Below are positions 1 through 64,000 of a DNA stretch of 64,000 nucleotides, one piece after another; position 1 is the first letter of the stretch; every line of letters starts with the position of its first letter. The position numbers and the translations under genes are program-made. The notes beneath the pieces were generated by a model. The model saw nothing but the letters and a program-made list of their open reading frames with translations. It was not told the origin of the DNA and did no database searches. The stretch is from positions 1,763 to 65,762 of the forward strand of contig CAYMYS010000001.1 in NCBI GenBank assembly GCA_964394725.1. Reading direction: 5' to 3'. The stretch is from an uncultured Syntrophaceae bacterium. Lineage in GTDB: Bacteria; Desulfobacterota; Syntrophia; Syntrophales; UBA2210.

Positions 1-38
1 CGGCGCAGGGGTTACCCACGCCCGAGGGCAAGACATAT

Positions 39-941
39 ATGGAAAAAACAGCACATCACATATTGAAGAAGCTTGAATTGAATCACAAGAGACGGGTGGC
101 ACTCTTCCACGCCGACGATGTTGCCATGTGCCACGGCGCCAATGCCGCCTTTGTTGAATTATCGAAGAGAGGGACTGTGACCTGCGGGTCAGTTATGGTC
201 CCCTGTCCCGGTTTCACGGAGATGGCTGAGATGGCCGCAGAAGATCACACGCTTGACGTGGGCGTCCATCTGACACTGACCAGCGAATGGCAGACCTACC
301 GTTGGACACCAATCACCACAACGAAAAGAAGTTCTGGGCTCATCGATGCGGAGGGCTACTTCTGGCGAAAACTTCCCATGCTTGCCGCAAATTGCGTTCC
401 CGAGGCCGCCGAAATTGAGATGCGCGCCCAGATAGACAGCGCCCTGTCCAGCGGGATAGACATAACCCATATCGACACGCATATGGGTGCGGCACTCCTC
501 CCTCAACTGGTGGAGATCTATCTGCGTCTCGGCAGCGAATACCGACTGCCCGTCCTGATCCCTCGACATATTGGAGACTACCTTTCCGTCCTCGACTTCG
601 GAGAAATTCGTGCCGACAGATACAGAAACCTGATCGAAGGACTTGAGGCGCAGGATTACCCGCTGGTGGATCACTTCCGCATGACACCGGGAGTCCCCTC
701 GATAGAGAGCGACTGGGCATACCGGGATCTGATCAGAGGACTCCCTGACGGTCTCACCTTTGTCGCCGTCCACCCCACAGTGAGCGGTGAGATAGAAAGG
801 ATTGTCCCCGCAAAGGCCCACTTTCGCACCGACGAATACCGCATTTTCTCCGATCCTCAATACGCGCAATTATTAGAGGAAGAAGAAATCGCTACCATAG
901 GATTCCGCCCTCTGCGAGACATCCTGCGCAGGGATAAATAA
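39..941 (+). CDS. ChbG/HpnK (YdjC) family carbohydrate deacetylase
   Basis: 300-aa ORF. 'ALFHADDVAMCHG' near the N-terminus and 'ITHIDTHMG' later fit the YdjC-family metal-site pattern as I recall it. Confidence 0.6.
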   Translation: MEKTAHHILKKLELNHKRRVALFHADDVAMCHGANAAFVELSKRGTVTCGSVMVPCPGFTEMAEMAAEDHTLDVGVHLTLTSEWQTYRWTPITTTKRSSGLIDAEGYFWRKLPMLAANCVPEAAEIEMRAQIDSALSSGIDITHIDTHMGAALLPQLVEIYLRLGSEYRLPVLIPRHIGDYLSVLDFGEIRADRYRNLIEGLEAQDYPLVDHFRMTPGVPSIESDWAYRDLIRGLPDGLTFVAVHPTVSGEIERIVPAKAHFRTDEYRIFSDPQYAQLLEEEEIATIGFRPLRDILRRDK

Positions 942-1227
942 GGACGACAAATCTGTAAAAGCAACCACACCGAATAAAGGTGTTTTTAGCAGTTGTGCAC
1001 GCATATCCTTTCGGAATTTTGCATGCAGCTTCTGAGAGGTTGCAAGTATGGCCCATGATAGAGAGGTAATAGTTGCCGATTGGAAATAGCGTTTGACAAC
1101 AGGCCTTTGTCTGATGTATCCACTCTTGGGGGGAGATAAGCATGACATCATCCAGCCTAAGAACATCTGCATTTTGGGACAACCACCATCGTGGATCGAT
1201 AGGTGATTTTCTCAAAGGTAAGATCTG

Positions 1228-2697
1228 ATGGCTGATCTCAAAGCGCTCATAAAACAGGGTGAAGGCATTGCCGTTGAATTCAAGGAATGCCGGCGCACCC
1301 TGAGCCGGGATGTGTATGAGACCGTCTGCGCCTTCCTCAACCGTCACGGCGGAAACCTGCTGCTTGGGATAAGTGACGCCGGTACAGTGACTGGGGTTGA
1401 CCCCGACTGCGTGGAGCAGATTAAGCGAGACTTTGTAACGGCTATCAATAATCCGCAAAAGATCGATCCGGCTTATTATCTATCCGTTGATGAAATCCAT
1501 ATTGACGGGAAAGCCGTACTTCGCATTTTTGTTCCGGAGAGCTCTCAGGTACACCACTGTAACGGACGCATCTTCGACAGGAATGAAGACGGGGATTTGG
1601 ATATTACAGACCATACCATGCAGGTCGCCAGCCTTTATCATCGCAAGCAGACCACCTACTCAGAGAATAAGGTGTATCCCCATGTCGGGCTAAACGACTT
1701 GCGAACCGATTTAATCGCTCGCTGTCGTAAATTGGCCGGAGTTTGGACTGACGGTCACCCGTGGTCTCAGATGGACGACCTTGATCTAATCCAAAGCTCC
1801 CAACTCTACCAGACCGATACCGAAACCAAAAAGAGTGGCATTACCCTCGCAGGCATTCTTCTGCTGGGCACCGATCAGCTCATTCTTTCAACAGTACCGC
1901 ATCACCGTACTGATCTGATCTTGCGCAAGGTCAACCTGGACAGTTACGATGACCGGGACCTGGTCCGAACCAACCTGATCGAGAGTTATGATCGAATTAT
2001 TGCCTTTGTACAAAAACACCTGCCTGATCCGTTTTTCCTGGAGGGCATTGATCGCATCAGTATCCGCGACGCAATCTTTCGCGAAGTAGCCTCTAACATC
2101 CTGATCCACCGGGAATATACCAATGCTTTTCCAGCCAAACTGATCATCGAATACGGAAAGGTTCGTACCGAGAACAGCAACAAACCACACGGCTTCGGGG
2201 TTCTCAATCCGACCACATTTACGCCGTTCCCCAAAAACCCGGTGATCGGCGCTTTTTTCCGAGAGATTCACCGCGCTGACGAGTTAGGCTCCGGCATGCG
2301 AAAGTTGATGAAATACGGCAAAGCCTATGGTGGACATGATCCCCAGATGGTCGAAGGAGATGTGTTTCGGATCGTTATTCAGGTGCCGGAATTTGGTGCG
2401 ATAGCACCTCAACGCGTCCCCTTGAAGCCAGCGTCAGGGGCCCAGTCAGGAGCCCAGTCAGGGGCCCAGTCAGAAACAATTCTTCAGGCTCTTGAGGAAC
2501 GTCCCCTTTCAGCAAATGAACTGACTAAAACTCTGGAGTTGAAAAGCAAAACGGGAGCCTTTAAGCGCATGATCAAAGAGTTGTTGGACAGGAAGCTTAT
2601 TGAATACACCATTCCCGATAAACCCAACAGCCGTCTCCAGCAGTACCGACTGACTGATGCAGGGCGGGCGATAGTGAAGGATAAAGGCGGAAAGTGA
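1228..2697 (+). CDS. AlbA_2/Schlafen-type DNA-binding protein with HATPase_c_4-like core and C-terminal winged HTH (family often annotated 'RecG-like' regulator)
   Basis: N-terminus 'GEGIAVEFKECRR..LNRHGGNLLLGISDAGTVTGV'. Centre 'REVASNILIHREY..ADELGSGMRKLMKYG'. C-terminus 'LSANELTKTLELKSKTGAFKRMIKELLDRKLIEY'. The stop overlaps the next gene's start (GTGA). Confidence 0.75.
   Translation: MADLKALIKQGEGIAVEFKECRRTLSRDVYETVCAFLNRHGGNLLLGISDAGTVTGVDPDCVEQIKRDFVTAINNPQKIDPAYYLSVDEIHIDGKAVLRIFVPESSQVHHCNGRIFDRNEDGDLDITDHTMQVASLYHRKQTTYSENKVYPHVGLNDLRTDLIARCRKLAGVWTDGHPWSQMDDLDLIQSSQLYQTDTETKKSGITLAGILLLGTDQLILSTVPHHRTDLILRKVNLDSYDDRDLVRTNLIESYDRIIAFVQKHLPDPFFLEGIDRISIRDAIFREVASNILIHREYTNAFPAKLIIEYGKVRTENSNKPHGFGVLNPTTFTPFPKNPVIGAFFREIHRADELGSGMRKLMKYGKAYGGHDPQMVEGDVFRIVIQVPEFGAIAPQRVPLKPASGAQSGAQSGAQSETILQALEERPLSANELTKTLELKSKTGAFKRMIKELLDRKLIEYTIPDKPNSRLQQYRLTDAGRAIVKDKGGK
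2434..2472 (+). repeat. In-frame 12-nt tandem repeat (about 3.25 units) encoding (GAQS)3 linker
   Basis: tcaggggcccag / tcaggagcccag / tcaggggcccag / tca, read directly. It lies between the ATPase-like core and the wHTH of the 1228..2697 ORF. Confidence 0.9.
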
Positions 2698-3413
2698 AAG
2701 GATTAACAAGGGTGGTTATCAAACAGAGAAAAAAATCAAAAGGTATCGTTTCTTGGCCCAAGACAGAGCGCCCACGTGAAAAATTGCTCCATTCAGGTCC
2801 AGAGCCGCTATCGGATGGAGAGTTGATGGCGGTTTTACTGCGGATTGGGAAAGCGGGACAATCGGCTGAGGATTTGGGGCGGCACCTGTTGGCAACGTTT
2901 AAGGGCATCAGCGGGATTGATCGCGCCCACATTGAAGAATTGATGACTGTTCCGGGTATGGGCATCGCCAAGACTGCCCAGCTAAAGGCTGCTATCGAAA
3001 TCGGCAAAAGAGTAAGGATGCAAAACGCACAGCCAAAGAGTTTCAATGATGCGGCGGATGTGGCCACCTATATCCGGCCACGTTTTGAAGGCAAGCGCCA
3101 GGAATCCTTTTTATCAATCCTCCTGGACGGCCAGAACCGTTTGATTGCGGAAAGGGTTATTACTGAAGGCATCCCGACGCAAGCCACGGTCTATGTTCGA
3201 CGGGTGATGGAAGAAGCCTTGCGGGTATCGGCAAGCGCTTTCATAGTAGCCCACAACCATCCTTCAGGCCACCCTGCCCCCTCGCCCGCAGATGACCAGA
3301 CTACACAAGACCTCAAACAAGCCGCCGTTCTTTTGAATTTGGTATTTCAGGACCACATCATCATCGGCAGTGGGAATAATTATTACAGTTATGCTGAAAA
3401 CGACAAATTATGA
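2694..3413 (+). CDS. radC: RadC-like JAB/MPN domain protein (UPF0758)
   Basis: 'ERPREKLL' N-terminal box, HhH-like 'LMTVPGMGIAKTAQLKAAIEIGKR', and JAB motif 'VAHNHPSGHPAPSPADD'. GTG start overlaps the upstream stop. Confidence 0.85.
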   Translation: MKGLTRVVIKQRKKSKGIVSWPKTERPREKLLHSGPEPLSDGELMAVLLRIGKAGQSAEDLGRHLLATFKGISGIDRAHIEELMTVPGMGIAKTAQLKAAIEIGKRVRMQNAQPKSFNDAADVATYIRPRFEGKRQESFLSILLDGQNRLIAERVITEGIPTQATVYVRRVMEEALRVSASAFIVAHNHPSGHPAPSPADDQTTQDLKQAAVLLNLVFQDHIIIGSGNNYYSYAENDKL

Positions 3414-3432
3414 ACAAGGTTGGGAGTGATAC

Positions 3433-5655
3433 ATGCCAAAAAAGAGCTATGTCAAGGCAGATGAAATTCAAATAAAAGGCAATAAAATCTTCAGCCCGGT
3501 GCGACAAAAATGGCTGCCGCTGACCCCGGAAGAGCGGGTTCGGCAAGCATATCTAACTGTTTTGATAGAAGAATATGGGTATAGCATCGATCAAATATCC
3601 GAGGAGGTGGATGTCTCGGGACGTGGAAGCGCTCAGTCACGGGCCGATTTTGTCATATGGCGCAGTGTTCAGGATAAGATCGATCAAAAAGCGCCGTTTA
3701 TTATCGTGGAGTGCAAATCCGATAATGTGACCATCAAGACCCAGGATTATGCCCAGGGCGAACATTATGCGCGGATGACCGACGCGCCTTTTTTTGTCAC
3801 CCACAACTCGCGGGAAACCAAGTACTGGCGGGTCAAAAAAGACCGGATGCCGGGCTATATCGAAGAGATCGAGAACATCCCTCATGCCGATGCCACGGAC
3901 AAGGAAGTTAAAGAATTATTCTCCAAGCTCAGGGTTTTTAAAGAAAAAGAGTTCGCCGACCTGCTGCACCAATGCCATAACGTGATCCGTAACCGTGAAA
4001 AAAAAGACCCGGCGGCAGCTTTTGATGAAATCGCAAAAATTCTTTTTGTCAAAGTCTACGTGGAGCGAAAGCTGCTCACTCGCCGCAGCAAGGAAAACCT
4101 CTTTACCGTGGATGTGCTCAATCGGCAGATTGCTGAAAATCCCCTGGACACCCTGTTTCAGGAAACCAGGAAATCCTATTCCATGGATAAAATTTTTGAC
4201 GATGACGAACGTATCAACTTAAAACCAGCCACGGGCGAAGAAATTGTGCGTAAGCTGGAGAAATACAATCTCTCCGATACCAGCGAGGACATTAAGGGAG
4301 TGGCCTTTGAGCGTTTTTTAGGACGAACCTTTAGGGGGGATATTGGTCAATTTTTCACCCCTCGAACCATCGTGGAATTCATGGTCCACATGATCGACCC
4401 CCATGAAGGTGAGGTGGTCTGCGATCCGGCCAGCGGGTCCGGCGGATTCCTGATTCGCGTGTTCGAGATCGTGCGGGAAAAAATCCTAGCCGATGCCGAC
4501 AAGCAGTACAACGCCTATCGCACGAAAGTAGAAAAGGAGCAACCCCTGACCAATACCAAACGGGCCAAACTGCTTCAGGAAAAATATGATGAGATCCAGC
4601 AGACCATCGATCAAACCAACGAGGGCTCGCGCCTCTGGAATTTGGCCAACCGCTGCATCTTCGGCACGGACGCCAACGACCGCATGGCTCGCACCAGCAA
4701 AATGAACATGATCATGCACGGCGATGGCCACGGCGGGGTCCACCACCATGATGGATTCTTGAACGTCAACGGTATCTTTGAAACCCGCTTTGATATCGTC
4801 ATGACCAATCCCCCCTTTGGCGCCAATGTGGAACCCTCGGACAAGGTGCTGGAATCCGATATCGAAGTCACCGCTACGGACGAACGTCGCTATGTGCGTG
4901 AATTCGGGGAGCCTTACAAAGAAGCCCAGGCGCGGGTGAAGGCCGCCATAAACCGGCCTATCGCCAGCCTCTTTGACCTGCCCAAGAGTGAAAAATCTAA
5001 AATAAAAACCGAAATCCTGTTTATCGAGCGTTGCCTGGATCTGCTCAAACCCGGAGGCCGCATGGGCATCGTTCTCCCTGAAGGGGTTTATAACAACCCT
5101 TCCCTGACCTATGTGCGTCAATTCGTCGAAGACCGGGCCTATCTCAAGGCTGTTGTCAGCCTTCCGCAGGAGACGTTTATCTCATCCGGCGCCAGCGTCA
5201 AAGCCTCGCTGCTTTTTCTCCAGAAATATAGCGATGAGGAAAAAGTGCAGTTCGATCAGATTGATGCAACAGCCAAAGCGGAGATTGCAGCCAAATATGC
5301 TGATGAGATCGCGACTGAAACCCGGCGGCTTGAAGATGCGATTGGAGTAGCAAAAGAAAACAAAGATACCGAGAGCCGAAAAACGCTTCAAAAGGAGCTG
5401 AAAGATTACATCAAGCAGATGGAGGAAAAAAAGGCCGCCGAATCCCGGCAGCTTTTAAAAGAGCGCTTTGATTACCCCATTTTTATGTATGAGGCGGAAA
5501 AAGTCGGTATATCCGCCACAGGTGAAGAAGATCAAAATGAACTCTATCCCAATGATAACAAGCCGGAAGGGATCGAAAAGACATGCTTAGAGTGGTATCG
5601 GGAGTTTTTGTTAGACCCCACGGCATTTGTTGAGGCGGGAGGGGCGGAAGAATGA
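3433..5655 (+). CDS. N6-adenine DNA methyltransferase (gamma-class, HsdM-like) fused to an N-terminal HsdR_N-type PD-(D/E)xK nuclease-like domain
   Basis: 740 aa. N-terminus 'RADFVIW...PFIIVECKSDN' gives a D...ExK pattern. AdoMet motif 'VCDPASGSGGFLI'. Catalytic motif 'VMTNPPFGAN'. C-terminal coiled-coil-like K/E-rich segment. Confidence 0.8.
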   Translation: MPKKSYVKADEIQIKGNKIFSPVRQKWLPLTPEERVRQAYLTVLIEEYGYSIDQISEEVDVSGRGSAQSRADFVIWRSVQDKIDQKAPFIIVECKSDNVTIKTQDYAQGEHYARMTDAPFFVTHNSRETKYWRVKKDRMPGYIEEIENIPHADATDKEVKELFSKLRVFKEKEFADLLHQCHNVIRNREKKDPAAAFDEIAKILFVKVYVERKLLTRRSKENLFTVDVLNRQIAENPLDTLFQETRKSYSMDKIFDDDERINLKPATGEEIVRKLEKYNLSDTSEDIKGVAFERFLGRTFRGDIGQFFTPRTIVEFMVHMIDPHEGEVVCDPASGSGGFLIRVFEIVREKILADADKQYNAYRTKVEKEQPLTNTKRAKLLQEKYDEIQQTIDQTNEGSRLWNLANRCIFGTDANDRMARTSKMNMIMHGDGHGGVHHHDGFLNVNGIFETRFDIVMTNPPFGANVEPSDKVLESDIEVTATDERRYVREFGEPYKEAQARVKAAINRPIASLFDLPKSEKSKIKTEILFIERCLDLLKPGGRMGIVLPEGVYNNPSLTYVRQFVEDRAYLKAVVSLPQETFISSGASVKASLLFLQKYSDEEKVQFDQIDATAKAEIAAKYADEIATETRRLEDAIGVAKENKDTESRKTLQKELKDYIKQMEEKKAAESRQLLKERFDYPIFMYEAEKVGISATGEEDQNELYPNDNKPEGIEKTCLEWYREFLLDPTAFVEAGGAEE

Positions 5656-7049
5656 GTGCCGCTGTGATTTCCAAGAGGCCAATTTGTCTATATTGGTCCG
5701 AAGTTGAGAAATGGACACCCACTTTAAGTCTTCTAAGGTTTGGTAAGCTTCCTGATGAATGGCAACTGCTGCCTGTTTATAAGTTCGCGACTCAGATTGA
5801 CAGCAAAGAGCGAGTTGCGCCTAATACCGAATATCAGATGGCCGGAGTCAAGTGGTATGGTGAGGGGGTTTTTCATCGGGAAACAGTTTTGGGCAAAGAA
5901 CAAAGTGCAAACTACCTTCATTCGTTAAAGCCTGGTTGCATCATTTACAACCGGCTCTTCGCATGGAAGGAATCTTTTGCTGTGGTTCCTGAAAATTTTG
6001 TCGGTTTTTACGTTTCCAATGAATTCCCTCAATTTGAGCTAAACAATTCTGTTGCACTGACCGAGTATATTTATTTGCTCTTTACCTCCAAGAAGGTCAT
6101 TAAGGCTGTCAATGCCGCATCGATAGGTTCGGCAGCTATAAGCAGAAACCGTTTTAAAGAATCTGATTTTTTTGGCTTCAAGGTTCCCATCCCGCCGTTG
6201 GCCGTTCAGCGAAAGATTGTGGCGTATTGGAGATCGGCCAAGCAGAGAATTGAAGCTCAGTTTTATAGGATCAGCAAAGCAGAAAGCGAAATCTCCAAGG
6301 AAATATTGGCCTCTGCAGCTGTTCAAATAAATCCAGGTGAACGATTGCCAAAAATTATGGCTAAACGTTTTAAAAAACTCGATAGATGGGGTGTCGAATT
6401 TAATCGGTATTCTTGGACTCTTGGCAACCTAATAATCGGATCAAGTTATGCTTGCAAACAGTTATCGGATTTCGCTTGGGTGAATCCTTCCACTGAAATA
6501 AATCTGGACCTTTCAGATGAGGTCTCTTTCATCCCAATGGAATCTGTTGACGGTAAAGAAGGAAGAATAACTGCGCCGCAAGAAAGAAAGGTTAAGCGGG
6601 TCAATTCAGGGTATACACGCTTCCAGGAAGGGGATATTCTGTGGGCAAAAATTACTCCTTGTATGCAGAATGGCAAATCTGCCATCGCAAATAATCTGAT
6701 AAATGGAATAGGTTTTGGTTCAACAGAGTTCCACGTCATAAGAAGCAAAAATACATCAATAATAAAAAACGAGTTCATTCATTTAATACTTCGGTTAACG
6801 GAAGTCCGCAAGGCAGCCATGCGCTATTTCGTAGGTTCTGCGGGACAGCAACGAGTTCCAAAAGATTTTCTCGAAGGTTTATATATCCCCATTCCACCAC
6901 TGCAGGTTCAATTAGATATTTTGGATAAAGTCGGCATAGAAAAATTTAATATCGAAAAAGAGCGAAGTGATATGCGTCAAGAAAGAATTTCTTTAGAAAA
7001 GGATATGGAACAAATAATTCTCGGCCTCCGCCCCGTGGAGGAAATTTGA
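5652..7049 (+). CDS. hsdS: Restriction-modification specificity subunit (HsdS-type, two target-recognition domains)
   Basis: 465 aa. Duplicated conserved spacer helices 'FKVPIPPLAVQRKIVAYW' and 'LYIPIPPLQVQLDILDKV'. ATGA start/stop overlap with the methyltransferase gene. Confidence 0.8.
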   Translation: MSAAVISKRPICLYWSEVEKWTPTLSLLRFGKLPDEWQLLPVYKFATQIDSKERVAPNTEYQMAGVKWYGEGVFHRETVLGKEQSANYLHSLKPGCIIYNRLFAWKESFAVVPENFVGFYVSNEFPQFELNNSVALTEYIYLLFTSKKVIKAVNAASIGSAAISRNRFKESDFFGFKVPIPPLAVQRKIVAYWRSAKQRIEAQFYRISKAESEISKEILASAAVQINPGERLPKIMAKRFKKLDRWGVEFNRYSWTLGNLIIGSSYACKQLSDFAWVNPSTEINLDLSDEVSFIPMESVDGKEGRITAPQERKVKRVNSGYTRFQEGDILWAKITPCMQNGKSAIANNLINGIGFGSTEFHVIRSKNTSIIKNEFIHLILRLTEVRKAAMRYFVGSAGQQRVPKDFLEGLYIPIPPLQVQLDILDKVGIEKFNIEKERSDMRQERISLEKDMEQIILGLRPVEEI

Positions 7050-7179
7050 GATGCCCACTGCAAGTCAACCTATTAAATTAGAAGGCTAATTTGCCGCATC
7101 GACCGGGCAAGGGGTTTCGTGGAGGCGGCAACGTTGTCTTAAAACAGGGTTCTCGAAATAAGCAACCAGGATTTAACCA

Positions 7180-9087
7180 ATGCCGAAAAAGAAAAGACCA
7201 CTGGATCGGTTTTCCGATCTGACTTGGAACGATATTGAAGAATGGGCCGACGGAAAAATTGCCTCCCGGGGCAGAAGCTATCAACGGCAGGGACGTGTTT
7301 CCGATCTGGCCGTGACAGACGACGGTAGCCTGATTGCCTGGGTCGATGGAACGGAACGCTATGCCACCAGAGTGGTCTTGGATGAAGACGGCCTGCCGGA
7401 TTCGATCTGCACCTGTCCTTATGAATTCGACTGCAAACACGGCGTGGCCGTGGTGATGGAATACCTTGAGCGGGTCGAAAACAACGGGCCCCTTCCTAAA
7501 GTCAAAGAGGATGACGAGCGCCTGGAACTGTTGGAAGACGATGATTGGGATGATGAAGGATCTGATGATGAAAACGCTATACCCGAGGATATTAGACAGG
7601 ATATCGACGATTTTCTAAAGGGAAAGACCAAAGATCAACTCATCGAACTGATCCATGATCTTGCCGAACAGTATCCTGAGATGGCAAGAGAACTATCCGA
7701 CCGCAAGCAGCTTATTTCCGGGAATACACAAATGCTGGTGACACGCCTTCGTAAAGAGATCAATGACATCGGCAGTGAACCCGGCTGGCGGAACCACTGG
7801 AATGATGATGGATACACACCGGACTATTCGGGAATTCGAAAAAAGCTTGAAACACTGCTCAAGTCGGGGCACGCCGACGAGGTGCTGACTCTGGGCCGGG
7901 AGCTTGTGTCTACCGGCACCCGCCAGGTGGAGGAAAGCCACGATGAGGGCGAAACGGGCATGGAGATTGCCGTCTGCATGCCGGTGATCGTCGAGGCATT
8001 GGATAAGTCCTCTCTTGACAGCGCCGACAGACTGGACTGGGCGCTGGACGCAGTGTTGAAAGATCAGTTCGAGGTGTGCGAAGCCTTTGCAGAATATCTT
8101 CACCGGCGGCAATCCAAAACAGCCTGGGACGTATTGGCTGATCGTCTGCTTACTCGCTTGAAGGGTCTGAAACCCGCCGGAGGGACCGACGATTTCAGCC
8201 TCAACTACGAACGTGACCAACTCAGTAACTGGGCCATCCATGCCCTGGAACAATCGGAACGTGATAAGGAGATTATTCCATTATGTGAAACTGAAACGGC
8301 AAAGACGGTCAGTTACGACCGCCTGGTCCGGCTTTTAATGGATGACAAGCGCTATGAAGATGCCGAGCACTGGATTCAGGAGGGAATTCAGGCCACGAAA
8401 GAAAGGTGGCCCGGCATCGCCGCAAGCCTGCGCGACAAATTGCGTGAAATTCGTACCTTTGAAAAGAACTGGCCTGCGGTGGCGGCGATGTGGATCGAAG
8501 ACTTCGTGCAACGTCCTTCGCAACGGACTTTCACAGAATGCAGGAAAGCCTGCGGCAAAGCCAAGGTCTGGCCGAAGGTGCGCGAATATCTGTTGCGATA
8601 CCTCGAAAAAGGCGAACTGCCCTGGAAGCAGAAGGACTGGTCCCTTCCGGAAACCGGCCAGAACGTGACGGGAAGGGAACGAAAAGACCAATTCCCTCTG
8701 GTGGGTGACCTGATTGACATCGCCATTTTGGAGAAAAAACCGGAGCAGGTGCTGCACTGGTACGATCGACGGCCAAAACAACAATTTGGTTGGTATGGCA
8801 TTGACGAAGATAAGATTGCATCGGCAGTCCGGGAACACGCGCCGGATAGAGCAGTGGAAATATGGAAACACAAAGCGGAAGGGCTGATCGCCCAGGTCAA
8901 GCCCAAGGCCTACCGGGAAGCGGCACAATACCTTCGCAAAGCGGGAGACGTCATGTCAAAGCAGAATAAACAGCCACAGTGGGACCAGTACCTGCGGGAT
9001 TTGAGGGAAGCGCATGCCCGGAAACGCAGCCTGATGGAAACATTGGATGGTCTGGTTGGAAAACCTATTGTGAATAAAAAACGCTGA
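7180..9087 (+). CDS. SWIM zinc-finger protein with acidic linker and long alpha-helical C-terminal region
   Basis: 'CTCPYEFDCKHGVAVVMEYL' matches the SWIM CxC..CxH signature. Acidic run 'LELLEDDDWDDEGSDDEN'. The remaining ~500 aa have a helical-repeat-like composition. Confidence 0.7.
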   Translation: MPKKKRPLDRFSDLTWNDIEEWADGKIASRGRSYQRQGRVSDLAVTDDGSLIAWVDGTERYATRVVLDEDGLPDSICTCPYEFDCKHGVAVVMEYLERVENNGPLPKVKEDDERLELLEDDDWDDEGSDDENAIPEDIRQDIDDFLKGKTKDQLIELIHDLAEQYPEMARELSDRKQLISGNTQMLVTRLRKEINDIGSEPGWRNHWNDDGYTPDYSGIRKKLETLLKSGHADEVLTLGRELVSTGTRQVEESHDEGETGMEIAVCMPVIVEALDKSSLDSADRLDWALDAVLKDQFEVCEAFAEYLHRRQSKTAWDVLADRLLTRLKGLKPAGGTDDFSLNYERDQLSNWAIHALEQSERDKEIIPLCETETAKTVSYDRLVRLLMDDKRYEDAEHWIQEGIQATKERWPGIAASLRDKLREIRTFEKNWPAVAAMWIEDFVQRPSQRTFTECRKACGKAKVWPKVREYLLRYLEKGELPWKQKDWSLPETGQNVTGRERKDQFPLVGDLIDIAILEKKPEQVLHWYDRRPKQQFGWYGIDEDKIASAVREHAPDRAVEIWKHKAEGLIAQVKPKAYREAAQYLRKAGDVMSKQNKQPQWDQYLRDLREAHARKRSLMETLDGLVGKPIVNKKR

Positions 9088-9219
9088 CAGCCATGTCTTC
9101 CGGCATCAGACATACATGGATCTCTAGCGCCATCAGTAACATTATTGTCACTGTTTACAGTTATCGGTTGACGGTTAAACGAACAGATATATCTATACCG
9201 TCAAATACCCGCCCTGATA

Positions 9220-9266
9220 ATTGAAGCTCCCCGCAACAAGTTGCGGGGAATCTCCGACTATTTCAG
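9220..9266 (+). repeat. Composite palindromic intergenic element, copy c1
   Basis: ATTGAAGCTCCCCGCAACAAGTTGCGGGGAATCTCCGACTATTTCAG. The core hairpin is CCCCGCAA/TTGCGGGG. The distal TTTCAG contains the lpdA TGA (9263-9265, minus strand). Confidence 0.85.
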
Positions 9267-10642
9267 ACGTGAATCGCCTCTCCCACAGCTGCCAGGACGG
9301 CCTCTTTCACCGTCTCACACAATGTGGGGTGAGGATGGATGGTCTCCTTCACCTCTTCCACTGTCATGCCCGCCTTCACCATGGTTACCGCCTCGCCCAG
9401 GAGGTCGGTGGCATGGGGTCCAAACATGTGAACGCCCAGGATTCTGTGTGTTTTTTTATCTACTACTGTCTTTACGAAGCCGCTCGTCTCCTCCATGGCA
9501 TGGGCCATGGCGTTTGTTTTAAAGGTGGCCTTTCCCTCCAGGATTTCCAAACCCCTCTCGACGGCCTCGGCAGCCTTTAGACCGACGCTGGCAATTTCTG
9601 GATCTGTATAGATGAAACCCGGTACTGCGTCATAGTTCATTGAAGATGTGTGTCCCATGATATTTTCCACGGCCACGATCCCCTGTTCACTTGCCACGTG
9701 GGCAAGGAGAAATTTGCCCGTCACATCTCCGACGGCGTAGATATTCGCTATGTTCGTCTCCATACGGTCATTCACGACAATCCCCTGGGGTGCGTATTCA
9801 AGGCCCATCTCTTCAAGCCCCAGCTCTTCCGTGTTCAACCGTCGGCCCATTGCCAGAAGACAATAATCGGCGGTTATGGTCTCCCCTTCCATCTTTATAT
9901 CGACGGATCCCTGGGGATAGTTTCGTTCCAGCGCCTTCACCGCCGTCTTTGTCATGACCGTGACGCCTTGTCGTTTCAAGCGCCCCTCCAGCCGTCGGGC
10001 GATTTCCCTGTCCTCTGTGGGGACGATACTGTCGAGCATTTCGATGAGATGGACTCGTGACCCGAGCTGACTGAAGAGACAGGCAAACTCACACCCCGAA
10101 ACGGAACCGCCGATGACGGCAATACTTTTGGGAAGGTGATCAAGATCGAGGGCCTCCGTCGTCGTTATAATCCGGTCTCCATCATATGTGATAAATCCCG
10201 GAACAAGGGGCCGCGACCCCGTTGCAATGACGATGGAATCGGCCGATTCACTTACACATTGCCCGTCCCTGCCACGGATCTCCACCGTAGTAGAATCGAG
10301 AATACGCCCCCTCCCCTTGATGAGGGATATCCTGTTTTTTTTGAAGAGCCCATAGATGCCGGCAACATTGTTGCGCACGACGGTATTCTTCTTTTCCACC
10401 ATTTTATCGAAACGGAGGTCATCAGTTGTACAATATACACCATATTGTCGGCAATTCTGTGTGGTTTGATAGACGCGCGCGGCGTGGAGCAGCGTCTTGG
10501 TAGGGACACATCCCCAGTTGAGGCACGTCCCCCCCAGTTCTTCCTCTTCGACAACAGAGACCTGCGCTCCCAGTTGGGCGGCCCTGATTGCGGCGACATA
10601 CCCGCCCGGTCCGCCGCCGATGATAACTATTTTTTTGGCCAT
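9263..10642 (-). CDS. lpdA: Dihydrolipoyl dehydrogenase (E3)
   Basis: 'IIGGGPGGYVAAIRAAQLG' FAD fold and redox-active 'CLNWGCVPTK'. 459 aa. Confidence 0.92.
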   Translation of the reverse strand: MAKKIVIIGGGPGGYVAAIRAAQLGAQVSVVEEEELGGTCLNWGCVPTKTLLHAARVYQTTQNCRQYGVYCTTDDLRFDKMVEKKNTVVRNNVAGIYGLFKKNRISLIKGRGRILDSTTVEIRGRDGQCVSESADSIVIATGSRPLVPGFITYDGDRIITTTEALDLDHLPKSIAVIGGSVSGCEFACLFSQLGSRVHLIEMLDSIVPTEDREIARRLEGRLKRQGVTVMTKTAVKALERNYPQGSVDIKMEGETITADYCLLAMGRRLNTEELGLEEMGLEYAPQGIVVNDRMETNIANIYAVGDVTGKFLLAHVASEQGIVAVENIMGHTSSMNYDAVPGFIYTDPEIASVGLKAAEAVERGLEILEGKATFKTNAMAHAMEETSGFVKTVVDKKTHRILGVHMFGPHATDLLGEAVTMVKAGMTVEEVKETIHPHPTLCETVKEAVLAAVGEAIHV

Positions 10643-10663
10643 TCTGTCTTGCTCCTCGATTAT

Positions 10664-10713
10664 ATTGAAGTTCCCCGCAACAAGTTGCGGGGAATTCGCT
10701 CACTGTTCAGTTC
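10664..10713 (+). repeat. Composite palindromic intergenic element, copy c2 (between E2 and E3 genes)
   Basis: ATTGAAGTTCCCCGCAACAAGTTGCGGGGAATTCGCTCACTGTTCAGTTC. The first 32 nt are 31/32 identical to c1. Confidence 0.9.
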
Positions 10714-10720
10714 CTCTAGA

Positions 10721-11920
10721 CTATTGAAGCAGCGTCTTTGGGTTTTGTAAATGATATTTTATCTTGTTGACAAACTTGGAGGCCAGCACCCCATCAACGA
10801 CCCGGTGATCGACGGACAGGGTCATTGTCATAACGTCTCTTATACAGAGGTCGTTACTATCTGAGACTACCACTCGCTTTTCAGTAGAACCGACTGCCAG
10901 GATTGCACTCTCGGGGGGATTGATGATGGCGACAAAATTTTCAACATTCAGCATACCCATATTGCTCACAGTAAAGGACCCCGTCTCCAGGTTGGGCTGT
11001 TTGCCCGCCTGCACCAGACCGATGATTTCCTTGGACTGCTGAGCGATTTCCTTCAATGACAATGTGTTTGCCCGTGGAAGGACGGGTACGATAAGTCCGT
11101 CTTCCACGCCCACGGCAATCCCGATATTGGCATCGTTCAGGTAGACAATGTCATCTCCCTTTATGGCGGCATTGACCTGGTAAAATTCCTCCAGAGCCAG
11201 GGCCGATGCCTTGACGATCATGTCGTTGACGGATATTTTCGGTTCGGCAACCTTGTTCAGTGTTTGGCGCAATTTTATTGCCTCATCCATGACTACGGAA
11301 ACGGTCACATAAAAATGGGGAATCGTCTGCTTGCTCTGCTGCATGCGCCGGGCAATGACACGCCTCATCTTTGACAGGGGAACAGCCCTACCTCGATCGG
11401 CTGAAATGGATGGTCCCGAAGTCTGCGGCCTCGCGGTTTTCTGCTCTTCCACATAGGCAATAACATCCTTTTCGACTATACGGCCATTGGGACCGGTACC
11501 CGTGATTCCGGACAAATCGACACCCCTTTGGGCGGCACGCTTCCGTGCTCTCCCCGATACCTTGATTCGTCCTGTCTCCTTTTTCTCTTCACCCTCCGCG
11601 CGAGTGCGTATTTTTGCAATGTCAACACCCGTCTCTTCCTTCTTTTCCTCTCCCAGGAATGAGTCGATATCGACGGTTTCACCACCTTCTGCGATGACGC
11701 CGATGGTCGAAAAGATGGGCGCCACTCCCCCCTCGGGGACAATTATCTTGACCAGTATACCATCGACCGAGGCCTCCACTTCGAAAACGGCCTTTTCCGT
11801 TTCGACGACGCAGATGACATCTCCCTTCTTCACTGGTTCAGATTCCGCTTTCAACCAGTTGACGACGGTGCCTTCATTTATGTCCTGCCCACCTTGGGGC
11901 ATGATTATTTTTACAGCCAT
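10721..11920 (-). CDS. Dihydrolipoamide acyltransferase (E2) of an acetoin/2-oxoacid dehydrogenase complex
   Basis: Lipoyl domain 'VVETEKAVFEVEA', an E3-binding-like segment, and catalytic 'LSVDHRVVDG'. Confidence 0.9.
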   Translation of the reverse strand: MAVKIIMPQGGQDINEGTVVNWLKAESEPVKKGDVICVVETEKAVFEVEASVDGILVKIIVPEGGVAPIFSTIGVIAEGGETVDIDSFLGEEKKEETGVDIAKIRTRAEGEEKKETGRIKVSGRARKRAAQRGVDLSGITGTGPNGRIVEKDVIAYVEEQKTARPQTSGPSISADRGRAVPLSKMRRVIARRMQQSKQTIPHFYVTVSVVMDEAIKLRQTLNKVAEPKISVNDMIVKASALALEEFYQVNAAIKGDDIVYLNDANIGIAVGVEDGLIVPVLPRANTLSLKEIAQQSKEIIGLVQAGKQPNLETGSFTVSNMGMLNVENFVAIINPPESAILAVGSTEKRVVVSDSNDLCIRDVMTMTLSVDHRVVDGVLASKFVNKIKYHLQNPKTLLQ

Positions 11921-11954
11921 TGCTTGTTTCTAACCTCCAATAGATCCCTTAGAC

Positions 11955-12926
11955 TTATACCATTGCTAAAACGCCCGCGACGATTTCCTCCACCGAGGGG
12001 ATAGATACCTTTTCGATATTCAGATTATAGGGGATGGGCGTGTTTTTCCCGGCTATCCGTATGACGGGACCATCCAGGTCATCATAGGCCTCTTCCATGA
12101 TCATGGACGCAATATCTCCACCGATACCACCGCGCTTACATGCCTCGTGGACAATAATGACACGCCCCGTTTTTCGCGCCGACGCGAGCACCGTCTCCTT
12201 ATCGAGGGGTGTCAGGGTTCTCAGATCGACAACCTCTACACTGATACCCTCTTTTTCAAGGGCCTCGGCGGCTTCGAGACATTTGAGCGTCATGGCTGAG
12301 TAGGTAATCAGTGTGACGTCCTCGCCCGCTCTTTTTATGTCCGCCTTCCCGATGGGCAACAGATATTCCTCATCGGGGACCTCCCCCTTCGTCATGTAGA
12401 GGAGCTTGTGTTCGATAAAGATGACGGGTTCGTCGTCCCTTATCGCTGATTTTAACAGACCGCAGGCATCATAGGGGGTGGCAGGCATAATCAACTTCAA
12501 CCCGGGAATGTGGTAGAAGAGGGCCTCCAGACTCTGTGAGTGCTGTGCCGCAAGGCCGTTTCCGGCCCCTCCCTGGGTCCTCATAACCATGGGAACCGTC
12601 CCCTGGTCTCCAGACATAAATTTGTATTTGGCCGCCTGATTTACGATCTGATCCATGACAAGCATGGTAAAATCGACGAAGAGGTGTTCTATCACAGGAC
12701 GGGCACCGACGAGGGCTGCACCGACGGCCATACCGGTAAAGGATGCCTCTGCAATGGGGGTATCGATGAGACGTTCCAGTCCAAATTCCTTCCAGAGACC
12801 GTCAGTTACCTTGTATGTTCCACCGAACTCAGCAATCCCTTCACCCATTATAAATACCAGGGGATCCCTTTTCATTTCTTCATAAAGGGCCCTGTTTAAT
12901 GCTTCACGATACATTATTTCTGACAT
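11955..12926 (-). CDS. TPP-dependent dehydrogenase E1 component, beta subunit
   Basis: 323 aa. Typical E1-beta N-terminus 'MYREALNRALYEEMKRDPLVFIMGEGI' and a transketolase-like C-terminal domain. Confidence 0.9.
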   Translation of the reverse strand: MSEIMYREALNRALYEEMKRDPLVFIMGEGIAEFGGTYKVTDGLWKEFGLERLIDTPIAEASFTGMAVGAALVGARPVIEHLFVDFTMLVMDQIVNQAAKYKFMSGDQGTVPMVMRTQGGAGNGLAAQHSQSLEALFYHIPGLKLIMPATPYDACGLLKSAIRDDEPVIFIEHKLLYMTKGEVPDEEYLLPIGKADIKRAGEDVTLITYSAMTLKCLEAAEALEKEGISVEVVDLRTLTPLDKETVLASARKTGRVIIVHEACKRGGIGGDIASMIMEEAYDDLDGPVIRIAGKNTPIPYNLNIEKVSIPSVEEIVAGVLAMV

Positions 12927-12949
12927 TGTGTTACTCCTGACTACTATTC

Positions 12950-13933
12950 TTACTCGTTAATAACGCTTTGCAAAAACTCATCGACAGAGGGTTCTGGACT
13001 GCTTTTGGCGAACGCGACTGCCTCTTCCAGTTCACCGTCGATCTGTTCTTCAATCTTCTTGATCTTGGCCTCGTCCTGTATCTTGCCCTGCAAGACAATC
13101 ATGGGATCTCGCTCTTTCCACTGCTTGAGCAATTCCTGATCCATATAGAGACCGGGATCATTCACGTGGTGTCCACCGTGGCGATAGGTGTTTGCCTCTA
13201 TCAGAGTCGGACCCTCTCCCTTTCGCGCCCGTTCGGCAGCCTCTTTTGTCGCATTATATACGGCGACGGCATCGTTTCCATCTACGCAGACCCCCGGTAT
13301 GCCATAGGCAGGCCCACGGCCCGCAAGGTTGCAGTCTCCCGAGGAAAATTCCACCTTTGTGCCGACGGCATAATGATTGTTCTCCAACATAAAGATAACG
13401 GGAAGTTTGTAAATCGATGCCAGGTTGATTGATTCGGCGAAGACACCATTATTCGATGCCCCGTCACTGAAGAAAGTAACCACCACCTGACTGGTGCCCC
13501 TTATCTTGATTCCCATTCCCGCACCCGTACCGATGGGAATGCCTCCCCCAACAATACCATTGGCGCCCAGGTTATTGTCCTCCTTGCACGAAATGTGCAT
13601 CGAACCACCGCGGCCCTTGCAGAGACCTGTTTCCCTGCCCATTATCTCGGCTATCATCAGTTTCAGATCTGTGCCCTTGCTGACACAGTGACCATGGCCC
13701 CGGTGGGTGCTGATGATATAATCATCTGCATTAATGGCAGTACAGGCCCCGGCGGCGATCGCCTCTTCGCCGAGGTAGGGATGGAGAAACCCCCGAATCA
13801 ATCCCTGGCGATAGAGATCTATACAGGTCAATTCAAAGCGACGTGTAGCGTAAATCTTCTTATACATCTCCAGCAGTGTCTTTTCTGCGACAACTGGCAA
13901 CTTATCTTTCTTGGCTGGTTCTTTTTTTACCAT
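12950..13933 (-). CDS. TPP-dependent dehydrogenase E1 component, alpha subunit
   Basis: TPP motif 'FFSDGASNNGVF...LENNHYA'. Start moved from 14002 to the ATG at 13933 (MVKKEP...), which follows AGGAG at about 8 nt. Confidence 0.85.
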   Translation of the reverse strand: MVKKEPAKKDKLPVVAEKTLLEMYKKIYATRRFELTCIDLYRQGLIRGFLHPYLGEEAIAAGACTAINADDYIISTHRGHGHCVSKGTDLKLMIAEIMGRETGLCKGRGGSMHISCKEDNNLGANGIVGGGIPIGTGAGMGIKIRGTSQVVVTFFSDGASNNGVFAESINLASIYKLPVIFMLENNHYAVGTKVEFSSGDCNLAGRGPAYGIPGVCVDGNDAVAVYNATKEAAERARKGEGPTLIEANTYRHGGHHVNDPGLYMDQELLKQWKERDPMIVLQGKIQDEAKIKKIEEQIDGELEEAVAFAKSSPEPSVDEFLQSVINE

Positions 13934-14040
13934 TTCTTTTACTCCTGTAACGTTAAAAAGTTTGGTAGTATAAACTACCTCTATATCAACTCGACGCTCC
14001 ATCTAGGGTCGAGGTACTGTTTTTACCGGCCCGCCGTGGA

Positions 14041-14841
14041 CTAGTCCGTCCGCGAGCCTCCATCGACATTAATTGCCTGTCCCGTTATATTGCAGGCGGC
14101 CTCGGATGCCAGAAAGGCAACCAGATTTGCCACATCTTCCGGTTCCTGCGGTCTTCCCAAGGGAACCCTCGCGGCAACGGATTTATCGAAAATTTCCCGT
14201 GCCGATAGGCCTTCAAAATCAGGATTGACCTTGGCCCACTTGTAGGCCAGTTTTTCCCACATGGGTGTCCAGAGAAGTCCCGGGCAGACGGCATTGACAT
14301 TGATGTTATAGGGCGCCAGGATCATGGTCATGGTCCGCGTCAGGCTGATAACTCCCGCCTTCGAAGCGGCATAGGCAGGATTAATGACGGTAGCCTGCTT
14401 TCCCGCTACAGACGCAATATTGATAATCTTTCCATAGCGAGCCGCTTTCATATGGGGAATCACTGCATTGGAAACATTGGCTACACCCTTGACGTTTATA
14501 CGGTGAGTTATATCCCAGTCCGCGTCCGTCGTGTCATCACGATCGGCCCATCCCGGAGCGGCAACAACACCGGCATTGTTTACCAGTATATCTATGCGAC
14601 CGAAGCGGGCAATGACCGCCTCCACCATCTTTTGAATCGTTTCGCCGTCGGTCACATCGAGATGGGCGGTCATACTCTGCCGCCCGTACCCCTCTATTTC
14701 CTTCTTTATATCTTCAAAGGCACTATCAACTATGTCTCCCACTACGATATGGGCGCCCTGCCTGGCAAGCGTTGCAGTAATCGTCCGGCCGATACTGCAT
14801 GCCCCGCCGGTAACAAGGGCTATTTTATCAGTAACATCCAT
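14041..14841 (-). CDS. SDR family oxidoreductase (acetoin reductase/diol dehydrogenase-like)
   Basis: 'VTGGACSIGR' (TGxxxGxG) and 'YAASKAG' (YxxxK). Confidence 0.85.
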   Translation of the reverse strand: MDVTDKIALVTGGACSIGRTITATLARQGAHIVVGDIVDSAFEDIKKEIEGYGRQSMTAHLDVTDGETIQKMVEAVIARFGRIDILVNNAGVVAAPGWADRDDTTDADWDITHRINVKGVANVSNAVIPHMKAARYGKIINIASVAGKQATVINPAYAASKAGVISLTRTMTMILAPYNINVNAVCPGLLWTPMWEKLAYKWAKVNPDFEGLSAREIFDKSVAARVPLGRPQEPEDVANLVAFLASEAACNITGQAINVDGGSRTD

Positions 14842-14892
14842 CTTTTTAAAACTCCTTTAATAATTTTTCTCTATCAAACAAAAACCGGCCAG

Positions 14893-16185
14893 CTATTTTA
14901 TATATCCAAAATATCTGGGCAGGAATGTAGAAAGGAATGGAACAAAGGTAACAAATAGTATAAGCACCATCTGCATCACTGTAAATGGTAATATCTTCCG
15001 CACCAGATCTTCAAATTTGACCGAACTGACACCGCAGGCCGTGAAGAGTGTCAATCCCACGGGGGGCGTTGACAGACCGACAGTCAGATTGACAAGGACG
15101 ATGAGGGCGAAATGAAGGGGATGCAACCCGAGTTGCGTAATGACCAGCGGCGCCAGCAGGGGGACGAAGATGACGATATTGACGGTGAGATCCATGAACA
15201 TCCCTGCTAAAAGCAGTAATAGATTGACGAGGAGCAACAGAATAATCGGATTGTCGGAAATACCGAGGATGAAATAGGCAACCTTATCCCCAAGATCATA
15301 AAAGGCTACAACCCAGCCGAAGAGGGAGGCCGTTGCAATGACAAAGAGGATCATCGTCGATGTCAGAAGGCTTCGAAGAAACATGGGGAAAATATCCGAC
15401 AGCTTGAGGGCTCGTGTAATGAAAAATCCAACGAAAAGCCCATAGGCAACTGCGATGGCCGCGGCCTCCGTGGGGGTGCAGATACCACCCAGGATACCCC
15501 CGAGTATGATGATCGGCATAATAAGACCGTGGCTGGCCGCCATGAGGGCCCGGAAAAATTCTTTTACCGTGGCACGCTGCTTCTTTGTCCCATAATTCTT
15601 GTATCGCGAAATGCCATAGGCCGCCGCCATGAGGCACAGACCCATACCGATGCCGGGAAGAAACCCTCCGAGAAAGAGTGCGGCCACCGACTCACGCATG
15701 ATGGAGGCATAGATGATCATGGGAATACTGGGCGGAATAATGGGACCAATAACCGATGAACTTGCAGTGACGGCTGCGCTGAAGCCTTCATCATAGCCAT
15801 CTTTTTTCATCGCTGGAATCAGTATCTTCCCCAGGGCGGCCGTATCGGCCACGGCCGACCCCGATATGCCGGCGAAGATTATGCTGGCAACGATGTTCAC
15901 ATGGGCAAGCCCACCTCGAAGATGTCCCACGAGGACAGTGGCAAAGCGAATCAGTCCCTCGGTAATTTTGGCATGATTCATCACCTCGCCCGCCAGAATG
16001 AAAAAGGGAATGGCCAGCAGGACGACATCATCGACGGCTCCGAACATCCGCTGTGGTATGAGCTTAAAGATCAGGGGATTCCCCGTTTGGAGAAAGGTAA
16101 AATAGGTCGTCGTTCCCAGCACGAAACAGATAGGAACACCCGCCAGGAGGAGAACTGCAAATGTGACAAGTATGAACGTGATCAT
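14893..16185 (-). CDS. dctM: TRAP transporter large permease
   Basis: 430-aa polytopic membrane protein with DctM-like sequence. It follows the small permease gene. Confidence 0.88.
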   Translation of the reverse strand: MITFILVTFAVLLLAGVPICFVLGTTTYFTFLQTGNPLIFKLIPQRMFGAVDDVVLLAIPFFILAGEVMNHAKITEGLIRFATVLVGHLRGGLAHVNIVASIIFAGISGSAVADTAALGKILIPAMKKDGYDEGFSAAVTASSSVIGPIIPPSIPMIIYASIMRESVAALFLGGFLPGIGMGLCLMAAAYGISRYKNYGTKKQRATVKEFFRALMAASHGLIMPIIILGGILGGICTPTEAAAIAVAYGLFVGFFITRALKLSDIFPMFLRSLLTSTMILFVIATASLFGWVVAFYDLGDKVAYFILGISDNPIILLLLVNLLLLLAGMFMDLTVNIVIFVPLLAPLVITQLGLHPLHFALIVLVNLTVGLSTPPVGLTLFTACGVSSVKFEDLVRKILPFTVMQMVLILFVTFVPFLSTFLPRYFGYIK

Positions 16186-16251
16186 AGACTGAACCTCAAT
16201 TAAAGTATCAATTCGTTATTTCGGACAAAAGGCTACCATGTGTGATATCCC

Positions 16252-16797
16252 TCAATAATCAATCATATCTATATAATCGGGCTCAAATTCTTTTATCAGA
16301 TCTTCCTTACTGAAAAATGAAAGGCATTCATTGAGAACCAGATATACAATCTGCAGAAGAATGCAGCTTGCGCCAATGGGTATTCCGACGTAGCACCAGA
16401 AATAGGAAATATTCAGATATGTTAACGTCTGAGCTGTGCCGAAGAGGCTGAGACTCCATCCATGGGTGATGGTTGCAACGACAAAAAAGATGGCGACTAT
16501 ATAGCCCAGAACCATGACAATATTTTGAACCTTGCGGGGTGTCCTTTCCACAAGCATCGTCAGTCCGATATGCAGTTTGCGGCGCGTCACCAGGGCGGCG
16601 CCGAAAAAAGTCAACCAGACCAGTAATATTCTTGACAACTCCTGCGTCCATGAAAGGGCGTTGCTTAACACATAATTGCAAAAGACCTGCAGCATTATGC
16701 ACAAAAAGACCGCCATCAATAGTCCAAAAGAAAAATACTTGTCCGCCCAGTCGATCCAGTAGGCTGTTTGATTAAAGGCTCGAATAAATTTAAACAT
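16252..16797 (-). CDS. dctQ: TRAP transporter small permease
   Basis: 181 aa with four predicted TM segments, positioned between the dctP and dctM homologues. Confidence 0.8.
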   Translation of the reverse strand: MFKFIRAFNQTAYWIDWADKYFSFGLLMAVFLCIMLQVFCNYVLSNALSWTQELSRILLVWLTFFGAALVTRRKLHIGLTMLVERTPRKVQNIVMVLGYIVAIFFVVATITHGWSLSLFGTAQTLTYLNISYFWCYVGIPIGASCILLQIVYLVLNECLSFFSKEDLIKEFEPDYIDMIDY

Positions 16798-17140
16798 ATT
16801 TTTTATACTCCCGTGTCGAGATGAAAAGCGTCACATCATCAGTGGCGCAACTTTTGTCACTATCCTTACTGCCTGTACATATTCCGCACTATATATATTC
16901 CCTCACAAAAGGGATTGTTTGCTATTTACGAATAAATCGAATCCACTCAAAGACATAAGGTTTTATGCCCTTAAAATAACACACAAGCCGGACAATTTGA
17001 ACAACGATATAATGAACATTAATACAAAAACATAGTTGTTGAGAATAAAGCATTTCACTGCACGGGGGCCTTCCCCTTCTTCCTTAATGGCTGCCGATCC
17101 TTCTTCATACCAGTCGATTATACCCAGGGATTTATATCAT

Positions 17141-17182
17141 TCGATATCCCCCTGGCACATTGGAACGCCAAGGGGATATCGA
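17141..17182 (-). promoter_or_regulatory. Strong hairpin 9 nt downstream of the dctP stop (intra-operon processing/attenuation or mRNA-stabilising structure)
   Basis: TCGATATCCCC (17141-17151) pairs with GGGGATATCGA (17172-17182), an 11-bp perfect stem. The 20-nt loop contains TGGC/GCCA. No U-run follows. Confidence 0.5.
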
Positions 17183-17191
17183 ACTGTTATC

Positions 17192-18265
17192 TTACTTTCC
17201 CATCTTTGCCTTTATTTCTTTATCCCATGCGGCCTTCTCTACGTCGATGGCCTTCGTAAATTTGTCAATCCATTCCTTGCCAACCTCTCCCGTAACCCAT
17301 TTAAGATACGGGGGCTGCGCCAGGGCCTTGAACTGATCTTTCTGTTCCTCGGTAAGGTAATTCACCTTCACACCTGCATCGAGATACTGCTGAATTGCGC
17401 CGTAATCTGCAACACGGCTGTATCCATTGGCTGCGCGGTCGGACTGATCGGCTGCCTTCTGTATGATGTACTGATAATTTTCAGGCAGTTTCTTATAATA
17501 GGCATCGTTCATCAAGAGCGGCTGAATATTGTATGCGTGATTACTGATGGTGAGATACTTGATAACCTCATCCAGTTTGATGACCAGTCCCGAAGAACTT
17601 TCAGTCTCAGCGCCTTCGGCCACTCCCGTCTGCATAGCAGTATAGAGCTCACTCCAGGGGATGGTTACGACGCCTGCGCCCATGCCGCGGAACATCAGCA
17701 GCAATCCCTTGTTTTCAGGTACCCTGAATTTCATCCCCTTCATGTCTGCCGGGGTAAAGATCGGTTTCTTGCTGTAGAACTGTCTGAATCCCACACCTTC
17801 ACACCAGTTCAGCACACGAATTCCCGTCTCTGCACGTACCGCTTCGGCAAGTTCGTCACCGAAGGGTCCTCGCAGGACACGCATGGCAATTTCAGGATTA
17901 GGGAAAATATAGGGGATCTGCAACATGGCTATCTTCTTGGTGAAAATGGTAAAGACAGAGGTGTAGTTAATCGTTGCCTGAATGGCGCCCATCTGCGTCG
18001 ATTCTGTCATTTCACGTGTATCGCCCAGTTTAAAATTGGGATATACCTTAACTTCCACATCACCGTTCGTGTCGGCCTCTACGATGCGTTTGAATATGAG
18101 AGAATTCACTACGGGGGGATCGGTGGGGAACTTATCAAAAGCCACACTGTGATGACCCAGCTTTATGGTGTAGGTGGGGGCCTTGGCTATGGAAAGACTC
18201 GGCTGCAGCATAAATACACAGGCTACAACAACCACAAATAACAATGTTACATACTTTTTACTCAT
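17192..18265 (-). CDS. dctP: TRAP transporter substrate-binding protein
   Basis: 357 aa. N-terminal signal peptide 'LLFVVVVACVFMLQPSLSIAKA' and a DctP-family body. Confidence 0.88.
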   Translation of the reverse strand: MSKKYVTLLFVVVVACVFMLQPSLSIAKAPTYTIKLGHHSVAFDKFPTDPPVVNSLIFKRIVEADTNGDVEVKVYPNFKLGDTREMTESTQMGAIQATINYTSVFTIFTKKIAMLQIPYIFPNPEIAMRVLRGPFGDELAEAVRAETGIRVLNWCEGVGFRQFYSKKPIFTPADMKGMKFRVPENKGLLLMFRGMGAGVVTIPWSELYTAMQTGVAEGAETESSSGLVIKLDEVIKYLTISNHAYNIQPLLMNDAYYKKLPENYQYIIQKAADQSDRAANGYSRVADYGAIQQYLDAGVKVNYLTEEQKDQFKALAQPPYLKWVTGEVGKEWIDKFTKAIDVEKAAWDKEIKAKMGK

Positions 18266-18388
18266 TGTAATTTCCTCTCTAATCTTGGAGTATGTGTAAA
18301 ATGATTCTTTTCAGTTTCACTGAAATGACCCTCAGCAAATCAATCTGCTATCCCTCTATTCTTTGTCCGCTAACACCTCCTTTCATAC

Positions 18389-19270
18389 CTATGTCAGATT
18401 ACTTGTTGATGGTGGTTGAAGACATTCAAGGACAGTGCCATCACCATCATAAAAATAAAAGAGAACTCCGCCCCTGTTGGGGCCCTCGGGAATATGGAGC
18501 GGCTCGCTTATATAACGATAGCCCTTCGACCGAATCCTTTCAAAGGCATCTAAGGCATCGGCTACTCGAAATGCAATATGATGAAATCCCATGTAATTAA
18601 TCGTATCGCGGGGATTTTTGAATGGTGTAATGTTGTTATATTGATAAAGTTCGATGACCTGGTTGCAGGGGGAATTGATCCTTTGCACCCGCACGTCGGC
18701 CATGAGCCACTGTCCCGAACCGTCCTGCAGGGGAAGGTCTCTGTCAAATCTCTCGAGAGCCTCAAGTCCCAACAACCCCGAATAGAATTCCATCGATTGA
18801 TCGAGGTCAGACACGACGACCTCAATAGAATACCCTTTGGCGTCATTGGGCACAATCTCCCAGAACAGACCGGACACATCCTGAAAGATCAATGCCTCTT
18901 TCTGTATCATGCCGGGAATTTCAATAATGGACAGCCCCTGTTTTTTCACCCTATCGCGAATCTTTCCGACATCCTTGGTCCCGATGCAGACATGCGATAC
19001 CCCCAGGTACACTCCAAGTGACAGGGGGACATCCACCAGAGGAGGACTCGCTATTTCGAACATTTCGAGTCTGTTGGCCCCGTCGGGCGTCATATAGACA
19101 TTTCTCGCCTTGAAACCGGGAAGGCCCGTTACACTGCTGATCCAATCGCCTTCGCGACTGGAATCACTGAGGACCTGCATTCCCAGGCATTCGGCAAGAA
19201 AACTCTTATGCCAGTCAACATGACGGACCGTGAGGCCGACATGAAATATGTCACGTACCAATGCTTCCAT
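18389..19270 (-). CDS. VOC (glyoxalase/bleomycin-resistance/extradiol dioxygenase) family protein, two-domain
   Basis: 293 aa. Repeated 'H(V/I)(G/A)..V.D' beta-alpha-beta-beta-beta modules ('IFHVGLTVRHVD', 'FHHIAFRVADALDA'). Confidence 0.7.
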   Translation of the reverse strand: MEALVRDIFHVGLTVRHVDWHKSFLAECLGMQVLSDSSREGDWISSVTGLPGFKARNVYMTPDGANRLEMFEIASPPLVDVPLSLGVYLGVSHVCIGTKDVGKIRDRVKKQGLSIIEIPGMIQKEALIFQDVSGLFWEIVPNDAKGYSIEVVVSDLDQSMEFYSGLLGLEALERFDRDLPLQDGSGQWLMADVRVQRINSPCNQVIELYQYNNITPFKNPRDTINYMGFHHIAFRVADALDAFERIRSKGYRYISEPLHIPEGPNRGGVLFYFYDGDGTVLECLQPPSTSNLT

Positions 19271-19410
19271 TCAATCTTTCTTCGTTAGAGTTATTTGCTA
19301 TATCCAGAACTACAGGAAGGTGTAATACAATACAGTTTCACTTATTGTGAGAATCAGAGCAAACAAAGGCGTACGAAACGAACCTGAAACCGATTACAAT
19401 CACCATTAAA

Positions 19411-20199
19411 TTACCAGATGGAAAATCCTCCATCAACTACGATATTCTGACCGGTGATAAAATCCGATGCCGGCGAGGTGAGAAAAACGGCGGTACCGAC
19501 CAGGTCTTCTAATTTTCCGACACGACCCATGGGGGTATGATCGACACGCAATTTCATGTATGCGGGATCTTCCCAGAGATTGCGGTTAATATCGGAGATA
19601 AACCAGCCGGGACTGATGGCATTGACACAGACACCATCGGCACCCCACTCGGCGGCCGCTGCCTTTGTTAACTGGACTACACCGGCCTTGGTGACATAGT
19701 AGGGACTCATCTGCATACCCTGAACAATGGTGACCGCTGTCAGAGATGCGATACTGACTATCTTTCCATACTTTTGGGCCACCATCTCCCGTGCGATTCT
19801 CTTCGAACAGATCAGAACGCCTTTCAGATTGACATTGTAGACCTTGTCAAATTCCTCGGGCTCGAGTTCCAAAATGGGTTTACGAATATTAATGCCTGCA
19901 TTATTAATTAATATGTCGATATGCCCCCACTCGTCCATAATTGCACCGGCCATACTATCCACCTGCGCAGTATCGGCAACATCGGTAACCATGGACAGGG
20001 AGCGCCTTCCCTTCTCTTCTATTTCCTGTTTCACCAGTTTTGCGGCATCACCATCGATATCGGAAATGGCAACGTCGGCACCGGCATCAGCCAGGGCAAG
20101 GGCCAATGTACGGCCAATACCGCGACCGGAACCGGTCACAACGGCCGTACGACCTGAAAGGTCAAAAAGCAAACTACTCACAGTAAAATCCTCCAGCAA
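19411..20199 (-). CDS. SDR family oxidoreductase (KduD/gluconate-5-dehydrogenase-like)
   Basis: 'VTGSGRGIGR', 'NNAG' and 'YYVTKAG'. Confidence 0.85.
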   Translation of the reverse strand: MLEDFTVSSLLFDLSGRTAVVTGSGRGIGRTLALALADAGADVAISDIDGDAAKLVKQEIEEKGRRSLSMVTDVADTAQVDSMAGAIMDEWGHIDILINNAGINIRKPILELEPEEFDKVYNVNLKGVLICSKRIAREMVAQKYGKIVSIASLTAVTIVQGMQMSPYYVTKAGVVQLTKAAAAEWGADGVCVNAISPGWFISDINRNLWEDPAYMKLRVDHTPMGRVGKLEDLVGTAVFLTSPASDFITGQNIVVDGGFSIW

Positions 20200-20247
20200 A
20201 TAATCATACCCATAAGCATATGACTTTATATCATTACAAGGTTTCGT

Positions 20248-20274
20248 ATTATATCAAAACATAGACACTGTCAA
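20248..20274 (-). promoter_or_regulatory. Sigma70-type promoter for the SDR-VOC-TRAP-dehydrogenase operon
   Basis: Minus strand reads TTGACA (20274-20269), a 15-nt spacer, then TGaTATAAT (extended -10; hexamer 20253-20248). It lies about 45 nt upstream of the ATG at 20199. Confidence 0.55.
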
Positions 20275-20381
20275 GGATATATATAACCCTTCATATATAT
20301 ACCTACAACTGATGCTTGTCCAGATCTAACTCCGCATATTCTGCGAACAAAGGTGACACCTCCTTGAGCTCTTTTCCGTTC

Positions 20382-20428
20382 ATTGAAGCTCCCCGCAGCA
20401 AGGTGCGGGATATGCTCTCGCTCTTCCC
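20382..20428 (+). repeat. Composite palindromic intergenic element, copy c3 (divergent promoter region / tkt leader)
   Basis: ATTGAAGCTCCCCGCAGCAAGGTGCGGGATATGCTCTCGCTCTTCCC. The stem is shortened to CCCGCA/TGCGGG. Confidence 0.7.
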
Positions 20429-20499
20429 TTTAAAAAAAACTTTTTCTGAGAGTGTTTTTTTGTTAAGGTACGATGAATTTAAATGCTGATGAGGTATCT

Positions 20500-21324
20500 A
20501 TGGATAGAATACAAATTCAAGAATTAGAAAAACAGGCAAAGGAGATCAGAAGGCTGACCATTCAGGCATTCGGATCTCTTGGAGAAGGCCATGTGGGTGG
20601 CGCCCTCTCCATCGTGGAGATTCTCACCCTCCTCTATTACCGTTATATGCAGATCGACCCTGAGGACCCGAAAAAGGAGGATCGGGACCGCCTTGTCCTG
20701 TCAAAGGGACACGCCGGACCGGCACTGTATGCAACGCTGGCACTTCGCGGATACTTTCCCGCCGACTGGCTGGAGACGCTGAATCGAGGTGGAACCAGGC
20801 TGCCGAGCCACTGCGATATGAACCTGACGCCCGGCATCGACATGACTACGGGATCTCTGGGGCAGGGGATATCGACGGCCATCGGCCTCGCCTTGGGAAA
20901 CAGGCTCAATAGAATAGATCGAAATGTATACCTGATCATCGGCGACGGTGAGTCCGACGAAGGACAAATTTGGGAGGGGGCAATGGCTGCCCCCCATTAT
21001 GCACTGAGCAACCTTATTGCCTTTACCGACTTCAACAGAATGCAAATCGGCGGATATACGGATGAAATAATGAGTCTCGGCGATCTGGATGCAAAATGGA
21101 AGGCCTTTGGATGGTTTACACAGCACGTCGATGGCCACAATTTCGAAGCACTGGCCCAGGCCATTGAAGCGGCTCAAAAGGAACAAGAGCGGCCGTCTAT
21201 GATCATACTCGACACGATCAAGGGAAAGGGTGCGTCCTACGCTGAAGGGGACGTTGCCAACCATTACATGCCCGTATCACAAGAGCAGACGAAAGAGGCA
21301 CTGGAAAAACTGGAACGGAATTAA
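20500..21324 (+). CDS. Transketolase, N-terminal subunit (split form)
   Basis: 'GHVGGALSIVEIL' and TPP motif 'IGDGESDEGQIWE'. Start set at the ATG at 20500 (MDRIQIQ...), which follows GAGG. The track's ORF starts at 20473. Confidence 0.88.
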   Translation: MDRIQIQELEKQAKEIRRLTIQAFGSLGEGHVGGALSIVEILTLLYYRYMQIDPEDPKKEDRDRLVLSKGHAGPALYATLALRGYFPADWLETLNRGGTRLPSHCDMNLTPGIDMTTGSLGQGISTAIGLALGNRLNRIDRNVYLIIGDGESDEGQIWEGAMAAPHYALSNLIAFTDFNRMQIGGYTDEIMSLGDLDAKWKAFGWFTQHVDGHNFEALAQAIEAAQKEQERPSMIILDTIKGKGASYAEGDVANHYMPVSQEQTKEALEKLERN

Positions 21325-21336
21325 TGTGGAGGATGT

Positions 21337-22287
21337 ATGAATAAGGAAATGCGTGTTGTTTATGCCGAAACTCTCATAGAACTGGCCGAGGAGAACGAGG
21401 ATATCGTTCTCCTCGAGGCTGATCTGATGAAGGCGAACAGCACAAAAATATTTAAAGACAGGTTCCCCGAAAGAACCTTCGATGTCGGCGTGGCCGAGGC
21501 AAACATGGTGGGAATAGCGGCAGGACTTTCGGCAACGGGGAAAATACCCTTTGCAGGGAGTTTCGGTTGTTTTGCCGCCCGGAGGGCCTACGATCAATTC
21601 TTCATTTCTGCAAATTACGCGAGGCTCAATGTAAAACTTGTCGGTTCCTTCCCCGGAATAGCGGGGGCATTGAACGGCGGAACGCATATGCCCTTTGAAG
21701 ATCTTGGCCTTATGAGGAATATTCCGAGACTCGTCGTAATGGAACCCTGCGACGGCCTGTCTCTGAAGAGATTTATGGAAATAGCGGCATCATACAAGGG
21801 AAGTTGCTACATCAGGCTCCACCCGCGGGCAGTTCCCCCAATTTATGATGAAAGAGAATCTTTTGAAATAGGCAAAGGAAAGGTCCTGAAAGAAGGGACC
21901 GATGTGACCATCATAGCCACAGGGGCCGTCCTCGTTCCCGAGGCATTAAAGGCCCACGACATGCTTTCTCAAGAGGGCATATCTGCCGCCGTCATCGATA
22001 TGCCAACGATCAAGCCCATCGATGAAGGACTGATAGTCGATTATGCAAAAAAGACGAACGCCGTGGTGACCTGTGAAAATCACCAGATTGTCAACGGTCT
22101 CGGTTCGGCCGTTTCCGAGGTCCTTTCGGAACAATATCCCACATTGCTCCGCAGAGTCGGTGTCAATGAGGAGTTTGGAGAAGTCGGTACATTAGAATAT
22201 CTCCAACAGCGGTATCGCCTGACGGCAGCCGAAATCGTAACGAAGGCCAAGGAAATTATCAACCTAAAAAGGGAGTGTCATTCATGA
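21337..22287 (+). CDS. Transketolase, C-terminal subunit (split form)
   Basis: 316 aa with pyrimidine-binding and C-terminal domains ('FDVGVAEANMVGIAAGL'). Confidence 0.88.
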   Translation: MNKEMRVVYAETLIELAEENEDIVLLEADLMKANSTKIFKDRFPERTFDVGVAEANMVGIAAGLSATGKIPFAGSFGCFAARRAYDQFFISANYARLNVKLVGSFPGIAGALNGGTHMPFEDLGLMRNIPRLVVMEPCDGLSLKRFMEIAASYKGSCYIRLHPRAVPPIYDERESFEIGKGKVLKEGTDVTIIATGAVLVPEALKAHDMLSQEGISAAVIDMPTIKPIDEGLIVDYAKKTNAVVTCENHQIVNGLGSAVSEVLSEQYPTLLRRVGVNEEFGEVGTLEYLQQRYRLTAAEIVTKAKEIINLKRECHS

Positions 22288-22769
22288 GTACAATAAAAAT
22301 CGCTGTAGCATCGGATCTTTCCGGTTTTCCCCTTAAAGAGGGGATAGTGAATCATCTGAAATCGAAAGAGGGGATAGAAGTAATCGACTTCGGTATAGAG
22401 TCGGAAGACAAGGCAAAACCCTATTTTGAACAGGCGCCTCCCGTTGCCCGGGCCATCCAGGCCGGCACGGCAGATCGAGGCATTCTCATATGCGGAACGG
22501 GTCAGGGTATGGCCATTGTCGCAAATAAATTCAAGGGAATCTACGCATGCGTAGTCGATGATATCTTCTCGGGAGAACGCGCAAAAATCATCAACAATGC
22601 CAATGTGATTACCCTGGGCGGCTGGATCACGGCACCCTTCCTGGGGAAGGAAATTGTCGATGCCTGGTTGAGCGTCGGTTTTACAGAAAAAATGGAGTCC
22701 AAGGCCGATTTTCTCACCAATGCCTTTAATCAGGTGCTGGCACTGGAAGAGGAAAACTTTAAGGCATAA
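22284..22769 (+). CDS. rpiB: Ribose-5-phosphate isomerase B (RpiB/LacA/LacB family)
   Basis: 'ILICGTGQGMAIVANK'. ATGA overlap with the transketolase C-subunit stop. GGGAG ribosome-binding site upstream. Confidence 0.85.
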   Translation: MSTIKIAVASDLSGFPLKEGIVNHLKSKEGIEVIDFGIESEDKAKPYFEQAPPVARAIQAGTADRGILICGTGQGMAIVANKFKGIYACVVDDIFSGERAKIINNANVITLGGWITAPFLGKEIVDAWLSVGFTEKMESKADFLTNAFNQVLALEEENFKA

Positions 22770-22812
22770 CAATTGAGGGTATGGTAAAAAGTTATTTCCT
22801 CGCTTGATGACC

Positions 22813-22929
22813 ATTTCGGGGATGATATTTGAGCTTGGCTAAAAATCTAAAATTCGTGCTTACGCACTCAAACAATTAGATTTTTTAACGCCAATCACCG
22901 CAATCATCTCTTTCCCGAAATGCTCAAAT
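22813..22929. other. About 117-nt AT-rich rod-like inverted-repeat element (MITE-like or structured RNA)
   Basis: ATTTCGGGGATGAT (22813-26) pairs with ATCATC(tcttt)CCCGAAAT (22903-21). Inner TTGGC-t-AAAAATCTAA (22835-50) pairs with TTAGATTTTT-taac-GCCAA (22876-94). Apex is GTGC-TTAC-GCAC. ATTTGAGC (22827-34) can alternatively pair with GCTCAAAT (22922-29). Confidence 0.55.
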
Positions 22930-22982
22930 CCGCTTGAAAATGACTTTTTACTGCTTTGTCAGGATAGACACGTTTCACACAA

Positions 22983-23025
22983 TAACGCCCGGGCACAGGG
23001 AGTGGTTCTCTGTGCCCGGGCGTTA
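22983..23025 (-). terminator. 16-bp perfect hairpin between convergent rpiB and PFK genes (likely terminator, possibly bidirectional)
   Basis: TAACGCCCGGGCACAG (22983-98), an 11-nt loop, then CTGTGCCCGGGCGTTA (23010-25). On the minus strand it is followed by UUAUUGUGUG. Confidence 0.6.
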
Positions 23026-23055
23026 CATGTCTGTATCCCGGAGTCCTTATCCCAG

Positions 23056-24264
23056 CTAACGACCCTGACCTATCCTCGCATAGTCGGGGATAGGATCCCC
23101 GATGAGGGGCATGCAATAATCGATAAATTCCTGAGTGACAAAATTCCCCTCTCTATTAATAAAGTTTTCGGGAAGAAACTTCTCGACATTGGCCACCCTT
23201 TCCAGCGGGACCTGCCCGGCAGTGCATTCATACCCTCTTCCACCGGAGCGATCCAGCGTAACCATCACGTCGGAGATACCCTCGGCAAAAAACTGCACCG
23301 CCTTTTGGCCAACCATGAAGGCCTCTCTCACATCGCTCGATGAGGCAACACTGGTCATGGATCGCTGTATGGTTCCGGGTCGGTTGCAGCGGGCCTTCAA
23401 ACCCAAGCGGGCTGCAAGAAGGTTGCACAGATATACCCCCGGTCCCGTACCGAAGGATATGGCAGTATGACCGAAGGCATCGACCCTGGCATCCTTGGCA
23501 CCGATAAATTCCCCGTCAGTATAACGCACCCCTTCACTGAGCGCCACATAGACATACCCCAGTCTATCGTGAACTGCCTTCACGTCCTTGAGAAATTTCT
23601 CCTCATCGAATATCCGTTCCGGCATATAGATCAGATGCGGTGCATCGGCTTCGCACCGTTTTCCCAGGGCACTGGAACCGACAAGCCATCCCGTATGACG
23701 CCCCATAATCTCAAAAATCGCCACATCCTCAAAGGTCTGCATCGACTCCAGATCGCGCCCCGACTCCACCGTTGCAAGTGCGACAAAGCGGGCTGCGCTG
23801 CCATAACCGGGGCAGTGATCCGTTTCGGGGAGATCATTGTCAACCGTTTTCGGCACACCGATGGCCCGCATGTCATATCCCTTCTCCCGGGTGAGGCTGG
23901 AAATCTTGTGGCAGGTATCCATACTGTCATTGCCGCCGATATAAACGAAGTACCTGATATCGTAGTCGGCAAAGAGCCGGAGAAGAAGGGTCTCATATTC
24001 TTTATCTTTTGTCAGCTGATGACGGCAGCTCCCCAGAACGGAAGCCGGCGTATACATCAGTTTATCAACCAGATCGTCGGGCTCATCCGTCAGATCATAG
24101 AGATCCCCCTTCAATGCACCCTCTATCCCCTGCTTCATCCCATAGATCCTTCCAATCTCCGGCATTTTTTTCGCCTCATCGAGCACACCGGCCAGACTGA
24201 CGTTTATCACAGGGGTGGGACCCCCCGATTGACCTATCAATAGATTTCCCTTTAATAGCATCAC
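23056..24264 (-). CDS. 6-phosphofructokinase family protein (possibly PPi-dependent)
   Basis: 'GQSGGPTPVIN', 'YIGGNDSMD' and 'GVPKTVDNDL'. GGNDS replaces the ATP-type GGDGS, which hints at PPi use. That assignment is uncertain. Confidence 0.8.
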   Translation of the reverse strand: MMLLKGNLLIGQSGGPTPVINVSLAGVLDEAKKMPEIGRIYGMKQGIEGALKGDLYDLTDEPDDLVDKLMYTPASVLGSCRHQLTKDKEYETLLLRLFADYDIRYFVYIGGNDSMDTCHKISSLTREKGYDMRAIGVPKTVDNDLPETDHCPGYGSAARFVALATVESGRDLESMQTFEDVAIFEIMGRHTGWLVGSSALGKRCEADAPHLIYMPERIFDEEKFLKDVKAVHDRLGYVYVALSEGVRYTDGEFIGAKDARVDAFGHTAISFGTGPGVYLCNLLAARLGLKARCNRPGTIQRSMTSVASSSDVREAFMVGQKAVQFFAEGISDVMVTLDRSGGRGYECTAGQVPLERVANVEKFLPENFINREGNFVTQEFIDYCMPLIGDPIPDYARIGQGR

Positions 24265-24320
24265 CGCTCATTCTCCTTCATGATTCTTTTGTTACGTCTC
24301 TGTAAGTACCCGAGGGCCTC

Positions 24321-25169
24321 CTAGATCAGGGCTTTGTATCCCCTTGCAAAGAATTCCAGTTTGTCCTGGACCATAGCCGCCACGGCATTCTTGCAGGCCT
24401 GGGGAATACCGACCATATCATAGGCGGATACGTTCTTCTCATGGGCCTCGATAAATGCCCTGATATATGTTGTTTTGACTTCCGTACCGATGTTGATCTT
24501 CTTGATCCCTATTTCGACGCCCTTGGCAAATTGCTCAAGTGTCAGACCAGTACCTCCGTGAAGAATCAAGGGTACATCGCCGGAGATCTTTTTAATTGTG
24601 CTGAGACGGTCAAAATCCAGCTTCGGTTCACCCTTGTACAGCCCGTGGGCATTCCCGATGGAAACGGCCAGGGCATCGACAGATGTCTTGCTGAGAAATT
24701 CTTCGACATGTGAAGGATCGGTCATCTTTGCCTTCTTTGCCTCTTCACCATCTTCTATGCCTGCCAGTGCGCCCAGTTCGGCCTCTACGGAAACACCCAG
24801 GGCCTGTGCCGCCTCGGTGACCTTGTTTGTAATCGCAATATTTTCTTCCAGCGGCAGGTGGGAGCCATCGATCATAACGGCGCTGAATCCCAGTTTCATA
24901 GCCTTCATGCACGTTTCATAATCCTTTGAGTGGTCCAGGAAGACACATACGGGGACAGTTGCCTCGCGGGCAAGCTGAACCATAATCTGACCAACATATT
25001 CATTTCCCGGCTGATTGAGGGGGGGTTGGCCGATCATCAGTATAACCGGCAATCCCGATTCCTCTGCACCCTGCACAATACCCTGGGCAGTAAAAAGATC
25101 ATAGGTACTGAAAGCCCCAACGGCACCCTTATGCTCCTTTAATATTTCCTTCAATGTCACTAATGCCAT
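24321..25169 (-). CDS. fba: Class II fructose/ketose-bisphosphate aldolase
   Basis: 282 aa. 'FLDHSKD', 'VMIDGSHLP' and 'LILHGGTGL' are typical of class II aldolases. Confidence 0.85.
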   Translation of the reverse strand: MALVTLKEILKEHKGAVGAFSTYDLFTAQGIVQGAEESGLPVILMIGQPPLNQPGNEYVGQIMVQLAREATVPVCVFLDHSKDYETCMKAMKLGFSAVMIDGSHLPLEENIAITNKVTEAAQALGVSVEAELGALAGIEDGEEAKKAKMTDPSHVEEFLSKTSVDALAVSIGNAHGLYKGEPKLDFDRLSTIKKISGDVPLILHGGTGLTLEQFAKGVEIGIKKINIGTEVKTTYIRAFIEAHEKNVSAYDMVGIPQACKNAVAAMVQDKLEFFARGYKALI

Positions 25170-25278
25170 AATCTCTCTCCACTTTCATTAATAAATTCTG
25201 TCGTCTTTTACCCTGTCCGAAGGCAGGGCACGTTGAACAGTAATTGTAACCGTTTACGAAAATTGTACCTTAACGCTT

Positions 25279-25306
25279 ATTATAGGAAATAGACTTGCCC
25301 TGTCAA
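25279..25306 (-). promoter_or_regulatory. Consensus sigma70 promoter upstream of fba
   Basis: Minus strand reads TTGACA (25306-25301), a 16-nt spacer, then TATAAT (25284-25279). This implies a leader of about 100 nt carrying a CCCUGCCUUCGGACAGGG hairpin (25211-25228). Confidence 0.6.
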
Positions 25307-25436
25307 CAGGATTTAGTCACATATTCCCATTGCCGGCATTGCCTTGACAGACTATGAATACTTTGCATATTTTACGGCCTATAACACAGGGATGATAGCC
25401 ATTGCCTTTTATTCGAGACGGGGAGCAGGTCCATCG

Positions 25437-25478
25437 ATTGAAACTCCCCGCAGCCGTGCAGACCCATGAGTGGGGAGT
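25437..25478 (+). repeat. Degenerate copy (c4) of the composite palindromic element
   Basis: ATTGAAACTCCCCGCAGC matches the 5' half of the family. The 3' half is replaced, and ACTCCCC/GGGGAGT pair across a 22-nt loop. It sits at the end of pseudogene fragment A. Confidence 0.4.
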
Positions 25479-25775
25479 CGTACTCGACTGCATCCCCGAT
25501 GAAGAGCTTGAAGGCAGAACGGCAAGCTGCTGGCCTTTTCACCCCTGGCACAGCGGACCATGAAGGAAGTCCTCAATGCGGCTCAGGACAAGCAGTTAAG
25601 TGTTTATAATCGCTTAAGATCATTTTGGTCTCAGGGCCAGCACCCATATCATCGGTTCTGTCCAACCATGCTTTTCGGCGACCTGAGAGACGATGAAGCA
25701 TCTCGATAGATCGGCATTTACAATTTTTGCCAATCCTGGCATTTTTTGTAAATGGAAGGATAAGGCGTCACCCAT
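25478..25775 (-). pseudogene. Decayed fragment A of a DNA-methyltransferase-like gene (paralogue of 27167..27535)
   Basis: A 51-codon ORF (25620..25775) gives 'MGDALSFHLQKMPGLAKIVNADLSRCFIVSQVAEKHGWTEPMIWVLALRPK*'. After stops and a frameshift, the downstream sequence still reads 'PGVKRPAACRSAFKLFIGDAVEYD'. Confidence 0.5.
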
Positions 25776-25805
25776 TCGTCATACATTGAAAATAATCTCA
25801 TCCTA

Positions 25806-26864
25806 TCAGGGTTTATGCTTCATTACAGAGCGAACACCTTTTCCAGATGGTTTCCCCTTTTTCCGCTTATCAGTAGTATATGACATCTCATTCAATGCTG
25901 ACTCCGCCTTGAGCTTTACATGATTCTGATAGTGTTCCTGCCGCAGTGTACCGTCTTTAAGTGCCTTCAAAACTGCGCATCCAGGTTCCGTCCTGTGGCT
26001 GCAATTGGTGAAGCGGCAACTCTTCGATAATTCCTGGATATCATCGAAGTTGTCATCCATTCCTTCGCCGGCACCCACAATGCCTACCTCTCGCATTCCC
26101 GGTGTATCGATCAACATTGCACCCTGTTCAAGAACGATAAGTTGACGACGAACAGTCGTGTGTCGTCCTTCTCCGGAATCACTGACTGTTCTTGTTTTCA
26201 ATGTATCATGGCCGGTGAGTTGGTTAATGAGCGTCGACTTACCAACTCCTGAGGAACCAACTATACAGTATGTTTTTCCAAAGCCCATAAACTCTTTGAC
26301 CTGGTCTAAACCAGCTCCAGTTACATTACTGACAGCAATAATCCTTGTGTTAATCCCGCTATCACGAATTTCCGAGATTAATTGTTCCAGTTCATCTGCA
26401 CCGACCAAGTCCGTTTTGGTTAGAATGAGCAATGGTGCAACATAACCTTCAGTGGCCATCACCAGATAGCGTTCAAGTCTGCTCACATTAAAATCGTAGT
26501 GGCACGATTGAACAATGAAGACTGTATCAATATTTGCCGCGATCATCTGAAACTCGATGTTCTTCCCGGCAGTTTTCCGACGCAGAAAGGATTTTCTCGG
26601 CAGAATCGCATGGATGCCCACGGAATTTCCGGAGTCTTCGTACTGCACACAGACCCAATCACCGACGCAGGGCATATCGATAGTCGATTCCGTAGAGTTC
26701 AGAAATTTGCCTGTTGCCTGGGCGGGGACTTCCCCATGCTCATTCCTGATTGTATACCAGCCTCGATCAACGGCAGTTACCCGGGCAATTCGCTGTTCAG
26801 GTTTACATAGTTCACTGGCCCGATCTTTAAACCAACGGTCCAATCCAAGTTCGATCAATTCCAT
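25806..26864 (-). CDS. rsgA: Ribosome small-subunit-dependent GTPase A
   Basis: 'IVGSSGVGKSTLIN', 'DTPGMRE', 'LTKTDL', zinc motif 'CRFTNCSHRTEPGC'. Has a Lys-rich C-terminal tail. Confidence 0.9.
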   Translation of the reverse strand: MELIELGLDRWFKDRASELCKPEQRIARVTAVDRGWYTIRNEHGEVPAQATGKFLNSTESTIDMPCVGDWVCVQYEDSGNSVGIHAILPRKSFLRRKTAGKNIEFQMIAANIDTVFIVQSCHYDFNVSRLERYLVMATEGYVAPLLILTKTDLVGADELEQLISEIRDSGINTRIIAVSNVTGAGLDQVKEFMGFGKTYCIVGSSGVGKSTLINQLTGHDTLKTRTVSDSGEGRHTTVRRQLIVLEQGAMLIDTPGMREVGIVGAGEGMDDNFDDIQELSKSCRFTNCSHRTEPGCAVLKALKDGTLRQEHYQNHVKLKAESALNEMSYTTDKRKKGKPSGKGVRSVMKHKP

Positions 26865-27166
26865 GTAAGTAATTTCCCTTTTTCTATCTTAATGTGCATC
26901 CACTCTCTCAACACGTATAATGCCCTGCCTTTGAGCTGCCCCTCTTCCCAATGGTTGATCTGCACGGTCCTATAGCATGTGGTAGTTTTATGTTCCCATT
27001 CATTAACCGGGCAGGCACAGGGGCCTGCCCCTACAAATATGGTTCCTCACTATACAACCATTATTCATATTTTTCCCCAATAAACTAGAATTACCATTCC
27101 AGCCCGGCTATGTTACCGATTTAAGAAAAAACAGATTAAATTATGGGACGCTTCCCTTAAATTACT

Positions 27167-27535
27167 TTAAACGCAAAGCACGTTCTGCACAAACGTCCCC
27201 CCATATCGCGGGATGTGAAAAATAGTAAAGAATGTGCGCATCATTTGGGCGGAGATAGGTCCCGGCCAATCATGGCCGAAAGGCCGGACGCAGTCATTCC
27301 AATCTCACAGGTCCCATGTCCTCAATCACCAGCTAAGTTATTTAATTTGTTTAATATCATCTTTGTCTTCCAGGACCAGTACCCATACCATCGGCTCTGT
27401 CCAGCCATGCTTTTCAGCAACCTGAGAGACTGTGAAGCCTCTCCATAAATCGACATTTGGCGGATTTGGCAGTGTTGCCATTTCCGCCAAATGGTCGGAT
27501 AAAGTCCTCTGCACCGAATGATTGAGCCGGTTCAA
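27167..27535 (-). pseudogene. Decayed fragment B of a DNA-methyltransferase-like gene (N-terminal region, three in-frame stops)
   Basis: A single frame reads '...VSQVAEKHGWTEPMVWVLVLEDKDDIKQIK*LSW*LRTWDL*DWNDCVRPFGHDWPGPISAQMMRTFFTIF...'. The pattern W.LRTWDLW..C..FG.DWPG.I..Q matches, from memory, the N-terminal conserved block of a family of N4/N6 DNA methyltransferases. Confidence 0.6.
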
Positions 27536-27565
27536 CTGCCCCTATTTACTCGCGCCGATTGCGCC

Positions 27566-28471
27566 CTATCGGCGCCAGGCTTCCAGCTGCGACACTTCTG
27601 CCCGCAACCGCGTTACTGTTTCAGGGGAGTTAAAGAGTTTCCGGCAGAGCTCGCATTTGGTATAGGTTATTATCTCGCGGGCCTTCATACCGGTAAAGGA
27701 TGCAATATTTGTTATCCCCATGGTTCTGATGCAGTTGTACAACCGGTCTGTTTCAGTTTTAGTAAAAAGCTCTTCCATTGAATTGTCCTTCAGGTTCCCA
27801 AGATAAAAAAATCTTGTTTCCTGGAAATGGCTCCCTGCATCGCAACAGGCATACATATCAAGATCGGGTGTGAGATAGGGGTTCATGTCGCAGCAGTTTG
27901 CCTGATAATCGGTGAGAATATTCCTTCGCTTGAAAGACTCCGCACGACCTGCGTATATGATGGGTTCGGGAAAAAATACGAGGCAGTGATCTCGCAAAAA
28001 CTGCTCATAGGGATCATCATTGATGGAAAAATCGGTAACAAAGGACACAAAATAATCTAACCCGATCTTCCGGCAGCTCTGTGCCGCATTCAATACGTTG
28101 TTCCGGTTTATATTTTTCTGGTGCCACCGTGAGTAACTCAATCTCAATTGGCAAAGGCCCTTTTCCTTCAATTCTGTAACAAGGCTTAGGGAAGCCTCTG
28201 CCGTCTCTGCCCAGAAACTATTGGTAACAATCCTCGTATATATTCCCAGTTGTCTGCACAGTTTCACAAGCTCTGCGATTTCATTGAAATAGAGAAGGGG
28301 TTCACCGGCGGAAAAACTTATGCCACCGACACCTGCCTGGGCTATCTCGACAATGATTTCTTTTGCCCTGTCATGATCCATTTTCCGGCTATCAGGAATA
28401 TCTCCCGAAGCCACGCAGTGCTCGCACCTGATATTGCATCTCGTTGAGTACCCAAAGGCTAATTTTCGCAT
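27566..28471 (-). CDS. Radical SAM protein with Cys-rich (SPASM/twitch-like) C-terminal region
   Basis: 'CNIRCEHC' (CxxxCxxC), 'SFSAGEPLL', and C-terminal 'CCDMNP...MYACCDAGSHF' and 'CELC'. Confidence 0.75.
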   Translation of the reverse strand: MRKLAFGYSTRCNIRCEHCVASGDIPDSRKMDHDRAKEIIVEIAQAGVGGISFSAGEPLLYFNEIAELVKLCRQLGIYTRIVTNSFWAETAEASLSLVTELKEKGLCQLRLSYSRWHQKNINRNNVLNAAQSCRKIGLDYFVSFVTDFSINDDPYEQFLRDHCLVFFPEPIIYAGRAESFKRRNILTDYQANCCDMNPYLTPDLDMYACCDAGSHFQETRFFYLGNLKDNSMEELFTKTETDRLYNCIRTMGITNIASFTGMKAREIITYTKCELCRKLFNSPETVTRLRAEVSQLEAWRR

Positions 28472-28811
28472 ATCTAAAAATAATCCTCTCGCTGTCCCCT
28501 CAAGCTCCTTGTGTGCGCTCGGTATGGTCGTGAACTTATGGGGTAAGACATATTGGACTCAACATATCAATTTTCCGAAGAAAAGAGTAGACAATATATA
28601 CACTGTCCCCCAAATTCACCAAGCTTTGTTAATCAGATGGATAATCCATGGTGTTACAGGGTGTGGAAAACTGTTTTGAAGGAGTTCCCGCCGCCGGATT
28701 AATCGTGACGGCAGGAACGTGCGAGGTTAAAAGTCAGGGCATCGGTGAACGACCATTAACAATATGTACGATTCAACCGGCTTTCACTGAGTGCTCTTTT
28801 GAATCTGATCT

Positions 28812-29090
28812 TTACTTCTTTTTGTAGGCCTTCAGCATGGCAAAGATCATCGGCGAAAGTGCGATGAGGCCGATCAGGTTTGGAATGGCCATGAGCCCGT
28901 TAAATGCATCTGAAATATTCCAGACAAAGCCCAGGGGAACAGTCGCACCGACGAAGACCAGTACGACCCAGGCCCACTTATAGTATGGTACCGTAGCGAC
29001 ACCTGCGATATAAACGAAATAGTCTGTGTGTCTAAGAAACTTGACTTGTTGACCACCAACCATCTTGACAGCGGGCAAGAACTGTGGCAA
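28812..29090 (-). pseudogene. 5'-truncated alanine/glycine:cation symporter (AGCS) gene, C-terminal ~75 codons only
   Basis: 'FVWNISDAFNGLMAIPNLIGLIALSPMIFAMLKAYKKK' matches the conserved AGCS C-terminus. No upstream coding sequence remains before lipA. Confidence 0.6.
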
Positions 29091-29162
29091 TAGACCCAGT
29101 CATTGATGAAAACTTAGGACACAGATTACATTAATGCTGAAGCATTTTGGTTTTCATAGATT

Positions 29163-30074
29163 ATGGAGAAGGTCAGTCACATGTCACAAAAAGGAACAAA
29201 GCCACCATGGTTGAGGGTAAAGATACCGTCGTCGCCATCCAATAAAATAATGTCGCTTATCAACAATAAATTGCTGCACACAGTTTGTGTAGAGGCAAAA
29301 TGTCCCAACCAGATGCAGTGCTTCGCAGAAGGGCAGGCAACATTTTTACTACTTGGACCAAACTGTACTCGCCGCTGTACCTTTTGCGCCGTGGGAAAAT
29401 TAGCTGTTCAGAAACCCGACAGTAAGGAACCGGCACGCATTGCTGATACAATAGCTCAGATCGGTTTATCATATTCCGTCTTGACGATGGTAACGAGGGA
29501 TGATCTCGCCGATGGAGGCGCCTCGCACATTGCGGAAACCATGAGAGAGATACGAAACCTGTCTCCAGATACAGAGATTGAGCTGTTGATCTCCGACCTC
29601 AATGGAAACTGGGACGCCCTTGATGTGATTGTACAGACGACGCCTGCAGTTCTTAATCACAATATTGAAACAGTGCCGCGCCTTTACCCCAGCGTTCGCC
29701 CCCAAGCTGATTACAAACGCTCACTGGACCTGTTAACCAGGGTCTCATCTATCCAGTCGGGAGTAATCACAAAATCGGGCATGATGCTTGGTCTGGGGGA
29801 AAGGAGGGATGAGATTCTTTCTGCTATGAATGATTTGAGAAACGCGGGATGCCAGCTTTTAACACTGGGACAGTATCTGTCGCCGTCGCAGGGACACCAT
29901 CCTGTAATCCGCTATGTTCATCCAGAGGAGTTTGACAAATATAAACAGGAGGCCCTGGATCGCGGCTTCCTTGGTGTGGCAAGTGCCCCCCTGGTAAGAA
30001 GCTCATACCGTGCGGCAGATCTATTCCACTCTGTAAATCATGGCAATCTATCCTCAATCAAATCATCTTCTTAA
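29163..30074 (+). CDS. lipA: Lipoyl synthase
   Basis: 'CVEAKCPNQMQC' and the radical-SAM motif 'CTRRCTFC'. 303 aa. Confidence 0.92.
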   Translation: MEKVSHMSQKGTKPPWLRVKIPSSPSNKIMSLINNKLLHTVCVEAKCPNQMQCFAEGQATFLLLGPNCTRRCTFCAVGKLAVQKPDSKEPARIADTIAQIGLSYSVLTMVTRDDLADGGASHIAETMREIRNLSPDTEIELLISDLNGNWDALDVIVQTTPAVLNHNIETVPRLYPSVRPQADYKRSLDLLTRVSSIQSGVITKSGMMLGLGERRDEILSAMNDLRNAGCQLLTLGQYLSPSQGHHPVIRYVHPEEFDKYKQEALDRGFLGVASAPLVRSSYRAADLFHSVNHGNLSSIKSSS

Positions 30075-30117
30075 TAGATCACCATAACGATTGTGATAGA
30101 GAAATCGAACGGTTCTC

Positions 30118-31344
30118 CTACTTTTTTATCTTTTTAGCCAACCCTCTGTTCTTGAGGAGATCACCGAGGGTACCCATTGAGGTGCTCGATTTCCCCATAT
30201 AGCTCTGGTAATCATCCTTTTCTTCCGCCTTCTGTGCCTCTGCATAAGCGGTCGTGAGCAGCGAAATCCGCTTTTGCTCCTTATCGATGTTTTCAATCTG
30301 AACCTCTATGTCCTGCCCTTGTTTCAATACTTCTCCCGGGTGATTAATCGTCTTCCCCGCACCCAACCGGGATATATGAATGAGACCGTCTATGCCCCCT
30401 TCCAGGGTAACGAAGGCTCCAAATTTCATCAGGCGTGAAACCTTCCCTCTATAACGAGACCCTACCGAATATTTTTCATCGATGGTCTCCCATGGATTGG
30501 GCAGAGTTTGCTTGATACTGAAGCTTAATCGATCATTTTCCCAGTCGAGTTTCATAATGACAACTTCTATCTCCTGACCACTCGTCAGGACATCTTTTAT
30601 GTCCTCTACCTGATCCCAGGAAATTTCAGAGATGGGAATAAGTCCCTGGGCGCCATCGATATCCAAAAAGGCCCCGAACTTCAGGATAGACGTTATAATA
30701 CCCGTCACCCTCTGTCCTTCCTGAAGCGTCTCTTTCAGGATTTCCTTCTTCTTCTGCAGTTCCTCTTCACGTATCGCCCTGTGCGACAGGACAATGTTCC
30801 GCCCATCCTCGGCATATTCGGTTATTTTAAAGGTAAGATGTTGTCCCACATACTCATTGTCATCGTCTCGCCTTCTGATTCCCATCTGCGAGTGAGGACA
30901 AAATCCCCTGAGCTTCCCCGCTATCTTTATCTCGTAACCGCCCTTGATTTCCTTCTCCACAACTCCTTCAACGGGTATACCGCTTCTCCATGCATCTTCA
31001 AGGTGTGAAAGGCCGGCATCTCTGCTGTCTATCCGTGTCGTAAAAATGAGTTCCTGGTTACGTGAAGAGAGGAAATGGGCCTCTATCGTATCACCTTCAG
31101 CGACGGTCAGTTCACCCTTGTCATCAACCATCTCCGATCTGGCCAGGGCGCCTTCACTCTTTCCACCAAGGTCTATGAATATCCAATCATTTGTAATCTT
31201 AACGATTTCAGCCTTCACTTTTTGACCAGGCTCTAGTCGCTGGGTTCCTACCAAACTCTCTTCCAACAGTTCTTCAAAACTCTTTTCTTCGGTACTTGTG
31301 CCGTTGTCGTCCTTTATATGATCCATTGTGTCCCTTTGTTCCAC
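30118..31344 (-). CDS. S1 RNA-binding domain protein (four S1 repeats, acidic N-terminus)
   Basis: Repeated 'G..V.G.V......G.F.D.G...G..H.S' modules. At 408 aa it is shorter than the canonical six-domain RpsA. Confidence 0.75.
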   Translation of the reverse strand: MEQRDTMDHIKDDNGTSTEEKSFEELLEESLVGTQRLEPGQKVKAEIVKITNDWIFIDLGGKSEGALARSEMVDDKGELTVAEGDTIEAHFLSSRNQELIFTTRIDSRDAGLSHLEDAWRSGIPVEGVVEKEIKGGYEIKIAGKLRGFCPHSQMGIRRRDDDNEYVGQHLTFKITEYAEDGRNIVLSHRAIREEELQKKKEILKETLQEGQRVTGIITSILKFGAFLDIDGAQGLIPISEISWDQVEDIKDVLTSGQEIEVVIMKLDWENDRLSFSIKQTLPNPWETIDEKYSVGSRYRGKVSRLMKFGAFVTLEGGIDGLIHISRLGAGKTINHPGEVLKQGQDIEVQIENIDKEQKRISLLTTAYAEAQKAEEKDDYQSYMGKSSTSMGTLGDLLKNRGLAKKIKK

Positions 31345-31699
31345 TCCTTCATCTTTTTATATTGTGTGGTCCTCTATTACCCTGCCAATCACTTACACGG
31401 TTCTTTTGATCCTCCCCCGCCGCGCTTCGAAATGCACCATAGCCATACTCCAGTTATTGAACCGAAGATATTACCACGGAAATATCTGTCGCACCTTGTG
31501 TCGAACCACAATATGAGGAGACATAACCACTGAAGCATTAATGTTAAAAGGGGTATTATTATAATTGAAAGTTTCACGGTCCAGAGACGGCAATCACCAT
31601 GTATAGGGGTTCTGCTGCCTCGACTCGTAACCAAAGCAGCATTCGGAAGGCTATCCTTACAAAGCAGAGACAGGATTGAAAACCGGCCTGAGTTACGAT

Positions 31700-32062
31700 C
31701 TATTCTCCTCTCTGTTTTTCAATTTCCTCTTGAGCCTTTTTACAATCAATGCACAGCGTGGTTACAGGCCGTGCTATCAATCGCTTTTCAGATATCTCTT
31801 TGCCACAGACTTCACATTTTCCGAATGTCCCTTCATCAATTCGGACGAGGGCTTCATTCATCTTTTTTATAAGTTTGCGTTCTCTGTCACGTATACGTAG
31901 CTCGAAATTCCTGTCAGATTCACGAGAGGCCCGGTCACTCAAATCGGGGAAGTTTTCGTTTCCTCCCGTCATCTCTGAAACGGTCTTCCCTGCATCATTC
32001 AACAGTTGATCTATCTTCTGTTTCAGCAATATTTTGTAATGGTCACGTTGTTCTTCTTTCAT
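31700..32062 (-). CDS. dksA: DksA/TraR family C4 zinc-finger regulator
   Basis: 'CEVCGKEISEKRLIARPVTTLCIDC' and the coiled-coil 'DRASRESDRNFELRIRDRERK'. Confidence 0.85.
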   Translation of the reverse strand: MKEEQRDHYKILLKQKIDQLLNDAGKTVSEMTGGNENFPDLSDRASRESDRNFELRIRDRERKLIKKMNEALVRIDEGTFGKCEVCGKEISEKRLIARPVTTLCIDCKKAQEEIEKQRGE

Positions 32063-32138
32063 TCCCCAATAACTCCCGCGCCTGATGGTTTACCAAGTGG
32101 TGTAATATATAGAATGACATCAGCTTTGTAAAGTTAAA

Positions 32139-32630
32139 TTAGCAATAATTTTTGTATGCCGTCAATATTTTTCCTATCAGGTTTGTCGTTGATCTGCCTT
32201 CCATGAGGGGAATAATTTTAATGCTTCCACCCCTTTTCATCACCGATTCTCCGCCTACGACTGTGTCTTCCGTCCAGTCTCCACCCTTGACCAGCACATG
32301 AGGTCCTAGATATTCTATTAAATCCAGGGGAGTGGCTTCATCAAAAATAGTTACATAATCCACCGCCCTGAGAGAAGCCACAACATAAGCCCTGTCATCC
32401 TGCGAAACAACGGGCCTGGCATCGCCCGTGATGTCCTGAACTGACCGAGCACTGTTAAGACCGACAATCAAGAGATCGCCAAGTTTTCTGGCTTCATTGA
32501 GATACTGAATATGGCCTGCATGCAGAATGTCGAAGCACCCATTTGTAAAGACAATCCTGCTGCCGTGACGCTTCAGCCTGTCGAGTTCCTCTTTCAGTCT
32601 TTCTTTCGATACTATTCTTTCTCTCATCAT
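32139..32630 (-). CDS. hldC: D-glycero-beta-D-manno-heptose 1-phosphate adenylyltransferase (RfaE domain II type)
   Basis: 'VFTNGCFDILHAGHIQYL' cytidylyltransferase motif. Start moved to MMRERIV (32630), removing the overlap with comF. Confidence 0.8.
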   Translation of the reverse strand: MMRERIVSKERLKEELDRLKRHGSRIVFTNGCFDILHAGHIQYLNEARKLGDLLIVGLNSARSVQDITGDARPVVSQDDRAYVVASLRAVDYVTIFDEATPLDLIEYLGPHVLVKGGDWTEDTVVGGESVMKRGGSIKIIPLMEGRSTTNLIGKILTAYKNYC

Positions 32631-32637
32631 ACTGCTA

Positions 32638-33369
32638 TCATGCCCTTGCAAGTGTAAGAACTGCCACCTCTTTGGCCCTCCCTCGGAGCAGTGTGCGGGT
32701 ACATTCCCGTACAGTACTGCCCGTCGTATATACATCATCAACCAGAAGCACCTTTTGGTCTCTTATCTTTTCACTGCACACCACTTCAAAGGCCCCTTTG
32801 ATATTTTTGCCCCGCTCCGTTTTCCCAAGGTTGACCTGCGGTACCGTATCAACTCTCCTCCTGAGAGCGCTAAAATCGAGGGGCAATGAAAACCGATGGG
32901 CAATATGTCGCGCCAATATCACTGACTGGTTAAATCCCCGCTTTCTCAGCCGAATGGGATGAAGGGGAACGGGTATGATCAGTGAATAATCTCGTATGTC
33001 AAAGGAGTCATAGTCATAATGGGCCATCATCTCTCCCAGTTTCTCACCGATGGCGATTTTGCTGCTGTATTTAAAGAGATGGATGGCATCGAGAAGTGAC
33101 TGCTCGTACCTCCCCAGGGCCCTGGCAACAGTAAAGGGTGGTTGTGAGGAAATACAGTCTCCACAGAGATGATTGGTGCCATATACATCGGAGAATGGTA
33201 GCCCACAGGATGTACATAAAGGCGGCCCTATACGGTTGAGACCTGCAAGGCATTGGGGACAGAAGGAAAACTGTCCCACCTTTCCCATGGAATCGCCACA
33301 AAGGACACACTGTGGGGGAAACAATATATCAACGAGCCCGCTGACTATTGCCCTTGTCTTACATATCAT
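32638..33369 (-). CDS. comF: ComF family phosphoribosyltransferase-domain protein
   Basis: N-terminal Cys pairs 'CVLCGD..CPQC' and the PRTase motif 'VLLVDDVYTTGSTV'. Confidence 0.85.
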   Translation of the reverse strand: MICKTRAIVSGLVDILFPPQCVLCGDSMGKVGQFSFCPQCLAGLNRIGPPLCTSCGLPFSDVYGTNHLCGDCISSQPPFTVARALGRYEQSLLDAIHLFKYSSKIAIGEKLGEMMAHYDYDSFDIRDYSLIIPVPLHPIRLRKRGFNQSVILARHIAHRFSLPLDFSALRRRVDTVPQVNLGKTERGKNIKGAFEVVCSEKIRDQKVLLVDDVYTTGSTVRECTRTLLRGRAKEVAVLTLARA

Positions 33370-33760
33370 TGTCCAGAGAATTAATACTTTGAGTGTTTTC
33401 CTCCACCTTCATGACAGAGGCCTCCGACCACAGCCGTTCTATATCGTAAAATTCCCTCACCGGTTCGTGAAATACATGTACCACGACATCGCCGTAATCC
33501 ATCAAAAGCCACCCGGCGGATTGCCTCCCCTCGACTCCCAGCGGCAAAACTCCCGATTCTTTCATTCTTTTTTCAATGGAATCGGCAATAGCTCTCACCT
33601 GACGATCGGAACTGCCGCTGCAAATAATAAAATAATCGGTGAAAGATGAAAGCTCTTTCACGCCCAGTATAGTAAGATTTTTCGCCTTCCTCTCCAGTGC
33701 CGCATTGGTCAACTGGATTACTCTTTCTTTCGCTTCTTGCCCTTTGCTAACTAAAATCAC
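33359..33760 (-). CDS. rsfS: Ribosome silencing factor
   Basis: 133 aa. 'TDYFIICSGSSDRQVRAIADSI' and 'WLLMDYGDVVVHVF' are typical of RsfS/Iojap. Confidence 0.88.
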   Translation of the reverse strand: MILVSKGQEAKERVIQLTNAALERKAKNLTILGVKELSSFTDYFIICSGSSDRQVRAIADSIEKRMKESGVLPLGVEGRQSAGWLLMDYGDVVVHVFHEPVREFYDIERLWSEASVMKVEENTQSINSLDNDM

Positions 33761-33789
33761 CCCCCCTTTATGGCATCATCGGAGCGTTC

Positions 33790-35178
<1,389 letters not shown>

Positions 35179-35290
35179 CTATCCCCCATCAGCCCTTTTT
35201 AATAACAGATGATAATCTACTGATTGATCCTGCTGCATACATTCTTTTCTTACTCCCTCATGCCCTGCCGCTGTTATGAGCGAACAACCG

Positions 35291-36874
35291 CTACATTTCG
35301 ACCAGGGCAACGGATAGTACGTGTGACACATCCTTCAACTTTTTCAACACTTCCTCGGATACTAGACTGTCCGTACTGAGAACAACCAGGGCCTTGCCAT
35401 CGACAAGTTCGCGACTCAGATGGAGCCTCGCTATATTTATACCGCTATTCCCCAAGGTTAATCCTATATTCCCGATAACACCCGGCTTATCGGAATTGTA
35501 GAGCACAAGCATATTCCCTTCGGGGATCACATCAAGGACAAACTTATTGATCCGTACGATCCTCGCGTCACGCTGACCAAAGATAGTACCGGCGGCATAA
35601 CTTTCTTCCTTTGCAGTCTTGACGGTCACGGCAATCATGCTTTTATAATCGCCGATCTCACTGTGCTTCGATTCCACAACGTTGATGCCGCGTTCTTTTG
35701 CAATTACCGGGGCGTTTATATAATTCACATTCTCGCCCAGTACGGGGGTCAAAAGGCCCTTCAGGAGAGAGATGGTGATCGGTGCAAGGTTATACTCCAG
35801 GATCTCTCCGCCATATTCGATGGCAACCTCCTTGATCCCACCGGGTACAATCTGGGCCTGAAATTGACCGAGTTTCTCAGCCAGATTCAAATAGGGATTT
35901 ATCAGGGCAGCCATTTCGGCGGTGATGGAAGGAAAATTGACGGCGTTTTTGATTTCCCCTGTACTGAGATAGTCCACGATCTGATGTGCCACGGCTATGG
36001 CAACGTTTTTCTGAGCCTCGTCCGTCGATGCACCCAGATGAGGAGTGCATATAACGTTGTCCAGGGCGAGCAGTCCCATATTTTTGGTCGGTTCCTCTTC
36101 AAAGACATCAAGCGCCGCGCCGCCGATCTTACCCGATTTAAGTCCCTCCAGGAGATCCTTCTCTTTGATGATACCACCTCGGGCGCAATTGATGAGAAAG
36201 ACGCCATCTTTCATTTTTGCAATGGCGGCGGAATCGATGATGCCCCGTGTTTCTTTGGTAAGGGGAGTATGGACGGTAATAAAATCTGCCTTCTCCAGAA
36301 CCTCGTCGAGGGTTAGAATTGTTATTCCCATCTTTTCCGCAACCTCCGGTAAAATAAAGGGATCATAGGCAATAACCTTCATGCCGAAACCCTGAGCACG
36401 GCTCGATACGATGGAACCCACTCTCCCGATACCGACTATTCCCAGAGTCTTATTGTAGAGTTCCGTCCCCATATACTTCTTCTTTTCCCATTTGCCGGCT
36501 TTCATGGTAGCCGTGGCATCGGGTATCATTTTTGCGAGAGATATCATCATTGCAACCGTATGCTCACCCGTCGTGATGGTACTGCCGCCGGGAGTATTCA
36601 TGACGACGATACCCCGTTTGCTTGCCGCCTCTATATCAACATTATCCAGCCCCACTCCGGCTCGTGCCACTACCTTGAGGTTGTCGGCCTTTTCTATCAA
36701 TTCCTGTGTTACCTTGGTGGCGCTCCTGATTGCCAGTCCGTCATACTCCTTGATGACACCCTTCAGTTCGTCTGGTGTGAGATTGGTCATGACATCGACC
36801 TCTATCCCCAGGGCATTTTCAAAGATCTCTACCGCTTCTTTCGCAAGATTGTCGCTTACAAGAACTTTTTTCAT
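35291..36874 (-). CDS. serA: D-3-phosphoglycerate dehydrogenase (long form with ACT domain)
   Basis: 527 aa. NAD fold 'LGIVGIGRVGSIV', followed by ASB and ACT-like C-terminal regions. Confidence 0.9.
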   Translation of the reverse strand: MKKVLVSDNLAKEAVEIFENALGIEVDVMTNLTPDELKGVIKEYDGLAIRSATKVTQELIEKADNLKVVARAGVGLDNVDIEAASKRGIVVMNTPGGSTITTGEHTVAMMISLAKMIPDATATMKAGKWEKKKYMGTELYNKTLGIVGIGRVGSIVSSRAQGFGMKVIAYDPFILPEVAEKMGITILTLDEVLEKADFITVHTPLTKETRGIIDSAAIAKMKDGVFLINCARGGIIKEKDLLEGLKSGKIGGAALDVFEEEPTKNMGLLALDNVICTPHLGASTDEAQKNVAIAVAHQIVDYLSTGEIKNAVNFPSITAEMAALINPYLNLAEKLGQFQAQIVPGGIKEVAIEYGGEILEYNLAPITISLLKGLLTPVLGENVNYINAPVIAKERGINVVESKHSEIGDYKSMIAVTVKTAKEESYAAGTIFGQRDARIVRINKFVLDVIPEGNMLVLYNSDKPGVIGNIGLTLGNSGINIARLHLSRELVDGKALVVLSTDSLVSEEVLKKLKDVSHVLSVALVEM

Positions 36875-36894
36875 GAAATTCCTCCTTCTCCGTA

Positions 36895-38025
36895 CTATAA
36901 ACCCTTAATTTTTTCTAAATAGACACCTTCCAGACCATCAAGTGCGGCGCGTACTTCGGATGGTTGAATCGTTGGACCGCACCACAAACGAAAGCCGGGA
37001 GGCGCATCCCTGTAGGAACCTATGTCGTGGGCGATATTTTCCCTGCTCAATTGCCCCGTAATCTCTTTGATAAACTTTGACTGATCCTTTTGCGTCATGG
37101 CAGTAAAGGCATCACTGGTAACAATGAGACACACCGATGTATTTGAACGAATGTCCTCTGATCGGGCAAGAAATTCCACCCAGTCTGTCCGGGCGACCCA
37201 TTCCTCTACAATCCTCAGATTTTCCATGCTCATTGCGATCAATCCCTGCAATCCGATTTCATCGGCCCATTGCAGGACATCGAGATAGTCTTCGACACAA
37301 ATCATGGATGGCGTGTTGATGGTGCTCCCTTCAAAGATGGTGCGATTGATCTTGTCGCCCTTCTTGAGACGGAATACCTTCGGCATGGGCCATGGGGGAT
37401 CGTATGATTCGATTCGTTCCACCGCCCGGGGACTTAAAACCAGGACTCCATGGGCAGCCTCCCCACCGAGACATTTTTGCCATGAATAGGTGACCACATC
37501 AACCTTCGACCAATCGATATGCATGGCGAAGGCGGCACTCGTGGCATCACAGATGCTTAATCCTTCTCTGTCATCAGGAATCCAATCCCAGTTGGGGATC
37601 TTTACTCCGCTCGTTGTTCCATTGGCAACAAAGACAACATCACTGGTCCAGTCCAAATTACCCAAATCGGGTATATCGCCATAGTCCGCTTTCAAAACTG
37701 TGGGATTGAGCTTCAGTTGTTTTGTCACATCAGTTGCCCACCCGGCACTGAAACTTTCCCAAACGAGAACAGTCACCGGCCTGGGACCGAGGAGTGACCA
37801 CAGTGCCTGTTCAAAAGCACCGGTATCTGAACCGGGAACAATCCCCAGAAGATAATCATCGGGTACTCCCAGTATCTTTTTGCTGTCTTCTATCGCCTTT
37901 GAAAGCTTTTTCTTGCCTGGCGCACTGCGATGTGATCTTCCAACAAGTGCGTCTTTTAACATATCAAGTTTCCAACCTGGCCTCTTACTGCATGGGCCGG
38001 AACTAAAATTTGGGTTGTTCATCAT
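36895..38025 (-). CDS. serC: Phosphoserine aminotransferase (short class)
   Basis: 'NFSSGPCSKRPGW' N-terminus. Start set to MMNNPNF (38025), which follows GAGGGGA. The track's ORF runs to 38097. Confidence 0.85.
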   Translation of the reverse strand: MMNNPNFSSGPCSKRPGWKLDMLKDALVGRSHRSAPGKKKLSKAIEDSKKILGVPDDYLLGIVPGSDTGAFEQALWSLLGPRPVTVLVWESFSAGWATDVTKQLKLNPTVLKADYGDIPDLGNLDWTSDVVFVANGTTSGVKIPNWDWIPDDREGLSICDATSAAFAMHIDWSKVDVVTYSWQKCLGGEAAHGVLVLSPRAVERIESYDPPWPMPKVFRLKKGDKINRTIFEGSTINTPSMICVEDYLDVLQWADEIGLQGLIAMSMENLRIVEEWVARTDWVEFLARSEDIRSNTSVCLIVTSDAFTAMTQKDQSKFIKEITGQLSRENIAHDIGSYRDAPPGFRLWCGPTIQPSEVRAALDGLEGVYLEKIKGL

Positions 38026-38231
38026 AGTTTCCCCTCGTAAATTGATAATAGTTGCACAAAGGTACAGTCTACTATCAGAATCGTTATCTTTATACAAGTA
38101 ATTTGGGGATGGTGGTAGAAATTTTCACTATCCAGACCTGGACGAAGTGTGGAGTAGGATCTCGCCTCAATTGATCCTCACAGGCAACACCATGGCAGAG
38201 ATAAGAAAGAGGGCACACTCCTTTTATGGAA

Positions 38232-39557
38232 TCATACAAAGGGGAGCACCCACAGGAGCATGGTAATGACGTAGCAAACCACGAGAGATACGATAACATA
38301 GACGACGGTGTAGCTGAAGAATTCCTTCATGGAAAGTTTGCACTGATCCTCTTTTTCACCAAGGTTGACTGCGACAAAGAGGGCCGGTGCGCCAGCGATG
38401 GTGAGATTGCTCCCCAGTGTCCCCGCCCAGAGGAGCGCCCAGTAGAGCGGCCAGGGGTCTATGTTTTTCGATTCTGCCGCGAGATCACGAATCACATAGA
38501 GAAGCGTCAAGATATAGGCATCATGCTCAACGACGCCGCAAATGGCGGCGGATACCCAGTAGAGGGCGGTGACACCCAGAACAAGGCTCGACTGAATGTG
38601 GGGAACCAACCAGTGGGCAACGGCCTCTATGGCGCCTCCCTTTTCCAGACCGCCCACCAGTGCAAAGAGACAGATATAGAACATGACTGCACGCCAGTCC
38701 AGTTCCGACAGGATTTCTTCAAAGGAGGGCACGTCCAGTTTTTTCTTGAACACTTCAAGCAGAAAGACCAGTATGGCAGCGCCGCTCAAGGTAATCCAGC
38801 CCAGGTGCACGCCAAAAATGGGGCGGATCGCCATAGCAACAATCGTCCCCACAAAGACCAGACAGACCAGCCAGGCAAAGAGTTTGTTTTTGATGTGTTC
38901 CCCGGGATTCAGATCATCGGGATTAAAGTCCATCTGTTGTCCCTGATATTTCTTGACGAAAATCTTATAGAAGACAAAAACCACCACGGCATATGTGGCG
39001 GTGAGGACAAATAAGGAAGAGGGACGTCCCGAATGCCATATAAAACCATCGAATTCAATCCCCGCTACGGAATGCAGCAGCTGGGGGGGAAGATCGCCCA
39101 GCAGGAGGGCAGTCCCCATAAAATTTGAGCACAAGCCGATGAAGAGTACGGCACCGCAGGCCTTGAAGTGGTACTGTCGGCTTACGGCAAAGAGGACGGG
39201 CGCCATCATCAGGACTACGACAACATTATCCACGAGAATGGAAATAAAGCCGGCAGCGGTCCCAATCAGCGTTATAAAGAGGGCAACGTTTCCCTTTGAA
39301 AGAACGAGCAGTTTTGCCGCGAGGTACTCGGGCAGGCCTGTTTTACCCAGATAGGTTGCAATGATCCATATGCCGATGAGTATGAAGATAACGTTCCAGT
39401 CCACGACCTGAAAGGCATCGAAATCCGTCATAACGCCACAAATGATCATTGCCAGGATACCGAGAAAGGCTGCAATGACCGTGTCGATGACACCGGTAAT
39501 AATCAGAATGATAGCGGCGGAAAATATTATGATTGACGTAAGCATCATCGCTTCCAT
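38232..39557 (-). CDS. ArsB/NhaD (CitMHS-like) superfamily anion permease
   Basis: 441-aa polytopic membrane protein with an internal two-fold repeat, typical of the ArsB/NhaD permease superfamily. Confidence 0.7.
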   Translation of the reverse strand: MEAMMLTSIIIFSAAIILIITGVIDTVIAAFLGILAMIICGVMTDFDAFQVVDWNVIFILIGIWIIATYLGKTGLPEYLAAKLLVLSKGNVALFITLIGTAAGFISILVDNVVVVLMMAPVLFAVSRQYHFKACGAVLFIGLCSNFMGTALLLGDLPPQLLHSVAGIEFDGFIWHSGRPSSLFVLTATYAVVVFVFYKIFVKKYQGQQMDFNPDDLNPGEHIKNKLFAWLVCLVFVGTIVAMAIRPIFGVHLGWITLSGAAILVFLLEVFKKKLDVPSFEEILSELDWRAVMFYICLFALVGGLEKGGAIEAVAHWLVPHIQSSLVLGVTALYWVSAAICGVVEHDAYILTLLYVIRDLAAESKNIDPWPLYWALLWAGTLGSNLTIAGAPALFVAVNLGEKEDQCKLSMKEFFSYTVVYVIVSLVVCYVITMLLWVLPFV

Positions 39558-39619
39558 AGATACTCCTCTCGGGTGAAATGAAAAATCGGTTTCGCAGGAA
39601 TTCCCTTTTAATGTACTGA

Positions 39620-39648
39620 CATATATGGGATTGGGATCTGCGTGTCAA
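39620..39648 (-). promoter_or_regulatory. Putative sigma70 promoter for the permease gene
   Basis: Minus strand reads TTGACA (39648-43), a 17-nt spacer, then TATATG (39625-20). Confidence 0.45.
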
Positions 39649-39763
39649 CATTTTTATAGGCACGATAAGGGCGGGTTATAAAGGTAACAGTTCCCGGTTA
39701 TCAGTTCACAGTTTTTTTAACCTGGGCCGATAACTGTAAACCGCAAACATGCCCTATTTTGTG

Positions 39764-39792
39764 TTGACGAAGAGATCAAATAACCATATATT
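39764..39792 (+). promoter_or_regulatory. Putative sigma70 promoter for radA
   Basis: TTGACG (39764-69), a 17-nt spacer, then TATATT (39787-92), about 85 nt upstream of the radA ATG. Confidence 0.45.
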
Positions 39793-39878
39793 GGAGGCCT
39801 TATAACAGTTTCAACCAATTTATCGTCAACCCTGTGCATTCGGGATAAAGGGCCTATGCGACATGTGTATCATTTATT

Positions 39879-41240
39879 ATGAAGGGTAAAAAGACAGCCT
39901 TTTTCTGCCAACAGTGCGGCCATCAATCACCACAATGGTTGGGGAAATGCCCATCCTGCGATGAGTGGAACTCCTTTGTGGAGGAGGCCATCGAGGAGAC
40001 TGCTGTGCATGCCTCCCCGATCATGACTTTTCATGAAAGCCCTCTGCCCATCTCGTTCATCGAAGCAGACGAAAAGGAGCGGCTTACAATAGGCATAGAG
40101 GAGATGGATCGTGTTTTGGGCGGTGGTATTGTGCCGGGGTCGGCAGTCCTCATCGGCGGTGACCCCGGTATCGGGAAGTCAACCCTCCTCTTGCAGGTTC
40201 TCCACAATCTCGCCGATGGAGGACACAGGGTTCTCTACGTCTCGGGGGAAGAATCATTGAAACAGATAAAACTCCGGGGTACACGAATAGGGGCCTCGTC
40301 ACAAAACCTCTTTGTCTTCGTGGAGGTATCCCTTGAAAAAATACTGGGGCAGATTGCTGCGATAAAACCTGAAGCCGTCGTAGTAGATTCAGTACAGACG
40401 GTCTTTTCGGAAGCCCTCTCTTCGGCTGCCGGGAGTGTGAGTCAGGTACGAGAGGCATCGGAAAAACTAATCATTTCATCAAAGAAGAGCGGCATTCCAC
40501 TCTTCCTGATCGGACATGTTACCAAGGAAGGATCAATTGCAGGCCCCCGAGTCCTTGAACACATGGTAGATACAGTACTCTATTTCGAAGGTGATTCGGG
40601 CCATGCCTTTCGAATCATTCGCAGCGTCAAGAACAGATACGGACCGACAAACGAAATCGGCGTCTTTGAAATGAGGGAAGGGGGACTTACCGAAGTTTCC
40701 AACCCCTCTGCCCTCTTCCTGTCGGAGAGGCCTGAAAATTCGGCAGGCTCTGTCGTGGTACCAAGCATGGAGGGAACACGGCCTATTCTCGTGGAGGTTC
40801 AATCGCTGGTGGCTGAAACTACCTTCGGTATTCCGAGAAGGACGACGATCGGTGTTGACCACAACAGGATCTCACTCCTGGCCGCCGTTCTCGATAAGGT
40901 ATGCGGTTTTCATCTCGGGAATCACGATATATTTATCAATGTTGCAGGTGGGGTGAAGGTTGACGAACCGGCCGTAGATCTTGGAATTATATCATCGATG
41001 ATATCCAGTTTCCTCAACAGGATCATAGATTCAAAAACCGTCGTATGCGGCGAGGTGGGACTGACGGGGGAGGTGCGGGGCATCGGTCAGGTAGAATCAC
41101 GGGTAAAAGAGGCCTCCCGCATGGGATTCACCCGTTGTATTATACCGAAGAGTGTTGCAGTGGATGCTGTTTCGAAAATAGACATGGATGTGATCCGGAT
41201 AAAAAATATAGGAGAATTAGCAGACCATCTCTTTGAATAA
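39879..41240 (+). CDS. radA: DNA repair protein RadA/Sms
   Basis: Zinc finger 'CQQCGHQSPQWLGKCPSCDEW', Walker A 'GGDPGIGKSTL', 'KNRYGPTNE', and a Lon-like C-terminus. Confidence 0.93.
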   Translation: MKGKKTAFFCQQCGHQSPQWLGKCPSCDEWNSFVEEAIEETAVHASPIMTFHESPLPISFIEADEKERLTIGIEEMDRVLGGGIVPGSAVLIGGDPGIGKSTLLLQVLHNLADGGHRVLYVSGEESLKQIKLRGTRIGASSQNLFVFVEVSLEKILGQIAAIKPEAVVVDSVQTVFSEALSSAAGSVSQVREASEKLIISSKKSGIPLFLIGHVTKEGSIAGPRVLEHMVDTVLYFEGDSGHAFRIIRSVKNRYGPTNEIGVFEMREGGLTEVSNPSALFLSERPENSAGSVVVPSMEGTRPILVEVQSLVAETTFGIPRRTTIGVDHNRISLLAAVLDKVCGFHLGNHDIFINVAGGVKVDEPAVDLGIISSMISSFLNRIIDSKTVVCGEVGLTGEVRGIGQVESRVKEASRMGFTRCIIPKSVAVDAVSKIDMDVIRIKNIGELADHLFE

Positions 41241-41265
41241 ACCATAGAGGAGATTCGGACAGAGC

Positions 41266-41307
41266 ATTGAAGCCCCCGCAACAAGGTGCGGGGAATGGCT
41301 CTTCAGT
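41266..41307 (+). repeat. Composite palindromic intergenic element, copy c6 (between convergent radA and dut)
   Basis: ATTGAAGCCCCCGCAACAAGGTGCGGGGAATGGCTCTTCAGT. It ends 1 nt before the dut TGA (41308-10). Confidence 0.85.
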
Positions 41308-41754
41308 TCAACCGGTGTGACCGAAACCGCCGGAAGCACGTTCCGTCTCATCCAAATCCTCTTCCAGGTTCCAAGAAACCCGGCAGACGCGATTAATGAC
41401 CATCTGCGCGATACGATCACCCCTTTGTATTGTAAAGGGTTCACTGCCATGATTGATCAATATAACCTTCACCTCTCCACGGTAGTCACTGTCGATGGTT
41501 CCTGGAGAGTTGAGCAGCGCAACACCATGCTTGATTGCAAGGCCGCTCCTCGGTCTGATCTGGGCTTCACATCCCTCAGGCAGCTCTAAGACAATTCCGG
41601 CCGGGACCAGTACCCTTTCGCCAGGCAGAATGGTCTTTTCCCCGATCACGGCGGCAAAGATATCCATACCTGACGAACCGTCTGTCATATAGCGCGGAAG
41701 GGATATATCAGTATTACCGGGTAGCCTTTTAATGGATACCTTGATCTCTTCCAA
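41308..41754 (-). CDS. dut: dUTP diphosphatase
   Basis: 148 aa. 'GTIDSDYRGEV' and 'RIAQMV'. Confidence 0.92.
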   Translation of the reverse strand: MEEIKVSIKRLPGNTDISLPRYMTDGSSGMDIFAAVIGEKTILPGERVLVPAGIVLELPEGCEAQIRPRSGLAIKHGVALLNSPGTIDSDYRGEVKVILINHGSEPFTIQRGDRIAQMVINRVCRVSWNLEEDLDETERASGGFGHTG

Positions 41755-43875
41755 CTACTGTTTCTGCTCCTTCAGAGCGTCCTTCCTGCTCAGTCGTATC
41801 TTCCCGCCTCTATCGATCTCGATGACCTTTACATGAACCTGATCGCCTTCATTGATGACATCGGTCACCTTGTTGACTCTCTCATCGGCAAGCTGCGATA
41901 TATGGACAAGACCATCGGTTCCTGGAAGGATTTCCACAAAGGCGCCGAAGTCAACAACCTTCTTCACGGTACCAAAATATATCTTCCCCACTTCCGGCTC
42001 TTCCGTCAACCATTCAACCATGGAAATGGCCTTGGAAGCCGCATCTGCATCGCTGGAAGCTATGGTAACGGTGCCGTCGTCCTCGACATTGATCTCCACT
42101 CCCGTTTCACTGACAATGTTCCTGATATTCTTTCCACCTGAACCGATAACGTCTCTGATCTTCTCAGGCCTCACCCGTATTGTCGTGATCCTCGGGGCAT
42201 ATTTCGACATCTCTTGTCTTGGCTCGGAAATGGCGGCCCGTAATTTTTCTATAATGAACATTCTGCCATCTCGCGCCTGGTACAGGGCATCTCTCAAGAT
42301 ATCTTCAGTGATCCCGTCGATCTTGATGTCCATCTGCAGGGATGTAATTCCCTTTTCCGTACCACAGACCTTGAAGTCCATATCTCCGGCATGATCTTCA
42401 TCACCGAGGATATCTGAAAGGATGACTACTTTATCGTCCTTCTTACACAACCCCATGGCAATACCGGCAACAATATCCCGAATCGGAACACCGGCATCCA
42501 TGAGAGCAAGGGACCCGGCACAGACCGTCGCCATGGAGGACGAACCATTAGAAGAGAGTATTTCCGAAACAATTCTGATGGTGTAGGGGAATTCTTCCTT
42601 TGAAGGCAATACGGGAAGTAAGGCCCGCCTGGCAAGAGCTCCATGACCTATCTCTCTTCTTCCGGGACCTCTCGAAAATCGTGCCTCTCCCACACAGAAG
42701 GGGGGAAAATTATAGTGGAGAATAAAGGATCTCATCTCCTCGCCACTTACGTAATCCATTCTCTGCTCATCATGAGAAGTTCCCAGCGTCAGCATGGCCA
42801 GTGACTGCGTTTCACCCCTGTTGAAGAGGGCCGATCCATGCGTCCGGGGAAGAACGCCCGTCTCCATACTTATCGGTCTGATCTCTGCAAAAGACCGGTT
42901 ATCGATCCGTCTGTCTTCCAGCAGGATCATATTGCGGAGTATCTCTTTTTCTATCTCCTCTAAAAGCATACCGGCATGGAAGGTCTGACTTGCATTCTCT
43001 TCTGAAATCTCAGTTATGACCCGTCTTCTGACTTCTCCGATAGCAAAGCTTCTTTCCTTTTTTACGGGAATAGCCAAGACCTTTTTCATGTCTTCCTCGG
43101 CTAGGTCATATACCCTTTTTCGAAGCCCCTCGCCTATTTCCGCCACATCGAAGGTTCTCTTCGCTTTACCGATGGCCTTACTCATCTCATCCTGCAGCTC
43201 GATGGCAGGCCTTATTGATTCCAGACCAAATTTGATAGCCTCGACTATAACATCCTCTGCTACCTCTTCGGCTCCCCCTTCCATCATGACCAGTTCTACG
43301 GTGAATCCGCCTTCGGCATTTTCATCGGGGACCTTTCTCCCTACGAGGAAGATGTTTATGTCGCTATTCTCCCGGTCTTCTGCCCCGGGATTACATACCA
43401 ACTCCCCTTCCACCCTGCCGACGCGAACCCCTGCTATCGGGCCGTTAAAAGGGATATCGGAAACACCAAGGACTGTTGAGGCACCCAGCATCGCGGCAAC
43501 ATCGGAACCATTTTCGGTATCAAAGGACAGAACCGACGCGATGACCTGGGTCTCGTAGGAATATCCCTTGGGGAAAAGAGGCCGTATGGATCTGTCTATC
43601 AATCGGGACGTCAGTATCTCATTTTCATTGGGACGGCCCTCGCGTTTAAAAAATCCCCCGGGAATCTTACCGGCCGCCGAAGTCATTTCCTGATAATCGA
43701 CGGTCAGGGGCATAAAGTCTACACCCTCCCGTTTAGTTGTCTGGGAAACCACGGTAATCATGACGACGGTTTCACCATAGGTAACCATGACAGCACCATC
43801 TGCCTGGCCAGCCACATAATTGGTCTTCACGGAGATATCGCGCCCCGCGAGAGCCCTTTTAAATATTTCACTCAT
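41755..43875 (-). CDS. pnp: Polyribonucleotide nucleotidyltransferase
   Basis: 706 aa with two RNase PH domains plus KH and S1 ('GKIYFGTVKKVVDFGAFVEILPGTDGLVHIS'). Confidence 0.95.
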   Translation of the reverse strand: MSEIFKRALAGRDISVKTNYVAGQADGAVMVTYGETVVMITVVSQTTKREGVDFMPLTVDYQEMTSAAGKIPGGFFKREGRPNENEILTSRLIDRSIRPLFPKGYSYETQVIASVLSFDTENGSDVAAMLGASTVLGVSDIPFNGPIAGVRVGRVEGELVCNPGAEDRENSDINIFLVGRKVPDENAEGGFTVELVMMEGGAEEVAEDVIVEAIKFGLESIRPAIELQDEMSKAIGKAKRTFDVAEIGEGLRKRVYDLAEEDMKKVLAIPVKKERSFAIGEVRRRVITEISEENASQTFHAGMLLEEIEKEILRNMILLEDRRIDNRSFAEIRPISMETGVLPRTHGSALFNRGETQSLAMLTLGTSHDEQRMDYVSGEEMRSFILHYNFPPFCVGEARFSRGPGRREIGHGALARRALLPVLPSKEEFPYTIRIVSEILSSNGSSSMATVCAGSLALMDAGVPIRDIVAGIAMGLCKKDDKVVILSDILGDEDHAGDMDFKVCGTEKGITSLQMDIKIDGITEDILRDALYQARDGRMFIIEKLRAAISEPRQEMSKYAPRITTIRVRPEKIRDVIGSGGKNIRNIVSETGVEINVEDDGTVTIASSDADAASKAISMVEWLTEEPEVGKIYFGTVKKVVDFGAFVEILPGTDGLVHISQLADERVNKVTDVINEGDQVHVKVIEIDRGGKIRLSRKDALKEQKQ

Positions 43876-43902
43876 ATTTTCACTTTACTCCTTTTTATTG
43901 TA

Positions 43903-44169
43903 TTACCTTCTCAATCCAAGTCGTTTGATTATCTCCCTGTATCTCTCGATATCCTTCTTTTTGAGATAATCTAAGAGTCTGCGCCTATGTCCGACCAGTT
44001 TAAGAAGCCCCCTCCGAGAATGATGATCCTTTTTGTGAATCTTAAAATGCCCTGTTAAATACTCTATCCTCGCACTCAGAAGAGCAACCTGTACTTCCGG
44101 AGAACCAGTATCGCTTTCGTGGGTCTGGAAGTTACCAATTGTCTCTTTTTTCTTCTCATCAGTTAACAC
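43903..44169 (-). CDS. rpsO: 30S ribosomal protein S15
   Basis: 88 aa. '[35 protein letters not shown]'. GTG start follows AAGGGAGGA. Confidence 0.95.
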
Positions 44170-44382
44170 AGTCTTAAATCCTCCCTTATGTCAATATTAT
44201 ATCAGTTGGTAACAACTACTTCGAATTCCTGTTTTCATTTTTTGCACAAAGAGAAACGACAACACCAACTCACCAATAAATGAAACTGTGGAATTATAAA
44301 CCAAAACACACAATATAACAGCAAGAACTTCATTTCAGTCACATCAAGCTACGATCCCTTGCTGTCATGAATCATGGTACAA

Positions 44383-45315
44383 TCAGCCATTAAAGACCCG
44401 CAAGATCTTTGCCACATCACCATCGCCCCATGACTGGGACATATCCACTGAAGAAACAAGCATCCTCGCAACGGCTACGATGCGATTGTCTTCTGAAACA
44501 AATTTTACCACATCCCCTTCTGCAAGCTTCCCGGGACTATACCTTTTAAGCATATCTATCCTGGGTTGATATCCTTTTTTTATCTTATCCTCTACTTCCG
44601 CGTCGATTACAATCGAACAAAAGTGAGGCAGCGTATCTGCCATGGGAAGAAGATTTTCCCTTATAGCCCGCTCCTTTTCCTTTCTATTCAGTCCTTCGAG
44701 GATTATAGCCGATTCTTCTCTGAAATGCCCGCTTTTTATTCGCCTCAGTTTATACAGGCATGCTCCGCATCCCAATTGTTTGCCGATATCGGCGCATAGA
44801 GACCGTATGTAGGTCCCTTTCGAACAGGCTACTACGAAACTGACATAGGGCAATGCGATCTCTTCTACAATAATCCGATAAATTTCAATGGTACGCAGGG
44901 GAGGGGTAATATCAACCCCTTCTCTGGTCCATTTATAGAGCGGTTTCCCCTTGAATTTAATAGCCGAATACCTGGGTGCCCTCTGCTCAATGGTTCCCGT
45001 AAATGATTGTATCACATCCCCTATTTCATCTACAGTCACGTCGGGGAGTTTCCGTGCCACAACCTTTCCCTCCATATCGAGGGTATCAGTCTCTACACCG
45101 AGAAGCATGGTTGCCCGATATTCCTTATCATCTTCTACAAAGAACTGTATCAGTTTTGTCGCCTCGTTGATACATACGGGGAGAACACCAGTAGTCATCG
45201 GATCGAGTGTCCCCGTGTGCCCGATTTTTTTTATATTAAGGACCTTTCTGATGTCATGAACAATATCAAAAGATGTCTTGCCCGACGGTTTATCTACAAT
45301 CACTGTACCATTCAT
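44383..45315 (-). CDS. truB: tRNA pseudouridine(55) synthase
   Basis: 'GHTGTLDPMTTGVLPV', plus a PUA-like C-terminus. Confidence 0.92.
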   Translation of the reverse strand: MNGTVIVDKPSGKTSFDIVHDIRKVLNIKKIGHTGTLDPMTTGVLPVCINEATKLIQFFVEDDKEYRATMLLGVETDTLDMEGKVVARKLPDVTVDEIGDVIQSFTGTIEQRAPRYSAIKFKGKPLYKWTREGVDITPPLRTIEIYRIIVEEIALPYVSFVVACSKGTYIRSLCADIGKQLGCGACLYKLRRIKSGHFREESAIILEGLNRKEKERAIRENLLPMADTLPHFCSIVIDAEVEDKIKKGYQPRIDMLKRYSPGKLAEGDVVKFVSEDNRIVAVARMLVSSVDMSQSWGDGDVAKILRVFNG

Positions 45316-45365
45316 ATCTCAGTTCCCGTCTACCAGCCTTCGTCATTACTCCCCTTCGATTGTAA

Positions 45366-46328
45366 TTAATTCGCCATTGCAGTGCAAGTCGCATCTACGA
45401 GCCTCTTTTTAATGGTCTCTATATCTCCTCTAATCCTGCAAGCGGCGGCATTGGCGTGCCCACCACCGCCAAATTCCTTGGCTATGCGTGCCACATTTAC
45501 CGCCCGTTTCGATCGGAGGCTCACCTTGAAATCATTCTCCGCCATCTCGAAATAAAAGAGGGCGACGTCGGTTCCCTTGACGGAACGAACCATATCTACA
45601 ATCCCCTCTGTATGTTCATTCAAGGCCCCCGCATTCTGCAACATCTTTTGAGTCACACAGACAGAGCCTATCGTCCCATTTTCATAAAACTCCAGCGTAT
45701 CCAGTGCCATTCCCATCAGTCGTATCTGCGGCAGGGGCCTGGTTTCATACACAAGTTCCGCAATTAACCGGGAATCGGCGCCCCCTTCGACCAGTCGTGC
45801 GGCAAGCTTCAAGGTATTGCTACCGGTATTGGAATAACGAAACGATCCCGTGTCGGTCATTATTGCCGTATACAAATTTGTCGCAATATCCTTATTAAGA
45901 CCTACCCCCAATGGCGCCAAAAGCCTGGAAATGATCTCACCCGTCGAACTCGCCCCCTGATCGACAAGAGAATATTCCGTAAAATAGGTATTCGATAGAT
46001 GGTGATCAATATTGACGATTTTCTCTGTCATAGAACCTATAGTTAGGGCCTGATCTCCCGCTCTACCGAGATCACTGCAGTCAAGTATAAAGGCGGCATC
46101 GAATCTCCGACCTGGTTCGAGGGTGTGAACAATCTCTTGAGTACCGGGAAGAAACGTATAAACATCAGGCGTCTCGTCCTGGTTGTACACGACTACCTCT
46201 TTGCCCATAGCACGAAGAATATGATAGAGGGCCAGTGCCGATCCCAGTGCGTCTCCATCGAGTCTGACGTGAGCGGTCACAAGAAAGGTCTTGGAGCAAT
46301 ATATGATATCAACTATTTTTTTTAACAT
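45366..46328 (-). CDS. nrnA: DHH-family bifunctional oligoribonuclease/pAp phosphatase
   Basis: 'HVRLDGDALGS', 'NIDHHLSN' and 'GGGHANAAA' (DHHA1). Confidence 0.85.
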   Translation of the reverse strand: MLKKIVDIIYCSKTFLVTAHVRLDGDALGSALALYHILRAMGKEVVVYNQDETPDVYTFLPGTQEIVHTLEPGRRFDAAFILDCSDLGRAGDQALTIGSMTEKIVNIDHHLSNTYFTEYSLVDQGASSTGEIISRLLAPLGVGLNKDIATNLYTAIMTDTGSFRYSNTGSNTLKLAARLVEGGADSRLIAELVYETRPLPQIRLMGMALDTLEFYENGTIGSVCVTQKMLQNAGALNEHTEGIVDMVRSVKGTDVALFYFEMAENDFKVSLRSKRAVNVARIAKEFGGGGHANAAACRIRGDIETIKKRLVDATCTAMAN

Positions 46329-46338
46329 TCACAGTCTT

Positions 46339-46680
46339 TCACTTATGCAGATCAGCAATCAGTCTCTCGATTTTATCTCCGTAGTCAAAGGATTTATCAA
46401 AAATAAAGGTCAATGCAGGAACATAACGGAGCTTTAATCTCTTTCCCAGTTCCCTCCTTAAAAAGCCCGATGCCCTTTCAAGCCCTTCTTGTGCTTCATC
46501 ACTGGAAACATCTTCACCCATGGAAACAAAAAAAACCTTGGACAACCGGAGATCATCCGTCACCTTTACGCCCGTTACTGTCACATTCCGCGTCCGGGGG
46601 TCTCCTACCTGTTTCAATAAGATATCTGAAATTTCAGCCCTTATCAGATCGGCCACCCTGTCAGATCTCTTAAAACTCAT
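46339..46680 (-). CDS. rbfA: Ribosome-binding factor A
   Basis: 'RSDRVADLIRAEISDIL..DPR..VTVTGVKVTDDLRLSKVF'. Start set to MSFKRSDR. The track's ORF runs to 46710. Confidence 0.88.
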   Translation of the reverse strand: MSFKRSDRVADLIRAEISDILLKQVGDPRTRNVTVTGVKVTDDLRLSKVFFVSMGEDVSSDEAQEGLERASGFLRRELGKRLKLRYVPALTFIFDKSFDYGDKIERLIADLHK

Positions 46681-47014
46681 CAAATTTACCCTCCCTATAC
46701 CCACAATCACCGGTAGTATCGGATATATTGATCAGCTCAATCCTGAAATCAATCACACCGGCAATATTGAGACCTTCTATAAATTGAAGGATCTTATCAA
46801 GCTTGGAATTGACAAAGCTCCTATCGTTCCCCACAACAGCGAACCCTATCTGCCCCCTCTTCCATTCATCATTTGCGCCCACTTCAGCTATGGACAGCGA
46901 GAACTTGTTTTGCGTCCTGCCCATAATTCTGCGCAGCACACCCCTCTTATCCTTCAGAGACCTGCTCTCTCCAATAAATATATCAATTATTCCTATACCT
47001 ACTACCATAGCCAA
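46670..47014 (-). CDS. DUF503 (YlxP-like) protein
   Basis: 114 aa. 'SRSLKDKRGVLRRI' is typical of the DUF503 gene found between infB and rbfA. Confidence 0.75.
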   Translation of the reverse strand: MAMVVGIGIIDIFIGESRSLKDKRGVLRRIMGRTQNKFSLSIAEVGANDEWKRGQIGFAVVGNDRSFVNSKLDKILQFIEGLNIAGVIDFRIELINISDTTGDCGYREGKFDEF

Positions 47015-47019
47015 GAATG

Positions 47020-49500
47020 TTACAACCGTCTTGCAACCTCTTTTGTGGTGTATGTCTCGAGGATATCCCCCACCTTGAGGTCATCAAAGCCTTCTATCCC
47101 GATACCGCACTCAAATCCGGACTGGACATCCTTAACATCATCTTTAAACCGTCTGAGTGAAAGAATCTTTCCGTCATGTATCACGGTGCCGTTTCGTAAT
47201 ACCCGTATATTCGAATTTCTGGCCATTTTGCCTTCAGTAACGTAGCTACCGGAAATAACTCCTGTTTTTGGTGTCTTGAAGAGTTCGCGTATCTCGGCCC
47301 TCCCCTCGAAAATTTCTTCGTGGACAGGTTCCAGCAGCCCTTCCATGCCTGCCTTTACGTCTGCAATAACATCATAGATCACTTCGTAATCCTTTATTGC
47401 GACTCCCTCTTTCTCGGCCAGATCCGATACACGGGCCTCGCGGGCAACTTTGAACCCCAGGATAATAGCATCGGAGGCCGAGGCCAGCATGATATCTGTT
47501 TCCGTAACCGCCCCCGTCGAACTATGGATTATCTTGAGCTTTACATCGTCCGTACTGAGCTGCAGGAGCGCATCGGAAAGTGCCTCCACGGAACCCTGCA
47601 CATCACCCTTAACAATAACATCAAACTCCTTTGCCCCTTCTTTGATCCTGTCATAGAGTTGTTCCAAGGTCAGCTTTGACGTTTTGGAGAGCTCCCTCTG
47701 TCTTTCCTTGGTAAGCCAGAATTCACCAATGCTGCGCGCCTTCTTCTCATCCTCGACACAGATAAACTCCACACCAGCCTGAGGGACCTGAGTAAAGCCG
47801 ATTACTTCCACCGGCGTAGAAGGTCCGGCCTCTTTCACCCGCTCCCCTTTATCGTTGATCATAGCCCTGACCTTACCATATTCAGTTTTAGAAACGAAGG
47901 CATCCCCTTCTCTCAGAGTTCCCTCCTGTATCAGGACAGTCGCCACAGGGCCCCTCCCCCTGTCAAGCTGGGATTCAATGATAATTCCCTGGGCAGTCCT
48001 GTCGGGATCGGCCTTCAGTTCCAAAATATCCGCCTGAAGCAGTATTAATTCCAGAAGTTCCTCTATACCCGTTCTCATCTTTGCCGACATGTGGGCATAT
48101 ATAGTGTCTCCACCCCAGGCTTCAGTAACGAGTTCATGCTCGGCAAGTTGCTGTGTAATGCGATCGACATCGGCATTTGGCTTGTCAATCTTGTTTATGG
48201 CGACTATAATGGGGACACCTGCAGCCTTGGAGTGATTAATCGCCTCAACGGTTTGTTCCATGACACCATCGTCGGCAGCGACTACGAGAACAACGATATC
48301 GGTGACCTGTGCACCCCTTGCCCTCATGGCGGTAAAGGCCTCATGCCCGGGAGTATCGATAAAAACTATATCCCTGTCATTGATGTGCACGTGATATGCG
48401 CCGATTGCCTGTGTAATTCCCCCCGACTCTCCTCCGATGACATTGGTCTCTCTAATGGCATCCAGAAGCGACGTCTTCCCGTGATCCACATGACCCATAA
48501 TTGTTACCACGGGTGCCCTCGGTTTCAGTTTCTCAGGCGCCGTTTCAACCTTTTGAATTATTTGATCGTATTCACTACTGACCGACTCAATTTGATATCC
48601 GAATTCAGCTGCCACAAGACCGGCCACATCGGTATCGATGGATTGATTTATCGTAACCATCATACCCAATGAGACAAGCTTCCCAATCAACTCACCAACC
48701 TTGACGCCCATTTTCTGGGCAAGGGCTCCAACTCTTATAGCCTCTCCTACCTTTATCCGTCTCTTGATGGCCTTTGGAGTGGTAATTTCCGTCCCCTTCA
48801 TCCTGCCCGCCACGGCCTTTTTCTCTTCCTTCCAACTCCTGCGCCTGTCAACGCGCCCACCCTTTCTTGAGCGCTTCTCCTTCTTTTCAAGACTCTGCTT
48901 GACAAAGGCCTTCTTCCGTGGAGGAACTTCTTCCACAAGAACTTCTACGGGGCGTTTTTTCTTTTTTTCCTGCGGTGCCTCTTGAGTTTTCTTCTCAGGC
49001 TTTTTCTCCGGAATCTCTGCGACAGCAGGTTTCGCTTCTTTAGAAACTTCAGACTTTACCGGCTTTTGGGGAACAGGCCGCGGTATTTCTTCTTCTATTG
49101 GTTCCTTTGCTTCGGAGGCAACTTTTACTTCAGGAATTTTTTCCTCGGATTTCTTCGTTTCTTCAACGGGGGGAATGTCTTCTTTGGCCTCTACTGCCAG
49201 TTTTTCCTCAATCTCAGGTTCAGGGGAAAGGGCCTCTACCCTTTCAGCCAACGTGACTTCTTCTTCCTCCACAGGCTGACGAATGGCTCTCCTTCTGATA
49301 ACAGTGGACTTTATCCTTTGTTCTACGATCTCTTTTTTACCGCTGAGATGGAACTCCCTTTTTACCCTTTCCACATCGCTGTCTTCAAGTGTGCTTGAAT
49401 GAGACTTAACGGCTATTCCCAGTTTTTCTAAACGAATGACAAATTCTTTACTGTCCACATTGAGTTCTTTCGCCAACTCGTAAACCCGTGTTTTGGACAT
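47020..49500 (-). CDS. infB: Translation initiation factor IF-2
   Basis: '[17 protein letters not shown]', 'DTPGHEAF' and 'NKID'. K/E/P-rich N-terminal region. Confidence 0.96.
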
Positions 49501-49564
49501 CTCTTAAACTCCTGAATATTCTATTATATTTCTGTATACCAAATCTTTACATCGGCGGCATCCA

Positions 49565-50893
49565 CTATCGGCGATACTCATTACCCTTCTTTACGGACAC
49601 CCTGCTCATGGGTGACTGGCGCTTATTTTCATCCAGTACCACATCAATAGTCATTTTTGCCCCTTCAATCAAGGCCAGTGCCTTCTTTTCACTGACACCC
49701 TTAATGGTACTAAGCGTTTCAGAATCCACTGAAGCGAGAGAGGTAATGCTTTTTATTCCTTCGCCAAACAACAGTTGGGCGGTCTGTTCGCCGACACCGG
49801 GAATTTTCATGAGGGATTTGTACCCCTCCTCATCCTGCTTTGCCACGAGAGACTCATTTTTGACATCAATCTTCCATCGAGTAAGCCTTGCTGCCAGCCT
49901 GACATTCTGTCCATTTTTGCCGATAGCCAGCGAAAGCTGTTCATCGGGGACGACAACCTCCATGGAACGCGTATCTTCATACATGTATACCCGGTCCACC
50001 TTGGCGGGGGACAGGGCATTGCATACATATCTGACTTGGTCATCGGAATAGGGCACAATATCTATTTTCTCTCCCCGTAATTCCTGGACTACACCCTGCA
50101 CCCTGGACCCTCTCATGCCGACGCAAGCGCCTACGGGATCGATATCCTTGTCCATCGTTTTAACGGCGATCTTTGCCCTGTTACCCGGTTCCCGTGCTAT
50201 GCTTACGATTTCAATCAACCCTTCGGAAATCTCGGGGACTTCAAGTTCAAAGAGTGTCTTCAGAAAGGCCGGGTGAGTTCTGGAGAGCAGTATCTGAGGA
50301 CCCTTTGATATCCTTTTGACATCATATATGTATACCCTTATTCTCTCGCCTCTTTTGAAGGTCTCTCTGTGTATCTGTTCGGAGTGAGGAATCACACCCT
50401 CTGTTCTGCCCAGGTTTACGATGATATTTCCGCTTTCAAATCTCTGGACAAAACCGTTGATTAACTCCCCTTTCCTGTCTTTGTATTCACTGTAAATATT
50501 GTCCCGTTCAGCATCTTTTACCTTCTGGATTATTATCTGCTTTGCCGTTTGAACTGCTATCCTGCCGAAAGTATCCGTCTCTATTTTCATGCCGAGACTG
50601 TCACCCGGTTCTGCATCCGTATCAAGTGTAGCCTGGGCCTCCTCTTGTGAAACCTGGCTGTCGGGATTCAAAACAGTTTCAACCACTGTTCTAAACTGGA
50701 ATATCTCTATCTCATCACTTTCTTCGTTATACTGCGCCTCCAGGTCCAAATCAGAACCCAGTTTCTTTTTTGCAGCAGTCAGAACGGCTGTTTCAAGGGC
50801 ATCTACGATTATCTCCCTGTCTATGCCCTTTTCCTTTACTATCATGTCGATGAGACGTCCAAGCTCTGGTAACATGTCAAACACCCTCCACAT
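49565..50893 (-). CDS. nusA: Transcription termination/antitermination factor NusA
   Basis: S1 and two KH domains plus C-terminal HhH repeats. TAATG overlap with the rimP stop. An alternative start is MLPELGR at 50875. Confidence 0.93.
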   Translation of the reverse strand: MWRVFDMLPELGRLIDMIVKEKGIDREIIVDALETAVLTAAKKKLGSDLDLEAQYNEESDEIEIFQFRTVVETVLNPDSQVSQEEAQATLDTDAEPGDSLGMKIETDTFGRIAVQTAKQIIIQKVKDAERDNIYSEYKDRKGELINGFVQRFESGNIIVNLGRTEGVIPHSEQIHRETFKRGERIRVYIYDVKRISKGPQILLSRTHPAFLKTLFELEVPEISEGLIEIVSIAREPGNRAKIAVKTMDKDIDPVGACVGMRGSRVQGVVQELRGEKIDIVPYSDDQVRYVCNALSPAKVDRVYMYEDTRSMEVVVPDEQLSLAIGKNGQNVRLAARLTRWKIDVKNESLVAKQDEEGYKSLMKIPGVGEQTAQLLFGEGIKSITSLASVDSETLSTIKGVSEKKALALIEGAKMTIDVVLDENKRQSPMSRVSVKKGNEYRR

Positions 50894-51378
50894 TAAAACT
50901 CATATTGAAGATTTGCCTTCACTACTGCTCCTCGCGGTATATGATACATCTTCCCTTCTACATTTAATATGAGCAATTTTGTCCCTTCTTCTTCTAAATA
51001 ATCTATCAGCCTGCCCGTAAAGTTTTTTTTCCCATCAATTTTTTCACCCGTTCGAACCTTTACTTCGCATCCCTTATATTTAACGAAATCCTTGTCCCGG
51101 GCAAGGGGTCTATCCAGACCGGGCGATGACACCTCCAACGTATAAGAACCGGGAGGAATTTCATGCACATCAAGTACATCGCCCACCTGATTGCTGATTT
51201 CGGCACAATCATCAACGGTAATCCCCTCTTCTTTATCGATGAAGAGTCGCACAATCCAGCGGATTTTACCTCTGAGACATTCGACATGGACTAATTCCAT
51301 ATCTTCAGCTTTAATGAGGGGTTCAATCAAATCGGCAATCTGTGCCTGGTATGTAATGTTATAGTCTTTCATATTCAA
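50893..51378 (-). CDS. rimP: Ribosome maturation factor RimP
   Basis: 161 aa. 'MELVHVE..', 'LEVSSPGLDRPL'. No obvious Shine-Dalgarno sequence, so the exact start is uncertain. Confidence 0.85.
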   Translation of the reverse strand: MNMKDYNITYQAQIADLIEPLIKAEDMELVHVECLRGKIRWIVRLFIDKEEGITVDDCAEISNQVGDVLDVHEIPPGSYTLEVSSPGLDRPLARDKDFVKYKGCEVKVRTGEKIDGKKNFTGRLIDYLEEEGTKLLILNVEGKMYHIPRGAVVKANLQYEF

Positions 51379-51379
51379 T

Positions 51380-51409
51380 ATAAAATAAAAAAGTGGGCAG
51401 AGCCCACTT
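51380..51409 (-). terminator. Canonical Rho-independent terminator between tRNA-Gly and rimP
   Basis: Minus strand reads AAGUGGGC-UCU-GCCCACUU followed by UUUUUAUUUUA. The stem is 51391-98 / 51402-09. Confidence 0.8.
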
Positions 51410-51470
51410 AGTCATAAATCAGAAGCCTAACATAACATACTAAAAATAAATATGCAATGAAAAAGTAGAT

Positions 51471-51545
<75 letters not shown>

Positions 51546-51579
51546 ACTTGCGACAAAGTATTAACAAATGACCGCTATG

Positions 51580-52887
51580 TCAAGAAATTTTACTGGATGG
51601 CCGCGTAAGTCGCGCCGTAATCGATTTTCCATGGGCGTCAAGGCCCTCAATCTCTGTAAATCTCTTTACCGATTCGCCATGTTTTCGAAGGGATGCATCG
51701 GAAAAAGAAATGATGCTCGTCCTTTTCACAAAATCATAAACACCAAGGGGGGAAGAAAACCGCGCCGTCCCTCCCGTTGGGAGTATGTGATTGGGGCCTG
51801 CGATATAATCCCCCAGCACTTCGGGAGAGCTGCCTCCAAGGAAGAGGGCTCCTGCATTTTTTACCTTCCCCAGAAGCTCTCTGGGCCTTCTCACCATCAG
51901 CTCCAGATGCTCGGGGGCAAACCTGTTTGCAATAGAAAGGGCCTCATCCATATCTTTTGTCACTATTATGGCGCCATAATCCTCAATGGACCGGGAAGCT
52001 ATGGCGCTCTTTCTCAGGTCTTTTAACTGGGAGTCGACTTCAGCGGCAACATCGAGGGCAAATTCCTTAACTGGTGTCAGCAGAAGAGCGCTCGCCATTT
52101 CGTCATGCTCCGCCTGAGACAAGAGATCTGCGGCAACAACGGAGGCCCTCACCGTACCATCGGAAATAATGACGATTTCACTGGGACCGGCAATCATGTC
52201 TATGCCCACAATCCCATAGACCATTTTTTTTGCCGTCGCTACATAGACATTCCCGGGGCCTACAATCTTATCTACCGCCGTAATGGACGCAGTACCATAG
52301 GCAAGGGCGGCGATTGCCTGGGCACCCCCCACCTTGAATATGCGATGAACGCCACCGATGTTTGCAGCGGCAATGATCAGTGGATTGATCTCCTTTACCT
52401 TGGAGGGCGTAGTCAAAATAATTTCACCCACACCGGCAACCTTGGCCGGGATGGCGCCCATAAGGACCGTCGATGGGTAAGCAGCGAGACCTCCCGGTGC
52501 GTAGATACCGACTCGTTCCAGAGGGCGTATCAACTGGCCCAGTTCGACGCCGTCGTCTTCTACGGTAAACCATGAATTGACGGTCTGTTTCCGGTGAAAT
52601 GCTTCGATACGTCGGGCTGCGAGATCGAGTAAATCACGATCGGCAGTACTGATATTTTGTAAGGCCGATGCTTTTTCCTCTGCCGAGACCTCCACCGACG
52701 TGCCATCGAGGGCAATACCATCAAATTTTTTCGTATATTCAAAGAGGGCAGCATCGCCTCGTTCCGCCACATCCCGCACTATTTTATTGACTGCTTCGGA
52801 AATGAGGGGATCGACCACTGTGCCCCGGTTATGTATCCGGCTCATTTCCGCTTCAAATGACTGATCATCGGTATAAACGATTCTCAT
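51580..52887 (-). CDS. hisD: Histidinol dehydrogenase
   Basis: 435 aa. 'GPGNVYVATAKK', 'AGPSEIVII' and 'SQAEHDE'. Confidence 0.93.
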   Translation of the reverse strand: MRIVYTDDQSFEAEMSRIHNRGTVVDPLISEAVNKIVRDVAERGDAALFEYTKKFDGIALDGTSVEVSAEEKASALQNISTADRDLLDLAARRIEAFHRKQTVNSWFTVEDDGVELGQLIRPLERVGIYAPGGLAAYPSTVLMGAIPAKVAGVGEIILTTPSKVKEINPLIIAAANIGGVHRIFKVGGAQAIAALAYGTASITAVDKIVGPGNVYVATAKKMVYGIVGIDMIAGPSEIVIISDGTVRASVVAADLLSQAEHDEMASALLLTPVKEFALDVAAEVDSQLKDLRKSAIASRSIEDYGAIIVTKDMDEALSIANRFAPEHLELMVRRPRELLGKVKNAGALFLGGSSPEVLGDYIAGPNHILPTGGTARFSSPLGVYDFVKRTSIISFSDASLRKHGESVKRFTEIEGLDAHGKSITARLTRPSSKIS

Positions 52888-52888
52888 C

Positions 52889-54139
52889 CTATTCCTTTAT
52901 CCTTTTTATATTGGCACCAAGAGAAGAGAGTTTTTCTACTATATGTTCATAACCCCTGTCTATATGGTATACGCGGGATATTTCTGTTTTTCCCTCCGCC
53001 GCCAATCCGGCCAGGACAAGAGACGCGGAGGCCCTTAGGTCCGTAGCCATCACCGGCGCCCCCTGGAGATGGGGCACCCCCTTTACGATGGCGCTCTTCC
53101 CCTCAATGGTGATATCGGCCCCCATCCTGAGCAACTCGTTTACATGCATGAATCGATTTTCAAAAACAGTCTCCCTTATGAGGCTGATCCCCTTGCCTAT
53201 CGTCATCAGCGTCATCACCTGGGCCTGAAGATCGGTGGGAAATCCCGGATAGGGGAGCGTCTTCACATCGACGCTTTTTATTTCCTTCGTACCTCTAACC
53301 TGCAATCCACCCTCTACTGAAGAAATGGACAGTCCTGTCTCTTTCAGTTTTGTTATCGGGGCCTCCAGGTAATCCCTGTTGCACCCCAGGAGGGTCAGAT
53401 CGCCCCCCGTAATGGCTGCGGCCATCATATATGTCCCCGTCTCTATTCTGTCGGGAATAACAGTCGCCTCAGCAGGATGGAGACGTTCTACCCCTTCAAT
53501 GGTGATTACGTCCGTTCCGGCACCCGTGACATGGGCGCCCATGAGATTCAATACATCGGCAAGATTTACCACCTCCGGCTCACGCGCCGCATTTTCAAGA
53601 ATGGTAATGCCTTCGGCCAGAACAGCGGCCATCATTATGTTTTCCGTGCCCGTTACCGTCGATATGTCGAAATAGATGGTTGCCCCTTTCAGCCTGCCTG
53701 CCCAGGCCTCCACATACCCATCCTTGAGATCTATCTCAGCCCCCAGTGCATGAAGGGCCTTTAAATGTAAATTTACCGGTCGTGCACCGATGGCGCACCC
53801 CCCCGGAAGGGATACTCTGGCCTTCCCCATTCGGGCCACCAGGGGTCCCAACACCAGGATCGAAGCCCTCATGGTTTTGACCAGATCGTAGGACGCCTCA
53901 CAATTCGTTATTTCGCCTGCATTAATCCTAAGCGTCTCCCGCCCCTCACATTTTACTCCCAGACCAGCGAGAAGCCTTTTTGCCGTCCTGATATCCATGA
54001 GGTCGGGAATATTATGAAAGGTATTCCAACCCTCCGTGAGAAGGGATGATATAATCAGGGGGAGCGCCGCATTTTTGGCGCCGCTTATCTGGACTTCGCC
54101 TGTCAGTCTTTCGCCACCATGTATGACAATCTTATCCAT
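52889..54139 (-). CDS. murA: UDP-N-acetylglucosamine 1-carboxyvinyltransferase
   Basis: 416 aa. '[11 protein letters not shown]' and '[15 protein letters not shown]' (active-site Cys). Confidence 0.95.
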
Positions 54140-55000
54140 TTACCACAACTTCCTTCTGGCCATAATAACCCGCTCTATACCCCCATAATCGCGACGACAA
54201 TGGACGCGGTCATAGGCATCCGATTCTCGAAGCATATCTTCTATGGAAACTCTCTGCCCTGCCCCCATTTCCATAACGAGCCATCCACCTCGATTGAGGA
54301 TGTCTTCTGCCCCTCTGATGAGATGGCGGTGAAATTCCGTCCCCTCGGGACCAGAAATCAGCGCTCCAGGAGGCTCATAATCTCTCACTTCGCGAGACAG
54401 TGTATCATATTCACCGTCCGATATATAGGGCGGATTGGAAACAACTATATCAAACTTTCCCGATATAGACTCTAACATATTCCCACAAACAAAGAAAATT
54501 TTCTCCAGGACATTGTGTCTCAGGGCATTCTTTCTCGCGACCTTGACGGCATGTAATGAGCTATCAATCGCCAGTACCGTCAGATTCCGACGCTCATGGG
54601 CAACTGCCACGCTGATAGCCCCTGATCCCGTCCCTACATCGAGCAAGGTGACGCCGTCCTTATCGGCATACTCCGCGGAAATCCTGAGAACCTCTTCAAC
54701 AAGTACTTCCGTATCGGGTCTCGGGATTAACACATTGCTATCCACAGAAAAATCGAGGGACCAGAACTCCTTCCCCCCCACGATATAGGCAACGGGCTCC
54801 CCCCAGGCCCTTCTCGTAACCCAGCTTTTGAAATCCGCGGCCTTTTCATCGGCTACGGGATCACTTCGATTTGTGTATAGAGAAAGACGATCACAGGTGA
54901 GACAGGCAGCCAGGAGAACCTCGGCATCAAGGCGAGGGGTAGAGAGACCGTTGCTTCTTAAAAAAGCCTCGGCGCTGGCAAGAATATAGTGGATCTGCAT
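54140..55000 (-). CDS. prmC: Release factor glutamine N5-methyltransferase
   Basis: 'LDVGTGSGAI' and 'VVSNPPYI'. Directly abuts murA and lies downstream of prfA. Confidence 0.9.
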   Translation of the reverse strand: MQIHYILASAEAFLRSNGLSTPRLDAEVLLAACLTCDRLSLYTNRSDPVADEKAADFKSWVTRRAWGEPVAYIVGGKEFWSLDFSVDSNVLIPRPDTEVLVEEVLRISAEYADKDGVTLLDVGTGSGAISVAVAHERRNLTVLAIDSSLHAVKVARKNALRHNVLEKIFFVCGNMLESISGKFDIVVSNPPYISDGEYDTLSREVRDYEPPGALISGPEGTEFHRHLIRGAEDILNRGGWLVMEMGAGQRVSIEDMLRESDAYDRVHCRRDYGGIERVIMARRKLW

Positions 55001-55044
55001 GGGCCCTTATCCTGTGTGGCAGTAAAGGTTACGATAAGGATCTG

Positions 55045-56115
55045 CTAGAGAGCTGTGCCCTTCAAGGCCTCTGCCTGATAATGAGTTATGAGGGTGTCGA
55101 TGAAAGGCTGTATAGCCCCGTCTAGAATATCTTCCAGATTATAAAGGGTGAGGTTGACTCGGTGATCGGTAACTCGTCCCTGGGGAAAGTTGTATGTGCG
55201 AATCCGTTCACTCCTGTCTCCGCTGCCGACCTGCATCTTCCTGGTTTCAGATATGGATGCATCATGTTCGGCCGTGATCTGATCCAGAAGCCGTGCCCTT
55301 AAGACCTTCAGGGCCTTTGCCCTGTTTTTGTGTTGAGATTTCTCATCCTGGCAGGTTACCACCAATCCCGTCGGAAGGTGGGTAATCCTCACTGCAGAAT
55401 CCGTGGTATTGACGCTTTGACCTCCATGTCCCGTAGACCGGTAGACGTCTATTCTCAGTTCATTGGGATCAATATCGACATCCACCTCTTCGGCTTCGGG
55501 AAGAACGGCCACGGTAACGGCAGAGGTATGTATCCGTCCCTGGGCCTCTGTAACGGGGACCCGCTGTACCCGGTGTACACCGCTTTCATATTTCAGCTTG
55601 CCGTATGCATCCTTCCATTCAATAAGAAGAATAACCTCTTTGAAGCCACCCATACCGCCCGACTGGCTGGTACTGACAACTTCCACCTTCCATCCGCATC
55701 TTTCCGCGTGCCGTGCGTACATGCGATAGAGGTCGCCGGCAAAGAGGGCCGCTTCCTCACCACCCGTTCCGGCCCGTATCTCGAGCAAGGCATTCCTCTC
55801 GTCTTTGGGATCCTTGGGCAGCAGGAGAACCTTCAACTCATCGTTCAAACTTTCCAGTCTCTCCTGAAGCTGGGAAATCTCTTCCTTTACCAGCGCCCGT
55901 AATTCTTCATCCCCTTCTCTCAGAAGTTCTCTATTTTCCTCAAGTTGCAATCTGGTCTTTTCATATTGTCTGTATGTCTCAACAATGTCAGAGATATCGG
56001 AACGCTCTTTGCCGTATTTCTTATACCCGTTATAGTCACCTATAACAGCCGGATCGCTCAGCAGACGTTCCAGTTCCTCATATCTCTTCTCGATTTCTCT
56101 CAGTTTATCTAACAT
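55045..56115 (-). CDS. prfA: Peptide chain release factor 1
   Basis: '[15 protein letters not shown]' (GGQ) and an RF1-type 'PVT' tripeptide region. Confidence 0.94.
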
Positions 56116-56280
56116 ACTATCTCATATTATGATTTTTGATTACCGGGGGGAATGGGGTAAATCGGGACTTTACGTCTTTTGTAATCACGCCTATACACTG
56201 CCTTAAAAACACCTTTTCACGTGTTCACAGTGCCTGCGAAATCGAAAGGACCGAAAAAGTCATCGCGAATATCCACGATG

Positions 56281-56321
56281 ATTCAGAGAAAGACAGCGAG
56301 GTATTGTTTATTCTCACTGTC
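56281..56321 (-). terminator. Candidate terminator-like hairpin in the rpmE-prfA spacer
   Basis: Minus-strand RNA forms GACAGUGAG, a 12-nt loop, then CUCGCUGUC (9 bp including one G-U pair), followed by UUUCUCU. Confidence 0.3.
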
Positions 56322-56459
56322 CTTTTCAAAACTCGCCCGTCGGGCTCAGCGTAACCCTGCGAAAACACACATCCCAAACCTTCAAGGTCGTGTATGTGTG
56401 AGCACCCTTGTTACGAAAGAACCCGAACGTTTCACCCTCAATCAGGAATGATGATTTTT

Positions 56460-56675
56460 TTACTGTTCCTTATTCCCAATAGCGGCATATTTCCGCTTAA
56501 ATTTCTCTACCCTGCCGGCAGTATCCATAATCTTCTGTTTGCCCGTCATAAAGGGGTGGCACTTGGAACATATTTCAACCTTTATATCCTGCCTGGTAGA
56601 TCTGGTGTTTATAACATTGCCGCATACGCAGGTTACCGTCGTCTCTTTATATTCCGGATGAATACCTTTTTTCAT
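56460..56675 (-). CDS. rpmE: 50S ribosomal protein L31
   Basis: '[20 protein letters not shown]...[12 protein letters not shown]'. Start set at MKKGIHP. The track's ORF runs to 56705. Confidence 0.93.
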
Positions 56676-56703
56676 AGTCTCTACTGTCCTCCTTAGTAAT
56701 AAC

Positions 56704-56726
56704 AAAGGGGCATTATACTCCCCTTT
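56704..56726 (-). promoter_or_regulatory. Hairpin between rho stop and rpmE start (weak terminator/attenuator candidate)
   Basis: AAAGGGG (56704-10) pairs with CCCCTTT (56720-26), a 7-bp stem with a 9-nt loop. On the minus strand it is followed by GUUAUUACUAAGGAGG. Confidence 0.35.
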
Positions 56727-56746
56727 CTTCCTATTTCAAGAAAAAT

Positions 56747-57994
56747 TTACTGATTCATCGAGTCAAGGAACTCTTTGTTAGTGTCAGTTTTTTTCACCTT
56801 ATCAATAATAAACTCCATGGCATCGAGGGGGTTCATCTCCTGCAACAGTCGCCTCAGTATCCATATCCTATTGAGATTCTCTTTCGGAATAAGCAACTCC
56901 TCTTTTCTGGTACCGGAACGCACGAGATCAAAAGCGGGGTAGAGCCTTCTGTCGGCAAGCTTACGATCGAGATGGAGTTCCATATTGCCCGTCCCTTTAA
57001 ATTCTTCAAAAATGACCTCGTCCATCCTGCTCCCCGTGTCGATGAGGGCCGTTGAAATTATTGTCAGACTTCCGCCATTCTCTATGTTTCGCGCAGCGCC
57101 GAAGAACCGCTTCGGTTTATGCAGGGCATTGGAATCAACTCCACCGGACAGAACCTTTCCACTGGGAGGAACAATGGTATTATAGGCCCTGGCAAGCCGT
57201 GTGATACTATCGAGGAGAATAACGACATCCTTGTTATGTTCCACCATTCTCTTTGCCTTTTCAAGCACCATTTCCGTAACCTGAACGTGTCTCGATGCAG
57301 TTTCGTCGAATGTGGAGGATACGACCTCGCCGGATACGCTCCGTTCCATGTCCGTCACTTCTTCCGGACGTTCATCAATGAGGAGAACCATCAAGACCAC
57401 TTCCTTGTGATTGGCCGAAATGCTGTTTGCAATGTCCTTCAGCAGAACAGTCTTCCCTGCTCTGGGCGGAGATACGATCAATCCTCTCTGGCCTTTTCCG
57501 ATAGGGGTAAAGAGATCGATGATCCTCGTCGAATAGTTCTCAGGATCGGATTCTATACACAATCTTTCCTCGGGGTAGAGTGGCGTCAGATTATCAAAGA
57601 GAATCTTGTCTCTCATCGCCTCTGGGGACTCAAAGTTGACAGTATCGACCTTGAGCAGGGCAAAATACTTTTCTCCATTTTTGGGAGGCCGTACCTCACC
57701 GGCGACGGTATCGCCTGTTTTTAATCCGAATCTTCGAATCTGAGAAGGGGACACATAGATGTCATCGGGACAGGGCAGATAATTGTAATCCACGGATCTG
57801 AGAAATCCAAAACCATCAGGCAGGGTTTCCAGTACCCCTTCTCCCGTAATAGCGCCGTTTTTTTCCGCCTGGGACTGTAGGATGGCAAAGATCAGATCCT
57901 GCCTCCTCATTCCGCCGGCACCGGCGACATTCAATTCTTTTGCTAAATCACTGAGCTCAGCAATGGATTGCTTCTTAACTTCTGAGATGTTCAT
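56747..57994 (-). CDS. rho: Transcription termination factor Rho
   Basis: 415 aa. N-terminal RNA-binding domain, Walker A '[11 protein letters not shown]', 'LLIDERPEE'. Confidence 0.96.
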
Positions 57995-58244
57995 ACACGT
58001 TTCCTTTTAATATATTATAAGATATTCTTAGGCGTTATTGACATACTGTTCCATATGGAATTTTAAAGAGGTATATACAAATTGATTTTTAAGGATTTAA
58101 TCCCCTTTATGAAATATGCGGATGTTACATTACCGGCAGCTAACTTGAATTCCTGAAGCTCTTCAGAAGGAAGGATTCAGCATACAGATTTCCAAATTGG
58201 ATAGCACAATATACAAAAGTATCTCTTTTGTCAAGGATTATTAA

Positions 58245-59057
58245 CTATTTCAGCATCAAAAAATTTATCTGCCGTCCCGTATTGCCGCCCTCTCCCCTGT
58301 GAGAAAAAAACTTTTCCCTGTTGCATGATGTACATGTTCCGGCAGACACTATATTGCCCGGCAACAGGCCCGCATCTTCAAGCTGACAACTGTTTGCCAT
58401 GGCCAGATCAAGCATCCATTTTCCTTTTTCATCTCTCCCGCTTAAGAAGTCGGTATTTCCCCTTACTTCCGCCATAAGATTAAAGACCACTTCATCCACC
58501 TCATAACAGCAGGGCCCTATCGAAGGACCAAGAACAGCCATAATATCGGTGGGAGAGGAGGAAAACTTTTTTACAAATATCTCAACGGCCCTTGCTGTAA
58601 TCCCCAGAGCAGTACCCCGCCATCCGGCATGAACGGCACCGATTACGCGCTTTTGCGCATCAACAAGAAAAACAGGGAGACAGTCCGCTGTCTTGACAGC
58701 CAGGGCAAGGCCCGGCCTGTTCGAGATGATGCCGTCATATCCGGGATAACACTGCGAATCGGGAACATCTCCATTAATGACGGCTATTTTATCGCCATGG
58801 ACCTGTTCGACGGTCAAAAAACCTCCACGGGGGATATGAAATGCAGTGGAAAGTATCTCCCGGTTCTGCTCTATATTCCCCTCTTTGTCTCCCACCTGTC
58901 TACTGAAATTAAAGTTCGCGAATGGCTCCTGGCTCACTCCGCCCCACCTGGTACCAAAGGCATGTTCTATGAAATCATACTCTCCGAGAGCAAGCGATTG
59001 CAGAAAGGGAACCTTTTCCTTTTTAGAAAACCTGAATTCTTTTGAAATATGTGTCAC
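58245..59057 (-). CDS. pgeF: Peptidoglycan editing factor PgeF (YfiH/laccase-domain family)
   Basis: 'TADCLPVF', 'HAGWRG' and 'CTSCNREKFFSHR'. Confidence 0.88.
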   Translation of the reverse strand: MTHISKEFRFSKKEKVPFLQSLALGEYDFIEHAFGTRWGGVSQEPFANFNFSRQVGDKEGNIEQNREILSTAFHIPRGGFLTVEQVHGDKIAVINGDVPDSQCYPGYDGIISNRPGLALAVKTADCLPVFLVDAQKRVIGAVHAGWRGTALGITARAVEIFVKKFSSSPTDIMAVLGPSIGPCCYEVDEVVFNLMAEVRGNTDFLSGRDEKGKWMLDLAMANSCQLEDAGLLPGNIVSAGTCTSCNREKFFSHRGEGGNTGRQINFLMLK

Positions 59058-59121
59058 TGTCAGCCTTTACATTTGATATCTGTCGTATGTCCGTTGATGA
59101 ACCGTGGCATAAACGCCGCTA

Positions 59122-60105
59122 TTAGGAAAGAACCGAATTCGTCAGTCGCTCAAGTTCCCTGCACAGGTCAGCCATATCCGCCGGAAGGGGTGAAGTAAAT
59201 TCCATATATGAACCGGCCACAGGGTGGTGAAACCCGATAACAGATGCGTGGAGGGCCTGCCTCTTCATCTTTTGCAGCACGCCCCTCAGGACGGTATCCC
59301 CTATCGTGTTTATCCTCTTCCTTGAATTTCCATAAACATCGTCACCGACTACGGAATATCCCTCAGTATTGAGGTGCACCCGTATCTGATGCGTCCGTCC
59401 CGTCTCTATCTGGACCTCAAGAAGCGTTATCCCACCGAAGCGCCGGGCAACCTTCCATCTGGTCAGTGCCGGTTTCCCGTTCCTGCTCCGGGTAGACATC
59501 TTTTTTCTGTCTTTCGGATGCCTTCCTATGGGCAGTTCGGCAATTCCCTCCTCACCCTTTACGTCCCCATGAACCAGTGTCCGATACACCTTTTTAACTG
59601 TGTGGTTTTTAAATTGACGCGAAAGATCAACATGCGCCTCATCTGTCTTCGCCACAATCATTATACCGGAGGTATTCTTGTCGAGCCGATGGACTATTCC
59701 GGGCCTTTTGACGCCACCGATACCGGATAGATCGTCGCAGTAAAACAGCAAGGCATTAACGAGGGTGCCGCTGTAATTCCCCACAGCAGGATGAACCACC
59801 ATTCCTGCCGATTTGTCAACAAGGAGAATTGAACTGTCTTCATAAACAATGTCAAGGGGAATATCCTCGGGAACAAGTGTGCTCTCTTTCGGCTCAACCT
59901 TCATGGCAACAACAATGTCACCATCCTTCAACCTTGTTGCGGGCTTTGCATGTTTCCCGTTTAACCATACAAGCCCCTCATCAATTATTCTCTTTATCTG
60001 GGAACGTGTTAACAGGTCACGCTTCGAAAGAAAGATATCGAGCCTCGTACCCTCTCCTTCGTCTGTCACCAGAAACTCAATTCTCTCTTCTTCCGGCAAA
60101 TTCAT
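59122..60105 (-). CDS. rluD: RluA-family 23S rRNA pseudouridine synthase (RluD-like) with S4 domain
   Basis: 'HRLDKNTSGIMIVAK' and 'GRTHQIRVH'. N-terminal S4-like 'RLDIFLS'. Confidence 0.88.
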   Translation of the reverse strand: MNLPEEERIEFLVTDEGEGTRLDIFLSKRDLLTRSQIKRIIDEGLVWLNGKHAKPATRLKDGDIVVAMKVEPKESTLVPEDIPLDIVYEDSSILLVDKSAGMVVHPAVGNYSGTLVNALLFYCDDLSGIGGVKRPGIVHRLDKNTSGIMIVAKTDEAHVDLSRQFKNHTVKKVYRTLVHGDVKGEEGIAELPIGRHPKDRKKMSTRSRNGKPALTRWKVARRFGGITLLEVQIETGRTHQIRVHLNTEGYSVVGDDVYGNSRKRINTIGDTVLRGVLQKMKRQALHASVIGFHHPVAGSYMEFTSPLPADMADLCRELERLTNSVLS

Positions 60106-60230
60106 TGTACCTGCTTATAAAGTTGTCTGTGGTCAGTGATATAGTCAGCGAGAAGATGGTGGTAAGTTAGTCACTCTTTTCATGCTGTCAAGGAAAATAC
60201 GATCATACTCTGAATAAAGATCGCACAGAG

Positions 60231-61646
60231 CTAGGAAGCAACAACTCTCAATCCGCTCTCTATGAAGGGAAACTCATCTTCACTAATTGTCCTGAGATCG
60301 AAGAGCAGCTCTTCTTCCGATATCCGCGTGATGATGGGAACATCGAGTCCCCGTAATCGTTCTTCCGCCCTGCCGGCCGACATGTTCTTGGTCTGAACCG
60401 ACAATAAGACCGTGGAAATCTCCTGAGTCGGAAGAGAACCACCCCCTGCTATAGCCGTGCCCTCCTTCAGTGAAAGGGTCACGCCATCAATGGACGCCCG
60501 GCTTAACAACGCAAGAAGTCTCTCCGCCCGACCTGCGACCGCTTCCAGCGGCTCAGTCAGGGCCCTCACTGTTCCTATGTGAAGCAGCGCATCATGGGGA
60601 TCGAGATAGTGTTTCATCGTCCCTTCCAGGGCGGCAAGTGTCAACTTATCGATCCGCAAGGCCCGGTTCAGGGGATTCTTTTTAATCCTGCCGATGACAT
60701 CCCTCTTCCCCATAACGATCCCCGCCTGAGGGCCGCCCAGCAGTTTATCGCCGCTGAAGGTCACCACATCTACTCCCGTCTGCAGGATCTCCTGCACCGT
60801 CGGTTCTCGCTCAAATCCGAATCTCCCCAGATCAATAAAACAACCACTCCCCAGATCATCCATGAGGGGAATCCCATGCTGCTTGCCGAGAGCAACCAGT
60901 TGAGAAAGTTCCACCTCTTCCGTAAATCCGGTAATCCGGAAGTTGCTCGTGTGGACCTTCATGATAAGGCCTGTTTCATTACCGATGGCATGCTCGTAAT
61001 CTTTAAGATGGGTCCTGTTTGTCGTTCCCACCTCTCTGAGAATAGCCCCGCTCTTTTCCATGACCTCGGGTATACGGAACTCTCCGCCGATTTCGATCAG
61101 CTCTCCCCTGGATACTATTGATTCCCTCTCTTCAGACAGCGTATTTAAAACCAGCAATACGGCGGCGGCGTTGTTATTGACAATCAACCCATCCTCCGCC
61201 CCTGAAATGAGGCACAGGATCTCTATGACATGGTCATATCTCAGACCCCTCTTCCCCCGGACCAGATCAAATTCGAGGTTTGAATAGCCCCTGCCCACCT
61301 CTACAATCCTTTCAAGGGCCTCTTCACAGAGTGGCGCCCTGCCCAGATTTGTATGTAAAATAACACCCGTCGCATTGACAACGCGCCGAAGGTTGTAACG
61401 GCGGAGTCTCATCAGTCTTTCTTTCACCGCCAAGGCCGCTCCTTCAACAGTCACGACGGGGGGAGGTGTTTCCCCCTTTTCCCCGGCAGCAAGAATCGAC
61501 TGCCTTATCGTATCGACTACCTCCCTGCATGCAGGAACGACAAGGTCCCTGGCAAAATTACCGAGGAGAGATTCTTTCTCAAGAAAGAGTAACAGGTCAT
61601 CGATTTTGGGAATTTCTCTCAATAATTTTTGTGTATTATTGTCCAT
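60231..61646 (-). CDS. selA: L-seryl-tRNA(Sec) selenium transferase
   Basis: 471 aa. 'NNNAAAVLL' and the PLP-lysine region 'FSGDKLLGGPQAGI'. Confidence 0.9.
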   Translation of the reverse strand: MDNNTQKLLREIPKIDDLLLFLEKESLLGNFARDLVVPACREVVDTIRQSILAAGEKGETPPPVVTVEGAALAVKERLMRLRRYNLRRVVNATGVILHTNLGRAPLCEEALERIVEVGRGYSNLEFDLVRGKRGLRYDHVIEILCLISGAEDGLIVNNNAAAVLLVLNTLSEERESIVSRGELIEIGGEFRIPEVMEKSGAILREVGTTNRTHLKDYEHAIGNETGLIMKVHTSNFRITGFTEEVELSQLVALGKQHGIPLMDDLGSGCFIDLGRFGFEREPTVQEILQTGVDVVTFSGDKLLGGPQAGIVMGKRDVIGRIKKNPLNRALRIDKLTLAALEGTMKHYLDPHDALLHIGTVRALTEPLEAVAGRAERLLALLSRASIDGVTLSLKEGTAIAGGGSLPTQEISTVLLSVQTKNMSAGRAEERLRGLDVPIITRISEEELLFDLRTISEDEFPFIESGLRVVAS

Positions 61647-61650
61647 AGAG

Positions 61651-62901
61651 TTATGTGTTCCGATCAGAGTTAAGGCAAAAATCTCTGAAGTTATTGACGG
61701 CCGTAAAAAACTCTCGCATCATGATGACCCAGTAATAACGTCCCCTGTCAGTCAGGGACAGGGTCCCCCGATTATAGCGCAGTCCTCCTGCAATCATGAA
61801 GGCGGGGATATCTTTCCAGAGATAGGGAAGGTATTTTCTTCCGTATTTTTTCCTCAACGATGCCATATCGAGTTCCATACCGAAGAGTTTCATCAAAAAG
61901 TCATAGCGAACCTGCTCCTGGAATGAAAAACGACGGCATGCCATAAGGGGCAATTCCTTCTTCTTCAAGCGGGCAATATACTCCGGGATATTGAATGTGT
62001 TGGCATAACATCGCCCCCCCAGATAACCGATGGAACCGCTCCCCAGTCCGGCATATTCGCCATAGTTCACAATATACTCGTCGATCATGGCATCCTTTCG
62101 GGAAAAGCACCATGCCGAAGAAGAGCAATAGTGGGGGCTTAATCTCTTTACTATCATGTCGTAAAAGACCTTTTCCTTGCCATAATCGATTCTTCCCAGT
62201 GTCTTGGTCACATCCTTGCGCGTCGAATCGGAAACCATGAGCGGGTAATAGGTAACCTGATCGACACCTGTCTCTATGAGGGCATCCAGATCGAACTTCA
62301 TCTTTTCAGCCGTCTGAGTGGGAAAATTAAAGATCATGTCGGCATTGAGGGTATCAAAATACCCCAGAGTATCCTTCAAACGCTTACGCATTTCACTGCC
62401 GCTTCCGTATTTATCGTATCTCCCCATAGACCTCAGGAGTTCTTCGTCAAAACTCTGGACACCGACTGAAAGCCTGTTGACGCCCGCCCTTTTTAAGACA
62501 GTCAGATTCTTCTCCGTCAAGTGATTCGGATTGGTTTCTACGGAAATTTCCCCTATGCTGAAAGAGTCTCCGGCAACCTGCAAGGTCTTCTCCAGTTCAT
62601 CGGGAAGGACAGTAGGGGTACCACCCCCCACATATATGGCTCCAAAGTCATACCCTCGTTCCCTGTAGATTCCTATTTCTTCGCGCAGCGCCTCAAAATA
62701 CCGGCGGCAGAGAGCTTCATCAAAGAGTACTCTATTAAAGGAACAATAGGGACAGAGACTTTCACAGAATGGTACATGTATGTAGAGGAGACGGTTGGGC
62801 GACATATCGCCCCGGGGGAGCGAGACGGCACTCCCATCATCAAATTGCATGGCCTGCGAAAACTGTCTCCGGGCCATCATTGTTATAAATTTACTGATCA
62901 T
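61651..62901 (-). CDS. HemN/HemZ-like coproporphyrinogen-III-oxidase-family radical SAM protein
   Basis: 'YIHVPFCESLCPYCSFN' and 'YVGGGTPT'. 4-nt gap to selA. Confidence 0.8.
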   Translation of the reverse strand: MISKFITMMARRQFSQAMQFDDGSAVSLPRGDMSPNRLLYIHVPFCESLCPYCSFNRVLFDEALCRRYFEALREEIGIYRERGYDFGAIYVGGGTPTVLPDELEKTLQVAGDSFSIGEISVETNPNHLTEKNLTVLKRAGVNRLSVGVQSFDEELLRSMGRYDKYGSGSEMRKRLKDTLGYFDTLNADMIFNFPTQTAEKMKFDLDALIETGVDQVTYYPLMVSDSTRKDVTKTLGRIDYGKEKVFYDMIVKRLSPHYCSSSAWCFSRKDAMIDEYIVNYGEYAGLGSGSIGYLGGRCYANTFNIPEYIARLKKKELPLMACRRFSFQEQVRYDFLMKLFGMELDMASLRKKYGRKYLPYLWKDIPAFMIAGGLRYNRGTLSLTDRGRYYWVIMMREFFTAVNNFRDFCLNSDRNT

Positions 62902-63042
62902 GATATCCGGTATTACTCCTTTTACTAAAAGAATGTCGGTAACATATCAAGATTTGTACAAATATTCAACGCCATTGAAATAAAAGTTCTTTAATGTTAT
63001 AAACAAGGCATTACATTACATCACATTACAAGAGAAAGAGAC

Positions 63043-63612
63043 ATGAAAACAAAAGAAAAATTATACACACTATGGAGCGACAATCAGATCAACGAAGAGG
63101 AAATGCGTTTTTTGAAGCAAAAGTGCAAGGATGTACCCATCCCCTTTGACTCGGCAGGGGGAAAAGACATTAAGACCCTGGTGGAAGACTTTCTGAAACG
63201 GGATGACGCCCTCGGTCTTGCGGCCCCCCAGATAGGAATCAGCAAAAAGATTACCGTCTTTAAGAGTAAAAATTTAGACGACAGGAAACCGATAAAGTGT
63301 GAACGTGATTACGATGTACTGGTAAATCCGAGGATTACACAATTCAGGGGTGAAAAGGAAAAAATGATGGAAGGATGCCTGTCATGCCCCGATATCAATG
63401 TGGAGGTGGAACGATACACCGAAATCAAGGTGAGGGCCTACGACGGTAAGGGTCAAAAGATCAGCAAGCGTTACACTGGATTTCTTGCCCGCATCGTGCA
63501 GCATGAATGCGACCACCTGGAGGGGATACTCATCGTGGACAGGGGAAGCAGGATCCAGTATCCCGAAGAAAAGGCGGACTTCTTCAATTCCATCTTTCAC
63601 AGTGAATCATAA
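63043..63612 (+). CDS. def: Peptide deformylase
   Basis: 'GLAAPQIG', 'EGCLSCP' and 'QHECDHLEG'. Confidence 0.92.
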   Translation: MKTKEKLYTLWSDNQINEEEMRFLKQKCKDVPIPFDSAGGKDIKTLVEDFLKRDDALGLAAPQIGISKKITVFKSKNLDDRKPIKCERDYDVLVNPRITQFRGEKEKMMEGCLSCPDINVEVERYTEIKVRAYDGKGQKISKRYTGFLARIVQHECDHLEGILIVDRGSRIQYPEEKADFFNSIFHSES

Positions 63613-63622
63613 CAGTAAAACA

Positions 63623-63664
63623 CCCCGCACCATGGTGCGGGGGATGCGATCGCTGTTTCAGTTC
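63623..63664 (+). repeat. Variant copy (c7) of the composite palindromic element, lacking the ATTGAAG box
   Basis: CCCCGCACCATGGTGCGGGGGATGCGATCGCTGTTTCAGTTC. The first 20 nt form a perfect palindrome, and the 3' arm GCTGTTTCAGTTC matches c2. Confidence 0.6.
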
Positions 63665-63681
63665 GCAGTAAGGATTCAGTG

Positions 63682-64000
63682 ATGTCGAAATATACAATAA
63701 TCATCCTATCCCTTTTGCTTGCCCTCATTTTGGCTGGGTGCCGTGCCACCGTCAATTTCCCTCTTATTTCCGCGACTCAGGCCCTTCAGGAACAGGTAAT
63801 CGAAGGAGAGGGTAAAGACAAGATACTTCTGATCAATATTTCCGGTTTTATTTCCAGCAAGAAACAATCCCTTTCACTATTGTCCAAGGGACCTTCCCTC
63901 CAGGAAGAGATCCGTGAAGCCCTCCAAAAGGCCGAAGCCGATCATGCGATAGGGGGCGTTGTTCTCAGGATCAATTCGCCGGGCGGTACGATCACCTCCA
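63682..64000 (+). CDS. sppA: Signal peptide peptidase SppA (S49 family), 5' part only (runs off the window)
   Basis: Not in the ORF track because no stop is reached. ATG at 63682. Lipoprotein-like signal 'LLLALILAGC', then 'VVLRINSPGGT', typical of SppA 36K. Confidence 0.75.
   Translation, partial: MSKYTIIILSLLLALILAGCRATVNFPLISATQALQEQVIEGEGKDKILLINISGFISSKKQSLSLLSKGPSLQEEIREALQKAEADHAIGGVVLRINSPGGTITS

Follow-up and report, generated by a model that had tools for sequence, protein, structure and literature searches.

Extragenic hairpin repeats have been studied at length in a few Gammaproteobacteria, and their movement is only partly understood. REP palindromes usually form families specific to one species or genus, while Correia elements have long terminal inverted repeats and a TA duplication, and BOX elements are built of boxA-B-C units; each of the Correia, BOX, and ERIC elements is confined to a single genus. 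REP palindromes carry a GTAG or CGTC tag beside the stem (PMC3733652), and REPINs and BIMEs consist of two REPs in inverted orientation (PMC3337134). The insertion sequence IS608 is cleaved 3′ of TTAC, 19 nt 5′ of its left hairpin, and at TCAA, 10 nt 3′ of its right hairpin; guide bases are found on the 5′ side of each hairpin foot, and insertion produces no duplication (PMC3201880).

The 64,000-nt stretch of Syntrophaceae DNA analysed here (the window) contains six clear copies and one relic of a hairpin repeat, all co-oriented and far beyond chance (Table 1). The string CCCCGC-N8-GCGGGG, with at most one mismatch, occurs five times against 0.13 expected, a count of five or more being reached in none of 100 shuffles, and the 16-nt 5′ box, with up to three mismatches, occurs eight times against 0.88 expected. 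A repeat finder places the six copies in a single family and aligns the cores of c1 and c2, originally described as near-identical, at 97% over 32 nt. The covariance model suggested in the original prediction, when built solely from copies of other genomes, retrieves c1, c5, c2, c3, c6, and c7 and places them all on one strand. The hairpin of c7 alone scores almost equally on both strands (19.0 versus 18.3 bits), and hence the orientation of this copy rests on its tail. In c4, which was also listed as a copy, the 5′ box and half stem match at 15 of 16 positions, but the model does not find it at E up to 10 and it is reclassed as a truncated relic. The source contigs beyond the window (2 kb upstream, 9 kb downstream) hold no further clear copy.

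Table 1. Copies of the element in the window. The sequences of the six copies with an entry under "Original reading" were confirmed as written; scores are those of the covariance model.
Copy	Position	Strand	Original reading	Form	Context	Score (bits)
c1	9220..9265	-	9220-9266	Plus-strand reading A-TTGAAGCT, hairpin 1 (9229-9248), AAT, linker-type CTCCGACTATT, TCA; no GCTCGCT tail	TCA 9263-9265 = lpdA stop codon on the complementary strand (lpdA by ORF and Pfam match)	47.7
c2	10664..10714	-	10664-10713	Short form; inserted DNA is 10667-10710 plus one of two flanking TT pairs	E2-E3 intercistronic spacer	
c3	20382..20431	-	20382-20428	Short form; decayed tail GCTCTCGCTCTTCCCTTTA; G.G mismatch at stem top	Between SDR and transketolase genes, in their divergent promoter region	25.9
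c4	25437..25478	-		Relic; 5′ box and first half-stem ATTGAAACTCCCCGCAGC kept, remainder diverged; repeat family D3		
c5	33790..33882	-	33790-33883	Expanded, diverged copy	purA-rsfS spacer; TCA 33880-33882 = purA stop codon on the complementary strand	38.6
c6	41266..41310	-	41266-41307	Short form	Between convergent radA and dut; TCA 41308-41310 = dut stop codon on the complementary strand	
c7	63623..63665	-	63623-63664	Hairpin with C-G top pair and CATG loop; tail GATGCGATCGCTGTTTCAGTTC; no 5′ box	Begins 10 nt past the pdf stop codon	

The family to which these copies belong is real and widespread, being present in at least five bacterial phyla. A strict 23-base pattern has at least 119 genomic matches, spread over MAGs from several phyla and the complete genome of Ca. 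Manganitrophus, a large and dispersed family of the kind that had been expected from the window. Most matches lie in MAGs of Syntrophales/Desulfobacterales type; further ones come from Nitrospirota (Ca. Manganitrophus), Fibrobacterota, and Nitrospinota. Three Manganitrophus plasmids carry one copy each, and a Leptolyngbya plasmid has the hairpin and tail. The 20–30 nt hairpin core is near-identical across Thermodesulfobacteriota, Nitrospirota, Fibrobacterota, Nitrospinota, and a cyanobacterium, which implies a conserved protein partner. Searches of the literature by sequence string and by keyword found no published description of the family.

In MAGs, the full element measures 114–118 nt (about 117 nt) and comprises a 5′ box, hairpin 1, a linker with a small hairpin, hairpin 2, and a tail. 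On the folded strand, which is the minus strand of the window, it reads TGAA^CTGAACAGCGAGCGC-ATT-hairpin 2-TTAGCGAGCGAAT-(A/T-rich linker)-CC-TTAACAGTC-GGAG-ATT-hairpin 1-AGCTTCAA^T, with ^ at either end of the element. Hairpins 1 and 2 are direct repeats, and hairpins are flanked in all aligned copies by GAAGCT and AAT on the plus strand or by ATT and AGCTTCAA on the minus strand. Sizes fall into discrete classes (50–51, about 80, and 114–118 nt, plus longer forms with nested modules); the shorter forms retain one hairpin and the same two ends, and the window copies are short or partial derivatives of the ~117-nt element. The architecture originally drawn for the repeat needs correction for c1, in which the linker-type CTCCGACTATT takes the place of the GCTCGCT tail. 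The ends of the element do repeat in inverted orientation, but the proposed terminal repeats ATTGAAG/CTTCAGT reduce to TTGAA/TTCAA, the terminal TTCA being at least partly target, and the strand on which the repeat was written is the complement of the folded one.

The hairpins are maintained by compensatory changes, and they fold best in the minus orientation. The search pattern leaves two stem positions unconstrained; these are occupied by G-C in 67 copies, A-T in 44, C-G in 2, and G-T in 2, with 10 mismatched (n = 125). In the minus orientation, 97.3% of cells pair and the covariation score is 0.191, a level that none of 500 shuffles attains (0.104 when shuffled); the paired change originally described for c7, and the selection on structure for which it was taken to argue, belong to this general pattern. 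On the strand originally read, non-Watson–Crick stem positions comprise 44 A.C against 5 G.T, and thus the wobble pairs lie on the other strand. Counted as distinct variants, the asymmetry is about 13 versus 3, and it could partly stem from a few ancestral variants copied many times. As RNA, the minus strand folds at -45.4 kcal/mol (z -3.8) versus -37.9 (z -1.9) for the plus strand, and a tandem G.A helix is possible within the element. A loop in the linker (P) covaries with the end of the element (P′) through at least nine distinct complementary pairs (score 0.387 versus 0.118 shuffled, 0 of 500 as high); P pairs with the element's first bases.

Comparison with relatives shows that copies have been gained at new sites in single lineages, including recent insertions beside housekeeping genes. 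Where two relatives with 91% and 89% identical LpdA read AGG^AATATAATCG, the window has a clean 46-nt insertion (c2), and the covariance model finds no copy at that spacer in either relative. The dut-radA spacer of three relatives (L127, L128, L129) lacks c6, with the dut TGA stop codon already there. From the purA-rsfS spacer of the latter two c5 is missing, and that of L127 holds an independent full-length copy in the opposite orientation. Because the same spacers in close relatives lack copies, c2, c5, and c6 are insertions, and the presence/absence comparison at orthologous spacers that had been proposed therefore yields three window copies absent in relatives. For c1, the regions downstream of lpdA in relatives L122 and L123 are without a copy, and elsewhere a filled locus (L030) is matched by an empty one (L095) whose site reads ATTCA. 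Over 68 kb of syntenic DNA, relatives have one copy versus four in the window lineage. Single-hairpin forms without P are among the recent insertions (c2, c6, L030).

These filled and empty sites point to insertion at TGAA^T-like sequences. A TGAA/GGAA target is seen at three sites; c2 carries TTCC, in agreement with its own empty site GGAAT, and a T lies 3′ of the insertion point in 98 of 125 cases. With such a target, the element is often placed immediately upon a TGA stop codon, and for c6 this TGA is the pre-existing stop codon of dut. Of 85 elements, nine have an end that coincides with a convergent stop codon, and a further 17 end within 30 nt of one. The description of every copy as intergenic accordingly needs amendment, since the terminal TCA of c1, c5, and c6 overlaps the TGA stop codons of lpdA, purA, and dut. 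Along the folded strand, the empty sites place one end of the element 18 nt away on the 5′ side of hairpin 2 and the other 8 nt away on the 3′ side of hairpin 1. Both clean empty sites leave a 2-nt AA/TT ambiguity, TT/AA flanking the filled sites on both sides and occurring once in the empty sites, and hence a 2-bp target duplication fits as well as element-borne bases.

Exactly two ambiguous bases at both clean sites would be expected of a conventional MITE, that is, a deletion derivative of a double-strand cut-and-paste insertion sequence (using a DDE transposase or an IS607-kind serine recombinase) with TTGAA/TTCAA ends, a 2-bp TT/AA duplication, and an ATTCA target. The 2-bp duplications of bacterial insertion sequences are, however, typically TA and not TT, and whereas classical MITEs have terminal inverted repeats of at least about 10 bp, only TTGAA/TTCAA is shared here. 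Such 5-nt inverted-repeat ends, the perfectly palindromic 36-nt forms found at two loci (L014 and L046), and size classes and nesting usual among MITEs all suit this explanation; the unequal arms beside the hairpin (18 nt versus 8 nt), the covariation of the internal loop with one end only, and the lack of a parent insertion sequence with such ends adjoining the 119 copies do not. Neither compensatory stem changes nor a one-strand wobble asymmetry is predicted by recognition of double-stranded inverted repeats, and we regard a MITE origin of this kind as distinctly unlikely.

The precision of the insertions also bears on the proposal that a conserved DNA-binding or nucleoid protein of the host uses the element as a binding-site module, which would be spread by recombination without a dedicated transposase. 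BIMEs bind IHF and gyrase, and a near-identical 20–30 nt core across phyla, strictly conserved single-stranded GCGAGCG boxes, and an A/T-rich linker could all be explained in this way. Lineage-specific insertions at a defined target nevertheless require a site-specific insertion activity, and the covariation reflects selection on pairing and not on double-stranded sequence, so that this proposal appears very improbable.

The uniform polarity of the copies holds within the window but is no rule of the family, for in other genomes true copies of opposite orientation lie a few kb apart. The folded strand coincides with the G-rich strand at 92 of 125 loci (37:18 after gene-strand correction, p = 0.014), which is the direction predicted for an IS200/IS605-type element, whose active strand lies on the lagging-strand template; co-directional (-,-) loci split 9:11 after the same correction, and the GC-skew bias largely follows the gene strand. 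Given this split, the dependence of skew on genes, and the closely spaced opposite copies, any coupling to replication is weak at best, and strict coupling of orientation to replication was rejected.

At 73 of 109 loci, the upstream neighbouring gene has its sense sequence on the folded strand, and among copies with co-directional flanks the proportion is 42 versus 14. An RNA role, in which stable CUUG-loop hairpins and the loop-to-5′-end pairing would shield or process the upstream transcript at its 3′ end or set relative expression within operons—mobility serving only to spread the module—would account for this bias, although TGA targeting by the insertion machinery can itself produce it. 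Between a quarter and a third of copies are wrongly oriented for such a role or lie in divergent promoter regions, and the independent purA-rsfS copy of the relative is inverted. Many copies do begin at or near a stop codon and c2 lies between E2 and E3 inside an operon, while G.U-type wobbles, the possible tandem G.A helix, and the fold z-score of -3.8 are all suited to RNA. Known RNA families were rejected, as none matched: in Rfam, the only match in the window at gathering score is a tRNA, and a search of five loci carrying full-length copies, at E up to 1, produced no relevant match. Intrinsic terminators, raised at the outset as a conserved feature that might explain the copies, were likewise rejected; the hairpins are followed by AAT... 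or AGCTTCAAT with no U tract, and no copy was called terminator-like on either strand. On balance, we consider a primary role in RNA credible but unlikely. A shared RNA or protein-binding module, the second option of the original prediction, is a candidate reading.

No mobilising gene was found with the copies. As originally stated for the window, no gene explains the family, there being no transposase in the window or beside the 119 other copies. Neighbouring proteins (747) clustered only into families common in the hosts (CRP/FNR regulators, sigma-54 activators, and CoA ligases among them), and no gene family is enriched near copies. Within 1.03 Mb of window and loci, tblastn, phmmer, and HMM searches with IS200, IS608, and RAYT queries found no Y1-like ORF, and the suggested check for RAYT or IS200-IS605 tnpA was thus negative over that DNA. 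Two weak tblastn matches to Y1 were rejected because they lie inside ordinary host ORFs. Autonomous, cargo-carrying copies were also rejected; where unrelated DNA follows hairpin 1, the next ORFs are host genes. The gene between the inverted pair of copies at L052 is mobA-like.

Other origins were considered and dismissed. A cyanobacterial HIP1 context was rejected, as GCGATCGC is not enriched, and so was a phage origin, since phage records gave no match and viral contigs one match in 2.9 million. Derivation from a CRISPR repeat, as solitary or mini-array repeats, is hardly credible. The hairpin TTCCCCGC...GCGGGGA presumably resembles the stem of a type I-E repeat, the distance from stem to element end is 8 nt, and the full form has two hairpins in direct orientation; however, arrays are absent, each locus has one element, the sequence between the hairpins is conserved and not variable, no cas genes were seen near copies, and a single match among 2.9 million viral contigs is again all that was found. 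A CRISPR-like array was rejected on the same grounds of one element per locus and conserved inter-hairpin sequence.

Of the described systems, the REP/BIME and REPIN-RAYT repeats of Enterobacteria and Pseudomonas share with the family many extragenic copies of short GC-rich imperfect palindromes, frequently located right after stop codons (seven in 64 kb here, and at least 17 strict matches in one related MAG). Both occur as mosaics with defined linkers, both are gene-less and presumably moved in trans, and both display compensatory stem changes and a strand-defining G.T asymmetry. In contrast to REPs, all aligned copies here are without the GTAG/CGTC tag, the hairpins are direct where those of REPINs and BIMEs are inverted, single-hairpin forms have inserted recently, no RAYT was found in 1.03 Mb, the core is common to several phyla, and there is a defined target (TGAA^T) together with an internal loop-to-end pairing.

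The likeness to the IS200/IS605 elements (IS608, ISDra2) and their gene-less derivatives lies in a subterminal hairpin at each end, with asymmetric hairpin–end distances of 18/8 nt here versus 19/10 nt in IS608. As in IS608, the right end finishes with TCAA, the target is of tetranucleotide type and on the same strand, and conserved bases occur just 5′ of each hairpin foot, the position of the guide bases of IS608. Unlike those elements, the family has no associated tnpA or tnpB, its one-hairpin forms are mobile, insertion favours a T at the following position, a 2-nt duplication, which IS200/IS605 elements do not make, is possible, and orientation follows GC skew only loosely; moreover, the guide-like loop P near the right-end hairpin pairs across to the left end. 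IS608-type targeting gives no account of the preferred T. Correia/NEMIS (Neisseria), BOX (pneumococcus), and ERIC elements are similar in their size of 50–150 nt, in long and short forms distinguished by internal modules, and in lying near genes, co-transcribed and with strong secondary structure, but differ from the family in that its end repeats are 5 nt and its conserved unit is an internal hairpin found across phyla.

The explanation that we favour, and to which we give about an even chance, is that the family consists of small, non-autonomous, mosaic mobile elements moved in trans as single-stranded DNA by a hairpin-recognising HUH/Y1 enzyme. Dispersal, mosaic forms, empty sites, covariation, and the lack of a linked transposase support the original suggestion of a REP/BIME- or MITE-like non-autonomous element. 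Under the favoured explanation, the element would move as single-stranded DNA, cut and pasted in trans by an IS200/IS605-type or RAYT-type enzyme whose gene would lie elsewhere in the genome. This enzyme would bind the ATT-hairpin unit and cut on its upstream side after TGAA, at a distance of about 18 nt, and on its downstream side after TCAA, at 8 nt, a geometry near that of IS608. Pairing of P with P′ may loop out the extra modules, thereby allowing long and short forms to offer the same ends. If excised element circles are formed, their junction is predicted to read ...GAGCTTCAA^CTGAACAGCGAG... Consequences for adjacent genes, for example through a stable hairpin at the 3′ end of the mRNA, would be secondary.

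A bolder form of the HUH/Y1 explanation, which we advance tentatively and with limited confidence, is that of a new class of hairpin-guided mobile element with an unrecognised partner enzyme, long-lived in at least five phyla, homing to TGA stop codons (TGAA^T) and using an internal loop paired with its own end to set the cut. If this were true, the one-hairpin forms of 45–50 nt would be among the smallest mobile DNAs in bacteria. The family provides a clean non-model case, with recent insertions and matching empty sites, and it offers a target that overlaps stop codons together with discrete long and short forms; the covarying loop-to-end pairing predicts a mode of end recognition. For annotation, the element accounts for many conserved intergenic hairpins in MAGs of bacteria from anaerobic sediment and groundwater, and its presence flags remodelled stop codons and 3′ UTRs.

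The original prediction placed seven copies of the hairpin element in the window, and all seven were confirmed in sequence at their positions (see the table). The motif CCCCGC-N8-GCGGGG, with at most one mismatch, occurs five times in the window against 0.13 expected (0 of 100 shuffles reached five), and the 16-nt 5′ box occurs eight times against 0.88. A repeat finder assigned six copies to one family, with c1 and c2 97% identical over 32 nt. A covariance model trained solely on copies from other genomes, window copies being excluded, recovered c1, c5, c2, c3, c6, and c7, all on a single strand. The model missed c4, which agrees at 15 of 16 positions with the 5′ box plus half stem and is therefore counted as a relic. 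No Rfam family corresponds to the element, and a literature search yielded no paper printing its sequence or describing such a family in these taxa.

Coordinates of element copies and of other features (window positions unless a locus from another genome is named)
Feature	Position	Strand	Description
c1	9220-9265	-	hairpin-1-plus-linker fragment
c2	10664-10714	-	~50-nt form, hairpin 1 and tail
c3	20382-20431	-	
c4	25437-25478	-	
c5	33790-33882	-	
c6	41266-41310	-	~50-nt form, hairpin 1 and tail
c7	63623-63665	-	~50-nt form, hairpin 1 and tail
HIP1 octamer	63646-63653		GCGATCGC, in c7 tail
Gene run	1228-9087	+	Schlafen AlbA_2/Fic-like, RadC, N6-methylase with HSDR_N domain, specificity subunit, 635-aa protein (weak SWIM zinc-finger match)
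Small ORF	25620-25775	-	51 aa
Small ORF	27338-27535	-	65 aa
Radical-SAM gene	27566-28471		
L127 (syntenic relative)	13105-13225		full-length copy, 121 nt, purA-rsfS spacer, opposite to c5
L131 (AP017311.1)	2996-3120		Leptolyngbya sp. NIES-3755 plasmid3 element
L057	~6600		nested module
L014	5156 (oriented)		36-nt minimal form
L046	224 (oriented)		36-nt minimal form

The commonest form is 114–118 nt long and reads, on the window plus strand, (A)TTGAAGCT-[CCCCGCA(A/G)CAAG(T/C)TGCGGGG]-AAT-CTYC-x-P-..AAGG-(A/T-rich)-, followed after the A/T-rich linker by TCGCTCGCT-AA-[CCCCGCYGCAAGCRGCGGGG]-AAT-GCGCTCGCT-..-P'-TCA, in which P denotes a loop and P' the end. A ~50-nt class comprises hairpin 1 and the tail, a ~80-nt class is without hairpin 2, and in longer forms the linker or a loop contains additional, nested hairpin modules; from these size classes, fragments, and nested modules, the family is therefore mosaic, like BIMEs. 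Nested modules were seen at the loci L057, L076, L118, and L014/L105, one being a 24-nt insert in the hairpin 2 loop and others CCTGCCCGCCTGTCAATC...GGCGGACAGG hairpins in place of the linker, which suggests a second small repeat family inserting into the first. The two minimal forms are perfect palindromes without a tail, TTGAAGCTCCCCGCAGC-AA-GCTGCGGGGAGCTTCAA. The HIP1 octamer in c7 is no mark of a cyanobacterial genome, since the window holds just two such sites.

Selection on hairpin structure, for which the prediction had argued, is borne out: stem pairs covary (0.191 against 0.104 shuffled, 0 of 500 as high), and the two free stem positions are paired in 115 of 125 pattern matches, with three Watson–Crick types. 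Within the alignment that gave this score, of 41 full-length copies taken as the complement of the orientation first described, 97.3% of cells pair, against 33%–59% when partner columns are slid. Non-Watson–Crick positions in 157 hairpins read on the plus strand comprise 44 A.C and 5 G.T (~13:3 by distinct variants), and the A.C excess therefore represents G.T/G.U wobbles on the other strand. The consensus RNA fold reaches −45.4 kcal/mol (z −3.8) in the complementary orientation and −37.9 (z −1.9) in the plus orientation, and DNA parameters give the same trend; RNAalifold further proposes that hairpin 2 is enclosed by pairing between the two GCGAGCG boxes, including a tandem G.A. Pairing, wobble, and fold data thus identify the folded strand as the window minus strand, with CTTG/CUUG loops. 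A rival explanation holds that the element's role is mainly at the RNA level.

On the folded strand, the 4–5 bases after the starting TGA complement those of a loop lying ~8 nt upstream of hairpin 1, and P and P' vary in concert between lineages. The plus-strand pairs are ACTG/CAGT, ATTG/CAAT, ACCG/CGGT, ACAT/ATGT, ATCCC/GGGAT, AAATG/CATTT, AAATT/AATTT, ATTCT/AGAAT, and ACCGTAA/TTACGGT; a Manganitrophus copy (L071) is read as ACCCG/CGGGT, and in one lineage the register is shifted (ATGCA/TGCAT). When both segments were aligned without gaps (n = 35 sequences), four core pairs held in 27–29 of 35, the three variable pairs showing three pair types each, and the covariation score was 0.387 against 0.118 shuffled (0 of 500 as high) and at most 0.237 for slid versions.

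The window was compared with syntenic DNA of relatives whose LpdA or SerA is 89%–91% identical. At c2, which lies between the 2-oxoacid dehydrogenase genes E2 and E3, the relatives' spacer reads AGG^AATATAATCG and the window has exactly 46 bases more. Three relatives hold no copy in the dut-radA spacer, the site of c6, and all three keep the TGA stop codon. Two lack the element in the purA-rsfS spacer, the site of c5, and L127 bears an opposite copy there; this spacer has hence been struck by independent insertion. Across 68 kb of syntenic DNA, relatives hold one copy against four in the window lineage. A further empty site (L095, filled in L030) reads ...CATTTC-ATTCA-AAATACC, and both clean filled/empty comparisons leave a TT/AA ambiguity of 2 nt. 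The target on the folded strand is TGAA^T; that of c2 is GGAAT, and accordingly c2 ends TTCC, not TTCA. The terminal TTCA box of the prediction, in which the outer boxes were said to look like inverted repeats, is therefore largely target sequence.

Because the target includes TGA, elements end on or near convergent stop codons: 9 of 85 finish exactly on one and a further 17 lie within 30 nt. The first minus-strand bases of c1, c5, and c6 are the stop codons of lpdA, purA, and dut, respectively. With the plus-strand reading as +, flanking genes are (−,−) in 42 cases, (+,+) in 14, convergent in 18, and divergent in 14. The folded strand is the G-rich strand at 92 of 125 loci, mostly tracking gene strand; with gene strands equalised, the ratio is 37:18 (p = 0.014). 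The uniform polarity noted originally holds within the window but not for the family, as true opposite-orientation copies lie a few kb apart in some genomes; it is thus a bias rather than a rule, and could partly be a product of the TGA in the target.

The host is an uncultivated Syntrophales-type bacterium, and its proteins are also encoded on metagenome contigs from ENA and Logan; its LpdA shares 89% identity with the LpdA of MAG CSMAG_1223, and named homologues of its SerA (~70%–73%) belong to Syntrophales. Genes adjoining copies are housekeeping ones (E1-E2-E3, purA, rsfS, dut, radA, pdf, and transketolase). No copy has the look of an intrinsic terminator. A gene run resembling a restriction/defence island ends shortly before c1. 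Elsewhere, two small paralogous ORFs share the motif VSQVAEKHGWTEPM(I/V)WVL, and their paralogy explains the 132-nt DNA repeat D2; since a radical-SAM gene stands immediately upstream of the second, the two may be precursor peptides of the RiPP type.

A strict pattern of 23 bases, which covers the 5′ box and the hairpin and leaves the two top stem positions free, matched at least 119 places in a collection with one genome per species. By record title, 102 of the matches listed fall in MAGs labelled Thermodesulfobacteriota, Deltaproteobacteria, Syntrophales, Desulfobacterales, Desulfovibrionales, Proteobacteria, or Pseudomonadota; seven in Nitrospirota (four in one complete Ca. Manganitrophus chromosome); seven in Fibrobacterota (contigs up to 353 kb); and one each in Nitrospinota, a Dehalococcoidales bin (possibly a binning error), and an unclassified bacterium. 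Single copies are present on each of three Manganitrophus plasmids. The Leptolyngbya plasmid element has the same hairpin and a related tail (GATT-CCCCGCAGCAAGCTGCGGGG-AATC, then ~95 nt up to terminal GATGTTCA), beside an IS1 remnant and xisH/xisI genes. Phage records gave no match, and 2.9 million viral contigs gave one.

The element is gene-less, structured, target-specific, and recently inserted. As predicted, no transposase is present among the window genes; no gene family is enriched beside copies, no autonomous copy was found among the loci examined, and 1.03 Mb searched with approximate Y1 queries contained no Y1-like ORF. The REP/BIME-like option of the original prediction fits, in that this mosaic, recently inserted element works similarly to REP/BIME and to IS200/IS605-derived gene-less elements; it lacks, however, REP's GTAG or CGTC tag, its hairpins are direct, not inverted, and no RAYT turned up in the 1.03 Mb searched. 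IS608 is cleaved 3′ of a TTAC located 19 nt 5′ of its left hairpin and, on the right, at a TCAA located 10 nt 3′ of the hairpin, with guide bases 5′ of each hairpin foot and no duplication (PMC3201880). On the folded strand of the element, the last base of TGAA is 18 nt 5′ of a hairpin and that of TCAA 8 nt 3′ of one, and ATT precedes both hairpins, comparable in position to the guide bases. Because of this resemblance, the favoured reading is that a candidate HUH/Y1 enzyme, supplied in trans, would move the element as single-stranded DNA, with P/P' pairing returning the distant end to hairpin 1 in long forms. Counting against it are the possible 2-bp duplication, the T preferred after the insertion point, the weak link to replication, and the fact that single-hairpin forms are mobile although they have no such loop. 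Another rival explanation is a MITE of DDE or serine-recombinase origin. The element has no long inverted repeats such as mark classical MITEs. The element is unusual in three traits: a target overlapping a stop codon, a covarying loop-to-end pairing, and a hairpin core that is nearly identical between phyla.
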